Shown piece by piece: positions 1 through 64,000 of a DNA stretch of 64,000 nucleotides (the stretch's first letter is position 1; every line of letters begins with the position of its first letter). The stretch is from Candidatus Heimdallarchaeota archaeon (GTDB lineage Archaea > Asgardarchaeota > Heimdallarchaeia > JABLTI01). Location: the NCBI GenBank assembly GCA_018238155.1, contig JABCTZ010000019.1, positions 32,001 through 96,000 of the forward strand, in the 5' to 3' direction. Under the pieces are notes generated by a model. That model searched no databases. It was given only the letters and a program-made list of their open reading frames with translations, and had not been told where the DNA came from. The position numbers were made by a program, and so were the translations under genes.

Positions 1-162
1 AGTTCAACAATAATACAACTGAAAACTAATATTTTTATTGTATTCAAAGCAGTAAATCAAAAGAGTATCTTTGTAGGTTTAAGCAAAAAACGACCAAAAC
101 TAGGTCAAATGCTTATTGAATCAGATCAAATCGTAGAAGTATTGAGGAAATCAATGAGTTAA
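1..162 (+). CDS. 3' part of probable roadblock/LC7 (MglB/LAMTOR-like) domain protein, truncated by window edge
   Basis: Frame 1 is open from base 1 to TAA at 160-162: SSTIIQLKTNIFIVFKAVNQKSIFVGLSKKRPKLGQMLIESDQIVEVLRKSMS. The three beta-strand pattern followed by an LG-helix is typical of roadblock C-termini. Not in the ORF track. Confidence 0.5.
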   Translation, partial: SSTIIQLKTNIFIVFKAVNQKSIFVGLSKKRPKLGQMLIESDQIVEVLRKSMS

Positions 163-168
163 GAAAAA

Positions 169-993
169 CTAGATTTCTCCTTTGAAGATTGTTCCAAACT
201 CTTCTTGTTTGAGAATTTCTAATTCTGGGAGATCTATAGATATTTCTTCCATTATTCTTCTTCTTATTTTTCCCAATAATGCATTTTCTAAAATTCTCCG
301 TGAGAGATGTATGTAGGGTATCTTGCTTAAATGCAAGTTGTGTAGAGATTCGTAATCAATATCACCAAAGATTATAGCATTAATTTTTGTTTTCTCTTTA
401 ATCTTGTAGATGATATCCTTGTTAGTAATTTCATTAAAAAGTGCTACGCCTTTAATAGACGATTGATCGTACCCTGAATATCTAAAGGGACATTCTAATT
501 GTTGATACAGAAGTTGAACCAAATCTTTTAACTTTATTTTGGTTTTCCTCTCACCATACCTACAAACAATTTTTCTATTATTGTGTAAATTATCGATGAA
601 GTCAATCTCTATTTTATGGCGATAATCGAAATTAAGCATACTTAAGAAATAGTCAAAACCACCTTGCTCTGAAAATAACCAGCCCTCACCAAATGAATAA
701 ACAGCAATTTTATTCCTAATTAGATTTTGTAATAAATCCATTTTAATTGGTGGTATTTCAATCGAATCGCTCTTTGTAAAAGAGGGGGGGTATATGGTGA
801 TGATAATTTTCGCATTATCTTTCATAGCAGTAGCAATAACTTTTCGTGTTAAATGGGCTGCGATAAGACACTTTCGTATATTTGTTTTTGAAAGTCTAAT
901 CCATTCTCCACCCAAGATTACTCCGCTAGTTTGACTATCTTTTGAGCTTGATTCGCCTTTCATTTTATCTAATAATGTAAATATTTGAGACAT
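169..993 (-). CDS. NIF3/DUF34-like protein with degenerate metal-binding motifs
   Basis: Layout matches Nif3 (SGVILG, KCLIAAHLT, AKIIITIYPP, IAVYS, IIFGDI..E), but the His ligands are replaced. Confidence 0.6.
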   Translation of the reverse strand: MSQIFTLLDKMKGESSSKDSQTSGVILGGEWIRLSKTNIRKCLIAAHLTRKVIATAMKDNAKIIITIYPPSFTKSDSIEIPPIKMDLLQNLIRNKIAVYSFGEGWLFSEQGGFDYFLSMLNFDYRHKIEIDFIDNLHNNRKIVCRYGERKTKIKLKDLVQLLYQQLECPFRYSGYDQSSIKGVALFNEITNKDIIYKIKEKTKINAIIFGDIDYESLHNLHLSKIPYIHLSRRILENALLGKIRRRIMEEISIDLPELEILKQEEFGTIFKGEI

Positions 994-1222
994 TTTCTAC
1001 ACAGCTTTATCTTTAAACAACAATCAAATGATTTCTAATTAGATGTTAACTTCTTCTTTTTTTAAGGTTTCATGATGGGCAGAGGTAACTGAAAGAAATA
1101 TAGTAAAAAAAGTAGTTTTTTATCATTGAGAAATCTTAAAAGAGCTAAAGTTTATATTTAAATTTCGAGGTCACTAGTAACTCGGATAAAAAAAAAGCAT
1201 CCATTTGGAAGTAGTTTAAAAC

Positions 1223-2650
1223 ATGACTGAAAATCCTTTGCATAAATTTTTCCAAGCGAAGAGTATGGCTATTTTTGGTGCATCTGTTTCTAAGGATAAA
1301 CCAGGTTTTGTTATTGCTGAAAATTTTATTAATAATTTTAATGGCAAAACAATCTTAGTCAATCCCAAAGGAGGAGAGATATTAGGACATCCTGTTTTCA
1401 AATCCTTAGAAGAAGTAGAGGACACAGTTGAAGCTGCAATAATTATCGTTCCTGCGAAATATGTCCCAGCTGCAATGGAAGATTGCGCTAAAAAGGGAGT
1501 AAAATCTGTTACGATAATATCTGGCGGTTTTAAGGAAATCGGTGAAGAAGGAATTAAATTACAACAACGCATTGATACTATTGCCAAAGAACATGATATC
1601 AGAATTATCGGACCAAATTGTATTGGTTTGTTCTATCCTAAAAGAGGATTAGATATGGTTTTCTTACCTGAGGAAAAACTAAAAAGGCCAACAGAAGGAG
1701 GAATATCAATTCTGTCACAAAGTGGCGCATTTGGTTCTGCATTCCTAGATGTTATGGGTTCATTGGGAAAAGGTAATTACCTCTCAAAATTTATTAGCTT
1801 TGGAAATGCTTCAGATATCAATGAGGCAGATATACTCGAGTATTTTGGTGAAGACCCTGAAACAAAAGTCATTCTTATTTATCTTGAAGGATTTAAGAAT
1901 GGACGAAAATTCATAGAAACAGCACGTAAAGTTTCATTAAAGAAACCGATTATTGCAATAAAAGCCAATAGGACAGAAGCTGGAGCACAAGCGGTTGCAA
2001 GTCATACTGCTTCTTTAGCAGCGAATGATGATGTCACAGATGCTCTTTTCAAAGAAGCAGGAATTATAAGAGCATACACTTGGGATGATCTATTTGATTG
2101 TATGAAAGCATTCAATAGCACATTATTACCTAATGGAAATCAAGTTATTGTGATCACTGATGGAGGAGGTGCAGGAGTGATGGCTTCAGATGCTATTGGA
2201 ATGTTAGGTCTTGAGTTAGCTGATTTATCTCCTGAGATTGAAAAGAAAATGAAGGAAGATTTACCACCATATTTCTCTGTTGCGAATCCTATTGATTTAA
2301 CCGGAAGTGCTACAGCAAAAGAATATCTATATGCTTTGGAACAAACAATAAACGATCCTGCAGTAGATGCAATTACTTATATTATCATACCAACCCCCCC
2401 CGCAATAAATGTAAAAGAATTGATGGACGGATTGAAACCATATGCAAAAACCATCAATAAAACAGTTACTTTCTGTGCTATTGGTGGAGAAGAAGCCGCT
2501 TATATTCGAGAAGAATTAGAGCAAATGAATTTTCCCTTTTTCCCAACACCGGCAAGAGCGGTTTATGCAATTGATAAATTAGCTGAATATGCAGATTATC
2601 TGCGAACCCATGGGCAAAAATTGCCTGTTATTAGGGAGATACCAAAATAA
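1223..2650 (+). CDS. acdA: ADP-forming acyl-CoA synthetase (ACD) alpha subunit
   Basis: CoA-binding domain (GAS, VNPK, ISGGFKE, RIIGPNCIG), SQSGA, SFGN, phospho-His motif SHTASLA, NPIDLTG. Confidence 0.93.
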   Translation: MTENPLHKFFQAKSMAIFGASVSKDKPGFVIAENFINNFNGKTILVNPKGGEILGHPVFKSLEEVEDTVEAAIIIVPAKYVPAAMEDCAKKGVKSVTIISGGFKEIGEEGIKLQQRIDTIAKEHDIRIIGPNCIGLFYPKRGLDMVFLPEEKLKRPTEGGISILSQSGAFGSAFLDVMGSLGKGNYLSKFISFGNASDINEADILEYFGEDPETKVILIYLEGFKNGRKFIETARKVSLKKPIIAIKANRTEAGAQAVASHTASLAANDDVTDALFKEAGIIRAYTWDDLFDCMKAFNSTLLPNGNQVIVITDGGGAGVMASDAIGMLGLELADLSPEIEKKMKEDLPPYFSVANPIDLTGSATAKEYLYALEQTINDPAVDAITYIIIPTPPAINVKELMDGLKPYAKTINKTVTFCAIGGEEAAYIREELEQMNFPFFPTPARAVYAIDKLAEYADYLRTHGQKLPVIREIPK

Positions 2651-3370
2651 TTGGAGGAAAACAAATTGGCAGATACAAAAAATATACCAGAACCATTTGC
2701 TACAGCATATAAAGAAGGACGCTCTTTTCTATTAGAGCATGAAGCCCTCAAAGTTTTTGAAAACGTTGGAATTGTTTTCCCACCGAACATGCTTGCAAAT
2801 AATGTTGATGAAGCAGTGACTTTTGCTAAGGAAATTGGTTTTCCCGTTGTAATTAAAGCAATGTCACCAAAAATTCTACACAAGTCAGACTATCACGCAG
2901 TGGTTATTGGTATTGATTCTGAAGTAGCACTAGAGAACCAATTTAATGATATGAAATCACGTTTGAAAAAACATGATTTAGTTGGTATTCTTGTTGAAAA
3001 GCAAGTGAAGAAAGGTACGGAAATTCTAATTGGAATGAATATCGATCCAACTTTTGGTCCTGTTGTTGCATTTGGTATTGGAGGAATCCTAGTTGAAGTA
3101 ATAAGTGATGTTTCATTTAGATTGTGTCCAACAACAAAACAACGTGCTTTACGTTTGATTAGTGATATAAAAACGCAAAAAATGCTCAATGGATTTAGAG
3201 GATTACCTCCAGTAGATAGAGAGCCATTAGCTGAAATGATTGTTAAAGTATCCCAAATAGCTGTTGACTTAGACAAATATATCAAAGAAATTGATTTGAA
3301 TCCTGTAATAGCCAATGAGGATGGCATATTTGGCGTAGATGCGAGAATAATTCTAAAAAAACTCGATTAA
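2651..3370 (+). CDS. acdB: ADP-forming acyl-CoA synthetase beta subunit (ATP-grasp)
   Basis: IGFPVVIK, HKSD, DPTFGPVVAFGIGG, EIDLNP, VDARI; TTG start abuts the acdA stop. Confidence 0.92.
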   Translation: MEENKLADTKNIPEPFATAYKEGRSFLLEHEALKVFENVGIVFPPNMLANNVDEAVTFAKEIGFPVVIKAMSPKILHKSDYHAVVIGIDSEVALENQFNDMKSRLKKHDLVGILVEKQVKKGTEILIGMNIDPTFGPVVAFGIGGILVEVISDVSFRLCPTTKQRALRLISDIKTQKMLNGFRGLPPVDREPLAEMIVKVSQIAVDLDKYIKEIDLNPVIANEDGIFGVDARIILKKLD

Positions 3371-3373
3371 TTC

Positions 3374-4456
3374 TCACTTCTTCCCTTTTCTTCTTTTTTT
3401 ATCCGGTTCTTTGTAGTTGTTTAGAAATTCATATACTTCTTTCATTAGAATTGATGGTTGAAGAATCGGTATTTCCACTGTTGGTTTGAAATCATTTTCC
3501 TCGGATTTAGATAAGAAACATCTCATTTCATTTTTTGTTAAAGAATCACTAACAAAAGCTCTACTTAAATTCTTTAATCTATGAGCATTTGACAGCTGCT
3601 CAAAATTATTAGTATGTGGTATCATCCAAATATTTTTCTTTGCTATACATGCTTCCCAAGCTAAATTGAACCCTGCATTACCAATAACGTTTTTACATGA
3701 AGTTAAATCTTTAAGAAATCCATCTCGAGATGTCTTCTTAAAGAAAACGTTGTTGCATTTTTCATTAATATTAAATCCATAAACATAAAATATTTCTCCT
3801 GGAAATGTTGATAAAACTTTAATTATTTCATCTTTATCACATCTTGCAAGATACACTAGATTGTGCTTTTCATAAGTGATTTTAAGATCATTAAATTCAG
3901 ATTTCCAAATTAAAGGAAAAAGGCTGTGGTTGTCTACCGCTTGAATTTTATTAACAAAGTCAATTGAAAAACAATGAGAAAAATATGGTGCCATTATCCG
4001 TATAGCAAATTTCATTCCCATTTTTAGAATATTTTTTGCCGGAGCTTCATCATTCGCCGGATGAAAAAGAGATTGCTGATGATCAATACAAACAACGGGT
4101 TTTTTTAAAATCCTACCAACAACCGAAGATGTTGGTTCAAAATCAGTAAAGATTACATCATATTTCTCTGCATTAGTGATTTCTAAGAGGTCTCTTCTAC
4201 TTCTAGTTAGCTTGCCCATTGACCCTAAATTCACTTGTAATGTTTTTGAGACATCCACTTTGTTATCCTTATACATATCAATCGGACCGAGGCGATAAAA
4301 AGCCACAGGAGCAATATCATATGCATATTTTGGAGGTTCCTTTCCTGAAAAAAGGACATGTACTTCATGACCATCTTTCATTAACTCATTAATAATGACC
4401 CTAGAGCGATTAATATGTCCTTGACCATTTGTATTGATGCCATAAAGAATTTTCAT
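3374..4456 (-). CDS. GT-B glycosyltransferase (MJ1255/VC2487-like, GT28-related)
   Basis: MKILYGINTNGQGHINRS, TDFEP, IDHQ, GNAGF..WEA, P...FEQ..NA motifs. Confidence 0.85.
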   Translation of the reverse strand: MKILYGINTNGQGHINRSRVIINELMKDGHEVHVLFSGKEPPKYAYDIAPVAFYRLGPIDMYKDNKVDVSKTLQVNLGSMGKLTRSRRDLLEITNAEKYDVIFTDFEPTSSVVGRILKKPVVCIDHQQSLFHPANDEAPAKNILKMGMKFAIRIMAPYFSHCFSIDFVNKIQAVDNHSLFPLIWKSEFNDLKITYEKHNLVYLARCDKDEIIKVLSTFPGEIFYVYGFNINEKCNNVFFKKTSRDGFLKDLTSCKNVIGNAGFNLAWEACIAKKNIWMIPHTNNFEQLSNAHRLKNLSRAFVSDSLTKNEMRCFLSKSEENDFKPTVEIPILQPSILMKEVYEFLNNYKEPDKKRRKGKK

Positions 4457-4546
4457 ATGAAACAGCTATTACGAGGAAATATTTAAAGGATTACACAAAG
4501 TTTACGATTTACAATTAGATGAAAATCTTTCCTAGGTGTTTTTCTA

Positions 4547-6364
4547 TTGTCAAATAAGGATCTTGATACTGCTCGACTTTTAATTACTAAATATGGTTTG
4601 GAAAATGCTGTTCACCATAATGGTACTGCTAACGAGAAATCGGTTATGCAAAAAATAATGGCAACTCATCCTGAAATGAGAAAACTTTCCAAACAAATTA
4701 GCAATCTTATCGAAGAAATGGTTCCAATAATTAATGATCTTTCAACCAAAGAACAACAAGAACAGCTTTCAGAAATTGCTCCGGAACTGCTTGCAAAAAA
4801 AGAGTCTCAAAAAAGAATACGAGAGTTACCACCATTAAAAGATGCAGTGGATGGCAAAGTAATCACTCGTTATGCCCCCGAACCAAATGGTGAGATGCAT
4901 TTAGGTCATGCGTATACTGCTTTCTTTGCAGATTACTATGCTAAGAAATATCGTGGAACATTTGTCTTACGGTTTGAGGATACAAATCCAAAACAAGAAC
5001 GGGTAGAATATATGGATGCTCATCGAGAAGATTTGGATTGGTTAGGATTAGAGCCTACTAAGGAAGTAATCGTTTCAAATGATATGCTTGTTTTTTACGA
5101 AAAAGCAGTTGAGCTTATTGAGAAGAACTATGCATACACATGTATCTGTTCCGTTGATAAAATGAGAACATTGCGTGGAGAAATGAAATCTTGTGAACAC
5201 TCTAAGAATAATTCAACAGATACAATGAATGATTGGAAGAAAATGCTCGCAGGAGATTATAATGAGGGTGAAATAGTCTTGCGCTTAAGAAGCGATATGG
5301 AGAATAAAAATGCAGTAATGAGAGATCCGGCTATTTTCGCAATTAGAAAGGGAGATCATTGTCTCCAAGGAGAGAAATATTCCCTATGGCCACTATATGA
5401 TTTTGCTGTTGCAGTTGAGGATAATTTGTGTGGAATAACACATGTAGGGCGTAGTGCCGAATTTGATTCTAGAATTGAATTACAAAACAAAATACGTGAA
5501 TTATTAGGTTTACTACCACACCCTGACATTTTCCACTATGCGCGATTCAATGTTTTAGGTAGCCCCGCATCTAAGAGAAAAATCAAGCCTTTAGTAGAAG
5601 AAGGTAAAGTAGAGGGTTGGGATGATATTCGTTTAGTAACAATTAAAGGAATGAAGAAAAGAGGTATTGTTCCCGAGGCTATTAAACAAGTGATAAAAGA
5701 AGTAGGAATGACTACTCAACCAACAAATATCGATTGGAGCCTCCTAACAGCTACAAATAGGAAGATAATTGATTCATCATCTAATCGGTATTTCTTCGTA
5801 TCTGAACCAGTTGTTATCTATATTGAGGGTGCTCCTGAAAACAGAATCAGTAAAATGTTGCTACATCCTGATGATGCTAAGAGAGGTTCTAGGAAAATAA
5901 CAACAAATGGTCTTTTCTTAATTGATCAATCTGATTATGAAAATATGAAAGTAAATGATGAATTTAGACTAAAAGATCTTTACAATGTAAAATTGATTAA
6001 TAAGAAAATCAATCCTAATAAAATTGATTCTGTGAAAATAAGTGAAGAATTGAAATCTTTTCTGAAGCAATTTCCTGTACATTGTATTGGGAAATACTCT
6101 GGTGAAGAATTGAAACCCGGTCCAAAAATTCAATGGGTTGTTGCAGATGCTAAACAAACTGTTCTAGTTGAAGTAAAGGTGCCTGGTGTCTTATTCATTG
6201 ATGGCACATTCAACGAAAATAGTTTGAAAATTGAAACTGGTTATGCAGAAGCTGGTGTTGCAAAATTATTGCCTGATACTATAGTACAATTTGAAAGATA
6301 CGGTTTTGTTAGAGTAGATAAAGCAACCAAGAGCAAAATCTTTGTCAATCTTGCACACAAATAA
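4547..6364 (+). CDS. gltX: Glutamate--tRNA ligase, archaeal type
   Basis: TRYAPEPNG-HLGH (HIGH), LRFEDTNP, YTCIC, WPLYDFA, SKR, GWDDIRL, QFERYGF. Confidence 0.96.
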   Translation: MSNKDLDTARLLITKYGLENAVHHNGTANEKSVMQKIMATHPEMRKLSKQISNLIEEMVPIINDLSTKEQQEQLSEIAPELLAKKESQKRIRELPPLKDAVDGKVITRYAPEPNGEMHLGHAYTAFFADYYAKKYRGTFVLRFEDTNPKQERVEYMDAHREDLDWLGLEPTKEVIVSNDMLVFYEKAVELIEKNYAYTCICSVDKMRTLRGEMKSCEHSKNNSTDTMNDWKKMLAGDYNEGEIVLRLRSDMENKNAVMRDPAIFAIRKGDHCLQGEKYSLWPLYDFAVAVEDNLCGITHVGRSAEFDSRIELQNKIRELLGLLPHPDIFHYARFNVLGSPASKRKIKPLVEEGKVEGWDDIRLVTIKGMKKRGIVPEAIKQVIKEVGMTTQPTNIDWSLLTATNRKIIDSSSNRYFFVSEPVVIYIEGAPENRISKMLLHPDDAKRGSRKITTNGLFLIDQSDYENMKVNDEFRLKDLYNVKLINKKINPNKIDSVKISEELKSFLKQFPVHCIGKYSGEELKPGPKIQWVVADAKQTVLVEVKVPGVLFIDGTFNENSLKIETGYAEAGVAKLLPDTIVQFERYGFVRVDKATKSKIFVNLAHK

Positions 6365-6545
6365 TCAAACCAAAATTTCAAACCAGTGCTTTCCTTGACT
6401 TAGCTAGGGAATGCTTTATTTAATAAAGGTATTAATACTAAGATGCTCAATTACCAATTGTAGAAAGAAATCACTTTGGATATAAATGGCGGGATAAAAA
6501 ACGGACCCTTGGATTATATTTATAATAATATTTTGTATTACACTA

Positions 6546-7769
6546 TTGATTATTATTATTGCTTCTATAAGAAGAAAGAAGGGAAAAGACAAGAAAACAC
6601 CAACTAAAACAATTCAAGCTTATCTTGAATATGGTGATTTTGTGTCTGCTGGAAGTTTGTATTTGAAACAGAATAAACATGTTGAAGCTTCTAATCTCTA
6701 CTTTCAAATACCTCCTGAAAAAAGACCAAGTTATGAATCAATGATCGTTCAAAAACTAGGGCAACAAGGAGCCCAATTTTTTTGGATTAAAACAGGAAGA
6801 CGATTTGAACGCTCTAATCCTGAAAGAGCACAGATTTCCTTTTTACTTGCAAACGCTTATTTTGATGTCGTGAAAATGTATATTGATACAAATGACGTTT
6901 CTCGAGCAATTAATATTGTAACAAATAATATGCCTGTCAATCTTCGTGCTGGAACTGTAAGAAGATTAGCTCAATATGCTTTCAATAGAGGGAAGTATAC
7001 TATCGCTGGTGATCTTCTAAGAGCTATTAACTTAGGTGAGGAAGCAGATGCTATCCTCGCAGTAGCTGCTCATGAATATGGCGCAATTGAACGCCCACAA
7101 GTTGCTGCAGATATTTATGACTCGGTGGGACGACAAGATTTAGCCGGTGCTTCACAAGAACGTCAAGGTGAAATAGCTTTATCTGAAGGGCGTATTGAAG
7201 CAGCTAAATCTGCTTTTAAGAAAGCTGTAGAAGGTTATGATGGCTCTAATAAACCAAAAGATGCTCTGCGAGTGGAACAAAATTTAGAAAAGTTCGATTT
7301 ACTAGACCGTTTTAGAGAATACGTTACAAAAGGGCAAGTAGATAATGCTGAAGACATGATTGATGCAATATCCTCCAGTTTCCCTGGAATTGCAATTTCT
7401 GATTTATATGCCGAAATTGCTTCCGTTTTGGAGAAAAGCAATCGTACTACTGATGCTATTACATATTATGATAAAGCTGCAGATTCAACAAATAATCCAA
7501 TTAAGAGACAAAGCTATGTAAATTCTCTGCGCAGAATAGGATCACAAATTGCTGCTGAGCCTTCTAAAGGAGAAACTATTGCTACTGAAGATTTCTCAGA
7601 TAGATGTATTGTTTGTAGAGGTTTGATCCGCAAAGGAGATTCATATGTTCTGTGCCCCAATTGCAAGAAACCTGCTCATTACTCGCACTTTCTTGAATTT
7701 GTTAAAGTACGTGGTGTTTGTCCAAACTGTAATATACCTTTGAAGACAGACGATTTAAAAAACGAGTAA
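6546..7769 (+). CDS. Membrane-anchored alpha-helical repeat (solenoid) protein with C-terminal RING-like zinc finger
   Basis: N-terminal hydrophobic stretch then RRKKGK; repeated A..LY/A..IY/YY.KAA helical motifs; C-terminal CIVC-x12-CPNC-x4-HYSH-x10-CPNC. The true start is uncertain (see findings). Confidence 0.75.
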   Translation: MIIIIASIRRKKGKDKKTPTKTIQAYLEYGDFVSAGSLYLKQNKHVEASNLYFQIPPEKRPSYESMIVQKLGQQGAQFFWIKTGRRFERSNPERAQISFLLANAYFDVVKMYIDTNDVSRAINIVTNNMPVNLRAGTVRRLAQYAFNRGKYTIAGDLLRAINLGEEADAILAVAAHEYGAIERPQVAADIYDSVGRQDLAGASQERQGEIALSEGRIEAAKSAFKKAVEGYDGSNKPKDALRVEQNLEKFDLLDRFREYVTKGQVDNAEDMIDAISSSFPGIAISDLYAEIASVLEKSNRTTDAITYYDKAADSTNNPIKRQSYVNSLRRIGSQIAAEPSKGETIATEDFSDRCIVCRGLIRKGDSYVLCPNCKKPAHYSHFLEFVKVRGVCPNCNIPLKTDDLKNE

Positions 7770-7819
7770 TCGCTACTTTAAAATTCATTATTTCTATTTC
7801 ATACTGCGGTTGTTGTATT

Positions 7820-8725
7820 TTGTCCAAAATTAATGCAGAAATATTAGCTACTAAAATAGCAAAGAATTATGATTATGCCTTAAAGTTAAAAGAAGATGAT
7901 ATTAGATCTCTCCTAGCAAAAATTCGTTATTTGCTAAAAAAACAACCTCTTTGTAAAAGAATTAAAACAGGAACTGTTTTAGCTGTAGGAGACATACATG
8001 GTGATTTCAATATGTTGAAAAAAGTAATCACTATTTTTCAAAAGGACAAACAAATTGATCATCTCATTTTCCTTGGAGATATTGTGGATAGGGGTTCTAA
8101 ATCAATTGCCTGTCTGAATCTGATTTTTGCATTAATTATAACACAACCGGATAGAGTTCATTTTCTTCGAGGAAATCATGAAGCAATTACTGTGAACTCT
8201 CGGTATGGTTTTGCAGATGACATTCAAGCATTTGGTGCAGATGAGAATTTATATTTGCTTTTTAATTATGTTTTTAGTGAACTTTCTTTAACACTCGTCC
8301 ATGAAGAACAAAAGATATTTTATGTTCACGGTGGAATTCCAATAAAACCTTGCTTACTAGAAGATATAGATAAACTTCCAAAAGGGGATATGCAGCTAAA
8401 TAACAAAACCATCAAACAATTACTTTGGAATGATCCTAAGAATGAAATTTCACAATACGAATATAGCATAAGAGGAGAAGGAATCTTCAACTATGGTTTA
8501 GAGCTTGTAGAGGAATTTCTAAAAATGAACAATTTAGAAATGATAGTAAGAGCTCACGAAGCGTTTTCTGATGGCTACAAATATTTCTTTGAAAAGAAAG
8601 TCCTAAGTGTCTTCACATCTGAAGAGTATTATGAATATATTAGTGCGAAAATTGCTTTTATTGATGAAAAAAGACAGATAAAGATTTTCCATCCAAGCGA
8701 TTACGAAAATGCTACAATAAGGTAA
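7820..8725 (+). CDS. PPP-family Ser/Thr protein phosphatase
   Basis: GDIHG, GDIVDRG, LRGNHE, HGG, LLWNDP, RAHE, SVFTS..Y. Confidence 0.92.
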   Translation: MSKINAEILATKIAKNYDYALKLKEDDIRSLLAKIRYLLKKQPLCKRIKTGTVLAVGDIHGDFNMLKKVITIFQKDKQIDHLIFLGDIVDRGSKSIACLNLIFALIITQPDRVHFLRGNHEAITVNSRYGFADDIQAFGADENLYLLFNYVFSELSLTLVHEEQKIFYVHGGIPIKPCLLEDIDKLPKGDMQLNNKTIKQLLWNDPKNEISQYEYSIRGEGIFNYGLELVEEFLKMNNLEMIVRAHEAFSDGYKYFFEKKVLSVFTSEEYYEYISAKIAFIDEKRQIKIFHPSDYENATIR

Positions 8726-8764
8726 ATCTGTTCTTTGAAAAATAGAGGAAAGAATGGTTTCGGT

Positions 8765-10678
8765 TTACAACTCCACCAAGCCGACTAACACCCACAAAAC
8801 TACTGATACAGTTGAGAGTAGTAGTATTCCTATAATATCCAATATAAATCCAACTCGAAATATTTCCTTTACACTGAAATACCCTGTTGAATAACTGATC
8901 ATCGTTGGTGGAGTACCAAATACTAATGCATAATCCACACTAGAACCAATAGCAACTATTACTGCTAACATAACAGGACTGATTCCCAAACTAATTGCAA
9001 TTGGAATAACGAGAGGAATAAGCATAGCTGCACTCGCAGTATTGCTAGCAACGGCAGTGACTAATAATGATATTCCACCAACTATTAATGCAATTATGAT
9101 GTAATGTTTTCCTTCTATAACACCCATTTTCGAAGCAATCCAATCACCAATGCCTGTACTAACTAATGCATTGCCCAACGCTAACCCTCCACCAAAAAGG
9201 AAGAGCGCATTCCAATTGATTTTCTTTACATCTTTGGGTTCAAGTGTATTGGTTCCAAAAATAAGCACTACAGCAATAATTGCTATTATACCAGAACTAA
9301 GAGCAATTCCTCCCTCTGTCGCTTTGCTAATTGGTTTTGCAAGAAGCCAGAGTGCAATGGTGAACAAGAAAATAATCACCGTTATCCATTGTTTCTTGTT
9401 CATTTTCCCCATTTTTTTCAAATCCTTCTTGAAAACAATTTGAGCATCAGCTAAACTTTCTCTCGATACTTTTGGTTTATAGACAAGAAGAAGATACCCC
9501 CAAATAATGAAAATCATAATCAATACAAATGGCAACCCAAAAGCGAACCATTTGAGGAATGAAATTTCGATACCAATATTATTCAGCCCTGCAATGGCAA
9601 TGGGATTTGCTGGCGTTCCGATAACAGAAGCGATCCCTCCTGTGGAGGCAGCATAACCTATCCCTAATACTAACGCTTTTTTGAATCCGGAAATGTCTTT
9701 CTCTCGTCCACTAGCACTTATTTGATCGACCATCGCAATAGCAATTGGAATCATTACTGCTGCACTTGCAGTATTGCTCATCCACATTGAAAGGAAAGCA
9801 GCTAATCCCATTAGAATTAGGAGTAAAAGATTGGGTCGAACAGTAGCATTTCCAACGATACCTAGAGCTAAACGGCGATCAATATTATGCTTTTTGAGCG
9901 CTTCAGCGATAATAAACCCACCAAAGAATAAGCCTATTACTGGATCAAAAAAAGGTTGCAATGCAATAGTAGTATTTGATATACCTGCAATTACCATAAC
10001 AATTGGAACGAGAAATGCTCCAACAATGGTAGGAACGATTTCAGATATCCAAAGACCTGCAACTATGACTAACAAACCTATAGCAATACCAGCTTTATAT
10101 GGAATTGCCATTGTAAAATAACCAACAGTAACCATAGCATCCAATTCGTTGCTATAAACTTTTTCAATTTTTGTAGTTCGGATTTTTCTTTCTATCCCCT
10201 CTCCTACAATTTGAGAGCTAAGGTCTGTTAAAGCAAGTGTGTTAATGGAATGTTTAGTTTCATTTAAAATACCTACACGATACTCTATTTTTGATTGAGT
10301 TGAAGATTTGAACGCTTGATTAGTTATAACGATACATGAATTTCCACTGCTCCCAAGATCAAAAATATATTCCACTTGTTGTGAGTTAGCACTAGTATCC
10401 ATTGTGATATCAAAAATAATGTTATAAGAGTCAGTACCATGAGTTACATTTAATTGAACTTGATATAATCCTGGTTTCATGTTTGAAGGACCAAGAAAGG
10501 AAGCACCAATTGAGAGACCAATAATAACAGCTGCAATAATAGAGGTTTGAATTATCTTCTTTTTTCTTACTTTTTTTTCCTCTGAAGTAAACTCTTTTTT
10601 AGATTCACTTTTTTTTATATCGCTTTTAGTTTCAAGTTCCAAATTTTCATTGTCTATTTGTGATGCTTCTTTTGACAT
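8765..10678 (-). CDS. DASS/SLC13 sodium:di-/tricarboxylate or sulfate symporter with N-terminal extra domain
   Basis: LWISE, SMWMSNTA, IGTPAN, INW..LFLFGGG, SNTAS, GTPP; multiple TM helices. Confidence 0.9.
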   Translation of the reverse strand: MSKEASQIDNENLELETKSDIKKSESKKEFTSEEKKVRKKKIIQTSIIAAVIIGLSIGASFLGPSNMKPGLYQVQLNVTHGTDSYNIIFDITMDTSANSQQVEYIFDLGSSGNSCIVITNQAFKSSTQSKIEYRVGILNETKHSINTLALTDLSSQIVGEGIERKIRTTKIEKVYSNELDAMVTVGYFTMAIPYKAGIAIGLLVIVAGLWISEIVPTIVGAFLVPIVMVIAGISNTTIALQPFFDPVIGLFFGGFIIAEALKKHNIDRRLALGIVGNATVRPNLLLLILMGLAAFLSMWMSNTASAAVMIPIAIAMVDQISASGREKDISGFKKALVLGIGYAASTGGIASVIGTPANPIAIAGLNNIGIEISFLKWFAFGLPFVLIMIFIIWGYLLLVYKPKVSRESLADAQIVFKKDLKKMGKMNKKQWITVIIFLFTIALWLLAKPISKATEGGIALSSGIIAIIAVVLIFGTNTLEPKDVKKINWNALFLFGGGLALGNALVSTGIGDWIASKMGVIEGKHYIIIALIVGGISLLVTAVASNTASAAMLIPLVIPIAISLGISPVMLAVIVAIGSSVDYALVFGTPPTMISYSTGYFSVKEIFRVGFILDIIGILLLSTVSVVLWVLVGLVEL

Positions 10679-10816
10679 ATTTTTATCCTCTTTCGATTTT
10701 CTCGAAATATTCGTTGAAGTTTTTTTTCTACAAATAATTAGTCAAAAAATGTTACCTATATAATTCTAGCGGAATGTGTCAAATAGTCTTCTGTTAACTC
10801 TCTTATGAGTTATTCT

Positions 10817-11578
10817 TTATGCTGCAAAGTAATATGTAAGCAATAGTGCAATAAAGAGGATTACTGGTAATCCTGTTGAGATTGTTGCTTCAATCCATGA
10901 GAAATTGTTTACTGGTTTCACCATAAAGACGATGTATACTCCGGAAATTATGAACCCTAAGATATTAATGATTAATCCAAAGATGCCTGCAAAGGAATTT
11001 CGGAATCCAGTCATTGTAAATAAAACATCGCTAAAATTGAAGATATTTGTTCTATTCCATGGTAAAGCAATAATGTACAAAATAGCATTGAATAATGATG
11101 CTAAAGTAAGTGGTAACATACCATAACCTACGACCCCTCGAATCTGTTTTCTTGAAGCTTTACTTCCAAGGAGTCGAGCAGTAGTACGAATAGCAAAGCT
11201 ACCAAATAACCATAAAGACAAAGGAAGTAACATTGAAAAAATCCACATGAAAATAAAAATGATTGGTAATCTCCAGCTGAAGAAATAATTATGCATCAAT
11301 AGAGCGAAAACTTGCAAAGCTATCCCAAAAGCAATTGCAAAGATAAAAAGAATAACTCCTTTTGAATCTGGATTACTTGAAATATCTTGAAAAGCAGATC
11401 GAGGTTTTGTCAACAATGACTTGATTCGACCCCAAACTTCTTTGTAACCAACTGGAGGAAAGATTTTGGTTTCATAGATGGTAGTTAGATCTGCTCCACA
11501 AAAAGGACACAACAAGTATCCTTGGGGAGCGTTTTCTTTGCAAATGGGGCATTGGATTAAAGCTTCATCAGTACTCAT
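10817..11578 (-). CDS. Zinc-ribbon + Yip1-domain membrane protein
   Basis: CPIC...CPFCG ribbon, LTKPRSAF, five hydrophobic segments, ARLLG..AS and GYGMLP typical of Yip1. Confidence 0.75.
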   Translation of the reverse strand: MSTDEALIQCPICKENAPQGYLLCPFCGADLTTIYETKIFPPVGYKEVWGRIKSLLTKPRSAFQDISSNPDSKGVILFIFAIAFGIALQVFALLMHNYFFSWRLPIIFIFMWIFSMLLPLSLWLFGSFAIRTTARLLGSKASRKQIRGVVGYGMLPLTLASLFNAILYIIALPWNRTNIFNFSDVLFTMTGFRNSFAGIFGLIINILGFIISGVYIVFMVKPVNNFSWIEATISTGLPVILFIALLLTYYFAA

Positions 11579-11717
11579 AATTTTCTGCTCCGTGAGAAGA
11601 ATTTTTTTTAATATAGAATCAAGAGCTCTAAAACCTAATAATCATTTCGATTTGGGTCGAAAAGGATTATCTTTTTAAGCGAATAAAAACGATGTTTGAC
11701 TCTAATTGGTGATTAAA

Positions 11718-12359
11718 ATGAAGAAAATTCTTTTGACGGGCTTTGGTCCTTTTGGAAAAGACTCCATTAATCCTGCTTTATTAGTTGTTCAAGAATTAGA
11801 TAACCAAAAGCTAATTCTAAACAAAGGGAGAAATAATTCTGAAGTAAAAATAGTTTCAAAAGAGCTACCTGTTGTTTTTAGTAAAACAATTAATGAATTT
11901 ATTACCATCGTTGAGACCACTAATCCCGACTTGATTCTCTCAATTGGACAAGCAGGAGGTAGAATGGGTATATCTCTTGAACGAATAGGCATCAATGTAG
12001 CCGATGCAGATATTATTGATAATGAGAAAAACAAACCAAGAGATGAACCAATAATCCGACATGGTCCTGCAGCATACTTTACTACAATAAATATTCGACA
12101 GACCTTTCATGCAATAAAAGAAGCAGGTATTCCTGTAATGATATCAAATTCTGCCGGAACATTCGTTTGTAACAACCTAATATATGGAGCCTTACACTTC
12201 TTTGCTTCTAGTAAAAAATTTACAAAAACTAAATATGGTTTTATTCATATCCCCTATCTTCCTAAACAAGCTGCAGAAAAGAAGAAGATCACTCCTTCTA
12301 TGTCCTTATCTTTAATTAAAAAAGCGATTCTTATTGCAATAAAAGCAAATTTAGGTTAG
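11718..12359 (+). CDS. pcp: Pyroglutamyl-peptidase I
   Basis: LLTGFGPFG..INPA, SIGQAGGR, ER, SAGTFVCN (catalytic Cys), GFIHIP (His); start taken at ATG 11718. Confidence 0.95.
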   Translation: MKKILLTGFGPFGKDSINPALLVVQELDNQKLILNKGRNNSEVKIVSKELPVVFSKTINEFITIVETTNPDLILSIGQAGGRMGISLERIGINVADADIIDNEKNKPRDEPIIRHGPAAYFTTINIRQTFHAIKEAGIPVMISNSAGTFVCNNLIYGALHFFASSKKFTKTKYGFIHIPYLPKQAAEKKKITPSMSLSLIKKAILIAIKANLG

Positions 12360-12418
12360 CTTTTCAAACATACGCATCTTATTTTTTTTATACTTGGAGG
12401 AATACTCTGTAGAATACA

Positions 12419-15343
12419 ATGCTTTCAAAGGCTCGTTTTAAAAGACTCTTCGTCTATTGCATTGTAATTCTTCTAATTACAATAATTTATTTTGACTCGA
12501 TGAATAGTATTAATTTTTCAAAAACTTCCTATCAACCCACTTCTAAGGAAGAACATTTCAATAATAATTTTCTAAACTATGCTAAAGATCAACAGAAAAA
12601 AGCAACTAATTTTCTGGGGAGTGGAAATATCGTTATTAATTCAATTGTCATAGAGGATAATGTTATTTTAAAAGGCGAAAACGCAAAAGCATCAATCAAT
12701 TTGGAAAACGAAATTGCCACTTCAGATATTTCACTCCTCCTTACTCTTGTTAGCATTCCATCAAAATATGGTCTTGAATATTTTCAAGATGCAAATACAG
12801 ATGGAGAACTTGAATCATTAGAACTAGAAATTTATATTGAAGATTTTTGTTCATCTCTAAGTGCACACGAGGTATTTACGAAAGAAATTACTTTTGGACC
12901 CGATTTCGATGAAGGTTTAGTGAATGCTCATGCATTAATTCCTCTGAATCGTGGTTCTTGGCAAATAATTGCTATTGCATTTACTTCTGCAGAAGGTGAA
13001 AGCTCATATACACTTGAGGATTCTCTTATTGTTCATGTGTCTTTTAATCCAGATGAACATATTGTTTTAGCTTATTTTGTTCATGATGACATTCCTACAT
13101 TTTCAAATGGAAAAACAGTACGAGATTCTGTTGATCAAGCTGTTGAGAGATTGGAAAACAACTATGCTTTTAGTATTAACATCGAAGTTTTAGTTGAAGA
13201 TACAGAGTGGCAACCGGATATCTCACTTATAAATAACAGTCAGATGATTGCAGATGCTTGGACCCATGTCGGCAAAAAACTCGGATTGAAGGATGAAACA
13301 TGGGATCATTTACATGATTTTGATTTAGTTACAGGTCTTTGGACAACTACCAAACCAATGAACGGTGGTTATGATATTCTCATTACTGTTTCAGATCGTC
13401 CTGGTGATTCCCTTGGCATTGCAGCTTATTGTGGGAATTGGGCATATGTTAGTGGTGGTCGTTATAATCTTCTCAATTACCATATAAGTCAAAATCAATT
13501 TGATAATATTATTCAACATGAACTGTCACACGTCTTTGGTGCTTTAGATCGTTCGCATTCAAATACAATAATGGATACAGAATTAATTTATACTGGATCA
13601 GAATTCACTTCACCTTGTCTTGAAGAGATCAACTATTTGTCTATTGATATTTCACATATGAAATATCATTCGATTCGATTTGATGGGCCCCCAAATCCAA
13701 CTTTTCCTTTTACTTTGGAACAAGAGAAAACTCTATCAACAATTTTCAATACAAAATGGATTGCCCCAAAATTAGCTCAATCAAAAAATAATAGCTATCC
13801 ATTGTTACATTCAGTTGCAGGTATAAAGTATGGAAACAATAAGATTGTATTATATCATAGCAGTTCATATAACGGTGATTGGAATAACTATCAACAAATA
13901 TCCACATCAAATCAAAATGCCTCTAATGCGGAGCTTACAATTGATGCAAAAGGAAATCTACATCTAATTTGGATTGTACATAATGATAGTGATTCTTCAA
14001 GTCATCTTTATTATAGAAATAGAACTAATACTGGTTCTTGGCGACCTATTGAAATTTTAGAAAACGAAACGATAATAAGAGATGTTAAGATCTCTGCTGA
14101 TGGGGTTGGCAATGTTTTCCTTATTTACACCAAAGAAAATGAAACCGTTTCGGAAATCTATTATAGAACTAGAAACTATGGTGATTGGACTGCACCCCAA
14201 AAACTACTTACTGGGTCTACACAGTCAAAAAAACCAACAATACATTTCGATAAAAATAATGATTTGCACATTTTATGGTATGAAAGAGATTTAGTAAACA
14301 CACAAAACAAACTTTACTATATTATTCGTGATAATAGCTCATTATTTAGTACAAAAGAATTACTATTTACTGGAAGTTCAAGTGCAAATTTGATTAATTT
14401 ACAAGTGCTATACAATGATGAACTTTCTATTGTTCATTATCTTTGGGCGGAAATAACTGATAGTCAGCGTTCGCTCTTTTATTGTGAAAAATTCAATAAT
14501 GGAACACTCTCTGATATTGATCTCTTATTTCATGATAATGAGACTGCTGCATGTAATGCCAGATTTATTGTAACGATTGATGCAAAAGTCTTGGTCGTCT
14601 GGGAAGATTTGAATAAATATCATAATCAAACGTTTCTACTTTATAGAGGAAAGTTAGCAAACTCTGATTGGTCATTTACTAATAGATTCTCCCCAGTAGA
14701 GAAGAGTTATTCTTATCCATACTTGTTGTACGATGAAGAGTTTGATGAAATTCGTTTTATTTACAGTACGAATGAGTTTTCCTATTCCTCCTCTGAACTT
14801 TATTCAAGAATAATTTATAGAACAATCTATCTCAAAAATTTTCAGATATCAGTACAAGATTTTAACTTCACTGCAACTATTGATTTGAATTCAGAATCAA
14901 TATTTTTCAGTTTTGAAAACATTCAAGCCTACTCTAATTTTACAAATATCGGTCTTCTAGATGAAATAGGAAAAACAAAAGTCCATAGCTTTGGTATAAT
15001 GCGAATTGATGAAGTTCTACCTCTAAGTCGAGGAATACTGACGTTAAATTCTTCTTCTGGAACTTGGTTTAGTTCAGCTACAGTTACTGATGTTCAACCT
15101 GGAGAATATTATGTTGTGGTAGCTTTTATGGATTCAGAGAATATCTATTCGGGTCAATTTAACTCGTTCAACTCTTTCATAATTGAGGGAGAGGAAAATG
15201 AAGAAGAAAATCCCCCTTCGAATAAACTGAAAATTCTAATTATATCTCTATCAATTGGTATCCCCGTTATTTTAACTGGCACTATAGTACCGACTGTTTT
15301 AATACTAAAGAAAAGAAAAAAGTATTCATCAACTGAATCTTAA
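12419..15343 (+). CDS. Surface-anchored metzincin-like zinc metalloprotease with beta-propeller repeats
   Basis: N-terminal signal/TM, HELSHVFGALD plus Met-turn (NTIM), repeated D..G.lHl.W / W..p..l blades, C-terminal TM + KKRKK. Confidence 0.75.
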   Translation: MLSKARFKRLFVYCIVILLITIIYFDSMNSINFSKTSYQPTSKEEHFNNNFLNYAKDQQKKATNFLGSGNIVINSIVIEDNVILKGENAKASINLENEIATSDISLLLTLVSIPSKYGLEYFQDANTDGELESLELEIYIEDFCSSLSAHEVFTKEITFGPDFDEGLVNAHALIPLNRGSWQIIAIAFTSAEGESSYTLEDSLIVHVSFNPDEHIVLAYFVHDDIPTFSNGKTVRDSVDQAVERLENNYAFSINIEVLVEDTEWQPDISLINNSQMIADAWTHVGKKLGLKDETWDHLHDFDLVTGLWTTTKPMNGGYDILITVSDRPGDSLGIAAYCGNWAYVSGGRYNLLNYHISQNQFDNIIQHELSHVFGALDRSHSNTIMDTELIYTGSEFTSPCLEEINYLSIDISHMKYHSIRFDGPPNPTFPFTLEQEKTLSTIFNTKWIAPKLAQSKNNSYPLLHSVAGIKYGNNKIVLYHSSSYNGDWNNYQQISTSNQNASNAELTIDAKGNLHLIWIVHNDSDSSSHLYYRNRTNTGSWRPIEILENETIIRDVKISADGVGNVFLIYTKENETVSEIYYRTRNYGDWTAPQKLLTGSTQSKKPTIHFDKNNDLHILWYERDLVNTQNKLYYIIRDNSSLFSTKELLFTGSSSANLINLQVLYNDELSIVHYLWAEITDSQRSLFYCEKFNNGTLSDIDLLFHDNETAACNARFIVTIDAKVLVVWEDLNKYHNQTFLLYRGKLANSDWSFTNRFSPVEKSYSYPYLLYDEEFDEIRFIYSTNEFSYSSSELYSRIIYRTIYLKNFQISVQDFNFTATIDLNSESIFFSFENIQAYSNFTNIGLLDEIGKTKVHSFGIMRIDEVLPLSRGILTLNSSSGTWFSSATVTDVQPGEYYVVVAFMDSENIYSGQFNSFNSFIIEGEENEEENPPSNKLKILIISLSIGIPVILTGTIVPTVLILKKRKKYSSTES

Positions 15344-16044
15344 ACAGTTAATGAAACAATTATTTGTTCTGGTGTTATCCCTTGAATTACATCAGTTACA
15401 ACAACAGGTACATTATAAACATAGGTTCCATTGTAATAATTGACAGTTGGTGTTCCGTTAACTGTAACATCTGCATATCCAAGATTATTTGTTCCATAAT
15501 TGGTCTCATAATAGAAATTAATTATTGTTGAAGAAGCTGTATTGGTGTACTCAATTGTATATTTATTATCATATTGCAATTCTGTATCTATTGATAGATA
15601 ATTACACTCTAAATAGATATCAATATTGGCTCTTATAGAAATAAATCCATTACCTTTTGCCACTTCAATTGGTAAGGTAATTGGTACAATTTCATTAATT
15701 TCCAAAACAGCGAAATACCCTTTTGCCAAGATTTGACTTTCAGCGAAGTCCAACCAATTTTGAAGTATTGTACCTGCTGTTATGTTGCTGTTAATAACTG
15801 TAGCTATTTGAGAATAATTTGTAAGCATTCCATTCATGAAAGCATTGGTTTCAGTTTTGAAATTATCGTATGTAGCTTGAAATTCGTTGAGTTCAGTAGT
15901 TCGACTATATTGTGTTACATTTAATTCATAAACGATAGTTATGAATGAAAGCATGTAAATAGTTATTATTATCGTACAAATTAAGAAAATTTGTGCTTTG
16001 TTGTTTTTCCGTAAATTTTTCTTAATATTAAGTAACCAATTCAT
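15340..16044 (-). CDS. Class III signal peptide (prepilin-like) protein
   Basis: Basic leader ending NKA|Q, then a hydrophobic helix IFLICTIIITIYMLSF. Confidence 0.65.
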   Translation of the reverse strand: MNWLLNIKKNLRKNNKAQIFLICTIIITIYMLSFITIVYELNVTQYSRTTELNEFQATYDNFKTETNAFMNGMLTNYSQIATVINSNITAGTILQNWLDFAESQILAKGYFAVLEINEIVPITLPIEVAKGNGFISIRANIDIYLECNYLSIDTELQYDNKYTIEYTNTASSTIINFYYETNYGTNNLGYADVTVNGTPTVNYYNGTYVYNVPVVVTDVIQGITPEQIIVSLTV

Positions 16045-16051
16045 TTTACAT

Positions 16052-16504
16052 TCACCCTATGATTCTCCAAAGCTCAAGGTGAATAGTTCGATAATGAGAT
16101 AAATTATCACCTTCACCATAAATGAAATAATTTGTAACTCCAACTGAACTTCCAATTGGAGGAGTTCTGTCCCAATAAATTTGGAATTGTGTGGATTCAG
16201 TACTATCTTCAACTGATAATCGCCAAATAATATTTTCTGGAAGTGCTTCATTTAAACTCTCAGCTAATTCTAGAGTTTGAGCATTAAAAACTAATGATTT
16301 TAAATCACCTGCTACATTCAAAGATTCTAAGGCATTATGCCCTATATCAGAAAGATCATCTTGATAGCTAGGTAATGAAGTAAATTCAACTTGATAAATT
16401 GCAACCATTAGGAGGATTAGCACCGTTAGGGCAATGAAAACTTCTAGAAGGAATAATTGTCCTTTCTTATTTCTTAAATTAGTAGTTTGTTTTATTCTGG
16501 CCAT
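16052..16504 (-). CDS. Type IV pilin-like protein
   Basis: KKG|QLFLLEVFIALTVLILLM class III signal peptide with an acidic residue in the H-domain. Confidence 0.75.
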   Translation of the reverse strand: MARIKQTTNLRNKKGQLFLLEVFIALTVLILLMVAIYQVEFTSLPSYQDDLSDIGHNALESLNVAGDLKSLVFNAQTLELAESLNEALPENIIWRLSVEDSTESTQFQIYWDRTPPIGSSVGVTNYFIYGEGDNLSHYRTIHLELWRIIG

Positions 16505-17586
16505 ATATAAAACACCGCCTTAAATATGCATTGTCTAATGATTACTAGTTTTTCTGTTTTGAAAACCTCAACGTTATTTGGTAATGTATCATCACCAAAT
16601 ATTGTTCCGAATTTATTGCTTAATTGTGATGGGAAAACGAAATATTTTCTAGTGTATTCACTTGCACCATTTATTCCAGTTAAGAGAGTTACACATGTTC
16701 CATTAGTTGGCAATCTTAAACTAAGAATTTCATTTGTTGTTGGTGATGCGATGGTAACAGATTCGTTTCCAAACTTTTCTTCTCCAATTTTATAAGGAAA
16801 CAGATTAATTGCTCTTAATGAAACCAAAGTTCCATCATTTTCTGTTGTTATTGAAGCTAATCCATTATTCTTTTCTTGTTCTTGAACTAAGAGTTTTAGT
16901 CCCATGTAAGTTTCAGGTCCAATAACACCATTTTGTACATCTACTGCAAAACAACCTTCTCTACTTTGTGCAAATATAACCAATGTATAGAACCCATTGG
17001 GTGATGCAGCTAATGTAAAAGTGTTGCTTAATTTACCCGTGCTATCTGTGACTGATCTATTTGTATAAAGAATAGTGCCAGATGGTCCCACTAAGAAACT
17101 CCAAACAGTACAATTTTCTACAGTAGTACTAATATCAATAGTTGCTGTAGGTAGGGAAAGTGTAAATATACCATTAACATCAAATATTGATTCAATATGT
17201 AATTGAAATCCAAAATTTCTCTCTTGTGATAAATTACCTTTCAAATTGTTATAATCGAGAAAATATAATCCTTTGGAGTTAATACGAGATAGCTTATTTG
17301 CATCAAGATTTGTGCTACCAATCTCTCGTAATCCGAATGAATTAAACCGAGTTGTTAAATTGTATTCCCAATGAGATGGATACCCAGTACTACCGAAAAA
17401 CATCTCTGATATTTGACTTGCTTGAGATTGAAAAGCTTGATCATCCAAATTTTGAAATTTCGGTTCAATATAGGATAATGATAGTACGATAACTTCTGCA
17501 AACATAATCATAAAAATAACCATTGCCAGAGCGAAGTCAACACCCTGAATTTGTCCTTTCTTATTTCGCCAAATTGATTGCTTCAA
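16492..17586 (-). CDS. Large type IV pilin-like/minor pilin protein
   Basis: KKG|QIQGVDFALAMVIFMIMF; G.P..W and GL motifs (STGYPSHWE, FGL) seen in archaeal pilin-like proteins. Confidence 0.7.
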   Translation of the reverse strand: MKQSIWRNKKGQIQGVDFALAMVIFMIMFAEVIVLSLSYIEPKFQNLDDQAFQSQASQISEMFFGSTGYPSHWEYNLTTRFNSFGLREIGSTNLDANKLSRINSKGLYFLDYNNLKGNLSQERNFGFQLHIESIFDVNGIFTLSLPTATIDISTTVENCTVWSFLVGPSGTILYTNRSVTDSTGKLSNTFTLAASPNGFYTLVIFAQSREGCFAVDVQNGVIGPETYMGLKLLVQEQEKNNGLASITTENDGTLVSLRAINLFPYKIGEEKFGNESVTIASPTTNEILSLRLPTNGTCVTLLTGINGASEYTRKYFVFPSQLSNKFGTIFGDDTLPNNVEVFKTEKLVIIRQCIFKAVFYIWPE

Positions 17587-17935
17587 ATCAAATTACACCT
17601 CAACAACTGTATGTTTTCTATAGAGAATCTCTTGGTATTAAATAAGTCATTATTTTAACTCTAAAATCTTTTTGCTTGGTATTAATTAACTAATACTATG
17701 TAACTTTCCTCTAAATAACTTAAGTATTTCTAAGATGGATGAGAGGAAAAAACATCAATCTTTTTTATAAAATTAGCGTGGAAAAAATAAATAATACTAA
17801 AAGGGGAAATATAGTAGAAACAGAGAATTTATTTATCATTAAACTCTTAAATAATCACTAGAGAAATTTTAGACTTATTTCCCGAATTAATATTTATTTA
17901 AAGTCTGCATAATTTCATTTAGTGAGGAAAAATCG

Positions 17936-18829
17936 ATGCCAAAAGTTACGCAAAAAACCCAGAATCTCATTTGGGGAATATCGGTTAGTGTTGGAGTGCT
18001 AATGGCTACATTAGCTGCTCTTGTTTGGTTTGAAATATTTAATTCTGGTCCAATTACTGCAAGTGACTTTATAGCATTTGCAATACTATTTACAATAACA
18101 CCTCCATCAATTGCTGTATATATTGATGAAATTTGGAGAAGTGGAATTGATTCAAATTTACCCAATCTTCTCAGAGATATAGCTGATGCTCAAAGAACAG
18201 GATTATCTCTTCCAAGAGCAGTCACAGAATCCTCTAAGAGAAATTATGGTCCTCTTACTCCAGAGCTTAAAAAAATGGCTGCAAAAATCTCCTGGGGCAT
18301 TCCTTTTGATCAAGCTATGCGCTCTTTCACTGATGTTGCAGATACCGAACTAAATAATAGATCATCAATTCTGATACTGGAAGCTCAGCGGTCTGGTGGA
18401 GTTATTGAAGATATTTTTGAATCTGCACAAAAACATGTTGAAGATATATTAGGACTAAGAAAAGAACGTCTCGGTCAAATGAGACCATATATTTGGATAA
18501 TTTATGCTGCATTCATTATTTTCCTTCTGGTAATCGTAGTTCTGTTTCAGACATTCTTCTACCCAATGGCTTTAATGTATGAAAATTTCCAAGATAGTGG
18601 ACTTGGAGGAGTACAAATGGGTCTACCACCAACAGTACTTGAATCATATAAAACACTCTTCTTGCACATGACTATGATTGAGGGTCTTTTCAGTGGTTTA
18701 GTAGCTGGAAAAATGGGTGAAGGAAAAGCAAAAGCTGGTTTGAAGCATTCTACAATAATGGTTCTTATTGGTTGGATTACTTATAAATTGACAATTGAAT
18801 TACAAATCATTGTTATCCCTATAGGTTGA
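17936..18829 (+). CDS. Type IV pilus/T2SS F-family membrane platform protein (TadC/FlaJ-like)
   Basis: LPNLLRDIADAQRTGLSL..A, YGPLTPEL, ISWGIPF..A, SGG, GLFSGLVAGKMGEG...AGLKH. Confidence 0.9.
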   Translation: MPKVTQKTQNLIWGISVSVGVLMATLAALVWFEIFNSGPITASDFIAFAILFTITPPSIAVYIDEIWRSGIDSNLPNLLRDIADAQRTGLSLPRAVTESSKRNYGPLTPELKKMAAKISWGIPFDQAMRSFTDVADTELNNRSSILILEAQRSGGVIEDIFESAQKHVEDILGLRKERLGQMRPYIWIIYAAFIIFLLVIVVLFQTFFYPMALMYENFQDSGLGGVQMGLPPTVLESYKTLFLHMTMIEGLFSGLVAGKMGEGKAKAGLKHSTIMVLIGWITYKLTIELQIIVIPIG

Positions 18830-18833
18830 AAAG

Positions 18834-19256
18834 GTGAAATATTTGGCAAAAATAGACCAAGAAATAAATGAAATTAAGAAATCAGTTGCAAAATTAGATG
18901 ATAAGATAGGTAAATTGCAATTCTTTCTTGTGCAGATAATGAATAAACTAAATGAAGCTGCTGAATCTTCTGATGGTGGCAGTGTTGCAGCTGCTACTCA
19001 GGGAGCTGTTACAGTTGATATAACTCCCCTTGAAGATAGATTGGAACAATTATCAAAAGTAATGGTATCAAAGGCAGATTTAGTTCCTATTCAACAAGAG
19101 TTGGTAAAAATTCGCGATGAACGCATGAAGGAAGCTGAAGAAACAATTGATAATGTTACTGTATTATTAGAAAAAGGTTTGTCGTTAACGGAACTTGCTG
19201 CATCTCTTAAAGAAATTGAATCTCATCTCCAAGAAATTGTTGCACCACCAAAATAA
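18834..19256 (+). CDS. Hypothetical coiled-coil protein
   Basis: Heptad-rich ORF immediately after tadC; the start may be TTG 18843 behind AGGTGA. Confidence 0.6.
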   Translation: MKYLAKIDQEINEIKKSVAKLDDKIGKLQFFLVQIMNKLNEAAESSDGGSVAAATQGAVTVDITPLEDRLEQLSKVMVSKADLVPIQQELVKIRDERMKEAEETIDNVTVLLEKGLSLTELAASLKEIESHLQEIVAPPK

Positions 19257-19259
19257 TTT

Positions 19260-19281
19260 ACCGAGTGTATTACTTCTCGGT
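19260..19281 (+). terminator. Stem-loop followed by T-rich tract
   Basis: ACCGAG-n10-CTCGGT followed by TTCTTCTTCTTTTT, just after the 18834-19256 stop. Confidence 0.45.
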
Positions 19282-19354
19282 TTCTTCTTCTTTTTAGTAG
19301 ACTTTATTAACTATTGATTCTTCCTTTGGAATATAAAGAGTGAGCTGTTGATAA

Positions 19355-19630
19355 ATGAAAAGTGCAAGCCTAAGAGCAGAAAAGGGTGTTATAGAAGTAG
19401 AATTGGTTGTTGAAAAGAACACAATCATAGAACTAAAAATAACCGGTGATTTCTTCATTTACCCTGAGGAAGCTATTGAAGATATTGAACAAACAATAAT
19501 TGGTTGCTCTTCAAATGAAAAAGACATTAAAGCATGTTTAACTCAATTATATAAACAGAAATCGATTTCCACACCAGGAATCACAATAGATGATTGGGTT
19601 AAAGTGCTTATGATAGCAATTAACAAATAA
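19355..19630 (+). CDS. Stand-alone lipoate-protein ligase C-terminal domain (LplB-like)
   Basis: KG.IEV, LKITGDFFIYPEEAIEDIE...G, GIT.DD signature. Confidence 0.85.
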   Translation: MKSASLRAEKGVIEVELVVEKNTIIELKITGDFFIYPEEAIEDIEQTIIGCSSNEKDIKACLTQLYKQKSISTPGITIDDWVKVLMIAINK

Positions 19631-19667
19631 TCTAACAAAAAAAAATAATTTATCTCGAGGGAATGAT

Positions 19668-19940
19668 TTGAAAGTAAAATTCATTTTCAAAGGTTCGGTG
19701 TTTGAACAGAAAGAACCGATAGAATTAGATTTAGTTGAAAATTCAACTATTCTTGAAGCTCTAAATCTTGTAAGTGAAAAAAAACCAAAATTACATTCTT
19801 TACTCTTTAAAGACGGACAACTACGAAGTGATATATTGGTAATTGTGGATAAAACTGATGTCCTTTCAATGGGTTTGTTAGACTTTCAGCTTTCAAATAA
19901 TCAAGAAATAGTTATTCTTCCTTTGGCTCACGGTGGATGA
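19668..19940 (+). CDS. Urm1/SAMP/MoaD-like ubiquitin-fold protein
   Basis: Beta-grasp pattern, ILVIVDKTDV...LDFQL...EIVILPLAHGG with C-terminal HGG. Confidence 0.88.
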   Translation: MKVKFIFKGSVFEQKEPIELDLVENSTILEALNLVSEKKPKLHSLLFKDGQLRSDILVIVDKTDVLSMGLLDFQLSNNQEIVILPLAHGG

Positions 19941-22045
19941 ATATCCACATAACAAAAAAAGTATCTGGATTTGACAACTTGCATCAAGTAGAAAAAATTG
20001 CTCTATTAATGGAGAATCAAAAAAATATTCGTAACGTTGTTTTAGTTGCTCATATCGACCACGGGAAAACAACACTATCTGATTCCCTATTAGCCTCTGG
20101 TGGTATTTTAGCTCCTTCAACAGCAGGTGAAGCTCGAGCACTTGATTTTCTCCCTGAAGAGCAAAGGCGTGGAATTACCATGAAAACAGCAAATATATCT
20201 TTAATTTTCAAGCAAGCAAATGAAGATTATTTAGTCAATCTCATTGATAGTCCTGGTCATGTTGATTTCTCCGGGAAGGTAGCTCGTGCGCTGCGCATTG
20301 CTGATGGTGCAATAGTGGTAATTGATGCAGTAGAACAAGTTATGGCTCAAACTGAAACCGTTATTCGTCAATGTATTGCTGAAGGAGTAAAACCAATTCT
20401 TTTTATCAATAAAATAGACCGGCTTATCAAAGAATTAAAATTATCTGCACAACAGATAGCCGAGAGAATTGAGATAATTTACAATAATTTCAATTCACTT
20501 GTGAGTAAATTTTCCAAGGAGAAAATTTTGCCAAAGTGGCGTAGTTCTACTAGAGATGGTAGTGTGGTCTTTGGCTCTGCTTTGCATCGTTGGGCTATTT
20601 CTTTACCAATTGTAAAGGAAACTGATATCACCTTTGAAAAAATAATTGACCTTTACAATAAAAAAGAAGAAACGATATTGCAAGAACTCTTGCCTATTGA
20701 GAAACCACTAATTGAAATGATTATTGATCATTTGCCAAATCCAATTGAAGCTCAAAAATACCGTATACAGAAGATTTGGCGTGGTGATTTAAGTTCAAAC
20801 GTTGGGAAAGCAATGGTGGGATGTAAAGCTTCCGGAGAGGAGGATATTCCTTTAGTATTCTGCACAACAAAAACGTTGCGAGATCAACATGCAGGTTCAC
20901 TAGTTCTAGGAAGAATATTCTCTGGTGTGTTAACTGAAAAAACTGAAGTATTTTTAGTTAATTCAAATACAAAAGTGAAAATTCAAAATGCTTATGTTTT
21001 TATGGGTTCTGATAAAAAAAGGATTAATAATATTCCTGCAGGAAACACTGTTGCAGTTTCTGGTTTAGGCACAGTTCACCCAGGAGAAACAATCGCCAAT
21101 ATTTCATCAAAAGAACTTGTACCATTTGAGGATATAGAATATCTAGCAAATCCTGTAGTTACTATTGCCTTAGAACCAAAAATGTTGAGAGATTTACCTG
21201 TTCTAAAAAGAGCTCTTGAACGTTTTGATCTTGAAGATCCAAATCTAATTGTCACGATAGATGAAAAATCAGGTGAAATTCTATTACTCGGATTAGGTGA
21301 ACTTCATCTCGAGACCGTTGTGACAGATTTGTCTGAAGAGATAGCTTGTACAGTCTCTCCACCAATTGTAATCATTGCTGAGAGAATCAAGGCTTCCAGC
21401 AAAAAAATCGTTTCTGAAATGTTTGGCTCAAAAGTAAGTTTGTATGTGCACCCTATTAACAAAACACAAAAAACAATGACTGAGGAAAAAGAACAGCAAA
21501 ATTCTGCCGATGAACAAATATTTGTGGAGAAGTTCAAGCAATATAATAACGAATTAATTATACCTCAAAAGTTGATTTCAAAATTATCTTCTGAAGCAAA
21601 AGCAAATATTATCACTGGAGTCAAAGATGCACTGCATACTGGTCCTATTTCTTCAAAACATGTGTTTGGTGTTCGAGTAATAATTCATGATTTTATCACA
21701 GAGAGCGGAGAAAAATATGAACACACAGTGCCATTGTTACGAAATGCTGTCTGGGAAGCATTAAGAGATGGTAAAATAACTCCTCAAGAACCAGTTTATA
21801 GAATACAAATTACTACTCCAACAACTTATCTTGGAAAAATTACCTCAATATTAGGGAAACGTAGAGGAAGTATTGTTGATGTACGCACTGATCAGGATTT
21901 ACTAATTATAACAGGTGATTTGCCTGTAGCTGAATCATTTCACATTGATCATGATTTAAGATCCGACACAGAAGGAAGAGCATTTTGGCAAATGACCTTT
22001 GATAGATACGAGCCGATACCAAAAAAAAACGTTGAAAATTTCTGA
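19937..22045 (+). CDS. Elongation factor 2 paralog (aEF-2p-like), lacking diphthamide motif
   Basis: AHIDHGKTT, RGIT, DSPGHVDF, NKID, GSA, LGELHLE, C-terminal LRSDTEGRAFW; domain IV is shortened and has no HRG. Confidence 0.9.
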   Translation: MNIHITKKVSGFDNLHQVEKIALLMENQKNIRNVVLVAHIDHGKTTLSDSLLASGGILAPSTAGEARALDFLPEEQRRGITMKTANISLIFKQANEDYLVNLIDSPGHVDFSGKVARALRIADGAIVVIDAVEQVMAQTETVIRQCIAEGVKPILFINKIDRLIKELKLSAQQIAERIEIIYNNFNSLVSKFSKEKILPKWRSSTRDGSVVFGSALHRWAISLPIVKETDITFEKIIDLYNKKEETILQELLPIEKPLIEMIIDHLPNPIEAQKYRIQKIWRGDLSSNVGKAMVGCKASGEEDIPLVFCTTKTLRDQHAGSLVLGRIFSGVLTEKTEVFLVNSNTKVKIQNAYVFMGSDKKRINNIPAGNTVAVSGLGTVHPGETIANISSKELVPFEDIEYLANPVVTIALEPKMLRDLPVLKRALERFDLEDPNLIVTIDEKSGEILLLGLGELHLETVVTDLSEEIACTVSPPIVIIAERIKASSKKIVSEMFGSKVSLYVHPINKTQKTMTEEKEQQNSADEQIFVEKFKQYNNELIIPQKLISKLSSEAKANIITGVKDALHTGPISSKHVFGVRVIIHDFITESGEKYEHTVPLLRNAVWEALRDGKITPQEPVYRIQITTPTTYLGKITSILGKRRGSIVDVRTDQDLLIITGDLPVAESFHIDHDLRSDTEGRAFWQMTFDRYEPIPKKNVENF

Positions 22046-22143
22046 ACAATAAATCATTAACTAATAATTGACTATCTTTTTAAATCGAATTCAAACAAGT
22101 TAAATTAGAATCGAAAATTATTTTCTGTATCATTTGAACTTAG

Positions 22144-22800
22144 GTGAACAATAAGGTGCAAAATGAAGATGATTTAGGAAAAACAGTGGATCTTGAGGAT
22201 AATTTAGCTCGTATGATTCTAATAGAACAAGCTGTTGATGCTGCATATGAAATTAAAGACAAAGTAGCAAGAAGTTATGCTTTCTGTGATTGTATTATTG
22301 GAATTATTGAATATGCTCGAGAGATAAACAAAGAAGATACCTTAGAAAAAATACCTGCTCTTTTTACTGAAATAACTAATAAAGGTGCATATGTTCGAGC
22401 ACAGAGTTTCTATGCAATTGCTTTAGCTTCTTTCGGACATGAAGATGAGGCAGAAAATGTTCTCTTGGAATCAATCAAAAATTCTATCAAAATAAAAGAC
22501 GACTTTGATAGAAGAGATGCAATACTTGATATCACGACGGCTGCTGGCGATATGTCATTTCTCTTAGATAAAAACGAATTAATAACTACAGCATTGAATC
22601 TCGCTGAGAATTTAACTAAGGCGCAAATGGCCTATCTTTATGGGTATTTGTCTGTAATTCTATCTGGTGAAGAAAGCACTTCATTAATTAGTAAAGCCGT
22701 GGATATTGCAAATAGTATCCGTGATCCAATAGCTAGATCTAAAGTTTATTTGGAATTGTCAAGTCTCTCAACAAATCTTGACAGAACATTTGAAGAGTAG
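22144..22800 (+). CDS. Hypothetical alpha-helical repeat protein
   Basis: Repeated A..I.D...R..A motifs (AYEIKDKVARSYA, SIKIKDDFDRRDA, ANSIRDPIARSKV). Confidence 0.65.
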   Translation: MNNKVQNEDDLGKTVDLEDNLARMILIEQAVDAAYEIKDKVARSYAFCDCIIGIIEYAREINKEDTLEKIPALFTEITNKGAYVRAQSFYAIALASFGHEDEAENVLLESIKNSIKIKDDFDRRDAILDITTAAGDMSFLLDKNELITTALNLAENLTKAQMAYLYGYLSVILSGEESTSLISKAVDIANSIRDPIARSKVYLELSSLSTNLDRTFEE

Positions 22801-22807
22801 AACAATA

Positions 22808-23500
22808 TCAAAATCGTACTATTCTTCTTCCTGTTTTTGGAGTAAAAGCTATCGCGAAGGCATTTCGAATATCATAGAAATCAATCGGTTTAATTTTTGG
22901 AATAGTTTTATGTTTTCTAAGTGCTTCTAAGATTTCCTCTTCAGTTCGCACACCATTAGTATCAACCAATGTATAACAAGTACCAATAGCTTTAGCAAAA
23001 TGAGCATCAGACCCTCCCACTCTGCCAAAACTTTTATGTCGAAAAGAAACTTCAGCCATATAGTTGGGAAAATTGAAAAAGATTTTTGCAAATCCATTAT
23101 AGAACTCCATAGCATCAGCTTTAACAATGTAGGATTTCCATCCAATACTATTATGTGACATTAATGGATGAGGTATAATAGATACTCCTCCTAAATCGCG
23201 TATTATTTCGACTGTTTCTTCTGCGGAGCGGTCTCTTGGGATCTCTTGGTTAATTCCATATGCAACTAAATGACCATCAGCAGTATCAATTTCTACGCCT
23301 GCAAAGTAAACTTTCTTCTTATCTTTCTCTCTAAATTTATCAACAATTTTTTTAGCAAATCGAAAATCATTATGTGTAAGAATACCGACTCCATCTATGC
23401 TTCGAGCACGTAAAACATTTGGTATTTCCCAATATTTAACTCGTTCATCAACATGGACGTGAAAATCAATTGAGAGGTTAACATTTTCATGTTTGGTCAT
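22808..23500 (-). CDS. PHP-domain metallophosphoesterase
   Basis: DFHVH, THND, GVEI...GH, PHP, E.YNG, GGSDAH; start taken at the internal Met (MTKHENV). Confidence 0.88.
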   Translation of the reverse strand: MTKHENVNLSIDFHVHVDERVKYWEIPNVLRARSIDGVGILTHNDFRFAKKIVDKFREKDKKKVYFAGVEIDTADGHLVAYGINQEIPRDRSAEETVEIIRDLGGVSIIPHPLMSHNSIGWKSYIVKADAMEFYNGFAKIFFNFPNYMAEVSFRHKSFGRVGGSDAHFAKAIGTCYTLVDTNGVRTEEEILEALRKHKTIPKIKPIDFYDIRNAFAIAFTPKTGRRIVRF

Positions 23501-23628
23501 AGTAGATATTACTTTGATAATTGCCTTTTGAAACTTTTTACACAAACCGACAATTCTCAAATAGTAGGGAAACGCTTTTCAGTAAACAAGTTCTCTGTTG
23601 TACTATCAGTTTAATGAGTGTAATAAAA

Positions 23629-23829
23629 ATGGTCATTAAAGTCGTAGAAATAATTGGCTCTTCCGATAAAAGTTGGGAAGATGCTGCAAGAAATGCTGTT
23701 GAAGATGCCTCTAAATCTCTTCGTGGGGTTACAGGTGTAGATGTTGTTAATTTTACTGCTACTGTGAAAAATGGTAAAATTGTGAAATACAAAGCTTGCT
23801 GTAAACTAGCTTTTTCAGTTGAAGACTAG
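23629..23829 (+). CDS. Dodecin-family flavin-binding protein
   Basis: MVIKVVEIIGSSDKSWEDAARNAVEDASKSLR...KYKA..KLAF; 66 aa from ATG 23629. Confidence 0.92.
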   Translation: MVIKVVEIIGSSDKSWEDAARNAVEDASKSLRGVTGVDVVNFTATVKNGKIVKYKACCKLAFSVED

Positions 23830-23861
23830 TTAGCTAGTTAGATTAAAGTACAGAAAGTCTT

Positions 23862-23879
23862 GAAGGGATAAATCCCTTC
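23862..23879 (+). terminator. Stem-loop downstream of dodecin
   Basis: GAAGGGA-TAAA-TCCCTTC perfect 7-bp stem followed by T-rich sequence. Confidence 0.5.
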
Positions 23880-23979
23880 TTGTCTATTTTTTCCAAAATA
23901 TTTGGAAATACTTTAAGTTATCTCTCTACTGATAATTTTAAAGCAGGTAATAAACAGAAAATTTGGATGCAATTTTATT

Positions 23980-25950
23980 ATGAGTAAATTTGTTTTAGCT
24001 GAGGGTCTCATACCAATGGGTGATCAACCAAGAGCTATAAAGGCTCTCGTTGATGGATTAAATAAGGGATTACGATACCAAATTTTAGAAGGTGTAACAG
24101 GTTCTGGAAAAACCTTCTCAGTTGCAAATATTATAGAACAGATTCAGAAACCGACTCTCGTTCTCTCTCCAAACAAGACATTAGCTGCACAATTATGCTC
24201 AGATTTCAGACGTTATTTCCCTGATAATGCAGTTGAGTATTTTGTGTCTTACTATGATTATTATCAACCTGAAGCATATGTTCCAAGATCAGATTCTTAC
24301 ATTGCAAAAGAGACTTCGATAAACGAAGAAATCGAAAAAATGAGACATTCAACTACTCATTCCCTTGCCACACGGAATGATGTTATTGTTGTTGCAAGTG
24401 TGTCAGCAATTTACGGTTTAGGCGCACCACGATCGTACAGAACAAAGCTTTCACTTGTGAAGGGAATGAAAATAAAGCGTCAAGAATTTCTCCGAAGACT
24501 TGTTGTTCTTCAATTTGAACGAAATGATTTTGAAATCAAACGAGGTACTTTTCGAGCTAAAGGCGATACCATCGAAATTTTTCCACCACACTCAGATAAG
24601 AGCACTATCCGAATAGAGATGTTTGGTGATGAAATTGAAAAAATAACTGAAAATGAGTTTCCTACAGGCAATAAAATTCAAGAAATCGAATCCTATGAAG
24701 TATATCCTGCTTCTCATTTTATGACAGAAGATGAATCACTAGAAAAACATGCAGTAAGAATTGAAGAAGAGCTTGAAAAACGCATCAAATACTTTAAAGA
24801 AAATGATCTCCTTCTTGAGGCTCAAAGGATAGAAGAAAGAACAAGATATGATATTGAGATGCTTCGATCTGTTGGGTACTGCTCTGGAATCGAAAATTAC
24901 TCGATGTATTTTGACGGAAGAAAAGTGGGGGAAAGACCCTTTGTATTACTAGATCATTTTCCTGATGATTTTTTAATGGTAATCGATGAATCTCATATAA
25001 CTATACCTCAAACCAATGGAATGTACGGTGGAGATCGTTCCCGGAAAAAAACATTAATTGAATATGGTTTTCGTCTTCCAACTGCTCTGGAGAATCGCCC
25101 TCTCAAATTTAATGAATTTGAATCTTTCATGCGTAAAACTATTTTTACATCTGCAACACCAGGTCCGTTTGAACTAGAACACGCCGAATTAGTAGCAGAA
25201 CAAATTATTCGTCCAACGGGATTAGTAGATCCCGAAATAATAATTAAACCAATTGAACATCAAATAGATGTGGTGCTTGATCAGATCAAATTAAGAACAG
25301 CAAAAAATGAACGAACATTAGTGACTACATTAACTAAAAGAATGGCTGAAGAATTATCAGAGTATCTTATTGAGAAAGGTATTAAAGCCCATTATATTCA
25401 TTCTGAAGTTCACACAATTGATAGAGTAGCAATTTTACGTGACCTCAGAAAGGGAAAATATGATGTACTTGTGGGAATAAATTTACTAAGAGAAGGACTT
25501 GATTTACCTGAAGTATCGTTAGTGATGATTTTAGATGCTGATAAAGAAGGCTTTCTCCGTTCCGTTCGTTCCCTTACACAGATAATTGGTCGTGCATCAA
25601 GGAATATTAATGGAAGGGTAATTCTTTTCGCTGACAAGATGACCAATTCAATAAAACGCACAGTTGAAGGTAATAATCGTAGAAGGCGTATTCAAATTGC
25701 TTACAATAGAAAACACAATATTACTCCTAAAACAATTCAAAAATCACTAGAAAATATTACTGATAGTTTATTGAAAATTGAAACGATTTCAGCAAAGAAA
25801 GTTAAAGAATTGGCTCAAATGGAGGAGAGTGATCTTGTTTTGGTCCTTATGGAATTGAAAGAACAAATGAGAGATGCAGCTCAAAAACTTGAATTTGAAA
25901 AAGCAGCAGAACTTCGTGATTTAATACGTGAAATTGAGGGCAATAATTAG
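23980..25950 (+). CDS. uvrB: Excinuclease ABC subunit B
   Basis: GDQP.AI, GVTGSGKT, YFVSYYDYYQPEAY beta-hairpin, IDESH, SATPG, GINLLREGLDLPEV, IGRA.RN, C-terminal UVR domain. Confidence 0.97.
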   Translation: MSKFVLAEGLIPMGDQPRAIKALVDGLNKGLRYQILEGVTGSGKTFSVANIIEQIQKPTLVLSPNKTLAAQLCSDFRRYFPDNAVEYFVSYYDYYQPEAYVPRSDSYIAKETSINEEIEKMRHSTTHSLATRNDVIVVASVSAIYGLGAPRSYRTKLSLVKGMKIKRQEFLRRLVVLQFERNDFEIKRGTFRAKGDTIEIFPPHSDKSTIRIEMFGDEIEKITENEFPTGNKIQEIESYEVYPASHFMTEDESLEKHAVRIEEELEKRIKYFKENDLLLEAQRIEERTRYDIEMLRSVGYCSGIENYSMYFDGRKVGERPFVLLDHFPDDFLMVIDESHITIPQTNGMYGGDRSRKKTLIEYGFRLPTALENRPLKFNEFESFMRKTIFTSATPGPFELEHAELVAEQIIRPTGLVDPEIIIKPIEHQIDVVLDQIKLRTAKNERTLVTTLTKRMAEELSEYLIEKGIKAHYIHSEVHTIDRVAILRDLRKGKYDVLVGINLLREGLDLPEVSLVMILDADKEGFLRSVRSLTQIIGRASRNINGRVILFADKMTNSIKRTVEGNNRRRRIQIAYNRKHNITPKTIQKSLENITDSLLKIETISAKKVKELAQMEESDLVLVLMELKEQMRDAAQKLEFEKAAELRDLIREIEGNN

Positions 25951-26049
25951 TTAAAAATCAATTAGTTGACCAATTGTTTAAAAAGTGATTTTTCTCAGTT
26001 AATATATTAACCTGTGATACTTCTACAGAATTTGTGATGTGACTAAAAG

Positions 26050-26631
26050 ATGAACGAAACTCTTGATAATGAAAAACTAACAAACAAGAAAAAGCAAAAT
26101 TCTTCTGCAATAATAGCAAAATTCCAAGAGGGTTCGATTCTCGTAGAAGATCATCAAGATGCACGCATAATTTATGATAATGGATTCTATGGATTGCTAA
26201 ACAAAGATAAAACTCTTACTCTAAATTTTGAAGAAGCTCTTCATCTCTTTGAGCGTGGAGTAATTTGTATATCAAACGAATCAGGAATTGCTTTAAGTAT
26301 AAGTGATTGTTCAACAATATTTTCTAAAAGAGAGAAAGGGTTCTGGAGCGATTACCTTGTCTATAAAGACCTAAGAAATAGAGGATATATTATAAATCGT
26401 GGAATTAGTAATTTGGTGAAATATCGATTATATCCTCGTGGTGCAAAGATTGGAAAAACACCTTCAAAAACAATGATTTGTCCACTCGCTGAAGGACAAA
26501 CGATAAATCTCGAAGAGCTTGATAAGATTGTTGTACAAATTCAGAGCATTAAAAAAGAGCTACTAATTGCTTGTGTGGATCGTTTAGGTGATGTTTCCTA
26601 TTACGAGTTACAAGCGTTATTCACATCCTAG
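26050..26631 (+). CDS. endA: tRNA-splicing endonuclease subunit, probably structural (non-catalytic)
   Basis: GFYG, L.L.FEEALHL, YLVYKDLRNRGY, VDRLGDVSYY; catalytic His region absent. Confidence 0.85.
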   Translation: MNETLDNEKLTNKKKQNSSAIIAKFQEGSILVEDHQDARIIYDNGFYGLLNKDKTLTLNFEEALHLFERGVICISNESGIALSISDCSTIFSKREKGFWSDYLVYKDLRNRGYIINRGISNLVKYRLYPRGAKIGKTPSKTMICPLAEGQTINLEELDKIVVQIQSIKKELLIACVDRLGDVSYYELQALFTS

Positions 26632-26656
26632 TATTAAAATTAACGAGATGAATTAT

Positions 26657-27364
26657 ATGCCTACCCAAAAACAAGACGAAAAATTGCTAATGAAACAAAG
26701 ATCTGCAAAAAAAGCACTTGAATATGTAAAGGAAAAAATGATTCTTGGAGTTGGAAGTGGTTCAACTGTTAGAGAATTTATTAAATTGCTTAAAAAAGCT
26801 GATATTAATCTTAGTGAAATAATTTGCATTCCAAGTTCATTTGATACAGAAGCAATGTTAATTGAACAAGGTTGTCATGTTGGGTCATTGAATCAATACC
26901 CTAAAATCGATTTAACAATCGATGGGGCAGATCGAGTTGATAGGGATTTAAATATAATTAAAGGTGGAGGTGGAGCAATGCTACAAGAAAAAATCATTGC
27001 CGGAGCTGCACGTGAAGTAATTATTATTGTAGATGCTTCAAAAATAGTTCCAACATTGGGCGATAGCTTTCCAGTACCTGTTGAAGTAATACCATTAGCA
27101 AAAGAATTTGTGAAAAGAGAATTGGAAGCTTTGGGTGGTAAAGCATCACTAAGAAAATCTTCAGATAAACTTGGACCAACGATTACTGATAATGGAAATA
27201 TAATTCTTGACACTGATTTCAAAGAAATTGCTAATCCCGAGCAATTGGAAAAACAATTGAATAATATTCCTGGTGTTATGGAAAATGGTCTTTTTCCAAA
27301 AGGATTGATTTCTCGAGTAATTATTGCTGAGAAAAATGAAATAAAATTATTAGAGAAGGAATAA
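26657..27364 (+). CDS. rpiA: Ribose-5-phosphate isomerase A
   Basis: LGVGSGST, DLTIDGAD, IKGGGGA...EK, PVEV.P, TDNGN.I.D, IPGV.E.GLF; start could be 26648 or 26657. Confidence 0.96.
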   Translation: MPTQKQDEKLLMKQRSAKKALEYVKEKMILGVGSGSTVREFIKLLKKADINLSEIICIPSSFDTEAMLIEQGCHVGSLNQYPKIDLTIDGADRVDRDLNIIKGGGGAMLQEKIIAGAAREVIIIVDASKIVPTLGDSFPVPVEVIPLAKEFVKRELEALGGKASLRKSSDKLGPTITDNGNIILDTDFKEIANPEQLEKQLNNIPGVMENGLFPKGLISRVIIAEKNEIKLLEKE

Positions 27365-27377
27365 CTTTCTCTAACAA

Positions 27378-29228
27378 TTATTTTAATTTGGCAAAAATCA
27401 TTTCGCCTTTATTAATAATTTTGATTATTTCTTTTGCAATAGAGGTTGAACGATCAATCTTTATTTCTCCTTTCTTACCAATCGAACCTGAAAAGATACT
27501 TCTATTTTCTGTAACTACTTCAATATTAGTTCCCTGTTGGTGTTCTGGAAAGCTTAAAATGATATAACTTTTAGTAAGGCGAACATCAATTGGAGTTTTT
27601 CCATTTTTCGTTTCAATCTCTTTGGATTCCTTAATATCTTCATTGCTTGAAGAAATTGGTTTCACATCAATACGCATGCCAATTTTGTTCTCGAGTTCGT
27701 TGATTGTTTTACCTTTACGCCCAATAATACGTGGAATATCCTCTGAATATACTTCAAGGCGAATCGAATTTCGACCGATTTTTGTAATAATTAATCGATC
27801 AACGTTTATTGCTTTTCGAATTGTTTTTTCAATACTTTTCTGTTCACTCTTCTTTAATGGTGGAAGGTTTGCAGTACCAACTTTATCAACAGGTATCACA
27901 GATACTTGTTCACCAAAAACAAATATATCATATCGTAATCGATGTGTTTCAAAATCACTGACTTCAATTACTGGTCGTGCAAGATCACGCTCTTGCATAC
28001 CTGAGGGAACTTTTACAGTCATTCGAAGCTCAACAACATCGGCAATTTTACCATCCTTGACATAGATGACAGTATCTAATATACTAGGAATTAATCCAAG
28101 GTCAATTCTACCAATAAATCTTTGAATTGCTTCTATTGCAGTCGTAGAATGTATGACTCCAACTAAACCAATGCCTGCAAGACGCATATCTCCAAAAGCT
28201 TCAAAATCAGCCGTTTTTCTTAGCTCATCAAAGATAACAAAATCTGGTCTAATGAGCAACATAATATCTGCTGTTTTTCTGAAATCACCACCTAATGCAG
28301 TATACTGAGATACTTCAGGACCAACTTGAAGATCTCGCGGCTTTTCCACCGTTTTTACAGTTTTATTCTGAGAAGCAAAAAAGTCTGCTACAGCTTGTGC
28401 AAAGGTTGACTTTCCTGCTCCCGGAGAGCCGGCAATTAATACTCCTTCTGCACCTTCTCGTAATCTGTTGAGGAGGCTTTCAGTTAAATGATAATCATCT
28501 AGTGAGAGTCTAACAATGGGTTTAACAGCTGTTATCTCGAGAGCATCTGAAAATGGAGGTCTTGCAATAACAACTCTCATCGCATCAAGTTGGATAACTT
28601 GTACACCAGGTTCATCCATTTCAATAAAACAATTGGGAGTTGTACGAGCAATAGAAACAATATCAGTTATTACTTCATTTATTTCTTCATGTGTGGAAAT
28701 ATTTTCACCAATTTTTACTAATTCCCAATCTCCAGGCTTTCCCTTTTTTGCTTGCGGATGAACTTTTTCTCGTAAATGAATTGACATTGTCGTATCATCA
28801 AAATAATCAAAAATACGTTTAAGTGGTTTTTTTCTAGGTGGACTTTTTATATATTCAACATCAATGCCTTCAACTTCACACATTGAGACTAATACTTTAT
28901 CACTTGTATAAAGAACTGCATTATGTTCTCGTGCAACATCACGTATTTTTGAATCAAGTTCACCAGAAGAAGCAAGTTTGATTTCATCGAGGTTTGGACG
29001 TGCACCTGCTAATGTAACTGAAATACCAAGATGGTTGCATTCAAATCTAAGGTTCTTTAATTCCTCTAATCCCTCAAATCCTTTCGAACGACGATTATTT
29101 GCCATGTTCTCTATTTCACTAATAACAATTCGGGGGAGAATAATTTCCTCAATTTCGTCTTTTAATTGAAGGATTTCTGCTACAATAAATCTGGATACAA
29201 TGACACTAGTATCTGGAACAATTTTCAA
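27378..29228 (-). CDS. PIN-domain ATPase with C-terminal KH domain (PINA family)
   Basis: N-terminal PIN (VPDTS), Walker A GSPGAGKST, FDELR, GIGLVGVIH, KH IIGRKGKTI. Confidence 0.92.
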   Translation of the reverse strand: MKIVPDTSVIVSRFIVAEILQLKDEIEEIILPRIVISEIENMANNRRSKGFEGLEELKNLRFECNHLGISVTLAGARPNLDEIKLASSGELDSKIRDVAREHNAVLYTSDKVLVSMCEVEGIDVEYIKSPPRKKPLKRIFDYFDDTTMSIHLREKVHPQAKKGKPGDWELVKIGENISTHEEINEVITDIVSIARTTPNCFIEMDEPGVQVIQLDAMRVVIARPPFSDALEITAVKPIVRLSLDDYHLTESLLNRLREGAEGVLIAGSPGAGKSTFAQAVADFFASQNKTVKTVEKPRDLQVGPEVSQYTALGGDFRKTADIMLLIRPDFVIFDELRKTADFEAFGDMRLAGIGLVGVIHSTTAIEAIQRFIGRIDLGLIPSILDTVIYVKDGKIADVVELRMTVKVPSGMQERDLARPVIEVSDFETHRLRYDIFVFGEQVSVIPVDKVGTANLPPLKKSEQKSIEKTIRKAINVDRLIITKIGRNSIRLEVYSEDIPRIIGRKGKTINELENKIGMRIDVKPISSSNEDIKESKEIETKNGKTPIDVRLTKSYIILSFPEHQQGTNIEVVTENRSIFSGSIGKKGEIKIDRSTSIAKEIIKIINKGEMIFAKLK

Positions 29229-29434
29229 TGGTCTAACACTCCAAAGAATCTAATCGCTATTTACAAAATAATTTGTAATACCAATTAGTAAACATCTGGT
29301 TCTTATGGTGAAAAGCAAAGATTATTGTTCTTTAATACTTTCGTATGTAGAGCTATTTTTAAAATGAAATAAAACGGTTAATTTCGAAATAAACGAATGA
29401 TTTTTGATGGTAAATTGATAATAATTATTTAAAG

Positions 29435-29893
29435 ATGGTTGATGCTATGCCCTCTGATAATCTTGATGATTTTATAAATGAAAACAAAGAAGACATAGAG
29501 GAAGGAGAAATTGATTTTTCTTCACTAACTTTGGAAGAAAAGGATGCACTCATTCTTGAGATGCAAACAGATGAAATGATGCAGAAGAAAAAAGAAGACA
29601 CTGCAACAGATTCCACATCAAAAGTTAGACAGAAACGAAGGCGTAGAAAACAAAAGAAATCATCAAATACAAATATTGCTCCTGGATTGGGTTGGGTAGC
29701 AATTAAAATGGGTTCAGCAATGACTTTTAGTTTGACCTTTGCTTTCTTAGGACCACTACTTATTTTTGTGGCTCTTTTCAAAGGATTTAGTGATAGATCG
29801 GTATATGATTGGTTTGATTTATTATGGGGCTGCATAGGAATCGGTTTAACAATTGCCGCATATTTCTTATTTAGATATATAATAAAAGACTAA
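29435..29893 (+). CDS. Hypothetical membrane protein
   Basis: Acidic N-terminus, basic RQKRRRRKQKK stretch, 2-3 C-terminal TM helices. Confidence 0.65.
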   Translation: MVDAMPSDNLDDFINENKEDIEEGEIDFSSLTLEEKDALILEMQTDEMMQKKKEDTATDSTSKVRQKRRRRKQKKSSNTNIAPGLGWVAIKMGSAMTFSLTFAFLGPLLIFVALFKGFSDRSVYDWFDLLWGCIGIGLTIAAYFLFRYIIKD

Positions 29894-29960
29894 TTAAATA
29901 CAACACAATCAAATAATTCGAAATTAGTGAAAAAAGCTATTCAGCATAAAAAAAAAGAAT

Positions 29961-30167
29961 TTATCCTCCTTTAAGGATAGGGAGAACAATAATTTCATCA
30001 TTTTTCTCAACAAATTGGTCGAGATTATCTACTCTTTCACAATTTATTAAAACAATATGACGTTCGATATCGCTGACACCTTCAGCTTCTAGAAATCCTC
30101 TCAACACAATCCTCTCTTCAGGTACATATTTCATTATACTACTTTTTATACGTCCAGTACCGCTCAT
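29961..30167 (-). CDS. Small MoaD/ThiS/SAMP-like ubiquitin-fold protein
   Basis: IVLIN..RV......V..NDEIIVLPILKGG with C-terminal GG. Confidence 0.8.
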   Translation of the reverse strand: MSGTGRIKSSIMKYVPEERIVLRGFLEAEGVSDIERHIVLINCERVDNLDQFVEKNDEIIVLPILKGG

Positions 30168-30333
30168 GAGTTGCCACCAGGATATAATAGATTAAATAAT
30201 AAATACTTAGAGATTGAATCTATATAGAATAGAGTCTATAATAATTTTTTCCTAAGTAGGAATTATCATTTAGAATAGAAAATGTTACTTTGAAGCAGAA
30301 ATTTTAAAAAAAAACAGCAAAAAATACCACTTT

Positions 30334-30921
30334 CTAAGTGGGTTTTGAAGTGGAAACTCTGGGAATATTACGATTAGCACGGCGGGTTTTTGTTGTAAGA
30401 ATTTGATCATGAATCCATTGAAATGCTTCGTAAATACCTAGACCAGTTTGTGCACTTGTATTTTGTACATGAATTGTTCTTTCAAACATTGTTGTGAGAT
30501 GAAAATTTTGAATAATATAGGCAAGAGAGCAGACATTATTCATATCTTGCTTAGTGGCTAAAATCAAAATGGGAATATTTGGTGTACAATAATTTTCTAC
30601 TGCTTCGTGGAAAATCTCTCTCGCTAAAGATAATCTTTGAATATCACTTGAATCAAGGACAAAAATGAGTATATCTGCTCGTTCAATATATCCTGGCCAA
30701 AACTGCCGGAAAATTTGTTGGCCTCCTAAATCCATTATTGAAAGTTCTAATTTACCTAGTTTCAATCTCTCAAAATTGACACCCATAGTAGCTAGACTTT
30801 CACTGGGCTCACCATTCTTCAAATAATTAAGAATTGATGTTTTTCCTGCATTATCTAACCCACACATAGCAATATTGACTTTTTTATCAAATTTTCTAAA
30901 CAATTTTGAAAGAATGCCCAT
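30334..30921 (-). CDS. Arf-family small GTPase
   Basis: GLDNAGKT (G1), TMGVN (G2), DLGGQ (G3), W..Y, TKQD (G4), TSAQTG.GI.E.F.W (G5); likely start MGILSKLFRKF at 30921. Confidence 0.92.
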   Translation of the reverse strand: MGILSKLFRKFDKKVNIAMCGLDNAGKTSILNYLKNGEPSESLATMGVNFERLKLGKLELSIMDLGGQQIFRQFWPGYIERADILIFVLDSSDIQRLSLAREIFHEAVENYCTPNIPILILATKQDMNNVCSLAYIIQNFHLTTMFERTIHVQNTSAQTGLGIYEAFQWIHDQILTTKTRRANRNIPRVSTSKPT

Positions 30922-31098
30922 TCTAAATTCATCCTGATCTTCCATTGATCAAATGTTTTCGGTTGCAATAAAAGATAAAAAAAATACCTTATAAACACCA
31001 CAAAAAATGACTTGTGGAATACAAAACTCGCATTACATGAATTAACATAAGGAAAAAGTAATGGTCCCATTATTTTGAGACCAAAGGAAAATTTCTCT

Positions 31099-32007
31099 CT
31101 ATTCAATTTCTGGAACGAATATTTTGAAAATTTCTTCAGATTCGCGACTTAGAACAATGTCCTCACGAGATTGAAACTTATCTCGAAGATTAAGGGGGAT
31201 TTGTAGTGCTCCAAAAGCATCAACAAAAACGGGTATTTTTTCCGGATTAACAAAACCTCTTCTTACACTGGTTATACGTCCATCAACTAATAACATTGTA
31301 CGGTAACCACGTGCCATTAATCGCCGGTCATGGGTAGCTAAAATCATGGTAATGCCAAGGTCTCTGTTAATTTTTTCAAGGAAATCAATGATTTTTTCGG
31401 ACGTTTGTGAATCTAATTCTCCTGTGGGCTCATCGAGAACGACTAGTTCTGGACTATTAGCCAGTGCCACAGCCAAAGAAATCCTTTGAATTTCTCCTCC
31501 TGAGAGCTGTGTAGGTTTATGATGAGCTCTATCCAGTAATTCAACTTCTTCAAGAAGTTCATGGGTGCGAGCCATTCTTTCTTCCCTGGGCATTCCGAGA
31601 ATTCTCATCGGCACTTGAATGTTTTGTGAAGCAGAAAGCTCCCAGATAAGATTCATTTGTGGAAGTTGCCAAACAACTCCAACACGTCTTTTTCTATAAT
31701 CAACCATTTTTGCACGAGAGAATTTTGCGATATCAGTGTCTCCTACTCTCACTAAACCTGCTGAAGGTAATAGATTTCCTGCAAGAATGTTGAGAAGAGT
31801 TGATTTACCTGAACCACTGGGTCCAACAACAAGTGAGATTTCCCCTTGAGCAATTTGCATTTCTAATCCGCGAAGTGCAGGAACTCTAACTCTGTTTTTT
31901 TCATCTGCATAGATTTTAATCAAATCTCTGCATTCAATGAATATCTTCTTTTCTCTCTCTTTGAGAGTGATGTTTTCTCCTTGTGCTTTTGGACTACTTG
32001 TACTCAT
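31099..32007 (-). CDS. LolD/MacB-like ABC ATPase with short C-terminal (AbrB-like) extension
   Basis: GPSGSGKST, LSGGEIQR, LDEPTGELD, THD; C-terminal VDAFGALQIP. Confidence 0.9.
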   Translation of the reverse strand: MSTSSPKAQGENITLKEREKKIFIECRDLIKIYADEKNRVRVPALRGLEMQIAQGEISLVVGPSGSGKSTLLNILAGNLLPSAGLVRVGDTDIAKFSRAKMVDYRKRRVGVVWQLPQMNLIWELSASQNIQVPMRILGMPREERMARTHELLEEVELLDRAHHKPTQLSGGEIQRISLAVALANSPELVVLDEPTGELDSQTSEKIIDFLEKINRDLGITMILATHDRRLMARGYRTMLLVDGRITSVRRGFVNPEKIPVFVDAFGALQIPLNLRDKFQSREDIVLSRESEEIFKIFVPEIE

Positions 32008-32235
32008 TTCTTATCCCACTTATTCAAGTGTTTTTTTCTTTTTAACTGTAATTATTAATCCATCAATATTCTATCCCTTATTTTGAGATATTTTTTTACT
32101 GTGTAAATATGTTTGATAGTTATTTTTTACGAATATGCTCTTGTTTTATACTTTATTTTTTTTCGAATCCGAGAGTGTCTATTTTTTCCCTTCGAATGAT
32201 TTTTGAATGGTAAATCTTCTAACATCTAGACTACT

Positions 32236-33144
32236 ATGCATCTTATTGTTTTAGGAAGTATAACCGAGGATGTTATTAAAACACCAAATGGTACTGAGCA
32301 AAGACATATTGGTGGAGTTCCTATTTATGCTGCTGCTACTGCCAAAGCTCTAGGAGAGAATATTGGCATTGTCTCTAAAGTTGGTACAGATTTTCCTATT
32401 AAAAATCTTAAAACAATCAATTCATTAGATGCTGATTTGAATGGTTTTATGATTTCCGGTCAAACTTCAATGCGGTTTGAAAATAAATACAAAGCATCTG
32501 GGAAAAGAACGCAAAAAGTACTTTCGTTTTCAGAGAAAATAACTTTCAAAGATATCCCTGAAATATATTATTCTGTACCATGTATTCACCTCGGTCCTGT
32601 TTTTAATGAGATTACTCCTCAATTAATTGATGAAGTTCGAGATATTTTTAAAATCGTTTCTTTAGATGGTCAAGGTTTTACAAGAAGTATAGATAAAGGC
32701 AATGGATCCATTGTTCTAAAACCTTGGTTAGATTACAAAGAATATTTCCCAAAATTAGATGTTTTGAAAGTAGATGATATTGAATTGAAAGGAATTACTG
32801 GGACAACTCGTCTTAAGGATGCCATTGATCTTGCACTCGCTACTGATCTGAAAACGTTAGTTATTACTCGAGCGCATAAAGGGGCGATTATCTACCATCT
32901 TAAGAAACGATATGATATACCTACTATTCAAACAGATGTTGTTGATGCGACAGGCGCAGGTGATGCCTTTATTATTGCATACCTTCTTGAGTATATTATT
33001 ACCAATGACTGTTATTATTCTGGACTGATTGCTGCTGCCGTAGCATCATTTACAATATCATTTTCTGGTCCTGAACCTCAATACACTCGAGATGATGTTA
33101 TTTCTAAATTGAAACAAACACAAACGAATTTTCAGTTGAAATAA
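32236..33144 (+). CDS. PfkB-family carbohydrate kinase
   Basis: GG...YAA, VG.DF, LDGQG, LK.D..E, DATGAGDAF. Confidence 0.92.
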   Translation: MHLIVLGSITEDVIKTPNGTEQRHIGGVPIYAAATAKALGENIGIVSKVGTDFPIKNLKTINSLDADLNGFMISGQTSMRFENKYKASGKRTQKVLSFSEKITFKDIPEIYYSVPCIHLGPVFNEITPQLIDEVRDIFKIVSLDGQGFTRSIDKGNGSIVLKPWLDYKEYFPKLDVLKVDDIELKGITGTTRLKDAIDLALATDLKTLVITRAHKGAIIYHLKKRYDIPTIQTDVVDATGAGDAFIIAYLLEYIITNDCYYSGLIAAAVASFTISFSGPEPQYTRDDVISKLKQTQTNFQLK

Positions 33145-33241
33145 TTGCCTTTGTTACCATTATTGTTATATGTTTATTTAGCTATCTTTTTCAAAGAGTT
33201 CTACTCAATGAAAACTAACACAAACGTTTAGGTGTACAATT

Positions 33242-34207
33242 ATGAGTGAAGATTACGATTATCGATTAGAAGATCCCAGTGTTGAACGTATTGATGAATT
33301 TGTTGATACAAAGATTCTTCTAGCAAAATCAAATGTGTCTGATGCAGAAGCTGATACCTTATTCAATAAAGAAAAGGCGGATGTTTTCAAAGGTATTTTC
33401 AAGCGACCAAAATCAAATGAAGTAGTTATTAAAAAAATAACTAAGGGGCTTGAACCATATTTAGTTATAGGTGGACGATATGAAATTCGCTATCTCACTG
33501 AAAGAACATATGATGTTGATTTGTTAGACGATGCAGTTTCAGTCTTTATTTTAGGCGAAGAACTTACAGTTGAAAAAAGTGAAGAAGAAGAAACCGAAGT
33601 TGAAATTAAATCAGAAAAGAAGAAAGGTTTCTTTGATGGACTTTTCAGCAGTGGAAAAAAGAAACCAGCTTCAAAACCCGAGCTTCAAATAAAAGGAATT
33701 GAACATATTTTCTCTGAGAGTGAAATCATGGAAGCAAGGAATTATGCCGGGATTTCAATTAACCCCGAAAACTTAGAAGAAGCTGATTTTACTGATATGG
33801 GTTTACCTTTCTTAAAAGGTGAAGGATCAGTTGTACCAAAAGAATATATCGATATGGACAAATTCATTGCTGAATTAATAGAAGAATTTGCTACTAGACC
33901 AGAACATGCACAAAGAGTTCTTTTTGAAAAACTAGCTTTAACTGATAAGAAAATATACTTTTATCCAGTTTACTGGGCTGAAATGATTTACAAAGATAAA
34001 GATACAAAAAATGTTCGATTAGATGCAGTTACTAAGAAAATCGTTGCTCCAAAAGGAAAACGCTTTGCCCCTCCAATGGATGGATCTTTCTCTCATATTG
34101 AAGAGAGTAGTATAGTAGATGATGGAACAAAAACTTGCCCTGGTTGTGGCGTCGAAATTGATGATGAAATCACTTTTTGTCCAGATTGTGGTGTAAAAGT
34201 AACCTAA
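33242..34207 (+). CDS. Hypothetical protein with C-terminal zinc ribbon
   Basis: Acidic 321-aa ORF ending CPGCG...FCPDCG. Confidence 0.7.
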   Translation: MSEDYDYRLEDPSVERIDEFVDTKILLAKSNVSDAEADTLFNKEKADVFKGIFKRPKSNEVVIKKITKGLEPYLVIGGRYEIRYLTERTYDVDLLDDAVSVFILGEELTVEKSEEEETEVEIKSEKKKGFFDGLFSSGKKKPASKPELQIKGIEHIFSESEIMEARNYAGISINPENLEEADFTDMGLPFLKGEGSVVPKEYIDMDKFIAELIEEFATRPEHAQRVLFEKLALTDKKIYFYPVYWAEMIYKDKDTKNVRLDAVTKKIVAPKGKRFAPPMDGSFSHIEESSIVDDGTKTCPGCGVEIDDEITFCPDCGVKVT

Positions 34208-34270
34208 TTCAATTGTAACATGTTTTATTTTATCGCCCTTTTCTGGGGTAATAAAATATTCCTTTATTTT

Positions 34271-34745
34271 TCAACTCTTTACCTCTAATTCTACAACACC
34301 AACTTTTTCATATAGTTTGAGCATTTTGTATAGATACTGAATACTAGTTTTCCCAATATCACATTTTATTAGCTCAGCAATTTCATCTAGTGTTCTCTTC
34401 CCATCAATCCAAAAAACACCTTATGTAAGAACTGCGTGCATATCTTTATGCTCTTTATCTATTTCTTTCATCTTTTCGAAATCATCTAATGATAGGTCAC
34501 TTAAGCTGAGACCCGTGATTGGTCCTCTAAAAACTCGTTTTGGAATTATTTCCTTAATCTTTTCTTTTTCTAATTTTCTTTGTTTTTCTTTTAGCTTTGG
34601 TTGTATATTCAATGCCAGAATGATAATATCTATCGGACCATTGTATGAACATTGGTGTTCCAATGCCTATGTCTGGATCTCCTAATACTATATGATCTGA
34701 TCCTCCCGAAAATGGTTGATCATTGGCAAATTTGAATAGAGCAGT
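34271..34745 (-). pseudogene. Decayed paralog of DUF4910/M28 aminopeptidase (3' remnant)
   Basis: Manual translation: ALFKFANDQPFSGGSDHIVLGDPDIGIGTPMFIQWSDRYYHSG / frameshift + deletion / LNIQPK...IIPKRVFRGPITGL...HKDMHAVLT*GVFWIDGKRTLDEIAELIK...YEKVGVVELEVKS*. It is collinear with the C-terminal half of 42112-44220. Confidence 0.9.
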
Positions 34746-34921
34746 TACCCAGCTTACAGGCAGAGAAGGAATTTGAACAACTAAAGAAGAAAGCTTACTT
34801 ACTCATTAAAGAAGTATATAGGAATGAATTGGTGAGAATAGCCCGTTTGGATCTCTATGCTTACAAGAAGGAACATAGCTCTGGATTCTACTATCAGATT
34901 GATTTAGATGGAGGATTGTGA
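34736..34921 (+). pseudogene. Start-less 3' fragment of an island ORF
   Basis: Open frame IEQLPSLQAEKEFEQLKKKAYLLIKEVYRNELVRIARLDLYAYKKEHSSGFYYQIDLDGGL* after TGA 34733-34735; no ATG; its end supplies the GGAGG site for 34928. Confidence 0.55.
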
Positions 34922-34927
34922 GTTAGA

Positions 34928-35458
34928 ATGACAACAATAACACAAGAACAACAGGAACAAGAAGAACAAACAAAACTTGTTACCATTATTCCAGACAAGA
35001 AATTAGACTTACTGACAGTAACATTCTCACAAAACCTCGTCATTGCTGATGACCTTTTCAAAGAAGTGGCAGCATTTTTACCAATATTTGATCAAGACAG
35101 CGATTATAAAATAGTGCTCTCTCTCGAGAGATTTATTGAGTTCATTAAGAAGGAATCAATCCTACCAATTCTTACAAGAGCAGTAGAGGAGTTACAATTA
35201 GAATTCATTGAATATGCTTGGAACTACATTTTGCGAGTAGTAGACCAAGAATTATCACCAATCTATGAAAACATACAACGGTTAATGGTCGAAGGCAAAC
35301 TAACTTTTGAGCAAGAACAACAAGAATTACAGACTTTAGAAAAAATGACTGAAGCAGTAATAGAACGAAAATGTCTCTGGGACATCAGTTTACACACAGT
35401 AGAACGAGCCAACGAATACGAACAAGAACAAAAACAATTGGAGGAAAAGAACAAATGA
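34928..35458 (+). CDS. Hypothetical acidic helical protein (island)
   Basis: 176-aa ORF with GGAGG upstream; its stop overlaps the next ATG. Confidence 0.75.
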   Translation: MTTITQEQQEQEEQTKLVTIIPDKKLDLLTVTFSQNLVIADDLFKEVAAFLPIFDQDSDYKIVLSLERFIEFIKKESILPILTRAVEELQLEFIEYAWNYILRVVDQELSPIYENIQRLMVEGKLTFEQEQQELQTLEKMTEAVIERKCLWDISLHTVERANEYEQEQKQLEEKNK

Positions 35459-35901
35459 CAGACAAAGAATTCTTCCAACTTGATCCAGAAGCACTATTGA
35501 AGAAGTATCAAGCATTACAAAAAAAGAGAACGAGGGTAATAATTCCCTCAAACGTCAATATTCGTTCAATGTTCAAAAATGAACACAAAGATTACTATCA
35601 AAGTTATCTGGAAAGCTTCTATCAAGAAGATCTCAATGAATGGTATCCTGTGAAATCTTGTCTCTTTCCAGACCAAGAACCTCGTGACTTAGACCACTTT
35701 GACGAAGGACACTTTGACCAACCATCCCCGGATATTTATTCACAAGTGAAATCGGAAATTATCCGGGAGAAAGTATCCGAATTACTACATCTATTCGTTG
35801 ATTTCTATACACAAACGATGTTAGACTCGTTCGATAATTTAGTTGACGAGATCATTGCCTTGTTTATGATGAAAATATTTTGGGAGGTAACAAAGAGATG
35901 A
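35455..35901 (+). CDS. Hypothetical protein (island)
   Basis: Start MTDKEFF at the ATGA overlap 35455-35458, GGAGG upstream. Confidence 0.75.
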   Translation: MTDKEFFQLDPEALLKKYQALQKKRTRVIIPSNVNIRSMFKNEHKDYYQSYLESFYQEDLNEWYPVKSCLFPDQEPRDLDHFDEGHFDQPSPDIYSQVKSEIIREKVSELLHLFVDFYTQTMLDSFDNLVDEIIALFMMKIFWEVTKR

Positions 35902-36668
35902 CAGAAACATTTAGATTAGCTGTTGGATTAGATTTACAATCCTATGTTCTCATTTTCTGTATTGTTGTTGTAGGAGTGGCTCTTTGTATCTTCCTATTCG
36001 TTTCGATCCTCTATTATATCCAAAAAGTCAGTGAGAAGAAAAACAAGGTTCACCAGGACAAATCTATTACTTTGAAAAATGAAATCATTAAACAAACGAT
36101 GACTTTAGAAGAGATGAATGAGAGATTAGCAATATTACAACCAGAGGATTCATTCAATAGAACAATTACTTTGCTTGGTCAGATCATGCCCGACTTCTTG
36201 CGATATTTGAAAATTCGTCCTTTCAATAATTCAGAAGCAAATGACTATTACTATGTCTACTTACAAATCCTCAACCTCTGCATAAACATTATTCCATTGA
36301 GAAGTAAAGTTGATTACAAATCATTCGTTAAAGAATATCAGAAAGAATTACAGCTGATTAACAAGCGTTTCAGAGAAATAGCAAGTCATGAGTGGCTTCG
36401 AGATATGGATGTATGTCTATTTGAAATATACCGATTCGTGTCTCAAAATCAAACGGAAATGGTAGACCTACGAACAGTGCAATTCTTGCTAAATAACAAT
36501 CAGGATCTAATTATTAATCATGTGGATGACAAGACTTTCTATCATCTATCTAAAAAAGATTATAATCAATTTGGAGTAGAACTAAGAGGAGAATTCTTCG
36601 AAAAGAATTACTTTACAGAGAAAAGAGTATTCTATAAGAAGAAAGACCGTTCAGAGTTCTACCATTAA
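35898..36668 (+). CDS. Hypothetical single-pass membrane protein (island)
   Basis: Start MTETFRL at the ATGA overlap 35898-35901, GGAGGT upstream; N-terminal TM followed by a coiled coil. Confidence 0.75.
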   Translation: MTETFRLAVGLDLQSYVLIFCIVVVGVALCIFLFVSILYYIQKVSEKKNKVHQDKSITLKNEIIKQTMTLEEMNERLAILQPEDSFNRTITLLGQIMPDFLRYLKIRPFNNSEANDYYYVYLQILNLCINIIPLRSKVDYKSFVKEYQKELQLINKRFREIASHEWLRDMDVCLFEIYRFVSQNQTEMVDLRTVQFLLNNNQDLIINHVDDKTFYHLSKKDYNQFGVELRGEFFEKNYFTEKRVFYKKKDRSEFYH

Positions 36669-36920
36669 TTTTTCTTTTTTTAGTTTAGATTCTTCATTGA
36701 AGGAGGTTCAATAAGTTGCAGTGGGTAACAATTACTTGTGATAAATCTGAAAGGATTGTCTCCATTGTTTTCGCAGAGAATCTTGATCCCTTCCTTTCTC
36801 GTTGCCTTTTTATGTTCCTTTCTCTATTTTCTGGTAGGTAATGCTTATGACTAAAACTAATGTTCATGACCTTGTCCACGAGTTAGCGAAAGAAAAAACC
36901 GGAACTTATAAGAAAGAAAC

Positions 36921-37046
36921 ATGGGAGTACTGCTAACTGAATTTAAAAAACATCACAAGAAAACAATAGATAAGAATTTGGTTAAGGAATTGAATTATAT
37001 AAGAAAACACATTAGAAATCCTTTAGTTCATCCAGAAATTTACTAA
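36921..37046 (+). pseudogene. HEPN-motif fragment
   Basis: MGVLLTEFKKHHKKTIDKNLVKELNYIRKHIRNPLVHPEIY*, containing R-x4-H (RNPLVH); upstream frame is closed. Confidence 0.5.
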
Positions 37047-37051
37047 TAAAA

Positions 37052-37083
37052 AGAAATAAGGGAAATAAATTCCCTATTTTTCT
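37052..37083. terminator. Stem-loop between convergent island ORFs
   Basis: AGAAATAAGGGAA-ATAAA-TTCCCTATTTTTCT imperfect inverted repeat. Confidence 0.45.
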
Positions 37084-37111
37084 ATAATATACGGTGGTTT
37101 TTTTTAAATTA

Positions 37112-38044
37112 CTAATTAAACCACGTATAGGATGAATAGTCTTCTTTCTGTGGATATGATGGCCAATCATCCTCAGCGTCATCAAAGTTCACTTTAGCAG
37201 CATTAAAAGCCGCTACAGCAGTATATCCATAATCAACCCAGTAAAAGAAGTCATGTGAAAACCTGCCTTCCATGCCATCACCATAATCATGTCTATAAGA
37301 ATAATTATCCGTATCCGAGGAAGACATGACTAAATAAGGTGTTTCATCAAAATCCTCAGGCCAGCCACCAGATTTACACGAATCGACAAAAAGGAACACC
37401 CTTTCTGCTTCCCAATCGTCTAAGTAACCCTTGAATTCCTCTGAAGTTATATTTTGAGTTTCCATATTATCAAAATCAGTAATTGAATTTCCTCCTGAAT
37501 AGTCTCCGTGTCCCATAACATACACAAATATTGTATCCAAAAAAATTACATAATCAGCTATATCTTCACACTTTCCTTCAACATCATCACAATCAGCAAT
37601 TATTTCGACTATAAATCCTTCATTTTCCAATATCCCTTCATATCGTTCCATAGGACCTTGGTCTGCTGCATTATTTGCATAGAAAAGGTAGGCTAATTTA
37701 TAAGCATCAGCCGTCAATTCGAAATCGTATGTTCCTCCAGTAGTAACAGATTCAATCTCTGTATCAAAACGTTCTCCTCTCATAACATAAAGATAATACG
37801 GTGAATAACCACTAAGAGTTGCAGTGAAGCTGTATTGACCATTGCTATCGGTAGTGTCAGCCCCAAGTATATTTAAAAGGCTGTCATAAAGTACAACACC
37901 AGCACCACTTATTGGAATCTCAGATGGGGTCTCAACTGTACCCTGAAAGGTTTTTAAGCCTTGTACTGCAACAAAAGGTGTAGTAATTCCAACTATAATT
38001 AAGACTATCATAAAAAGACTAATTTCTTTTTTCAATTTTACCAT
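37112..38044 (-). CDS. Secreted clan CD (caspase/legumain-like) cysteine peptidase with N-terminal carboxypeptidase-regulatory-like beta-sandwich
   Basis: Signal peptide, PISGAGV.L...TTDSNGQYSF domain, His-Cys dyad motifs FVYVMGHG and LFVDSCKSGG; start 38044 behind AGGAGG. Confidence 0.8.
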   Translation of the reverse strand: MVKLKKEISLFMIVLIIVGITTPFVAVQGLKTFQGTVETPSEIPISGAGVVLYDSLLNILGADTTDSNGQYSFTATLSGYSPYYLYVMRGERFDTEIESVTTGGTYDFELTADAYKLAYLFYANNAADQGPMERYEGILENEGFIVEIIADCDDVEGKCEDIADYVIFLDTIFVYVMGHGDYSGGNSITDFDNMETQNITSEEFKGYLDDWEAERVFLFVDSCKSGGWPEDFDETPYLVMSSSDTDNYSYRHDYGDGMEGRFSHDFFYWVDYGYTAVAAFNAAKVNFDDAEDDWPSYPQKEDYSSYTWFN

Positions 38045-38233
38045 TAACTCTCCTCCTTGATTTATCAAAAATAAATAATGGTTGATTATAATCTGTTTTT
38101 TAAAATTTTAAATCTATTGCATTAAAATTGCGAAAATATCTAATGTAAGAATTAAAATGATCTAAATTATCAATTATATTATTGTTTATAGAAAGTGTTT
38201 TCATTTTTTAGGTAATACAAAGATCATAAGTAG

Positions 38234-39871
38234 TTACTTCCGTTTCTTAGAGAAAATGAGTATGATGACAAGTATGAATGCGATTGTTGGCATAACAGCT
38301 ATGAATACCAAGAAACCATCAACAGGATGAGAAGGGGTAGCAGGTAGGGGAGTATCAACATCGGGTAGGGGGGTATCAACAAATTTCACAATAAACATGT
38401 CACTAAAATCACTGGTTGTATTATCATAAGCATTTAAGGTTGGAAATTCAGTTGACCAAGTTTTACCTATAATATAACAACTGCCATTCTCAGCAGTAGT
38501 AATTCCATAACCCATATCAGTTGAATTCCCACCAAGGTAGGTGCTCCAGAAGAGTGATCCAGTAGAGGAAAATTTCATAACAAAAGTATCATAGCCATGT
38601 GCTTTGGAATCATCATACGCATTGAGAGTGGGAAAATTCTTGGAACCAGTATACCCTACGACATAGCAGCTCCCGTTACTTGTGGTAGCAACATCAGAAC
38701 CACGTTCGCCACTACTTCCGCCAAGGAAAGAGCTCCAGAGAAACGAACCATTAGAATCAAACTTGGCAAGAAATGCATCACCGCCCCTCCCATAGGTGTT
38801 GTTATACCCATGTTGTGTCGGAAAATCAGGTGAAGCAGTATAACCTGTGACATAACAGCTGCCATCACTTGCAGTAGTAATGCCCAACGCTTCATCCCAA
38901 TAAATCCCACCAAAGTAGGTACTCCAGAGCAAGGAACCATTCTTGGCAAACTTCGAAAGATAGACATCCCAGTCACCATTCTGGGTAGTATCATAAGCGT
39001 TCTGTGTCGGAAAATCAGGTGATGAAGTAAAACCTGTAATATAGCAGCTTCCATCACTGGTCACAGTAATCCCATATCCCACATCAATTCTGTTCCCACC
39101 AACGTAAGAACTCCACAGAAGGGTACCATTCGAAGCAAATTTGGTAAGAAAGATGTCTTTACTACCACCATTATACGTACTCTCATAGGCATTGAGAGTG
39201 GGAAAATCGCTGGATGTGGTTTCTCCTGTAACATAACAGCTCCCATCAGTCGCAACAGCTATACTATGCCCAATATCCAAGTCACCCCCACCACCAAGGT
39301 AGGTACTCCAGAGTAATGAGCCATTTGCTGCGAACTTGGCAACAAACGCATCAGTTAAACCTCCGTTAAATGTATTATCAAAAGCATTTTTGGTTGGAAA
39401 ATCGCTGGATGTTGTTTCTCCTGTTACATAACAGCTTCCATCACTCGCAACAGCTATGCTACGCGCAACGTCAACCATACCTCCCCCTCCAAGGTAAGTA
39501 CTCCAAAGCAGTGAATTATTACTTGCAAATTTCGTTATTATCGCATCATTGCTACCATTCAAAGTATTATCATATGCATTTTTGGTTGGAAAGTCGCTGG
39601 ATTTGCTTTGCCCTGTGACGTAATAGCTTCCATCGTTAGTCACAGCAATACCTTCTCCATTTTCCCCTCCAGCTTCACCACCAAGGAAGGTGCTATAATT
39701 CAGCTTAGGATAAATAGCTGGTAAAGTTTCAGAACAAGTTACTGTGTGAATAGGATCAAAAGGAAATTTTAGTTGAGGTATTGAAAAAAGTATTATACTA
39801 ATAAGAAGAACAATGCCCAAACGGTTGAGAACCAACCGAAAAGATTTTACCACACAAATCCCCATTAACAT
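38234..39871 (-). CDS. SBBP-repeat (seven-bladed beta-propeller) surface protein
   Basis: Seven ~62-aa repeats STYLGG...G..IAV.SDGSCYVTG.T.S.DFPT.NAYD...D.F..KF; signal peptide and C-terminal TM + KKRK. Confidence 0.9.
   Translation of the reverse strand: MLMGICVVKSFRLVLNRLGIVLLISIILFSIPQLKFPFDPIHTVTCSETLPAIYPKLNYSTFLGGEAGGENGEGIAVTNDGSYYVTGQSKSSDFPTKNAYDNTLNGSNDAIITKFASNNSLLWSTYLGGGGMVDVARSIAVASDGSCYVTGETTSSDFPTKNAFDNTFNGGLTDAFVAKFAANGSLLWSTYLGGGGDLDIGHSIAVATDGSCYVTGETTSSDFPTLNAYESTYNGGSKDIFLTKFASNGTLLWSSYVGGNRIDVGYGITVTSDGSCYITGFTSSPDFPTQNAYDTTQNGDWDVYLSKFAKNGSLLWSTYFGGIYWDEALGITTASDGSCYVTGYTASPDFPTQHGYNNTYGRGGDAFLAKFDSNGSFLWSSFLGGSSGERGSDVATTSNGSCYVVGYTGSKNFPTLNAYDDSKAHGYDTFVMKFSSTGSLFWSTYLGGNSTDMGYGITTAENGSCYIIGKTWSTEFPTLNAYDNTTSDFSDMFIVKFVDTPLPDVDTPLPATPSHPVDGFLVFIAVMPTIAFILVIILIFSKKRK
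38385..39700 (-). repeat. Intragenic ~186-bp tandem repeat units of SBBP gene
   Basis: For example GGAAAATCGCTGGATGT(G/T)GTTTCTCCTGT(A/T)ACATAACAGCT at ~39201 and ~39396; TGTGTCGGAAAATCAGGTGA at ~38814 and ~39003. Confidence 0.85.
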
Positions 39872-39920
39872 ACTAACTCAAACATCTATAAATTTTGCTA
39901 CCAGTGAAAAGAAAAATAAA

Positions 39921-40328
39921 TTGTTAGAAATCTGTGGACAATCTTGTAATAATGGACATTGTAATGGTTTTGCTTTTAGTAGGTATAGATTACCCCGTTT
40001 AAAGACTCATGAATTAGAGGGATTAATAGAAGAGAAACAATTCTTCTCATTTTGTTTTCGAGAAGTGAAACAGAAGAAAGATTTTCCGTGTGCGTTACTA
40101 TACTATCTTGGTCATTTAATTGATAATCGAATTATAGATATTGTTAAAGCTCAAATGATTTTGGAGGAAGGTTTAGTTTTCTTTTCAGAACAGAATCATT
40201 TAGAGAAAGAACGTGAAAGCATTAGAAAAAATCTCTCCACTTCTCCATCCGAGAGTCCTTATGGTCTTGATAATGAATTAGAGAAAGATGATTTCAATGT
40301 TGAGGAGTTTGATGATTTTGAGTGGTAG
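39921..40328 (+). CDS. Hypothetical Cys-containing protein, possibly N-terminally truncated (island)
   Basis: The ORF-track start (39813) overlaps the SBBP gene head-to-head. The protein-like part begins near TTG 39921 (LLEICGQSCNNGHC...FC...FPC) and ends in an acidic tail. Confidence 0.5.
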   Translation: MLEICGQSCNNGHCNGFAFSRYRLPRLKTHELEGLIEEKQFFSFCFREVKQKKDFPCALLYYLGHLIDNRIIDIVKAQMILEEGLVFFSEQNHLEKERESIRKNLSTSPSESPYGLDNELEKDDFNVEEFDDFEW

Positions 40329-41340
40329 ATTTTTCGAAGAAAAACATAGGGAATTATTCATTCGAAAATGCCCTCGACCTGCAAGAGAACCTTATACTAA
40401 ATGTCTCTATAATATCTGGAAAGAGTTGATTGATGATCTTCAGGCAATAGACCAAGATTTGGAGAAGGTTATACGAGGAAGGAAAGGAAACAGAGAAGTT
40501 GATCCTTTACTACTAAATGATATTCTACAAGATTTAGAAGTGAAAGTTAGAGAACGATTATTAGAAACAAAAAAGGGAATTGATTTCCTTGAACAAGAAG
40601 GCATAAATGGACTAAAGATGGTTGTCTATTGTGTGCTTAACTGTGGAAAATTGGTTTCTGGTTTCTATAAGAAAAGTAACAAAATCAGTGAAATGAAATT
40701 GGCACTTTTGCACGAGGTAATCATCTATTATTATCTTAAAGGAGATAATAACGTTAGTAATAGTACTATCCAACAATATGAGAAAATGATTGAGAAACGA
40801 AAGAAACTGAAAAAAGAGGGGAAATTAAAGAAAAGAGACCCAGTAGATTTGTCTGTTTTCAAAGAAGTAGAGGAATATGAAACTAACAAAGATACCAAAA
40901 ATACTATTCTTAACGCTTGGGATGATTTCTCAAAGAGAGACGACAAACCGATGTTAGAGAAAATAGAACAAAGAGACGAATTAGAAGATAAGGTCGAATC
41001 TTTAGAAGAGAATATTCTTGATATTGAATCACTCTTAGATTTTAATTTTACTCAAATATTAGAAGGAGATGAAGAATTGACAGATGTTTTACTGGATTTT
41101 TGTCCCAAAGGAGAACGACAAGATTTTACTTGTGAAGTAGATAATGAATTTTACAATCTTGTGTCAACAAGATTAATCCATTCTTTTCTGAAGAATACAG
41201 AATTATTCAAAGAGATAGATTTGACAGCAGAGTGTCTTGTAGAAGAAAAACCAGATGTCACTAAACTTCGAAGGAAAGTAGACTTGTATATTCGAAGGTA
41301 CGGAAAACATTGGGACTGGACTCCAGAATTAAAGAATTAG
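40312..41340 (+). CDS. Hypothetical helical protein (island)
   Basis: Long ORF, GAGGAG at 40302-40307 before ATG 40312; overlaps the previous stop. Confidence 0.75.
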   Translation: MILSGRFFEEKHRELFIRKCPRPAREPYTKCLYNIWKELIDDLQAIDQDLEKVIRGRKGNREVDPLLLNDILQDLEVKVRERLLETKKGIDFLEQEGINGLKMVVYCVLNCGKLVSGFYKKSNKISEMKLALLHEVIIYYYLKGDNNVSNSTIQQYEKMIEKRKKLKKEGKLKKRDPVDLSVFKEVEEYETNKDTKNTILNAWDDFSKRDDKPMLEKIEQRDELEDKVESLEENILDIESLLDFNFTQILEGDEELTDVLLDFCPKGERQDFTCEVDNEFYNLVSTRLIHSFLKNTELFKEIDLTAECLVEEKPDVTKLRRKVDLYIRRYGKHWDWTPELKN

Positions 41341-41433
41341 TTCATTCTCTGTACTATCTGTCATTTAGTTCGACATATTGTTCTTTTATCCAAGCTTGAT
41401 AAAAAGCAAGGTGTAGAGGTTTTCTTTAAGTAT

Positions 41434-42051
41434 ATGGGTGAAATTTACGAACTTGATCAAGATACTGTTTTGAAGAAACAAAAAGATGCGTTGGAGTTTT
41501 TCAAGGTAGAGGGAGAACTACAAAAAGCTTCCCGAGAGAAAATGACTCATTCTCCTTTACCGCAAAATTTTAGAATAGAAGAAACGAAAGAATTTTTTGA
41601 GAAAGTTGCTGTAACAATAGACTATGATAAGTTTACACCTGAGGAGATAGTTGATAAGAGAAGTATCGCTAAAAGTTTGTTAGGAATTACTGAGAATGGA
41701 AATTCGGATTGGATTAAAAACAAAACAAAAATCTGGAAGAAAGAAGTCGAATTACGACAATTTTTGGCATTAGAGATATTGGACGGAATGGATGGTTTAA
41801 GTAAAAAAGAAAAATCGGTTATTCGACAAGAAGAAAAGAGCTCTGAGCAGTCAGTTATCCACGATGAACAAGTAAAACAATATAAGATAAAGTGTGATGA
41901 ATGTAAGAAAACGATTGATTTTGATGTGTGTGGTAAGAATTCGAAAATTATTTTAGATAATATAAACAGGTCTAGAAAAGACCTTCAGCGGCTTTGGAGA
42001 GAACGAGAAGATTTGAGACCGTGTATAGCAAACGAACTACTAAGAAAATAA
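41434..42051 (+). CDS. Hypothetical protein with C-terminal Cys cluster (island)
   Basis: 205-aa charged ORF with CDEC...C...C. Confidence 0.7.
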   Translation: MGEIYELDQDTVLKKQKDALEFFKVEGELQKASREKMTHSPLPQNFRIEETKEFFEKVAVTIDYDKFTPEEIVDKRSIAKSLLGITENGNSDWIKNKTKIWKKEVELRQFLALEILDGMDGLSKKEKSVIRQEEKSSEQSVIHDEQVKQYKIKCDECKKTIDFDVCGKNSKIILDNINRSRKDLQRLWREREDLRPCIANELLRK

Positions 42052-42111
42052 AAAAGATGGAATACATTTATGCAAAATCTCATAAGCTTTTCTTTCTGAA
42101 TTAATCCATTA

Positions 42112-44220
42112 TCATATTAATTTTATAATTCCTTCTTTTTCATATTGTTTCATGATTTTTACTAATAATGGAATGCTTACTTCCCCACGCTGTTGCTTTA
42201 CTTTTTCTGCTATTTCTGCTATCGTTCTTCTTCCATCTATCCAAAAAATAGCTGTCTTTACTGTTTGCATCATTTCTTTGTGATCTTTAGCAATTTTCTC
42301 ATATTCCAATTGTTGTTCATAGCTTATATCTAAACGATTTAAGCTTGTTATTGGTCCTCGATATTTCTTTACTGGTATAAGCATCTCTTCTTTAGTATCC
42401 GCTGAATCTTCTTTTCCGTCTGGCTCTTTGGGTGTTATTTTTAAGCTATTTCCAAGTTTAGTTATTATCTCTTTTACTTGAACAAGCTCTTCCTTTGTTA
42501 TTTTGTTGATGAGATTCTCTTCACTTTGAATTAATGCTGTGAAATCCTCTTTGTCATCTTTCTCGGAAAGAAGTTTGGAGATTGATTTTAGTGCTAAAAT
42601 TTCTCTTTCTCTTCTAAAGTCTAACATGCCTTCCAATTTAATCAAATAGTCATAAAGTAGATTTCCTCTTTTTTCCTGATTAACCTCTTTTTGTAATTTT
42701 TCCATCAAGCTACTGGTATATTCTCTACTGAATTTTATTAGCCGTTCTCTACCTTTACTGCCAACTTCTTGAACAATCCATATTATTTCAGAATAACCAG
42801 CATTGGCAATAAAATAACAATAAGTTCCAACAATAGAACCTACAATATCCAACATATCTGTTGAAATTTTATCAAGTGTATCCTCTCCGGTGTGATAATA
42901 TCTGTCTGGCCATTGTATTAGCATAGGCGTTCCAATACCAATATCTGGAAAACCGAGTATTGCGTGGTCTGATCCACCAGAGAATGGTTGATCGTTTGCA
43001 TTTTTGAAAGTAGCAATGGAACCCGTCTCAGTGAAGTTTGTTACTTCTTTTCCCCTTCTATGTAAAATAGCACTAAGAACCTCATTTACATAAGAGGGGC
43101 AGGCATCGTGTGTCCGCTCCATAACTAATGTACGCCCACCACCGATAGATTGATCCGCGCCAACCATATCTGTGTTCAGTGCAGCAACAAAATTCTCTAT
43201 TTTCTTTTCATTACTTGCTAAATAACAAAAGGTTCCAGTAAATTCTGCCATTAACAAAAACCTAATGCTTCTTTTTGGTTTTTCTAATTTTCCGCTTTCA
43301 ATAAGGGAATTTAGTGTTCTGGCAATTTCAATAAGTGTTCCACAACCTGAGGCATTGTCTACTGCTCCTGGTTTTGGATGACAAAGGTGAGCAACAGCAA
43401 GAATTTCTTGACCTTTAATTTTACCTGGAATTGTGAAATCGACTACTTCCATTTCTCCATCGTAAAAACTCGCATCTATCTTTGCATGTAGTTTCACATG
43501 TTTCTGTTTTTTTCCTTCTTTTTTTGTTTCTTTATCAATATTTTTTATTAGATTTCTAAGCTGATTACCTTGTTCTGATGAGAGAACAAAACCAAATGCA
43601 TCTCCTTCATCTCCCTCTGTTCCATACCAAAATGATGTGTACCTACGTGCAGTAGGAAAGTTCTCTCTTGTTCTTACAGGTGGTAATTCACTCACCAAAT
43701 CGTAAATAATACCCGCTGCACCAAGTTTATTTATAGCAAGTAATCGTATTTTTTTCAAATCTGGGTCATCAGTCAGAATGAATTTATTCTTTATATCATA
43801 TTTTTTCATTTCATTTTCGGATAATCCTTTAGGGAGAATTATTACTTCGGCTGATATTCCCTCTTCACCAGTTGCTTTTGAGCGTTGAATAACTGAACAA
43901 GGACTTTCAAAGAATCGGCATAGAATCTTTGCTTTATTTGTAGGTTCTACAAGCTCAAGTGAAGCTGATTTTATACTCCATTCTTTTGGTACCGGACATC
44001 CCCAATATTTGTTATTACCTTTTGCAGGATATTTATGAATTTTAACAAATGGAATTGAATGCTCTTTTAGTTTCTTATTACAAAATTCAGCTGCCTCTCG
44101 AAAACCCGGCGAGGATTGTATGCGATGAAAATTAGCTATTCCCCCGATAAGCTCTTTAGCATTTTTCCCTGAGAATTCTTTTGAAATTTCGGTTAAGATT
44201 TTTTGAAACATTACAAACAT
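42112..44220 (-). CDS. DUF4910 / M28-family aminopeptidase-like protein with PA domain and C-terminal winged helix
   Basis: FHRIQSSPG, AHLCHPKPGAVDNASG, AEFTGT, NTDMVG, GGSDH, WPDRYYHT..D, FWIDGRRTIAEI. Confidence 0.9.
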   Translation of the reverse strand: MFVMFQKILTEISKEFSGKNAKELIGGIANFHRIQSSPGFREAAEFCNKKLKEHSIPFVKIHKYPAKGNNKYWGCPVPKEWSIKSASLELVEPTNKAKILCRFFESPCSVIQRSKATGEEGISAEVIILPKGLSENEMKKYDIKNKFILTDDPDLKKIRLLAINKLGAAGIIYDLVSELPPVRTRENFPTARRYTSFWYGTEGDEGDAFGFVLSSEQGNQLRNLIKNIDKETKKEGKKQKHVKLHAKIDASFYDGEMEVVDFTIPGKIKGQEILAVAHLCHPKPGAVDNASGCGTLIEIARTLNSLIESGKLEKPKRSIRFLLMAEFTGTFCYLASNEKKIENFVAALNTDMVGADQSIGGGRTLVMERTHDACPSYVNEVLSAILHRRGKEVTNFTETGSIATFKNANDQPFSGGSDHAILGFPDIGIGTPMLIQWPDRYYHTGEDTLDKISTDMLDIVGSIVGTYCYFIANAGYSEIIWIVQEVGSKGRERLIKFSREYTSSLMEKLQKEVNQEKRGNLLYDYLIKLEGMLDFRREREILALKSISKLLSEKDDKEDFTALIQSEENLINKITKEELVQVKEIITKLGNSLKITPKEPDGKEDSADTKEEMLIPVKKYRGPITSLNRLDISYEQQLEYEKIAKDHKEMMQTVKTAIFWIDGRRTIAEIAEKVKQQRGEVSIPLLVKIMKQYEKEGIIKLI

Positions 44221-44349
44221 ACTGTTACTTTACTGTATAAACCTTTTTTACGAAAACATCCACAAATATTATTATATTTTAAATCATTGTAGTGCAAGAA
44301 CAAATCTATCTACTATATGATATTTTGATAGAAAAAGAGAGTGTATTAG

Positions 44350-45621
44350 TTGAATGAAACAGAATTCCCTTTGAAACCATTACCTGAGAGAGACGATCTC
44401 TATTTTCCAGATCTAGATTTGAATATTTCTAAAGTCGTACCTACAGCCTTGTCCTTATTAGGAATGGATTTTGATACAAGCAAATTACTGAATAAATATT
44501 TGGAACGAAAAGAAGGTTGGAAAACTATTAAAAGTTCGAAAATATCAAAGGTTGTGGTTCTTGTTTTAGATGCTTTGGGTTTTGAATCCTTTAAGCGTTA
44601 TTCCTTATTGCTTAAGAATTGTTATAAAAGAAACGGTGTTGCTATTTCTTCTGTATTTCCAACGATTACAAGCACCTGTATGGTTACAATTCATCAAGGA
44701 TCAATGCCAATAAAACATGGTATTGTAGGACAAAAAATACGTTTTACTGAGATTGGCACTATTGTTGATACTTTGACCCTAAGAACAAAAGATACTCGTT
44801 TTGGTAATCTTGAAACTGCCGGTGTTAAGGTTAAAAATTTTCTCTGGGAAGATTTTCTTCTAAATGATAATAGTCCAATCATTAGTATAGATTTGATAGA
44901 AAATCACATAGCAAATACTGGTCTATCTCATTTGTTGCATGAACATCCTCATTCTATTGGATATTCCAGCCATGTTGATTGTTTTGCCGCTGCTAAAAGA
45001 ATTCTAGAAACACCTGTAAATCGTCCTCTGTTTTTAAAAATCTATATTGGATCAATTGATAGTATCTCTCATAGATATACTACTGACAGTCATGTATTAG
45101 AGGACGAAATTAGAAGTATTGAAGAGATATTATTCAAGTTCTTCGAACGATTAGACTCTCAAATTGCTTCAGAAACGGCTATTTTTATAACCGCTGATCA
45201 TGGACAAGAAAATTTAACTCCTGAAAAGAAAATAGTGGTCACAGAAGAAGAGGAGGATTATTTGAAAAACTTGCTTGAATCAAGAGGAAGAAGCGGGAGG
45301 GTAGTTCATTTGTTTTCTCGACCTGGAAAACACGAAGCGGTTGTTCAATGGTTTAAAGTTAAAATTGGTGATAATGGTGTTGTCCTTACTCCTAACATGT
45401 ACCCTGATTTTATGGGTGAGGGTGCTAATTCTTCAAAAGTAATAGACCGTATTGGTGATGTTCAAGTGGTGTTGGGTAAAAATGCTTCAATATTCTTTGG
45501 TCATTCTGGTGATTATGATACGACATTCCATTTAGGTTTAAATGCAACTCATGGCTCATTAAGCAGAGATGAATTAATTGTTCCACTATTATTTGGAAGA
45601 ATAGCTGATTTTGTAAAATAA
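44350..45621 (+). CDS. Alkaline phosphatase superfamily / nucleotide pyrophosphatase-like protein
   Basis: LDALG, SVFPTITST (Thr nucleophile), HGIVG, D..SH, TADHG, HGSL...E..VP. Confidence 0.9.
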   Translation: MNETEFPLKPLPERDDLYFPDLDLNISKVVPTALSLLGMDFDTSKLLNKYLERKEGWKTIKSSKISKVVVLVLDALGFESFKRYSLLLKNCYKRNGVAISSVFPTITSTCMVTIHQGSMPIKHGIVGQKIRFTEIGTIVDTLTLRTKDTRFGNLETAGVKVKNFLWEDFLLNDNSPIISIDLIENHIANTGLSHLLHEHPHSIGYSSHVDCFAAAKRILETPVNRPLFLKIYIGSIDSISHRYTTDSHVLEDEIRSIEEILFKFFERLDSQIASETAIFITADHGQENLTPEKKIVVTEEEEDYLKNLLESRGRSGRVVHLFSRPGKHEAVVQWFKVKIGDNGVVLTPNMYPDFMGEGANSSKVIDRIGDVQVVLGKNASIFFGHSGDYDTTFHLGLNATHGSLSRDELIVPLLFGRIADFVK

Positions 45622-45645
45622 TGAAAAGAAAGAAAAAGGATTAAC

Positions 45646-45674
45646 CACGGTCGATTCCTATTTCGTCAACCGTG
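45646..45674 (-). terminator. GC-rich stem-loop + U-tract in alba 3' region
   Basis: Minus-strand RNA CACGGUUGA-CGAAAUAGGAA-UCGACCGUG: 9-bp stem with one G-U pair, followed by CCUUUUUCUUUCUUUUC. Confidence 0.55.
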
Positions 45675-45691
45675 CAATTTGGGGAGAAAAC

Positions 45692-45985
45692 CTATTTCTT
45701 TTTGCTAATAGTAATCTCAATTGCTGAGACATTAGCTGTTCCACCTTCGCGTCGTTCAATTTTCTCAGTGCTAATTTCAATTTTCTTAATTTGAGCATCT
45801 GTTACGAATCGATGACGAATAATTTCAGCAGTATCAACAGCACGGCTAATAGCACGCCCTCTTGCTTTCAAAATTAAATCTTGATTGCCTTCGTTCAGTT
45901 GAGTAATACAAGCGAGAACGTAGGACATAACGGTTTTAGAGCCAATGAATACAACATTGGGTTCGGATGCTTTGGATTTTGACAT
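45692..45985 (-). CDS. albA: DNA/RNA-binding protein Alba
   Basis: [34 protein letters not shown]. Confidence 0.96.
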
Positions 45986-46114
45986 TGTAGAATCACCTAA
46001 GTAGTCGATGTGTTATTTGTGATTGTCAATCAACCAGCTTATGAAAATATATCTTTTTCTGTTGGTTTAGTTGATTTTAAGAAAAAAATAGCTAAAAAAC
46101 AAGATGAATATCAC

Positions 46115-46957
46115 TTATTCATCTTTTCCTGCGTAAGCTTTCAATAAATCAAAATCACGTATCATGCCAATGATATCTCCTTTTGAATTGATAACTGGCA
46201 TTTGGTAAAGGGCCATTCGTCTCATCTTCTTTGCCACATCACTAAGAGTAGCTTTACTGAAGGTGGTAACAACTTCTTTGGTCATGATTTCTTTTAATGG
46301 TGTACTTGGCAAAGTCAAATCTTTTGTATGGATAATAATAGTTGAAACAGCGTCCCAACTTCCTTCTTTTCCTTCACCAGTAGTATTATCACTTCTTTTT
46401 TCGCTGCTCACAGCTTCAAAGAATTTAACAAAATCAACTACAGTGATTATACCAACCATTGCTGCTTTATCGTCAAAAACTAATGCTGATTCTGCTTCAG
46501 CAAAGGCCATCATTTTCTGAGCAACTGGTAATGGAGTTTCTTGCCATATACTTAAAACGGAACTGGACATGTATTCTTCAATTGTTTTTTCAGAAGATGT
46601 TATTGCAATTACTTTAGCAATTATATCTCCAATAGTAATCATTCCAATAAATCCTCTGGAGTTTATCACCGGCATTTGTCTGAAATCATTTTCAGTCATT
46701 ATTTTGATTGCTTCTGAAATTGCTGTTTTTGGAGAAATTGTCCTTGGATTTTTCGTCATTAAAAGTGCTAATTGGGTTTCAGATGGTTTACTTACAATAT
46801 CAGTTTCGGTAATAATTCCAACCACTTGTTTTGTACCTTCTTTTAAAACGGGAAAACTGGTTATTTCATGTTCTCGTATTAATTCAAATAAATCATCTCT
46901 TGAACCTGGAACTATAGCACATACCGGATCAGTAGTCATTACATCTTGGACTTTCAA
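46115..46957 (-). CDS. Tandem CBS-domain protein (4 CBS)
   Basis: V.DVMT..P, FPV...VGII..D repeated four times. Confidence 0.9.
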   Translation of the reverse strand: MKVQDVMTTDPVCAIVPGSRDDLFELIREHEITSFPVLKEGTKQVVGIITETDIVSKPSETQLALLMTKNPRTISPKTAISEAIKIMTENDFRQMPVINSRGFIGMITIGDIIAKVIAITSSEKTIEEYMSSSVLSIWQETPLPVAQKMMAFAEAESALVFDDKAAMVGIITVVDFVKFFEAVSSEKRSDNTTGEGKEGSWDAVSTIIIHTKDLTLPSTPLKEIMTKEVVTTFSKATLSDVAKKMRRMALYQMPVINSKGDIIGMIRDFDLLKAYAGKDE

Positions 46958-47103
46958 ATTGGCACATCCTCCGTTGATTTGTTTTTATTTACCTCTGAGA
47001 ATGATAAAAATATCATAACTTATGTGAACTATATTTTAGCTCTTAAAAAGAGTTTTTACACTCTTTACATAGTTATTTGCTTTCCTATCTAATAAACTTC
47101 TCA

Positions 47104-48129
47104 TTAACATACACGTGGTATCTGTTCACCAATAGGCTTTTCAATTATTCTGTGACCACCGACAAGTGTTTTTGATATCACATATCCTGGTCGTTCTTCT
47201 CGGACTTCACCAATTATTGCTGCTGCTTCTCCATGTGGTACTTTTTTTATTGCTTCTAAAATCTCGACTGCTTTATCTGCTTTGACGCCAATGATTACTC
47301 TGCCTTCACAAGTAACACCTAGAGGTTCTAATCCTAGCATTTCGCTCGCAGCATTTACAGCAGGTTTGATTGGTATTTTCTCATCTTCAACCCAAATACT
47401 CACTTTCGATTTTTCTGCTAATTCATTTAATGCAGAAGCTAATCCTCCTCGAGTAGGATCTTTCATTGAAATTACTCCACCTATTTCTAATGCGGTATTT
47501 ACAATATCTTGAACTGATGCAACATCTGAGATCAATTCCGTATCAAATGAAATTCCTTCTCTGCCTGCCATTAATGCAATTCCATGATCACCAACAGTTC
47601 CGGAGACAATTATTTTATCACCAGGCTTCAAATTTGAATCCCTAATATCTAAATTATCGTCTTCAATAATGCCAATACCAGAAGTAATAACCACAATTTG
47701 ATCTAAGGTTCCTTTTGGCATTACTTTAGTATCTCCCGCGATAATTGCAACATTTGTTTGTTTTGCGGTTTCCGCCATTGAATCTACGATTCTCTGTAAA
47801 TCCTTAATAGCAAATCCTTCCTCTATAATCAAGCTTGAAAGTATAGCAATGGGTCTTCCTCCCATAACACAAATATCATTTACGGTTCCCGTTATTGCTA
47901 GCTGCCCAAGGTCTCCACCTGGAAAGAAAATTGGATGAACTGTATGTCCATCAATGGATGTAACTATTCGTTTATCTCCTATTTGAATAGTTGCTCCATC
48001 ATCTTTTTCATCAAGACCAATGCCATCACCAACTTTTCTTAAAGAGATGTTTTTCATAATAAGCTCTAAAAGCTCATCCATTTTTGTTCCGCCAGCACCA
48101 TGGGCAATATCAATATGTTCCGGTAACAT
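47104..48129 (-). CDS. hypE: Hydrogenase maturation protein HypE
   Basis: HGAGG, DDGA, DGHTVHPIFFPGGDLG.LA..GTVND, GDTKV, DPTRGG, C-terminal PRVC; start taken at MLPEH (48129). Confidence 0.95.
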   Translation of the reverse strand: MLPEHIDIAHGAGGTKMDELLELIMKNISLRKVGDGIGLDEKDDGATIQIGDKRIVTSIDGHTVHPIFFPGGDLGQLAITGTVNDICVMGGRPIAILSSLIIEEGFAIKDLQRIVDSMAETAKQTNVAIIAGDTKVMPKGTLDQIVVITSGIGIIEDDNLDIRDSNLKPGDKIIVSGTVGDHGIALMAGREGISFDTELISDVASVQDIVNTALEIGGVISMKDPTRGGLASALNELAEKSKVSIWVEDEKIPIKPAVNAASEMLGLEPLGVTCEGRVIIGVKADKAVEILEAIKKVPHGEAAAIIGEVREERPGYVISKTLVGGHRIIEKPIGEQIPRVC

Positions 48130-48306
48130 TTTCTTCAGCTCGAGAATACTCAACATCCAAATGGATTTTGGAGTATAATAAATGGGTATAGATTCCTTCA
48201 TATATTTAGAATTAGTGATTTTTTTCATATATAAAGAGTCGAAAATTTGACTAAACTTTTTAATCGGAAAATATTCTCAGTAATAAGAAAATACTTGGTG
48301 AATTAT

Positions 48307-48597
48307 ATGAGTAAAATAAAAGCATCCCATATTTTAGTTCCAAAACAAGGACAAGCACAAGAAATACTTAATCAGTTGCAATCAGTTCCAACTGGAAGAA
48401 GAGCTGATCTCTTCAAAAAACTAGCTAAGAGTAAATCTACTTGTTCTTCTGCAAAAAAAGGTGGTAGTCTTGGTTCCTTTGGTCGCGGTCAAATGGTTAG
48501 AGAATTCGATAAAGCTGTCTTTGCTTTAGAAGTAGGTCAAATGTCTGGTTTAGTTAAAACAAAGTTTGGCTATCATATCATTTTACGGACCGGATAG
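48307..48597 (+). CDS. ppiC: Parvulin-type peptidyl-prolyl isomerase
   Basis: ASHILV, F..LAK..S.C.S.KKGG.LG.FGRGQMV.EFD, VKTKFGYHII; start ATG 48307. Confidence 0.93.
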   Translation: MSKIKASHILVPKQGQAQEILNQLQSVPTGRRADLFKKLAKSKSTCSSAKKGGSLGSFGRGQMVREFDKAVFALEVGQMSGLVKTKFGYHIILRTG

Positions 48598-48649
48598 GTT
48601 CTTGTCTTTTGACACTCTTCTTTTTTTTCTCTTATGCGAAATTGACTTG

Positions 48650-48862
48650 TTAGTTGTTAGCTTTAAACCAATGAACACAATTAACTGGGCAATCATCAAT
48701 CACTTTTTGAACTGCAGCTGGTTTCGCATTAGTTGGTCCATACACTTCAGATATACCTTCTGGTGTTAACCTGAAAACCTCTGGAAGGGATAAAGTGCAA
48801 AGACCACATCCAGCACACTCATAACGATTTATTCGTGGTACTTTAATCATCATTATAATCAT
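48650..48862 (-). CDS. Monocluster ferredoxin
   Basis: CAGCGLC...PEVF...DCPVNC. Confidence 0.88.
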   Translation of the reverse strand: MIIMMIKVPRINRYECAGCGLCTLSLPEVFRLTPEGISEVYGPTNAKPAAVQKVIDDCPVNCVHWFKANN

Positions 48863-49010
48863 CTTAGAGAAGTTTCTTGATATAGATTGAGAAGGTCTTT
48901 ATTTTTCTTTTGCCTACAATTAATTACTGAATATTGTGATTTAAAATGAAAAAAATAAGGTGGAAAGAAGAATTCTTCCCAAACAATGAAAAAATTGTTT
49001 GATTATTCTC

Positions 49011-50165
49011 CTATTCTAGGTTTTCCTTACCTCGTTTGAATGCTTTTGTCATTTTCTTTCCTAACCCTTTCTGTTCAATAATTTCCATTTGATCGTGCTG
49101 ATATAATTCACGCATTTTTGCAGTATATTCTTCAACTTCAGCAATTGGATATTTAGTGAATAAGTGACAGCGAACTGTATGTTGAGGTGCTACTTGTCTT
49201 AGTAATGGAATATCAGTTTTACATAATTCCATTGTGTGAGAACACCTTGGATGGAATCGACAACCAGGGGGAGGAGTGATTAAACTTGGAATAGAACCAG
49301 GAATAATAGTTAACTCATCATCCTTTCTTGTCTCAGGTTTTGGAATTGCGCCTAATAAAGCAATAGTGTAAGGATGCATTGGATTCTTGAACAATTCAAT
49401 GGTTGTAGCATATTCTACAATATATCCTGCGTACATAACTGTTGTATAATCACAAAGTTCTGCAATTACTCCAAGATCGTGAGTAATAAGCATAATTGAC
49501 ATATTGAATTCATTTCGAATTGCTTTGAAAATGTTCAAAATTTGTGCTTGAATAGTGACGTCAAGAGCAGTTGTTGGTTCATCTGCTACAAGTAATTCTG
49601 GGTTGCATGAGAGAGCCATTGCAATCATAACTCTTTGTCTCATACCTCCTGAGAACATAAATGGATAATCGTCAACTCGATCGGCAGCACTTGGAATTCC
49701 TACAAGATCCATAATCTTGATAGAATTTTCTCTTGCAGTTTGAAGATCAACATCTTGGTGCAATCGAATTGCCTCCATGATTTGGTCTCCAACAGTTAGT
49801 ACTGGATTGAGAGAAGTCATTGGGTCTTGGAAAATCATTGCAATTTTGTTTCCTCTGATAGTTCGCATTTCTGCATCAGATTTCTTTCTAAGATCTTCAC
49901 CTCTGAACCAAACTTCACCTTCAATGATTTTTCCAGGAGGGTCTGGTACAATTCCCATAACTGATAGTGCGCTTACTGATTTTCCACAACCAGATTCGCC
50001 TACAATACCAAGAGTTTTGGATTCGTAAACTTTATAGCCTACGTTTTCAAGTGCTTTTACTACGCCTTCTTCTGTAAAGAAATAAGTCCTAATACCACGG
50101 ACATCTAATAAAACGCCTTCTTCTTCTGGGGGGCGTAATTCTTCTTGAAATGTCATGTCGCTCAT
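49011..50165 (-). CDS. dppD: Oligopeptide/dipeptide ABC transporter ATPase (DppD/OppD)
   Basis: [48 protein letters not shown]. Confidence 0.93.
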
Positions 50166-50423
50166 TTTGTTTTTCTCCGAAACAAGTTCGTTAAGCATTC
50201 CGTCAAATATTTTTTTACTCTTATGTTCTATTAAAGAATTTTCATCTATTTAATTTGTTACTATTAGTTTGTGGTTTTACTCGCGAATTTAGTCAAATTA
50301 AACAGACTTCTTCACTTAATTTTTTTATTAAGCAGTTTCTATTATAAAATCAAATTTAAAATTGTTATGTTTGTTCTGTGGTTTCACTTTTTAAGTATAT
50401 TAGCTGAAGAAACAGTTCAAGCA

Positions 50424-51119
50424 TTACTTTTCTATGTTAGAGACATTTCCATTCTTATTGAATGATATATTTTCCAGAGCAGGCTTGATAGCTCGATTCA
50501 TAATCTCTGGAACGAATGCAAAGAAGATTGTATTACTTGCTACTCGAATAGCTGTTACAGGTAAACCAATTGCTAAGCTAGCAAAATAGCTGATAAATTG
50601 TAAATCCAGAAAAATTATCATTCCAATATTTACTAACAAATCATAGCTTAACGTAAGCAAACCACCAATGATTCCGATGAAAATTCTCCAAGAAAAGGAT
50701 GAATTTGCATGAAATATTCTACTTAGCAATCCTCCACTTATTCCTACTAGAAGAAAGCCAAGAATTTTGAAAGGAAAAATGGGTAAACCAACACCAAGAA
50801 AAGCGCTGACAATAATTTCAAAAAGTATTGTAGAGAAGATTGCTTGGATAGCACCAAATTTTGGTCCTAATGTTAATCCTCCCAAGAAAATCGTTAAGGT
50901 CATTAATTCAAAGTATGGGATCCAGATAAAGGAGATTGATAATACTGGACCAAGAGCAGTAAAAATCGCCAAGATAGCTATTTTTAGTGATATTCGTTGC
51001 GGTGAATAGTCTTGCAATACTTCTTCCGTTTCAGCAATTCTATTTGAAAGCCTTTCCTCAGAAAGGTCATTGTCTTCCTCTCTGAGAGTGGTCTCTTGAT
51101 TATCAATTGATTGTTGCAT
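50424..51119 (-). CDS. ECF transporter S-component-like membrane protein
   Basis: About six TM helices; AIFTAL, IPYFE....IF..G...G...G pattern. Confidence 0.75.
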   Translation of the reverse strand: MQQSIDNQETTLREEDNDLSEERLSNRIAETEEVLQDYSPQRISLKIAILAIFTALGPVLSISFIWIPYFELMTLTIFLGGLTLGPKFGAIQAIFSTILFEIIVSAFLGVGLPIFPFKILGFLLVGISGGLLSRIFHANSSFSWRIFIGIIGGLLTLSYDLLVNIGMIIFLDLQFISYFASLAIGLPVTAIRVASNTIFFAFVPEIMNRAIKPALENISFNKNGNVSNIEK

Positions 51120-51126
51120 TCAAGTA

Positions 51127-51876
51127 TCAACTTCTTCTTCGATTTATCTTCAAAGTAAGGGTTAGTAATGATATTGATACTAAGAAACATATTAGTCCGG
51201 GTTGTGGTACACTGGGTGTAATTGAAGGAAGTGGTATTGATGAACTACTCAAGTGTATTTCCAAATTAAACCCAAATGCGCTTGTTTTTCCAAAAACAAG
51301 AACACCAGTTTCTATTTCATATACTAATTCTGTTTGTTGTGAACTATCATTGAGTTTGAATTTGACTGTGCTAACTTCCTTTCCAAGAATAGTGGCTTTC
51401 GAATCTGTGTCAATAGTGATGTTAACGTTAGCACTAAAGGGAGTAACTTCTCCTAATGTCATCCAATCTTTCTCAAGAGAAATTAGTCCTCCAACCCAAG
51501 GATAATAAGAAAATGCTAAGTTTGTACCAATTGCATGATCATTGGTCGCCAATGATAAATTACCCATATTCAAACTTCCTTTAGTGTAATCTTTGTTTTC
51601 AATTTGGATAACATCATTAACATTGTATGATATCTCATCATTAATATTTGCATGCCAATTTGCAATTGTAAACCATAACGTGCTATTAATCCATATATTT
51701 GTACCAGTGGATATATCATCTATCACCCAGCTGAAACTTTCTCCTGGATATAATACAACAGGTAAACTTCCTGAAGCGAATTTTTGATTGTTTGTTAAAC
51801 CAAAAGTCATTTGTAACAATATAATAACAAAAAAAATTTTGCTAATTCTCAGTGTTCTTTTTGATGGATAAGACAT
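51127..51876 (-). CDS. Secreted/surface protein with C-terminal anchor
   Basis: Signal peptide, YEIETGVL motif, Pro/Ser linker, PG + TM + RRR tail. Confidence 0.65.
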   Translation of the reverse strand: MSYPSKRTLRISKIFFVIILLQMTFGLTNNQKFASGSLPVVLYPGESFSWVIDDISTGTNIWINSTLWFTIANWHANINDEISYNVNDVIQIENKDYTKGSLNMGNLSLATNDHAIGTNLAFSYYPWVGGLISLEKDWMTLGEVTPFSANVNITIDTDSKATILGKEVSTVKFKLNDSSQQTELVYEIETGVLVFGKTSAFGFNLEIHLSSSSIPLPSITPSVPQPGLICFLVSISLLTLTLKINRRRS

Positions 51877-51889
51877 TTTTCTTCCTCTA

Positions 51890-52354
51890 TTATGTTTTAA
51901 AAATCCAGCTTACAATTGTGCTTTCAAATGCTCGTAAATTATATCTATCTGCAGCAACATTGCCTGATTCATCGTCAACCAAATATTGCCAATTATGCGT
52001 TAAATCTTCAGTAACTCCTCCAATGCTAGTAATATATTTGCCATTTGGGTAGTCTTCATATTCTACTGTTAGATTTGCATAAAGAAGAATAGAGTATGCT
52101 GTAGCAGATCGATTTGTTGGAATTGTTATTGTTATATTGATGGTTTGCCGTTCGTCGTTAAAATCAACAAACAATTGCACAGTAATTTCTCCCTCGATAT
52201 CGTTATTAACGCCATATCCAATTTTCTCTCTTAGAGAATCCGGTAAAATTCCATTAAAAGGTCCAAAGAGCAATCCTGACGTGATAACTAGAACAATTAT
52301 TGTTCCACCAATTATCGAAAGTATCTTGTGATTCTTTGAAATGAAATCCTTCAT
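51890..52354 (-). CDS. DUF4430 (transcobalamin-like C-terminal) membrane-anchored protein
   Basis: N-terminal TM; TAYSIL, GKYITSIGGV, WQYLVD....VAAD.Y. Confidence 0.8.
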   Translation of the reverse strand: MKDFISKNHKILSIIGGTIIVLVITSGLLFGPFNGILPDSLREKIGYGVNNDIEGEITVQLFVDFNDERQTINITITIPTNRSATAYSILLYANLTVEYEDYPNGKYITSIGGVTEDLTHNWQYLVDDESGNVAADRYNLRAFESTIVSWIFKT

Positions 52355-52512
52355 CTGTTTTACCCTCTTTTTTGATTTGCGTTATAAATGGGTTAATTTA
52401 ACCTATTTATTAACTTTCAGTCAGCACAGACGTAAATTCAGAAGAGAAAAAATATTCCGAAAGTTTTTAAGTGAAAATTGTTATACTTGGCTTATAATTC
52501 TGAGGGAAGACT

Positions 52513-54117
52513 ATGTCAAAAACAGCTGAGACAAAATTGGAAACTACAATTGAAAGAGTTGTAGTGTATCTTGATGGTGCCAGAATTTTTCGTTCTGGAA
52601 AAACTGAATTGAAGAAAGGTTATCAGTTAGTAAGAGTAGCAGGACTATCCAAGAAACTGATAAAAGATAGCGTTAGAGTTTCTGGGAAAGGAAAAGGCTC
52701 ACTGGGTGCAATTGATATTGAAACAAAATATCAAGAGCAAGTATCTCATGAAGGTCTAAAGAAACTCATAGAAGAAGAAAAAACTCTTCAAAAAGAATTA
52801 ACCACTTTGCAAGAAAAGTTAAACTTTGCTCGACATCAAAATGATAAAATGTTAATTTTGAGTGAAAACTTTGCTACTGAATTTCCTCAATGGTTGGCAT
52901 CCGGAGAATCCCAAATCGTTACTCTCTCTGAATTTCTTGATTTTGAAACAAAATCAAATGATATAAATATGAAGAAACGTCGAAAATTAGAAGATGATAT
53001 TGAAAAATTGACCCTTAAAATTCAAACGCTGCGAGCAGAGATAAATGATTTTAGAAATTTGTCACATGTTGAACAAACAACCGATATTGTCATTGGTGTA
53101 GATGTAACCCAAGCTGGTCCTTTTATCTTTGACTTTTCTTATCAAGCAAAAGGTGTTAGCTGGGAACCAAGCTATGATGTTGATTTAAAAATTGAAAATG
53201 CTGTTCTAAAAGGCGTTGCTTTAGTAAATAATCGTACATTAGAGGATTGGACAGATGTTGCCTTAACTATATCCACTGCAGTATTCAAACCTATTAGAAT
53301 TCATGAACCAAATCCATTTTACATTGATATTTATTCTCCTCGACCTCCTCCAAGTCCTGGCAGACGTCGCTCAGCTCCTGCACCAATGAGGAAAATGAAG
53401 AAAGCATCCTTAGAAATGATTAAGGAATCTGTAAGAGAAGAAGCTGAGATGGAAGATTTAATGGACATGGAATTACCTAGTGCAGTAATCAAAGAAAGTT
53501 CCTCTGGTGTTCAAAGCTTTGAAATATCTGGTAAATGGTCTATTCCTTCAGACGGGAACAATCATCCTATCACATTGACTACTCATGAATTAAAGACACT
53601 CAAAGAATTCTATTGGAGTGCAACAGCTTCATTGGGTGTAATTGCATTAGACAAGATTACAAATGGTGATGCAATAATTCTCGCAGGAAATGCAAAAGTG
53701 TATGCTGATGGAGAGTTCATAGGTGAAACATTTATTGATCAGATTGCTCCTGGAGAAGAATTCAAACTTGGTGCACGTGAAGAATTAAAGATGAAAGCTG
53801 AAAAGAAGCTTCTCAAACGTATGAAAGAGAAAGCAGGTTTGGTCAAAGGAAAACGATCCATCTCTTATAAATATGAGTTGAAGATCAATAATTACCGAAA
53901 ATTGGATGCTGCTATAACTATCAAAGATGTTATACCATACTCACACTCTGAAAGAATTAAAGTTAAAAACTTTGAACATAGTATAGAACCTGTAAATGAT
54001 AATCTTGGCATTCAAACGTGGAATTTAAAAATTAAACCGGGTGAGGAATACAAAGTAACCTATTCTTATGAAGTTGAATGGGAGAAAGAGTATTCCATAT
54101 CACCACCATTACCGTGA
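52513..54117 (+). CDS. DUF4140/DUF4139 (MuiA-like) protein
   Basis: I..V.VY.DGA.I.R, DSVRV, coiled coil, SY....WEP.YD, EDW..V.L..ST, IPSDG. Confidence 0.88.
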   Translation: MSKTAETKLETTIERVVVYLDGARIFRSGKTELKKGYQLVRVAGLSKKLIKDSVRVSGKGKGSLGAIDIETKYQEQVSHEGLKKLIEEEKTLQKELTTLQEKLNFARHQNDKMLILSENFATEFPQWLASGESQIVTLSEFLDFETKSNDINMKKRRKLEDDIEKLTLKIQTLRAEINDFRNLSHVEQTTDIVIGVDVTQAGPFIFDFSYQAKGVSWEPSYDVDLKIENAVLKGVALVNNRTLEDWTDVALTISTAVFKPIRIHEPNPFYIDIYSPRPPPSPGRRRSAPAPMRKMKKASLEMIKESVREEAEMEDLMDMELPSAVIKESSSGVQSFEISGKWSIPSDGNNHPITLTTHELKTLKEFYWSATASLGVIALDKITNGDAIILAGNAKVYADGEFIGETFIDQIAPGEEFKLGAREELKMKAEKKLLKRMKEKAGLVKGKRSISYKYELKINNYRKLDAAITIKDVIPYSHSERIKVKNFEHSIEPVNDNLGIQTWNLKIKPGEEYKVTYSYEVEWEKEYSISPPLP

Positions 54118-54130
54118 GGATACATAATAA

Positions 54131-54580
54131 ATGAGATTGCGAATTCTTCCAATGAATCCTCATTGGTTAATCAAAGAGACAAACAATGTTGATAAGAACC
54201 AAAATGGTAAGATCATTTTCAATTCTTCTCGACATTCCGTTTCTATCTTTTTTGCTTCTACAACAGCATCTTTAGTTCTTCGAAGAACAGATGAATTGCT
54301 AAAATATACTCTTTCCAATGATGAGTATAATCTTATTTCCACCACTAAATTAAATAATATTGAAAAACTAATCAAGTGGACGAATACTTCACGTGAAGAA
54401 GCTTTCAGAATTACTCTTAAAAGATTTCTAGTAAAAATAGTACAGAATGATGTTACAATTGGAAAATGTAGATTCATTTCTAAACATAAATTAATACTAA
54501 CAATTAATCCTGAAGTAGATATCCCCATTGCAATTCTTATTGGAAGTTTAATTCCATTCATTAGAAAAATGTCTTCTTAA
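54131..54580 (+). CDS. Hypothetical protein, possibly LURP-one/tubby C-terminal-like
   Basis: Beta-rich ORF ending in L.I.P.VD..IAILIG helix, reminiscent of LURP-one/scramblase folds. Confidence 0.4.
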   Translation: MRLRILPMNPHWLIKETNNVDKNQNGKIIFNSSRHSVSIFFASTTASLVLRRTDELLKYTLSNDEYNLISTTKLNNIEKLIKWTNTSREEAFRITLKRFLVKIVQNDVTIGKCRFISKHKLILTINPEVDIPIAILIGSLIPFIRKMSS

Positions 54581-54730
54581 TTATTCTCAAGTGTTCTTTT
54601 TCTTCTTCCTCGTTTTTAATCCCTCATTATAATTGGCTTTTTGAGAAATGTTTTGATTATTTGCTAGAACTTGTATTAGTAATTTTCAAAAGTTTAGAAA
54701 GAATAAATATACTCAAAAGCTAAACAATAT

Positions 54731-56272
54731 ATGATTAAAGCAATGTCTGAAGAAACTAAGGAGAAAGGAGCAAAATCTAAGAGTAAATTTTCACTTAGTT
54801 CACTTCAAATTGATAGAAAATTTCTGATTATTGCTCTATTTCTTATGATCTCTATTGTAACAGTTGTTTTTGCTACCCGAAACTTGTTTGAAACCGATAT
54901 TAGTGACTGGACCGTTACTCAAGGAAGGTTCGAAGGAAAAGATGGAGTAATGATTGGTACCTTGCCTTCTCATAACTGGGCTTATCATGACAGTGAAGTT
55001 GCATATGGGGAATGGCAATGGCAATTTCGATATGGCACCAAAGGCTCTGCTTCAGTAATTTTTATTGGTTCTGAACAAGAGCAAAGTGTTTTTTCGCATT
55101 CTACTCAAGGATATAAAATTGACTTTGAGATAACCAAACAAGTATCTTTGAAACGCATTGATGGTCTATACAATGAAAAGGTATTAGGTTCTACTCATGT
55201 TCCTATCGAAACTGGTAATGTTTATACAATTAGAGTTCGTCGTTTCACAAATAGCACTTTCCACGTTATAATAAATGAGCAATACGAATTTTCTACAAAT
55301 GATGCTACTTACACAACCTCAGAAGTTTTTGAATTGGATTGGGTTTTCAGTCAAACTCTTATTTGGGTTGATGTAAATGATGAAGTCAATGATAATAGTT
55401 GGTCTGATTATTTTGTTGGTTTACCTCAAGCACGCTCTACTAATATTTTCACTCAAATTGCTCTCTATACTCCATTTATTGCTTTGGCATCAGTTATTTT
55501 ATTCTATGTTTTTAGATTATTGATTACTGAAGGAAGCTGGACAAGATTTGTTATTCCGCTAATTTTGGCAATTATAGTTGGTGTGGGTGTCGCACTTCTC
55601 TTTGATTATTTAAGAGATATTTTAGCATATACAAATCCGGCACCTTCTGGAGTTCTTCCTTCTGTTACTATCGAAAATACCTCTATCATTTCACCTATAT
55701 CATCCGGATCTTCAAATTCATCTTCAAATCCCGGGGAAAATAGTACTCCTGGTATTCTTCCACCAATCGGAAAAACATCAATATCAATAATTTTACTCGT
55801 TGTCTCTGGTATATTCATTTTGCTTGCAGTGGGTTTTGTAATGTTTGATTTCCTCAAAAAGAGGGATGATGAATTCCATGATAAAATCATTGATGAAAAT
55901 GTTCGTTGGTTGCCAAAAGCTTCTGAAGAAGACCATCGAAAGAGAGTTATCCGTGCATATCATAAAACGTCGTATGATTTAATTGATTACGGAGCAAAAT
56001 CAGAACGCAGTATGACTCCCGGAGAGTTTGAACATTCTGTTACAGAAAAATTAGCTGTACCTGAAGAACCTATCGAAGAAATAACTGATTTGTATGAAAT
56101 CGCTCGATTTAGTGAGCAAAAGATTAGTTCCACGATGTCTAAAAAAGCTGAAAGACATTTTGATAGTATCTCAAATGATTTACGAGAGAAAAAGAAGGAT
56201 CCCAACAAAGACGAAGAGATACATCCTCAAAATGAGGAGGAGGATGACAAGCAAATAAAGGAGGATAAATAA
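54731..56272 (+). CDS. Membrane protein with extracellular beta-domain and C-terminal DUF4129
   Basis: Several TMs; VIRAY...SMTPGEF...ITDLYEIARFS is the DUF4129 signature. Confidence 0.8.
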   Translation: MIKAMSEETKEKGAKSKSKFSLSSLQIDRKFLIIALFLMISIVTVVFATRNLFETDISDWTVTQGRFEGKDGVMIGTLPSHNWAYHDSEVAYGEWQWQFRYGTKGSASVIFIGSEQEQSVFSHSTQGYKIDFEITKQVSLKRIDGLYNEKVLGSTHVPIETGNVYTIRVRRFTNSTFHVIINEQYEFSTNDATYTTSEVFELDWVFSQTLIWVDVNDEVNDNSWSDYFVGLPQARSTNIFTQIALYTPFIALASVILFYVFRLLITEGSWTRFVIPLILAIIVGVGVALLFDYLRDILAYTNPAPSGVLPSVTIENTSIISPISSGSSNSSSNPGENSTPGILPPIGKTSISIILLVVSGIFILLAVGFVMFDFLKKRDDEFHDKIIDENVRWLPKASEEDHRKRVIRAYHKTSYDLIDYGAKSERSMTPGEFEHSVTEKLAVPEEPIEEITDLYEIARFSEQKISSTMSKKAERHFDSISNDLREKKKDPNKDEEIHPQNEEEDDKQIKEDK

Positions 56273-56273
56273 T

Positions 56274-56807
56274 ATGGCTGTAACACCCCAATTTCTTGAA
56301 ACGGCTTGGCTGCTATTATTCTTTGTAAGCATAATTTTCATCTTTATGATAATCTTTAGTGAGCTTGGAGAACAAACAAGAAAAATAAAGCATTGGTGTA
56401 AAATTTCTTATGGAAAAATGCTTCCTCGAATAAGTTTGTCTTTTCAACATTTTCAGCGAAAAGGTGAGTTACTCACAAATACTAGCTCCAATATCTGTAG
56501 ATCAATCCATGGAGATATGATTGTTTACCTAAAGGCATCTAAAGGACTTAATGATAAAGAGATTGTTGAACTTCTTGAAGATAAAATACAGCTTGAACAA
56601 ATATTTCAAAATGATGATATCGTTCTATTTCTTCAAGATCCAAATTTTTGGTTAAGAATGGATGATTCAGAACCATCATTTCTTTACAAAATGCTTGAAC
56701 CTTTACGAGCGATTTTTAAGGAAAAAAAACTTGAAAATAATTTATTTTACATTCGATTAGCTATTTTAATCAATACTTTTCAAAAAATTTTAGAAACTGG
56801 TGGTTAA
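56274..56807 (+). CDS. Hypothetical membrane-anchored protein
   Basis: N-terminal TM; starts 1 nt after the previous stop. Confidence 0.65.
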   Translation: MAVTPQFLETAWLLLFFVSIIFIFMIIFSELGEQTRKIKHWCKISYGKMLPRISLSFQHFQRKGELLTNTSSNICRSIHGDMIVYLKASKGLNDKEIVELLEDKIQLEQIFQNDDIVLFLQDPNFWLRMDDSEPSFLYKMLEPLRAIFKEKKLENNLFYIRLAILINTFQKILETGG

Positions 56808-57556
56808 GAATATTTCGAATGTGATTTTGCAAATTCTTCTTCCATTTGTTCTCTTTTCTTTTTCAATAAAATTTGCTCAATATCTGGTGTCAATGTCTTT
56901 CGACTTATGATTAATAAAACTATTAGACTTACGATCATAAAAATTGCGAATAAAATATCGCTTTGTAAAAATTCAAAGAGGTAATAACCAATGATACTTA
57001 AGATGATTGATAAACCGAAGAGAATACCACTTAAACGCAGTAAGAATTTAAAATATCTGCTAATAGTTACAGACGCATGATAGTATACTCCTCCTTCAGA
57101 TATGGAAATAACATCTTCTACTAACGGATCTATGATAAGGATTATTCTTGTAACTTCATGGTAGATAATGAGTACAACAAAGAGTAATATAACTTCTAAA
57201 TAGAAAGCTGATAATACAAGTATCCAAACGCCATAAATTAGTGTTGAGAGAACAAGGCAGAATTTTCTTCCCTGTATGAAACCAAAAATAGCAATTAAAG
57301 ATGGGATTAAACATGCAGTAATAAATCCTATTGCTGTAAAAGTAACTGTTGTTTGTGAATCTATTAATCGTAAAGGTGAAACTAGAATAATTACAAAAAC
57401 CATTGCCAAAGCAATAAATTGTAAGTTCAGTTTTTTTCTTCTAAAAATTTCTGCTGTGGGTTCAGTTATCCGAGAGAGAACTTTCTTTGTATCTCCATCG
57501 GTGATATATTCTATTTCCTCTTCCTCTTTGGAATGTTTTCGTTTCAAATCGGTCAC
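56804..57556 (-). CDS. Hypothetical multi-pass membrane protein
   Basis: About six hydrophobic segments; coupled to the DUF58 gene. Confidence 0.7.
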   Translation of the reverse strand: MTDLKRKHSKEEEEIEYITDGDTKKVLSRITEPTAEIFRRKKLNLQFIALAMVFVIILVSPLRLIDSQTTVTFTAIGFITACLIPSLIAIFGFIQGRKFCLVLSTLIYGVWILVLSAFYLEVILLFVVLIIYHEVTRIILIIDPLVEDVISISEGGVYYHASVTISRYFKFLLRLSGILFGLSIILSIIGYYLFEFLQSDILFAIFMIVSLIVLLIISRKTLTPDIEQILLKKKREQMEEEFAKSHSKYS

Positions 57557-58849
57557 TTATCTGTTCCCTCCTCTTCTTACAGATATTTGTTTTAGTTTAT
57601 TCATGAATACACTGAAAGGAACAGAAATATCCCATTCAATAACAATGACTCCTTTTTGATAAACTTTAATTATCTCAGTTTTTCTTCGAATCTTCAAGTT
57701 TTGATGAACCAAAACATTTGCCGGATTTTCTTTATCTTTGATAAACCGCCATTCTGAATCTATGATTGCAGGTACAAGGAAAAAGCTATTTCTTCTCCTT
57801 CGAGCGGTTTGTACCAGAATATTATTAATTCGTTTATCGATTAATGGTGTGATAAAGATAGTTAAGCAATTATTTGGAAAATATTGGTCTAGATTATTGT
57901 CTAATCTCTGTTTTAGAATATTGAACCGGTCAATTTTAGTTGCTTGTACATCAATTAATTTCTCAGTAAACTTCATTAATTGCTGCCTTGAACTACTCAA
58001 ATCAAATCTATCAACAACATCACGAATGACTACCAAACCAACTCTACACTTGTATTTTAGAAAGTGCTCTGTTAGGGAAAGAACAGCTTTTATTTCTTCA
58101 TCTAAAACCGAACCTGTCTTTTCAGTTGCATCAAGAACCATCAAAAGATCTGCTGATCGGAATAGTTCATATTCATTTGTGAACAATTTGTTATATTTTG
58201 CCGTTGCGGACCAGTTTATTCTTCCAATAGAATCCGAAGAAGTGAATTCTCGTACACCTGAAAAATCTAGTCCCTCTCCTTTTAATTTTGAATGGAATGG
58301 TCCGTCCGAGATTTTCGGATATTTTGTTCTAAAAGGCATATCTTTTATCAATTCGAAATTTGGAATAACAATTAAATCGCTTATTGTTTCTTCATATGTT
58401 GCAACAGTGTACACTGAGTTTGTAAAATTTCGTGCTCTTATATGCGTTGGTCCAATATTCCATCTTCCTCTATAATCGCACCTAATTTCATAGCGTACAG
58501 TTGTCTCCTCACCAGGATCCAGAGTTGTCATTACGTGATTGCTTCCCTTTTTCAAGCTAACTTGCATTGGAAGCGTATCAAGTATTTCCAGCATTTCAAC
58601 AGTTTTCTTTCCATGGTTTTTGATTTTCAAAGTGATTTTGACATGTTCTCCTTCTTGATATCTCGTTTGTTCGATTTCTCGAATAACTTCTAAATCAAGT
58701 TCTTCCGGAGGTTGTATAACAAAATACGTTAGTGTAAGGATAGTTAGAGGAATTAAGGCTAACAAAATCAACCAATTTCTAAATCCCATGCCAAGTAAAA
58801 GAATAGCGAAAAATGATGCAAGAGTCCATCTTATCTTTGGTGTGAACAT
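57557..58849 (-). CDS. DUF58 (vWA-like) protein
   Basis: RG.W.IGP, GEGLDFSGVREF...D....INW.ATA......NEYE, LMVLDA. Confidence 0.9.
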   Translation of the reverse strand: MFTPKIRWTLASFFAILLLGMGFRNWLILLALIPLTILTLTYFVIQPPEELDLEVIREIEQTRYQEGEHVKITLKIKNHGKKTVEMLEILDTLPMQVSLKKGSNHVMTTLDPGEETTVRYEIRCDYRGRWNIGPTHIRARNFTNSVYTVATYEETISDLIVIPNFELIKDMPFRTKYPKISDGPFHSKLKGEGLDFSGVREFTSSDSIGRINWSATAKYNKLFTNEYELFRSADLLMVLDATEKTGSVLDEEIKAVLSLTEHFLKYKCRVGLVVIRDVVDRFDLSSSRQQLMKFTEKLIDVQATKIDRFNILKQRLDNNLDQYFPNNCLTIFITPLIDKRINNILVQTARRRRNSFFLVPAIIDSEWRFIKDKENPANVLVHQNLKIRRKTEIIKVYQKGVIVIEWDISVPFSVFMNKLKQISVRRGGNR

Positions 58850-58900
58850 AATTCTGCCTCATTTCTTCATTTGTTCTCTTGATTTCTCTGAATGGTCTTT

Positions 58901-59863
58901 CTAATCTAATCGAGGAGCTTTAATCTTTGTTAAGATTCGCGCTAAAACTTCTTCTGATTTAATACCCGTTAACCAGCTTCCTGTAGTAAGAATAATTCGA
59001 TGTTCCAAGGCAGGAATCACTACTTTCTTTACATCATCCGGATTAACGAAATTTCGGCCGTTTATTACTGCACTTGCTCTTGAAAGGTGAAGTAAAGATA
59101 AGCTTCCTCTAGGACTTGCTCCAACTTCTATTCTATCACTTTCTCTAGTAGTTCTAACAATATCTACAATGTATTGTTTAATTCGGTCATCAATGTGAAC
59201 TTCTTCCACAACATCCATAATTTGGGTAAGCTCTTCTTCGTCTGTAATAACGTTTAATTCAAATTCCTCACGTTTACGTATAATTCTACGATTTAGAATT
59301 TCAATTTCTTCAGCTATATTTGGATAACCGACACTTATTTTCATAATGAATCTATCTAATTGGGCTTCTGGTAATGGAAATGTTCCTTCAAACTCAATTG
59401 GATTTTGTGTCGCTAAAACATGGAATGGGTGAGGGAGTGGATAGGTTACTCCATCGATAGTAACATGTTGTTCTTGCATCGCTTCAAGAAGTGCTGATTG
59501 AGTTTTTGGTGAAGCTCGATTTATTTCATCTACAAGAAGAAGGTTTGTAAATACTGGTCCTTCTCTAAAGAAGAATTCTTGTTTCTTTTGATTATAAATT
59601 GTTGAACCCGTTACATCTGCCGGTAAAAGATCGGGGGTGCATTGTATACGCGTGAAATCACATTTCATAACTTGAGCGAATGCCTTGATCATCATCGTTT
59701 TTGCTAGACCTGGGACATCTTCCAACAAGAGATTACCTTTCGCTAAAATTCCGATGAGAATTTTTTCAAGCACATCTTCTTTACCAACAATGATTTTTCC
59801 AACTTCACTCAAAATAGACTTTGTAACAGCTGAGGCTTTATCTGGTTTCATCATACATCCCAC
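58901..59863 (-). CDS. MoxR-family AAA+ ATPase
   Basis: LLEDVPGLAKT, RIQCTPDLLPAD, DEINRASPKTQSALLEAMQE, ATQNPIE.EGTFPLPEAQLDRF, GASPR. Confidence 0.95.
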   Translation of the reverse strand: MGCMMKPDKASAVTKSILSEVGKIIVGKEDVLEKILIGILAKGNLLLEDVPGLAKTMMIKAFAQVMKCDFTRIQCTPDLLPADVTGSTIYNQKKQEFFFREGPVFTNLLLVDEINRASPKTQSALLEAMQEQHVTIDGVTYPLPHPFHVLATQNPIEFEGTFPLPEAQLDRFIMKISVGYPNIAEEIEILNRRIIRKREEFELNVITDEEELTQIMDVVEEVHIDDRIKQYIVDIVRTTRESDRIEVGASPRGSLSLLHLSRASAVINGRNFVNPDDVKKVVIPALEHRIILTTGSWLTGIKSEEVLARILTKIKAPRLD

Positions 59864-60165
59864 TGTATATACGATTTATTTACCTATTATACGGTTTCGA
59901 TTCTACTGCCAAATCAAATACAAACATTTTTTTTACTCAAGGTAAATTTGTTCTAAGTTAGCGTTTTAAATTTCTACATATCATTGCTAACCTTGAGATA
60001 TTTTATCACCCTCTCTTTTAAGGATGTTTTTTCCTTTGCCTTTTCTAATTCTCTTATCTCGCATTATTTCCATTTATCTGAATAATAGAAACACAAGATT
60101 ATCAGAAAGTTTAAAGAATAGACATCCGAAAGAATGGATACTGATTAATTAGAGGATTACCAATA

Positions 60166-60372
60166 ATGAGCAGAAGACAAAAATCTAGTGGCGGTAGTGG
60201 AGGAGGAGCAATGCCTGCAACAGGTGCAGGTTTAATCAGATTCTTCGAAGAAGATACTCCTGGAATTAAGATTGGACCTTATGCTGTAATGATCTTTGCA
60301 GTTGTATTAATTGTCGTTGTTTTAGCTGGTCCTTGGGTATTAAAGTTATTCACAGGCACATCAACTACTTAA
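60166..60372 (+). CDS. Protein translocase subunit Sec61beta
   Basis: MP.TGAGLIRFFEEDTPGIKIGP followed by a single TM. Confidence 0.92.
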   Translation: MSRRQKSSGGSGGGAMPATGAGLIRFFEEDTPGIKIGPYAVMIFAVVLIVVVLAGPWVLKLFTGTSTT

Positions 60373-60385
60373 TTCACTAGTTAAG

Positions 60386-60409
60386 CTTTTGATGAGAAAC
60401 CATCAAAAG
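60386..60409. terminator. Stem-loop between convergent sec61beta and scpA
   Basis: CTTTTGATG-AGAAAC-CATCAAAAG perfect 9-bp inverted repeat. Confidence 0.55.
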
Positions 60410-60471
60410 TCTTTCATTCTATTTATATTTTAGAAAAAATAATAATTGTTTCACTAATTTTTGAAGATAAA

Positions 60472-61368
60472 TTACTTTTCTTCTTCAAAGAGCATATCAC
60501 TTTCTTCAATGAAATCATTCTCTTCGTCAATTTCTGTAATAGTAACACCGGCCTCTGCAAGAGCTCCTTCTCCTCCATCTCTTAGTTTTTTCTCAATTAC
60601 CTTCTCTAAACCACCTAAAAATTCCTCTTCATTATCTCTGATTGGTATGATAGTAATAATTGCTAAATCTTCATCTTGGAATAATTGCATTTTTAATTCA
60701 TAACATAAATATAAAATACAAAGGAATGTACGAATAATTGTGACTCGCTCAGAATTTTGTTTTATTAACTCATCAAATCTAATTGGTCGTTTGTATTTTT
60801 CATGTAAATGAACTAATTTTCTATAAACATCCTTTTTGAGTTTAGCTATTTTTGTTGCTTCTTCATCAATAAGTCTTATTGGTTTAGCAGGCAGTTGCAA
60901 AGGTTGAATGAGAGCTTTTCTCTTTCCAATGGCTACTCTTTGCTTATACCTTACCTCTTGCTTGAGCAATCCTTGGAATGCATAAACTAATTCATTAAAT
61001 GTTACTGGTCTTTGAGAAATATGGTATGACGGGCTTATTTCCGGAATATCAAACCCTAAAGCTTCCAAATCTTCTTTATTATCATCTATTTCTTCAATAA
61101 GTTTAATGAGATCGCTTACTTTTGCACGATACAAAATTGCTGCTGAAAGAATAGCTCTACCTAGTACTGGAAAATTTATGTCATCAGTATCTTTCATTTC
61201 TTGAACGAATCGAGTAATCAAATCAGCAATCTCTAAATCCCAAGGATTAACCTTGCGAAATTGAGTTATATCAGTAAGTAATCTAAAAGGTGCACGTAGC
61301 CAGAAAGGATAATCATCATTGATTCCTTGGTTTTCTTCTTGATTTAATCCAAAGTCTCTATCCGCCAT
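60472..61368 (-). CDS. scpA: Kleisin ScpA
   Basis: NPWDLEI..L, GRAILSAAILYR.K, RPVT..EL, TFL.ILYL....K..L.Q; directly downstream of smc. Confidence 0.9.
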   Translation of the reverse strand: MADRDFGLNQEENQGINDDYPFWLRAPFRLLTDITQFRKVNPWDLEIADLITRFVQEMKDTDDINFPVLGRAILSAAILYRAKVSDLIKLIEEIDDNKEDLEALGFDIPEISPSYHISQRPVTFNELVYAFQGLLKQEVRYKQRVAIGKRKALIQPLQLPAKPIRLIDEEATKIAKLKKDVYRKLVHLHEKYKRPIRFDELIKQNSERVTIIRTFLCILYLCYELKMQLFQDEDLAIITIIPIRDNEEEFLGGLEKVIEKKLRDGGEGALAEAGVTITEIDEENDFIEESDMLFEEEK

Positions 61369-61445
61369 TTGCTTTACACCTATTATTATTGCTCTCTTTG
61401 TTTTTTTTATATTAAGCTATCAAAATTTAATTTTTTGAATGAGTG

Positions 61446-64000
61446 CTAATAATCATAAATTTCTGCTTCAGATGGTAAATCCGTTTTCTCAACAATTTTC
61501 ATTACTTCATCTAATGATACCGTAACAATTTGTGAAATTCGGTCTTCACCTGCAGTTACACCAAATATCTTTTCTGCTGCAGCAATCATTGGTGCTCTTA
61601 AACTAATAACTATTATTTGTGTTGCTTTGCTCATTTCACGAATTAGCGCGGCAACTTTGTGGACATTATTGAGATCTAAGAAGGCATCAATTTCATCCAG
61701 GACATAGAATGGGGCCGGTTTATATCTTTGTATGGCGAATATCATCGCTAGTGCTGTGAGCGATTTCTCACCACCTGAAAGAGATAACATACTGACGATT
61801 TTCTTTCCTCCTGGATTAGCAGAAATGAGAACTCCTCCATTGAACGGATCATCAGGGTCTTCTAATTCTACCTTTGCTCTGCCATCTGGTGAAAGAATAC
61901 CAAAGACTCTATTGAAATCTTTAGAAATATTGTTGAAAATAGCCATGAATTTATCCCGTTTTTCGCTTTCAATGTCGTTTATTGCTTTGCTAATAGCATC
62001 AAAATCTCTTTCAACGAATTTTCTTTTGTCTACTAATTCATTATTTAATTCAAGTTCTTCTTCATATTGGGAAACTGCTTTCATATTTATCTCTGGGAGG
62101 GCATCAAGTTCTGCTTTTAGTCCAGTAATCACTTCTCTTAGAACAGAGATATCAATTTCTTCATCCTCTGCAAAAATATATGGTAAATCTCTTTCTGCGG
62201 CAATTTCTTCTAATTCAATTATTTGTCCTTCGTTATTCGATTTTTCATTAACAAACCTTTCAACCATAATAATTATTTGATTTTGTTCTTGTCTTTCTTC
62301 TTCCAGGCTTATTCTCATATTTGCTTGTTCTTCTTCTAACCTTTCTTGTTCATTTTGACTTTCTTCAATTAGAGAGATCAATTTATCTCGTTTCTCTTTC
62401 TTTTGAGAAATCACGGCAGCAATTTCATCAACAGTTTTTTGTAGGAGTGTAACTTCATTCACTAATTCTGGTTCATCTTTCTCAATACTTTCGATTCTAT
62501 TTTGAATTTCTTCGAATGTTTTTCTATTCGTTTCTAAACTAGCAGAAGTCTTGAATTGTTGCATTTTCAAGTCATTAATTATATCTCCAATTTCAACTTG
62601 CTGGCTTTCTTTAATCTTTATTTCAGTGAGAACATCCTGAATACCACTTGTATCAAGTTCTTCTTTAAGCTTCATTTCTGACTCTGATAATTTTTCAAGA
62701 GTAATAGCAATATCTTTTCTAGAATTCAATAAATCGTCAATTTTTACTTCTAAATCTTCAGACTCTTTTGAGAGTTGTTCTAATTCTTTTTGTATTCGAA
62801 TGTTTTCCTGACTTCTTATTTCAATCTCTTCTTGGATTATATTTATATCTCGTTCTCTCAAATCTCCATTTCTTATTACATCACTTAGTTGCGGTTGAAG
62901 ATCTTCATTCAATTCCTTTGCTATATCTGTTCGATATTCTAATAATCTATGACGTTCTTCTTGTAGTATTTCATATTCTTCTTCCATATCTGGAAGTTTT
63001 CCTTCTTCTTCAATTATTAACGAGATTTTTGATGCTGCCCTCGCCTTATAAAAACCACCTGTTATAGCTCCTGACGGATTGACTACATCACCATCTAAAG
63101 TTATAGCTTTATAAGAGAAACCTATTTTTCGTGCTGTATCGAGATTTTTAACAATAACTGCTTGCCCAAAAACAAATTCGGCTGCCTTTCGATATTTCTC
63201 CTCAAATTCTACCAAATCTATAGCTTTACCGATTACTCCTTTTTCTTTTATATCTGTGGTAATAATATATGGTCTCAATTTATTGAGAGGTAAAAAGGTT
63301 ACACGACCAGCTTTTGCTTTTTTAACCATCATTACACATTGTGCTGCTACTTCATCTGTTTCAACTACAATATGATTAGTACGATTGCCGGCAGTAATAT
63401 TCAATGCAATAGAATATTTTGGATGTGTTTTACAAATTTCCCCAATAGTACCGTAGATTCCTTGTATTTTCCCTGATTCTCTTGCTTCCAAAACAAGTTT
63501 TATTCCCCTATCTCTACTTGTTATCTCTGCCATAATTTTCTTTGTAGTTTCTAATTCTGTTTGAATTTGTTTAATATTGATAGCTTTATCTCGCAAGTTA
63601 TGTTCATTTTCAATTAGTTCTTGTTCAACTGTATCCAACTCTGTCTTTAATTCACTCACTTTGACATTTAGTTTTCTTGCGAGTTCATTATAATCACTAA
63701 TTTCAGTAGTATACTTTGCTTTTCGACTTAGAAAAGTAGCAAGAATACCTGCAACTTCCACCACTCTCTTCTCTCGTTCACTTAGTTTAGATTTAGTAAT
63801 GTTAATATTGTTGTTAAAAATCGCCAATTGAGATTCAATATCTGCTCTTCGCTTATTCATCTCCGCAGTGGTTGAGCGTATTTCTTCTAATTGATTCATT
63901 ACTTCACTGGTTTTTGATGTTTCAAGCATCTGTCTTTTTAGATCAAGTTCCTCTTTGATCTTCGTGAGTGTGCTATCAGTACCGTCTAATTGTTCTTTAG
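61446..64000 (-). CDS. smc: Chromosome segregation protein SMC (5' end outside window)
   Basis: Hinge (G.YG, GRVTFLPL, TLDGD....G.ITGG), coiled coils, LSGGEKS, LDEIDA. The frame stays open upstream of 63929 to the window edge. Confidence 0.96.
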   Translation of the reverse strand, partial: KEQLDGTDSTLTKIKEELDLKRQMLETSKTSEVMNQLEEIRSTTAEMNKRRADIESQLAIFNNNINITKSKLSEREKRVVEVAGILATFLSRKAKYTTEISDYNELARKLNVKVSELKTELDTVEQELIENEHNLRDKAINIKQIQTELETTKKIMAEITSRDRGIKLVLEARESGKIQGIYGTIGEICKTHPKYSIALNITAGNRTNHIVVETDEVAAQCVMMVKKAKAGRVTFLPLNKLRPYIITTDIKEKGVIGKAIDLVEFEEKYRKAAEFVFGQAVIVKNLDTARKIGFSYKAITLDGDVVNPSGAITGGFYKARAASKISLIIEEEGKLPDMEEEYEILQEERHRLLEYRTDIAKELNEDLQPQLSDVIRNGDLRERDINIIQEEIEIRSQENIRIQKELEQLSKESEDLEVKIDDLLNSRKDIAITLEKLSESEMKLKEELDTSGIQDVLTEIKIKESQQVEIGDIINDLKMQQFKTSASLETNRKTFEEIQNRIESIEKDEPELVNEVTLLQKTVDEIAAVISQKKEKRDKLISLIEESQNEQERLEEEQANMRISLEEERQEQNQIIIMVERFVNEKSNNEGQIIELEEIAAERDLPYIFAEDEEIDISVLREVITGLKAELDALPEINMKAVSQYEEELELNNELVDKRKFVERDFDAISKAINDIESEKRDKFMAIFNNISKDFNRVFGILSPDGRAKVELEDPDDPFNGGVLISANPGGKKIVSMLSLSGGEKSLTALAMIFAIQRYKPAPFYVLDEIDAFLDLNNVHKVAALIREMSKATQIIVISLRAPMIAAAEKIFGVTAGEDRISQIVTVSLDEVMKIVEKTDLPSEAEIYDY

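Follow-up and report, generated by a model that had tools for sequence, protein, structure and literature searches.

The 64,000-nt stretch of heimdallarchaeial DNA analysed here (the window) carries a gene on its forward strand whose product joins a hydrophobic N-terminal helix, a basic cluster, an alpha-solenoid and a terminal RING-type finger. The product is predicted, with slightly better than even confidence, to be a cytoplasm-facing, membrane-bound RING E3 or scaffold/adaptor of the Heimdall ubiquitin system. The prediction builds on the architecture, its conservation, the RING fold at the level of the model, and the fact that the same genome has genes for E2 and ubiquitin. The features are listed below.

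6486..6497, forward strand: mini-ORF of three codons (ATG GCG GGA TAA), overlapping a Shine-Dalgarno-like GGCGGG
6501..6503, forward strand: ACG, putative non-canonical start, from a codon alignment of 8 f1 species
6510..6569, forward strand: N-terminal transmembrane helix (predicted signal anchor) of 20 hydrophobic residues, from the translation
6546..6548, forward strand: TTG, first canonical start after the TAA, annotated 407-aa form
6570..6596, forward strand: basic cluster RRKKGKDKK, from the translation and the orthologue alignment
6603..7076, forward strand: N-terminal half of the solenoid, residues 36-193, IFT-type TPR-like, AF2 pLDDT mostly >90
7098..7556, forward strand: C-terminal half of the solenoid, residues 201-353, canonical TPR-like (Pfam TPR_8, TPR_16, TPR_19, TPR_14, SNAP)
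7605..7730, forward strand: C4H2C2 RING finger (C370 C373 C386 C389 H394 H397 C408 C411), from pattern, profiles and model
7770..7819, forward strand: AT-rich spacer of 50 nt with a TATA-like box (TTTAAAA) and T-runs
7820..8725, forward strand: PP1/PP2A-like PPP Ser/Thr phosphatase of 301 aa (Metallophos 92.6 bits; PP1-gamma E 1.5e-35)

Gene start, membrane anchor and family

In the forward-strand translation one frame is open from 6498 to 7766, and ATG 6486, at which the preliminary description had started the gene, is not the start of the solenoid-RING gene: it is followed by GCG, GGA and an in-frame TAA (6495-6497), and the 6486-6497 stretch aligns with a GGAG/GGTCGG element that precedes the start codon of relatives by 7-10 nt. 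Rescue of this ATG by a -1 or +1 frameshift was rejected, both shifted frames meeting stops; it would be usable solely with read-through of the TAA. In the codon alignment, ACG 6501-6503 occupies the position of the ATG, TTG or GTG start of the orthologues, where the N-terminus of the relatives reads M-[ED]-x-W, and ACG stands at this position in the window and in two sister species. Between ACG and TTG 6546, the two sister species differ from each other in three third codon positions, all of them synonymous, and in one D/E exchange, so the stretch looks translated. Of the possible starts, a putative ACG at this orthologous site requires the fewest assumptions. Databank forms P0001-P0004 start at TTG 6546, which falls within the hydrophobic helix and would leave 7 of its hydrophobic residues; since this is the first canonical start after the TAA, the membrane helix lies outside any canonical ORF in the window. 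The helix and basic cluster described earlier were thus both retrieved from the open frame, but the helix is without a canonical start. It is kept in orthologues of about 419 aa and in distant homologues, and by the positive-inside rule the solenoid and RING body would lie in the cytoplasm and the short N-terminus outside.

The layout recurs in 37 close homologues and in about 10 additional clusters of full-length proteins. Orthologues or homologues of the gene, which is single-copy, are present in 11/11 f1, 22/22 f6, 31/31 f3, 3/3 f4, 9/12 f5, 1/1 f2 and 2/2 f7 genomes, with the closest long-form relatives in f6 (long form in 22/22 genomes). Identity across f1 is about 60%, compared with about 65% for the neighbouring GluRS; the protein is roughly as conserved as an aminoacyl-tRNA synthetase. 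No paper describing the family was found in the literature.

RING finger and ubiquitin system

The terminal C2-C2-H2-C2 finger was recovered as described, with the spacing C-x2-C-x12-C-x2-C-x4-H-x2-H-x10-C-x2-C; all eight zinc ligands are kept without exception in 22 orthologues, and across 52 diverse fingers they vary little or not at all. Searched against solved structures, the finger profile matched RNF24 (E 1.5e-9), Arkadia (1e-7) and the further RING-H2 E3s RNF4, RNF165, EL5, Hrd1 and gp78, and it also matched the RINGs of WDR19 and GATOR2; the finger model superposed on RNF165 with a TM-score of 0.69 and an rmsd of 1.5 Å. By profile and model, the finger is a cross-brace RING of RING-H2 type with the variant ligand set C4H2C2, which answers the earlier question of its cross-brace in the affirmative. 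Prok-RING_1 matched the finger alone with 30.8 bits (cut-off 29.1); zf-RING_2 scored below its cut-off on the window copy (19.7 versus 27.3) and matched 50/52 fingers at E <0.01. Positions usually in contact with an E2 are kept: V372 and P409 are invariant, and position 401, W in most of the family, is F in this protein. The linchpin Arg/Lys position after the last Cys is variable across f1, and K or R in most distant homologues. Many proteins of 74-120 aa bear the same finger.

A ubiquitin is encoded in the genome, and so is a UBC-fold E2 of 157 aa with an HPN motif and a catalytic Cys; this E2 is present in 38/41 genomes of the class. The UBC-fold proteins of the genome number three. When the finger was co-folded with the E2 of its own genome, a score of 0.61 was obtained (best control 0.00; partner pLDDT at least 89; contact agreement between runs at least 0%); of the solved complexes 58/80 attain this mark, and of the mismatched pairs 2/110. 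RING-E2 complexes have already been solved, so the pass may reflect structures that the model already knew. In the predicted pose the RING helix lies on the beta-sheet 'backside' of the E2 (E2 residues 29-30, 44-48 and 55), the three runs disagree, and the canonical E2 surface of helix-1, loop-4 (F68) and loop-7 (P100, A101) is unused. No ubiquitin-system gene was found among the conserved neighbours of the solenoid-RING gene. The RINGs of IFT-A, GATOR2 and HOPS are largely assembly modules. Against a ligase reading it was noted that such assembly RINGs are also matched by the finger, that the linchpin is N in the window, and that the helix has no canonical start.

Solenoid, gene neighbourhood and competing readings

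The helical repeats of the A..LY type, put at about 300 aa in the preliminary description, form an all-helical TPR-clan alpha-solenoid of about 320 aa with tandem helical hairpins (19 helices, residues 36-353, mean pLDDT 84 in the AF2 model). Searched alone, the solenoid exceeded the Pfam cut-offs of TPR_8 (34.9/25.7), TPR_16 (33.6/32.7), TPR_19, TPR_14 and SNAP (30.7/25). The second part of the N-half is the core present in all family members, including short forms of about 300 aa (core versus short forms 98.8%, E 1.4e-16). The two halves differ in their affinities by hhalign: the N-half matched IFT172 with 97.4% (E 9.6e-12, score 80.3; canonical TPR controls 33-45), whereas the C-half matched the canonical TPR family C1 with 95.2% (score 58.3) versus 82% (score 42.7) for IFT172. 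A whole-model structure search of the ESM Atlas returned generic bacterial TPRs alone (TM 0.2-0.34), and superposition on IFT172 and related protocoatomer-type proteins was poor overall (TM 0.2-0.3). The earlier question of whether the repeats are of a special class or generic receives a divided answer: by profile, the N-half appears IFT172-like and the C-half canonical TPR-like.

At the level of profiles, the N-half thus appears closer to the IFT-type (protocoatomer-class) TPRs than canonical TPRs are, and this opens the alternative that the protein is a structural membrane scaffold that shares descent with the protocoatomer-type solenoid plus RING/U-box module (IFT172, IFT-A, HOPS/CORVET, GATOR2), in which the membrane helix would replace the propellers and the RING would serve mainly assembly or ubiquitin binding, with no ligase activity. 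The whole solenoid profile aligned with the IFT172 TPR alignment (120 sequences) at 98.5% (E 2.6e-15, score 112.7, 238 columns), versus 1.5% for the reversed query, and canonical Asgard TPR families scored lower against IFT172 (44-53; 66-69 against the solenoid-RING family). Profiles of f1 only and of distant homologues only each matched IFT172 in an identical register (scores 83.6 and 75.1). Reciprocally, the IFT172 HMM found the solenoid-RING gene as sole match among all 6,520 ORFs of the genome (E 1.2e-5), and a thinner 40-row IFT172 profile had 8 family members among its 15 matches in 81 genomes, although at E up to 0.01 the gene of the window itself was missing from its matches; the 120-row profile does find that gene. 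A eukaryotic IFT172 was also the sole match of a long-protein search of a 5.8-billion-protein library (E 1.6e-4). The matches of the finger to WDR19 and GATOR2 point the same way, as does the U-box-like domain at the end of IFT172 (PMC13290226). In one preprint, 'ciliary TPR proteins' and 'RING-type E3 ligases' appear, with no detail, in a list of Asgard-eukaryote solenoid clusters. Set against this, the IFT172 template was picked after the fact as the best long match, and P0142, the canonical TPR with the best match (88% in a single-sequence comparison), is not among the profile controls. The short forms alone reached 21.6% against IFT172, and the finger against the IFT172 C-terminus a weak 69.5%. 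An unrelated helicase fusion (in G052) contains TPRs of this type too, and repeat proteins converge easily (10.64898/2026.10.28.762692). The protocoatomer-related architecture proposed earlier holds in part: a C-terminal RING or U-box-like zinc domain is present and the N-half may, by profile, be of the IFT class, but the defining N-terminal beta-propeller is absent, the N-terminus being a TM helix with no WD40 match. Homologue and library searches returned no propeller-fused or other long solenoid relatives, which is weak evidence. Long proteins that share the finger carry beta-helix/NosD, LRR, PCI or no known domain, and no propellers. Language-model neighbours (COPI alpha C-terminus, IFT-A families, rapsyn) serve as leads only because all scored <0.9. 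A true evolutionary relationship of the N-half and RING to the IFT172/IFT-A/protocoatomer-derived module is held as a tentative possibility, and the non-ligase scaffold built on such descent is considered rather unlikely.

The membrane-bound RING E3 or adaptor reading was also set against two others that give the protein a different working partner. The co-oriented PPP phosphatase 50 bp downstream is present as described (301 aa, 7820-8725, gap 50 nt) and, by the motifs GDIHG, GDIVDRG, GNHE and HGG and the metallophosphoesterase fold, is a genuine PP1-like PPP. A functional module of the two, in which the protein either brings the phosphatase to the membrane as a scaffold or is an E3 under phosphatase control, would fit the co-orientation, the short gap and the adjacency of both genes in every f1 genome in which the locus is assembled. 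The f1 genomes, however, share a collinear nine-gene block (NIF3-ACS-GluRS-[solenoid-RING gene]-PPP-CitMHS-Yip1-PGP), so that the adjacency of the pair adds nothing beyond background synteny. No genome outside f1 has the two genes side by side; the neighbours there are TmcA and a CDP-alcohol transferase, GluRS and OAD, or UbiA, and conserved partner genes were not found outside f1, GluRS adjacency alone persisting in f2 and f32. PPP orthologues number 0/22 in f6, 2/29 in f3 and 0/2 in f7, all genomes that hold the solenoid-RING family, and in f4, f5 and f2, genomes with both genes carry them on separate contigs or at a distance of 413 kb. The spacer may moreover hold a promoter for the phosphatase, or a terminator, to judge from the TATA-like box and T-runs. 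The phosphatase link of the preliminary description was not supported by the comparison across genomes, and such a module is regarded as very improbable. A LapB/YciM-like membrane-anchored TPR and zinc adaptor, delivering substrates to a membrane protease without ubiquitin, shares the overall layout, and LapB was among the top Foldseek matches (7t6d_B, E 2.6e-5), but the TM-score was just 0.23, the zinc domain here is by prediction a binuclear RING with eight ligands and not a four-Cys rubredoxin, and no LapB-type family match was found in Pfam or NCBIfam; this reading is very improbable.

Predicted role and known counterparts

In the preferred reading, the product would be a single-pass membrane protein with its short N-terminus outside and its body in the cytoplasm, the body comprising a two-part alpha-solenoid of about 320 aa (IFT-like TPR half, then canonical TPR half) and a predicted binuclear cross-brace RING-H2-type finger. 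At the membrane the solenoid would bind its substrates or partners; the RING would recruit ubiquitin-charged E2, most likely as a RING E3 ligase or adaptor within a dispersed Heimdallarchaeial ubiquitin system; the adjacent PPP phosphatase would be an ordinary syntenic neighbour.

Eukaryotic membrane-anchored RING-H2 E3s (RNF24, plant ATL/EL5, RNF13/RMR, Hrd1, gp78) likewise combine an anchor with a cytoplasmic RING-H2-type finger, and it is these proteins that the finger matches best in both sequence and structure; here, however, the ligands are C4H2C2 and not C3H2C3, a 320-aa solenoid stands between anchor and RING, and the ligase role is predicted. Rapsyn (43-kDa receptor-associated protein of the synapse) is a protein of roughly 412 aa with a membrane anchor, about seven TPRs and a RING-H2 at the C-terminus. 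It shares part order and size with the solenoid-RING protein and was among the nearest language-model clusters (0.77, a lead only), but it is anchored by myristoylation and confined to metazoans, unlike the archaeal protein with its TM helix; the likeness is one of architectural analogy. IFT172, the IFT-A subunits (IFT121, 122, 140, 144), HOPS/CORVET and GATOR2 also place a RING/U-box-like zinc domain after a TPR-like solenoid, and IFT172 adds specific reciprocal profile similarity to residues 36-193, whereas IFT172 and IFT-A have beta-propellers and 1,100-1,750 aa in place of a membrane helix and 423 aa. LapB/YciM resembles the protein in its TM helix, TPRs and cytoplasm-facing zinc domain, but it is a bacterial partner of the FtsH protease, and its zinc domain is of the rubredoxin type with a single zinc. 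The small RING finger protein srfp of the Caldiarchaeum Ub-E1-E2-RING operons, an archaeal RING protein with proven E3 activity (PMC5654768), is of the same general RING type, but the finger studied here is fused to an anchor and solenoid, and its gene is not part of a ubiquitin operon.

Should the IFT-type similarity stem from common ancestry, a forerunner or sister of a eukaryotic building block, tethered to the membrane and lacking propellers, would exist in Heimdallarchaeia, and it would give a prokaryotic anchor to the solenoid-RING module of eukaryotic coats, tethers and intraflagellar transport. Membrane-anchored RING E3 ligases are a eukaryotic hallmark and mark membrane cargo for ESCRT sorting, and ubiquitin and ESCRT systems are both found in Asgard archaea. 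Being class-wide, single-copy and well conserved, the solenoid-RING protein is a tangible candidate for the step, so far missing, that selects substrates at the Heimdall membrane.

Reading frame and translation start

The window, G000:C17:32001-96000, derives from a Heimdall-group Asgard MAG (4.08-Mb, GC ~33%). As the preliminary description had it, the membrane helix with its basic cluster, the helical repeats and the terminal finger were found on translation to lie in one frame, open from position 6498 to the stop codon at 7767-7769 (+); in an AlphaFold2 model the solenoid (~320 residues) consisted of 19 stacked helices, for which pLDDT averaged 84, and had a hinge of low confidence at residues 197-202.

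6510-6569 (+), hydrophobic helix of 20 residues (translation)
6570-6596 (+), basic cluster directly after the hydrophobic helix (translation)
7605-7730 (+), finger of 42 residues, C-x2-C-x12-C-x2-C-x4-H-x2-H-x10-C-x2-C (sequence pattern)
7820-8725 (+), PPP phosphatase gene (301 aa), 50 nt downstream of the solenoid-RING gene

ATG 6486, previously taken as the gene start, is directly followed by GCG GGA TAA, an in-frame stop, and was discarded. The first canonical start past this TAA is TTG 6546, where databank forms of the subclade begin (407 aa) and which would keep just seven hydrophobic residues of the membrane helix. In five other species of the family the start is ATG, TTG or GTG, then GAA-xCx-TGG (M-E-x-W), with a GGAG-like element 7-10 nt upstream; the window and two sister species have ACG (6501-6503) at that position, with ATG 6486 sitting within a Shine-Dalgarno-like element. 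The 15 codons before TTG look translated, since the two sister species differ there by three synonymous third-position changes and one D/E change. Initiation is thus putatively assigned, from the sequence, to the non-canonical ACG, or possibly to re-initiation; because the orthologous start is ACG, databank gene calls lose most of the membrane helix. The ATG-GCG-GGA-TAA mini-ORF upstream of ACG is itself conserved in the window (6486-6548) and the two sister species.

RING finger and ubiquitin system

A profile of 52 fingers was compared with solved structures and matched RNF24 (1.5e-9) and Arkadia (1e-7), together with RNF4, RNF165, EL5, RNF126, Hrd1 and gp78; WDR19/IFT144 (7e-5) and GATOR2 RINGs were also matched. 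In the RNF24 alignment, H394 and H397 of the C4H2C2 finger occupy ligand places 5 and 6, and the second ligand pair is C386 and C389, as in PHD and RING-CH fingers. Prok-RING_1 was passed by the finger scanned alone (30.8 against a cut-off of 29.1), and zf-RING_2 matched 50/52 members. On the strength of the RING-H2 matches, the ligand alignment and the Pfam scores, the finger, earlier called RING-like, is assigned as a cross-braced RING. V372 and P409 are invariant; at position 401 most members have W but the window's protein has F, and most distant homologues have K/R at the linchpin position following C411, which is N in the window's protein.

Only one copy of the gene is present in its genome, where related fingers occur in at least 15 further proteins. 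The closest paralogous finger (43% identity) ends a protein of 1012 aa that lacks any significant Pfam domain (G000:C7:202019-205057, L043:1019-4057, minus strand); ORFs of 1013-1022 aa bearing that finger were seen in four other genomes of family f1, to which the window's genome belongs.

The E2 of the genome (157-aa UBC fold, HPN motif and catalytic Cys) is present in 38/41 class genomes; alongside it the genome encodes two further, weaker UBC-fold proteins and a single ubiquitin. It is encoded at G000:C3:20120-20590, beside an inorganic pyrophosphatase and a MetRS-like gene; the sole ubiquitin gene (G000:C1:30547-30741) likewise lies among housekeeping genes. Ubiquitin-system genes are scattered with no operon, and the dispersed E2 and ubiquitin genes are a eukaryote-like arrangement. 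Co-folding of finger and E2 scored 0.61 (best control 0.00) and reached the tool's mark, as do 58/80 solved complexes and 2/110 mismatched pairs, and memory may contribute to this score since RING-E2 complexes have already been solved. Contacts agreed between runs in at least 0%, and partner pLDDT was at least 89. The interface comprised E2 residues 29-30, 44-48 and 55, which by motif alignment to the UBC fold of UbcH5 we take to be the beta-sheet backside. RINGs normally dock on the helix-1, loop-4 and loop-7 surface of E2. Because of its backside interface the model was counted for binding alone, which it mildly supports; it lends no support to the canonical mechanism.

Solenoid and its similarity to IFT proteins

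The C-half of the solenoid (residues 201-353) is canonical TPR by Pfam hits and by hhalign to a canonical Asgard TPR family, C1 (95%). For the N-half (residues 36-193), a PDB profile search returned IFT122B, IFT122, IFT121, IFT144/WDR19 and a fourth IFT-A WD40-repeat subunit, Tetrahymena 8hme_E (3e-5 to 5e-4), with few TPR proteins besides designed CTPRs and P58IPK. Foldseek with the whole model placed IFT-A chains first (E 4e-6, TM just 0.2-0.3), then LapB and OGT. Language-model neighbours (COPI-alpha C-terminus, IFT-A TPR-plus-zinc-finger families, rapsyn) scored 0.77-0.80 and are leads only for that reason. The sole match of a long-protein search of 5.8 billion proteins was eukaryotic IFT172 (E 1.6e-4). 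The IFT-pointing searches of the N-half are partly independent of each other.

Table. Profile-profile comparisons (probability; E; score). IFT172 was chosen as template as the best long match; C1 and C2 are families of canonical TPRs drawn from the same genomes.
Solenoid vs IFT172 alignment (120 sequences, 238 columns): 98.5%; 2.6e-15; 112.7
Reversed solenoid vs IFT172: 1.5%; 0.033; 22.9
N-half alone vs IFT172: 97.4%; 9.6e-12; 80.3
C-half alone vs IFT172: 82%; 1.1e-5; 42.7
f1 members only vs IFT172: 97.3%; 2e-11; 83.6
Distant homologues only vs IFT172: 96.6%; 6.7e-10; 75.1
C1, C2 vs IFT172: 78-89%; 2e-5 to 3e-6; 44-53
Solenoid vs C1, C2: 95-96%; 4e-8 to 5e-9; 66-69

Members of f1 and distant homologues matched IFT172 in the same register, and short forms alone gave no match to it. 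The best canonical single-sequence match to the solenoid was P0142 (88%), compared as a single sequence without profile expansion. Run against the genome's full set of 6,520 ORFs, the IFT172 HMM detected the solenoid-RING gene alone (E 1.2e-5, 23 bits), despite dozens of canonical TPR proteins; in 81 class genomes a thinner profile gave 15 weak matches, 8/15 in this family (one f1, seven f6), and failed to recover the window's own copy. The strongest genomic match of the IFT172 profile (E 4.8e-14) was a 1890-aa Heimdall-class protein (L139:5222-10894, G052:C445) in which an OB-fold and a UvrD-type helicase are joined to a C-terminal TPR domain of IFT140/IFT172 type (PF24762 at 32.7 bits, above cut-off), with prokaryotic neighbours on its contig. 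This kind of TPR is thus also present in a fusion protein unrelated to the solenoid-RING family.

By these sequence comparisons the N-half probably falls in an IFT-like subclass of the TPR clan, its resemblance being more than generic. The proto-coat proposal is supported to this extent, but the C-half is canonical TPR and a beta-propeller is absent from the protein. The finger matched the U-box-like end of IFT172 weakly (69.5%); as that end binds ubiquitin (PMC13290226), the parallel in architecture is a real one. A common origin of the solenoid-RING module and protocoatomer proteins is possible, if improbable.

Distribution, gene neighbourhood and proposed function

Close homologues (n=37, identity 57-87%) are nearly all ~419 aa with a membrane helix, some being named 'E3 ubiquitin protein ligase' or 'PHD finger' at NCBI; about 10 further full-length clusters of the same layout (50% clustering) share 20-26% identity. 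Many short forms of ~300 aa comprise a TM helix, a low-complexity linker, the conserved core and the finger, and short and long forms have a 110-column core in common (hhalign 98.8%, E 1.4e-16). A survey of 400 genomes from the phylum recovered strong orthologues in f1 (11/11); f6 (22/22) and a single f32 genome, G397, have divergent long forms, and f3, f4, f5, f2 and f7 have short ones; outside f1-f7 and G397 there were just finger matches. One f3 genome (G015:C1) carries two short-form genes (L049:9243-10262 and 11831-12382; 340 and 184 aa) separated by 1.6 kb, with two UbiA-family ORFs flanking them.

The phosphatase is genuinely PP1/PP2A-like (Metallophos 92.6 bits, PP1-gamma 1.5e-35, every signature motif present). 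Its proposed coupling to the solenoid-RING protein was not borne out, the pair not being conserved beyond family level. All f1 genomes examined share one collinear block: NIF3, ACS-alpha, ACS-beta, GluRS, solenoid-RING gene, PPP, CitMHS, Yip1 and pyroglutamyl peptidase. Outside f1 the solenoid-RING gene is flanked by unrelated housekeeping genes, GluRS adjacency alone persisting (f2, f32), and where it co-occurs with PPP the two are on separate contigs or at a distance of 413 kb. PPP orthologues were present in f1 (11/11), f5 (11/12), f4 (3/3) and f2 (1/1), and scarce or not found in f3 (2/29), f6 (0/22) and f7 (0/2). Owing to this mismatched distribution, the wholly collinear f1 block and the unrelated neighbours elsewhere, the adjacency is uninformative. 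Within the block, the Yip1-domain membrane protein (10817-11578, minus) has an N-terminal zinc ribbon and is retained in all f1 genomes examined. A Glyco_trans_1_3 glycosyltransferase gene (3374-4456, minus) between ACS-beta and GluRS is missing in G084, G090 and G082, where the block is otherwise collinear, and is therefore a lineage-specific insertion.

The main rival to a ligase function is a structural scaffolding role, with a RING that would act in assembly or in binding ubiquitin, as those of IFT-A, GATOR2 and HOPS do; it is considered rather unlikely. A membrane-bound RING E3 is moderately favoured, resembling the eukaryotic membrane-bound ligases RNF24, ATL and RNF13, with a layout like that of rapsyn. 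As such an E3, the protein would be held in the membrane by its helix with the body on the cytoplasmic side, the solenoid would draw in substrates or partners and the RING would draw in E2-ubiquitin. Likely targets would be membrane or membrane-proximal proteins, possibly feeding, as we infer for this last step, the Asgard ubiquitin-ESCRT link (PMC9192718).

Follow-up and report, generated by a model that had tools for sequence, protein, structure and literature searches.

Gene order and candidate partners of a ubiquitin-like protein and an EF-2 paralog in a family of Heimdallarchaeia

A Heimdall-group Asgard archaeon carries the gene for a small ubiquitin-like protein (Ubl) directly upstream of a paralog of elongation factor 2 (EF-2). 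Do these neighbors form a dedicated system, or do they simply lie side by side? The original prediction proposed a translation-linked module in which a noncanonical EF-2 is coexpressed with, or modified by, a Urm1-like protein. We examined the gene identities, the start codon of the paralog, how the gene order is distributed, and which partner genes the genome contains.

The locus and its candidate transcript boundaries

Coordinates are positions in the window, which is the whole 64,000-nt stretch of DNA analyzed. All genes are on the + strand. Four co-oriented genes had been described, and all four open reading frames were read at those positions. They encode an LplB-like protein, a 90-aa beta-grasp protein, an EF-2 paralog of the aEF-2p type, and a 10-helix solenoid. 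The names already given to them (stand-alone LplB, GG-terminated Urm1/SAMP-type beta-grasp protein, noncanonical EF-2 paralog, and helical repeat protein) were right according to domain calls and fold. The features are as follows.

19260 to 19295, + strand: weak hairpin with a T-rich tract on its 3' side (T5 at 19291-19295), lying between a coiled-coil gene and lplB, from sequence reading
19355 to 19630, + strand: lplB-like gene for the C-terminal domain of lipoate-protein ligase as a stand-alone protein, 91 aa, PF10437
19668 to 19940, + strand: SAMP/Urm1/MoaD-type beta-grasp protein (Ubl), 90 aa, TTG start after GAGGG, C-terminus LAHGG
19937 to 19978, + strand: in-frame 14-codon extension from the ATG of the ATGA overlap, not conserved
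19979 to 22045, + strand: aEF-2p, EF-2 paralog lacking the diphthamide loop, 688 aa, likely start TTG 19979
22077 to 22085, + strand: T5 run and TTTAAAT element in the 98-nt spacer 3' of aEF-2p, from sequence reading
22144 to 22800, + strand: alpha-helical repeat (TPR/HEAT-like) protein, 214 to 218 aa, start GTG 22144 or GTG 22156

The intergenic gaps are short. They are 37 nt between LplB and Ubl and 38 nt between Ubl and aEF-2p, and neither contains a T5 run. The LplB-Ubl-aEF-2p trio is bounded on both sides by T-rich tracts. Oligo-T is an archaeal termination signal. The hairpin and T-rich tract at 19260-19295 are likely a transcript boundary upstream of lplB; the hairpin is weak, with a fold of -8.4 kcal/mol and a z-score of only -1.4. 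The T5 run and TTTAAAT at 22077-22085 may mark a terminator and, for the gene that follows, a promoter. Because the gaps are short and T5-free and the flanks are T-rich, the trio may share one mRNA, which would allow coregulation. An Rfam scan of positions 18000-24000 found no family above its threshold. A scan for sigma-70 promoters and intrinsic terminators gave counts at the shuffle level; such a scan is uninformative for an archaeon.

The fourth gene is predicted to encode a small TPR/HEAT-like solenoid. The protein matched no Pfam or NCBIfam family. Its AF2 model contained 10 helices with a pLDDT of 88, and its language-model neighbors were TPR clusters. A Foldseek search against the PDB gave no match at E <= 0.001; weak fold matches (TM ~0.5) were to Ton1535, the C-terminal region of VPS35, and BtubC.

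Gene identities and candidate partners

The sequence of the 90-aa modifier reads ...SDILVIVDKTDVLSMGLLDFQLSNNQEIVILPLAHGG, and the C-terminal sequence quoted in the original prediction matches this translation. It passes the Pfam model for ThiS (PF02597; 23.2 bits, cut-off 22.5) and falls just below the gathering threshold for Urm1 (PF09138; 21.3 bits, threshold 21.8). The scores were 31.6 bits for SAMP1 (NF041918; cut-off 60), 28.4 bits for Urm1_like (NF053661; cut-off 70), and 21.9 bits for moaD_arch (TIGR01687; cut-off 49.5). The AF2 model has a beta-grasp fold with a pLDDT of 93 and a free C-terminal Gly-Gly. The residues H88-G89-G90 do not vary among 8 orthologues, which also share the position of the start codon (ATG, GTG, or TTG). 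A word-based protein search retrieved only 12 close relatives. Close homologues are named "MoaD/ThiS family protein" by NCBI. The modifier is the only ~90-aa SAMP/Urm1-type protein found in the genome.

The modifier could not be placed in one subfamily. It has the length and the beta-grasp fold of Haloferax volcanii SAMP1 (PDB 3PO0) and archaeal MoaD-family proteins and, like them, a free GG at its C-terminus; SAMP1 was the top Foldseek match (TM 0.85). It shares the HGG C-terminus and the beta-grasp fold with Urm1 of eukaryotes and Sulfolobus, with TM values of 0.76 to 0.79 to the mouse, yeast, and Chaetomium structures. Heimdall MoaD/SAMP1-like proteins end in (A/S)GG, whereas the modifier ends in HGG. 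Its profile is nearer to the Heimdall moaD_arch/SAMP1-like group (hhalign 104) than to the HGG-ending "Urm1_like" proteins of sister Heimdall families (hhalign 76), and its best PDB profile matches were CysO and a MoaD-related protein. The label Urm1-like fits the HGG end and the fold, but the Urm1 HMM thresholds were missed and the assignment leans toward SAMP1/archaeal MoaD over Urm1.

Urm1 systems use an Ncs6/NcsA-type thiolase and a Uba4/UbaA-like E1. Both kinds of protein are present in this genome, unlinked to the Ubl. Three ThiF-type E1 proteins were found, one on contig C1 and two on contig C13, and one of the three matches the MoeB, ThiF, and UbaA models at ~190 to 200 bits. An NcsA-like protein on contig C41 scored 215 bits to NF047749, which is under the equivalog cut-off. 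All of the partner assignments in the genome have HMM scores under the curated cut-offs. The LAHGG protein would be the general SAMP/Urm1-type sulfur carrier and protein modifier of the genome. It would be activated by an unlinked E1-like adenylyltransferase. It would most likely feed sulfur to the NcsA-like tRNA 2-thiolase, and it may also conjugate to proteins.

The LplB protein passes PF10437 (2e-13; 50.5 bits, threshold 24) and is just short of the cut-off for NF053749 (57.8 bits, cut-off 65). The genome contains no other stand-alone copy. In a survey of 81 Heimdallarchaeia genomes, such copies were found only in the family of the window genome (f1), which comprises two genera. An LplA on contig C19 has 266 aa and contains the catalytic domain only; its best NCBIfam match was LplA_large ("lipoate-protein ligase large subunit"), with 175.9 bits. 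Catalytic-only LplA is also present in the same genus, with 63 to 89% identity. The genome encodes three GcvH proteins as lipoyl acceptors. A split LplA/LplB ligase is known from Thermoplasma acidophilum. There, as here, a stand-alone C-terminal domain of ~90 aa accompanies a separate catalytic subunit (~266 aa here). The present pair differs from the split LplA/LplB of the NF053749 and NF053750 models in that its genes lie apart, on separate contigs, and both proteins fall short of the NCBIfam cut-offs. LplB most likely belongs to a split lipoate-protein ligase as its small subunit, with the large subunit on another contig, and it would pair with the C19 LplA and lipoylate the GcvH-type acceptors. 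The proposal that it serves another lysine-conjugating enzyme is unnecessary, since a catalytic-only LplA and three GcvH acceptors are present.

The EF-2 paralog contains the Pfam domains GTP_EFTU (G domain), domain II, EFG_III, and EFG_C (domain V). Pfam EFG_IV gave no match to it. It scored 599.6 to the aEF-2 model TIGR00490 (cut-off 738). When the loops of 42 Asgard EF-2 family proteins are aligned, it has HDFITESGEK-YEH where aEF-2 has HxDPAHTG. The true aEF-2 is on contig C42 and is 32% identical to the paralog. Its loop reads DPAHTG and carries the R-to-T change (AHTG). A search of the genome, 90.7% complete, found no Dph2 (PF01866).

The aEF-2p family was described by Narrowe et al. 2018, Genome Biol Evol (PMC6143161), as EF-2 family GTPases without the HxDxxHRG diphthamide loop, in Asgard archaea without diphthamide synthesis. 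That study reported the R702T (AHTG) change in aEF-2 of paralog-bearing genomes without dph genes, and it does not discuss the gene context of aEF-2p. The paralog here has the five-domain EF-2 architecture and the intact G domain of those proteins, with the HxDxxHRG loop lost, and it too coexists with an R-to-T (AHTG) aEF-2. On sequence grounds it is an aEF-2p of this already described kind; the loop loss, the coexistence with an R702T aEF-2, and the failure to find Dph2 all fit. Members of its family-level clade (at least 59% identity) are shorter, with ~680 to 690 aa. Their domain IV has diverged beyond recognition by Pfam EFG_IV, a model that the aEF-2p proteins of other Asgard families (41 to 45% identical) still match. 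Those 41 to 45% identical proteins are annotated "elongation factor EF-2" and are aEF-2p by the loop alignment. The protein would be a GTPase that has lost the decoding-center loops of domain IV.

The start codon of the EF-2 paralog

The ATGA at 19937-19940, where the stop of the modifier overlaps an in-frame ATG of the paralog, is present in the sequence. The translational coupling that it suggested was not borne out by the relatives. In 9/9 same-family relatives, the modifier stop (TAA or TGA) is followed by 25 to 50 nt and then by the paralog ATG. That ATG aligns with TTG 19979 of the window in all nine, and the frame upstream of it is closed by stops in all nine, including one with an 89%-identical paralog. 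Several relatives have SD-like GGAG/GGTG motifs 9 to 14 nt 5' of the ATG. Across 26 aligned family members, M1 is nearly invariant at the position of TTG 19979, where the consensus N-terminus also begins.

The comparative data favor TTG 19979 over the overlapping ATG as the aEF-2p start. The original prediction had called the ATG the first of the paralog and had named a later start, such as TTG ~19979, as evidence against itself. The window ATG is formed by a Gly codon (GGA) and the stop TGA, and by this comparison the apparent coupling is an accident of the GGA-TGA junction. The overlap probably has no functional role. The 14-codon extension at 19937-19978 is probably untranslated or species specific.

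Gene order and competing explanations

The LplB-Ubl-aEF-2p order is kept in 9/11 other f1 genomes searched, at Ubl identities down to 45%. It lies within a block of >14 kb that is collinear in f1, from pilin genes to a gene of 616 aa. The block consists of the pilin genes, FlaJ/TadC, the coiled-coil gene, LplB, Ubl, and aEF-2p, followed by the helical protein, PHP, dodecin, UvrB, and the 616-aa gene. Four f1 genomes whose sequence extends far enough downstream keep the helical protein 3' of aEF-2p, and in a fifth it is partly visible at the contig end. It is missing from this position in one f1 genome (G007), in which the gene order breaks directly after aEF-2p and the trio is intact.

The neighbors of aEF-2p in three other Heimdall families (f2, f4, and f6) are S10, an Orc1/Cdc6-like gene, and a PHP gene, and the Ubl is not adjacent. 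The nearest modifier homologues in other Heimdall families adjoin genes for topoisomerase IA, a Ras-family GTPase, or a TPP enzyme. A Ubl HMM and a scan for small open reading frames ending in GG, applied to the 1.5-kb flanks of 39 EF-2/aEF-2p loci in 24 other genomes from 19 Asgard families, found nothing convincing. Among the Asgard genomes examined, Ubl-aEF-2p adjacency is confined to f1. The adjacency is not unique to the window genome, but it occurs in one family only and inside a collinear block. Since the whole f1 neighborhood is collinear, the conserved trio reflects nothing beyond general synteny. The stand-alone LplB, the single Ubl, and the gene order are all specific to f1, so a lineage-specific functional link is conceivable.

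We consider it probable that the locus holds four neighboring housekeeping or accessory genes with separate functions, possibly cotranscribed, and no dedicated system. The grouping of the trio looks like ordinary gene order. The dedicated Urm1/EF-2p module was not supported, given adjacency in one family, general synteny, and an overlap that is not conserved. It is unlikely that the trio is a family-specific operon with a real link, in which the sole carrier and aEF-2p act as a translation-fidelity pair or aEF-2p is the preferred conjugation target. The 37- and 38-nt gaps without T5, the SD-like motifs of the relatives, the order in 9/11 genomes and its survival of the G007 rearrangement, and the presence of an NcsA-like thiolase without a detectable Dph2 are all consistent with such an operon. 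Against it, every other aEF-2p-bearing Asgard family examined lacks the pairing, and within f1 the collinear neighborhood gives the pairing no extra signal. The stop/start overlap is not conserved, and no E1, JAMM protease, or NcsA gene is present within the four-gene cluster. A complex prediction for aEF-2p (688 aa, 26-row alignment) with Ubl (8 rows) scored 0.00 against a mark of 0.32, which speaks neither for nor against binding. A literature search found no paper linking Urm1/SAMP to aEF-2p. We regard as quite unlikely the fuller version for f1, with the single SAMP/Urm1-type carrier and aEF-2p in one transcript, either as a fidelity pair or as a modifier and its dedicated target. The fidelity pair would join 2-thiolation of tRNA wobble s2U34 to a nontranslocase EF-2 in a lineage without diphthamide. 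If true, such joint work with the carrier would provide the first lead on what aEF-2p does.

Two further readings concern the smaller proteins. The 90-aa protein could be MoaD, the small subunit of molybdopterin synthase, with no role as a modifier. Grouping with MoaD had been named in advance as telling against the original prediction, and the profile comparison, the NCBI names, and the CysO and MoaD-related PDB matches do place it slightly closer to the archaeal MoaD/SAMP1 type than to Urm1-like proteins. MoaD needs a MoaE partner for that role, and MoaE (PF02391) was not found in the genome, although it was detected in control genomes; a molybdopterin role is thus unlikely. The moaD_arch score is far under its cut-off, and the top structural match, SAMP1, is itself bifunctional. 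We consider the MoaD reading highly improbable. The absence of MoaE, like that of Dph2, is provisional because the genome is 90.7% complete. The other reading has LplB working with the adjoining Ubl and not with LplA; it could, for instance, be an accessory domain in a nonlipoate adenylating or conjugating enzyme. LplB is unlinked to lplA and lies 37 nt 5' of the Ubl, and in the class sampled a stand-alone LplB occurs only in the family with this arrangement. We give this very little weight, as the catalytic-only LplA is present in the same genus, lipoyl acceptors are available, and the protein reaches 57.8 bits with the LplB model (cut-off 65). To our knowledge, no system uses LplB together with a Ubl or a nonlipoate conjugating enzyme.

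Finding a conserved partner gene would have helped greatly in working out the function of aEF-2p. The Ubl neighbor gives no such help across Asgard archaea, and the pairing is local gene order in one family. For annotation, family f1 has a probable split LplA/LplB ligase, a single SAMP/Urm1-type protein, and an aEF-2p whose corrected start in the window is likely TTG 19979.

The four-gene locus and the start of the EF-2 paralog

The four co-oriented genes of the original prediction are present in the host genome (4.08 Mb, 90.7% complete; the window is C17:32001-96000) as described. All four are known kinds of gene.

19355-19630, + strand: ORF1, LplB-like protein, 91 aa
19668-19940, + strand: ORF2, modifier (Ubl), 90 aa, TTG start
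19937-22045, + strand: ORF3, EF-2 paralog (aEF-2p), 702 aa counted from the ATG
22144-22800, + strand: ORF4, helical protein, 218 aa

The quoted modifier residues are found in the translation. The ATGA at 19937-19940, shared by the modifier stop and an upstream ATG of the paralog, is also present in the sequence. It had been read as translational coupling of the two genes, which is not borne out. In nine relatives from the host's own family (f1), the modifier stop is TAA or TGA and a spacer of 25-50 nt precedes the paralog ATG; a motif resembling GGAG or GGTG is frequent 9-14 nt 5' of this ATG. The paralog ATG aligns with TTG 19979 in the window (MSLIEKIS... or MSQVKKIA... versus LHQVEKIA...). 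The frame 5' of it is closed by stops in the relatives, even in one with an 89% identical paralog, and Met at this position is nearly invariant in a 26-sequence family alignment. ATG 19937 thus appears to be a by-product of a Gly codon (GGA) and the TGA stop. The comparison favors the later start at about TTG 19979 that the prediction had named as counting against it. From this start, the aEF-2p product is likely 688 aa, and 38 nt separate its gene from the modifier gene.

Identity of the modifier

ORF2 is a member of the ThiS/MoaD/Urm1 superfamily (Pfam, NCBIfam). It scored 23.2 against ThiS (cut-off, 22.5), 21.3 against Urm1 (21.8), 31.6 against SAMP1 (60), 28.4 against Urm1_like (70), and 21.9 against moaD_arch (49.5). 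Its AF2 model had a pLDDT of 93. The closest structural neighbor was Haloferax volcanii SAMP1 (TM 0.85), followed by Urm1 proteins (0.76-0.79) and then MoaD and CysO. When PDB sequences were searched by profile, Urm1 from Sulfolobus, mouse, and yeast ranked below CysO, a MoaD-related protein, and M. acetivorans SAMP1. The profile-profile score was 104 to the Heimdall MoaD/SAMP1-like group versus 76 to the Urm1_like group.

The modifier gene was the sole match in the host genome to both Heimdall Ubl-group HMMs. Two shorter proteins end in GG, a ThiS-like protein of 76 aa on contig C3 and a 68-aa protein at 29961-30167 (- strand) that ends PILKGG and matches the ThiS HMM only at an E value of 0.25. 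The host encodes an NcsA-like tRNA 2-thiolase and three E1-like proteins; MoaE (PF02391) was not found in this 90.7% complete genome. The simplest interpretation is that ORF2 serves generally as a sulfur carrier and modifier of the SAMP/Urm1 type. It would then work like Urm1/SAMP, as proposed, though it may not belong to the Urm1 family itself.

Several related genes were seen. In one species (genome G010, L008:1489-1776), the modifier orthologue ends LAHGGGL, with residues added past the diglycine; this could be a precursor needing C-terminal processing or a recent stop-codon shift. Upstream of the PILKGG ORF, at a distance of 166 nt, is a gene for an Arf-family GTPase (30334-30945, - strand; PF00025, 144 bits). 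At a locus from another Heimdall family (L030), a MoaD/SAMP1-like GG protein (1498-1785) adjoins a Ras-family GTPase (1852-2412; PF00071, 160 bits). Ubl plus small GTPase may be a recurrent pairing. On host contig C13 (L035:787-3607), genes for a 211-aa Prok-JAB protein, a 284-aa ThiF-type E1, and two proteins of 103 and 259 aa with no Pfam matches form a cluster, possibly a distinct cassette for ubiquitin-like conjugation.

The neighboring gene products

In ORF3, Pfam recognizes the EF-2 G domain together with domains II, III, and V, but not EFG_IV. It scored 599.6 bits against the aEF-2 model, under the cut-off of 738. Contig C42 encodes another EF-2 (744 aa, 32% identical to ORF3) that contains EFG_IV and a DPAHTG loop. 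This is the host's own aEF-2 (C42:22810-24852), with the diphthamide loop in its AHTG variant. Dph2 (PF01866) was not found in the host genome (90.7% complete). Asgard archaea without dph genes encode an aEF-2 with R702 changed to Thr, plus an aEF-2p without the HxDxxHRG loop and without the second loop (Narrowe et al. 2018, PMC6143161). ORF3 is this known aEF-2p, and the host situation matches that description exactly. An alignment of 42 proteins of the EF-2 family, drawn from 24 Asgard genomes, divides in the same way: all long copies have HxDPAHTG or something close to it, and all second copies are without it; the canonical HEDPVHRG occurred in one Heimdall genome of another family. Narrowe et al. 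contains no gene-context analysis, and none of the other papers searched mentions aEF-2p.

ORF1 corresponds to the lipoate-protein ligase C-terminal domain (PF10437, 50.5 bits) and scored 57.8 against NCBIfam LplB (cut-off, 65). The host encodes one 369-aa LplA in which the C-terminal domain is fused on (contig C15), one catalytic-only LplA (266 aa, contig C19; best NCBIfam match, lipoate-protein ligase large subunit), and three GcvH proteins. The catalytic-only LplA has close orthologues, 63-90% identical, in 9 of the 10 other genomes of the genus. Among 81 Heimdallarchaeia genomes sampled, stand-alone LplB occurred only in f1; the fused form (364-390 aa) was the only one in all other families. 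The split ligase seems to have arisen in, or been acquired by, f1 specifically. A split LplA/LplB ligase would explain lplB, and the suggested accessory role for another lysine-conjugating enzyme is unneeded with catalytic-only LplA and three GcvH present.

ORF4 had no Pfam or NCBIfam match. Its model is a 10-helix solenoid (pLDDT 88) with weak fold matches to Ton1535, VPS35, and BtubC. Its language-model features weakly match TPR clusters.

Gene order and transcription

Modifier orthologues (45-87% identical) were found in 9 of 11 other f1 genomes. All nine share the gene order FlaJ/TadC, coiled-coil gene, LplB, Ubl, aEF-2p. Over longer stretches, collinearity extends from three pilin genes to a 616-aa gene past UvrB, more than 14 kb, so the trio of lplB, Ubl, and aEF-2p staying together is no more than background synteny. 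In the relative G007, the order is broken directly 3' of aEF-2p, with the genes for the helical protein, PHP, dodecin, and UvrB located elsewhere.

Outside f1, aEF-2p has unrelated neighbors in three other Heimdall families (f2, f4, and f6). Ubl HMMs and a scan for small GG-ending ORFs gave nothing credible within 1.5 kb of 39 EF-2/aEF-2p loci (24 genomes, 19 Asgard families). The adjacency of Ubl and aEF-2p is shared in f1 but not at these loci. Elsewhere among the Heimdall families, the closest homologues of the Ubl form two groups. One (...IIPISHGG) matches Urm1_like only and adjoins a topoisomerase IA gene; the other (FGQIR...IIPFVAGG) passes moaD_arch and lies near Ras-family GTPase or TPP-enzyme genes. 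At the f2 loci (L016:510-3210, L017, L018), the Urm1_like ...IIPISHGG proteins of 93-96 aa are bordered by a topoisomerase IA gene (Toprim plus Topoisom_bac) and by a conserved protein of 293-314 aa (MRYLEV...WLWKGS) that has no Pfam family.

A PHP-domain gene (22808-23560, - strand) lies tail-to-tail with the helical gene after aEF-2p. An f4 genome has a PHP-like ORF (HLHSEYSWDS...; L042:797-1435) directly upstream of aEF-2p, which is probably a coincidence. The dodecin ORF (23521-23829, + strand, TTG start) is listed as 102 aa. This is probably too long: the Pfam domain spans residues 38-101, alignment with relatives begins only at about residue 14-36, and an ORF of this length runs into the PHP gene of the opposite strand.

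T-rich tracts flank the trio, with T5 at 19291-19295 before lplB, after a weak hairpin, and T5 at 22077-22081 after aEF-2p. The internal spacers (37 and 38 nt) contain no T5 run, so a single lplB-Ubl-aEF-2p transcript is plausible. Beyond possible co-transcription in one family, a dedicated Urm1/EF-2p module is unsupported. That the modifier and aEF-2p are functionally linked in f1 specifically is quite unlikely. If true, such a link would be of moderate interest as a clue to what aEF-2p does.
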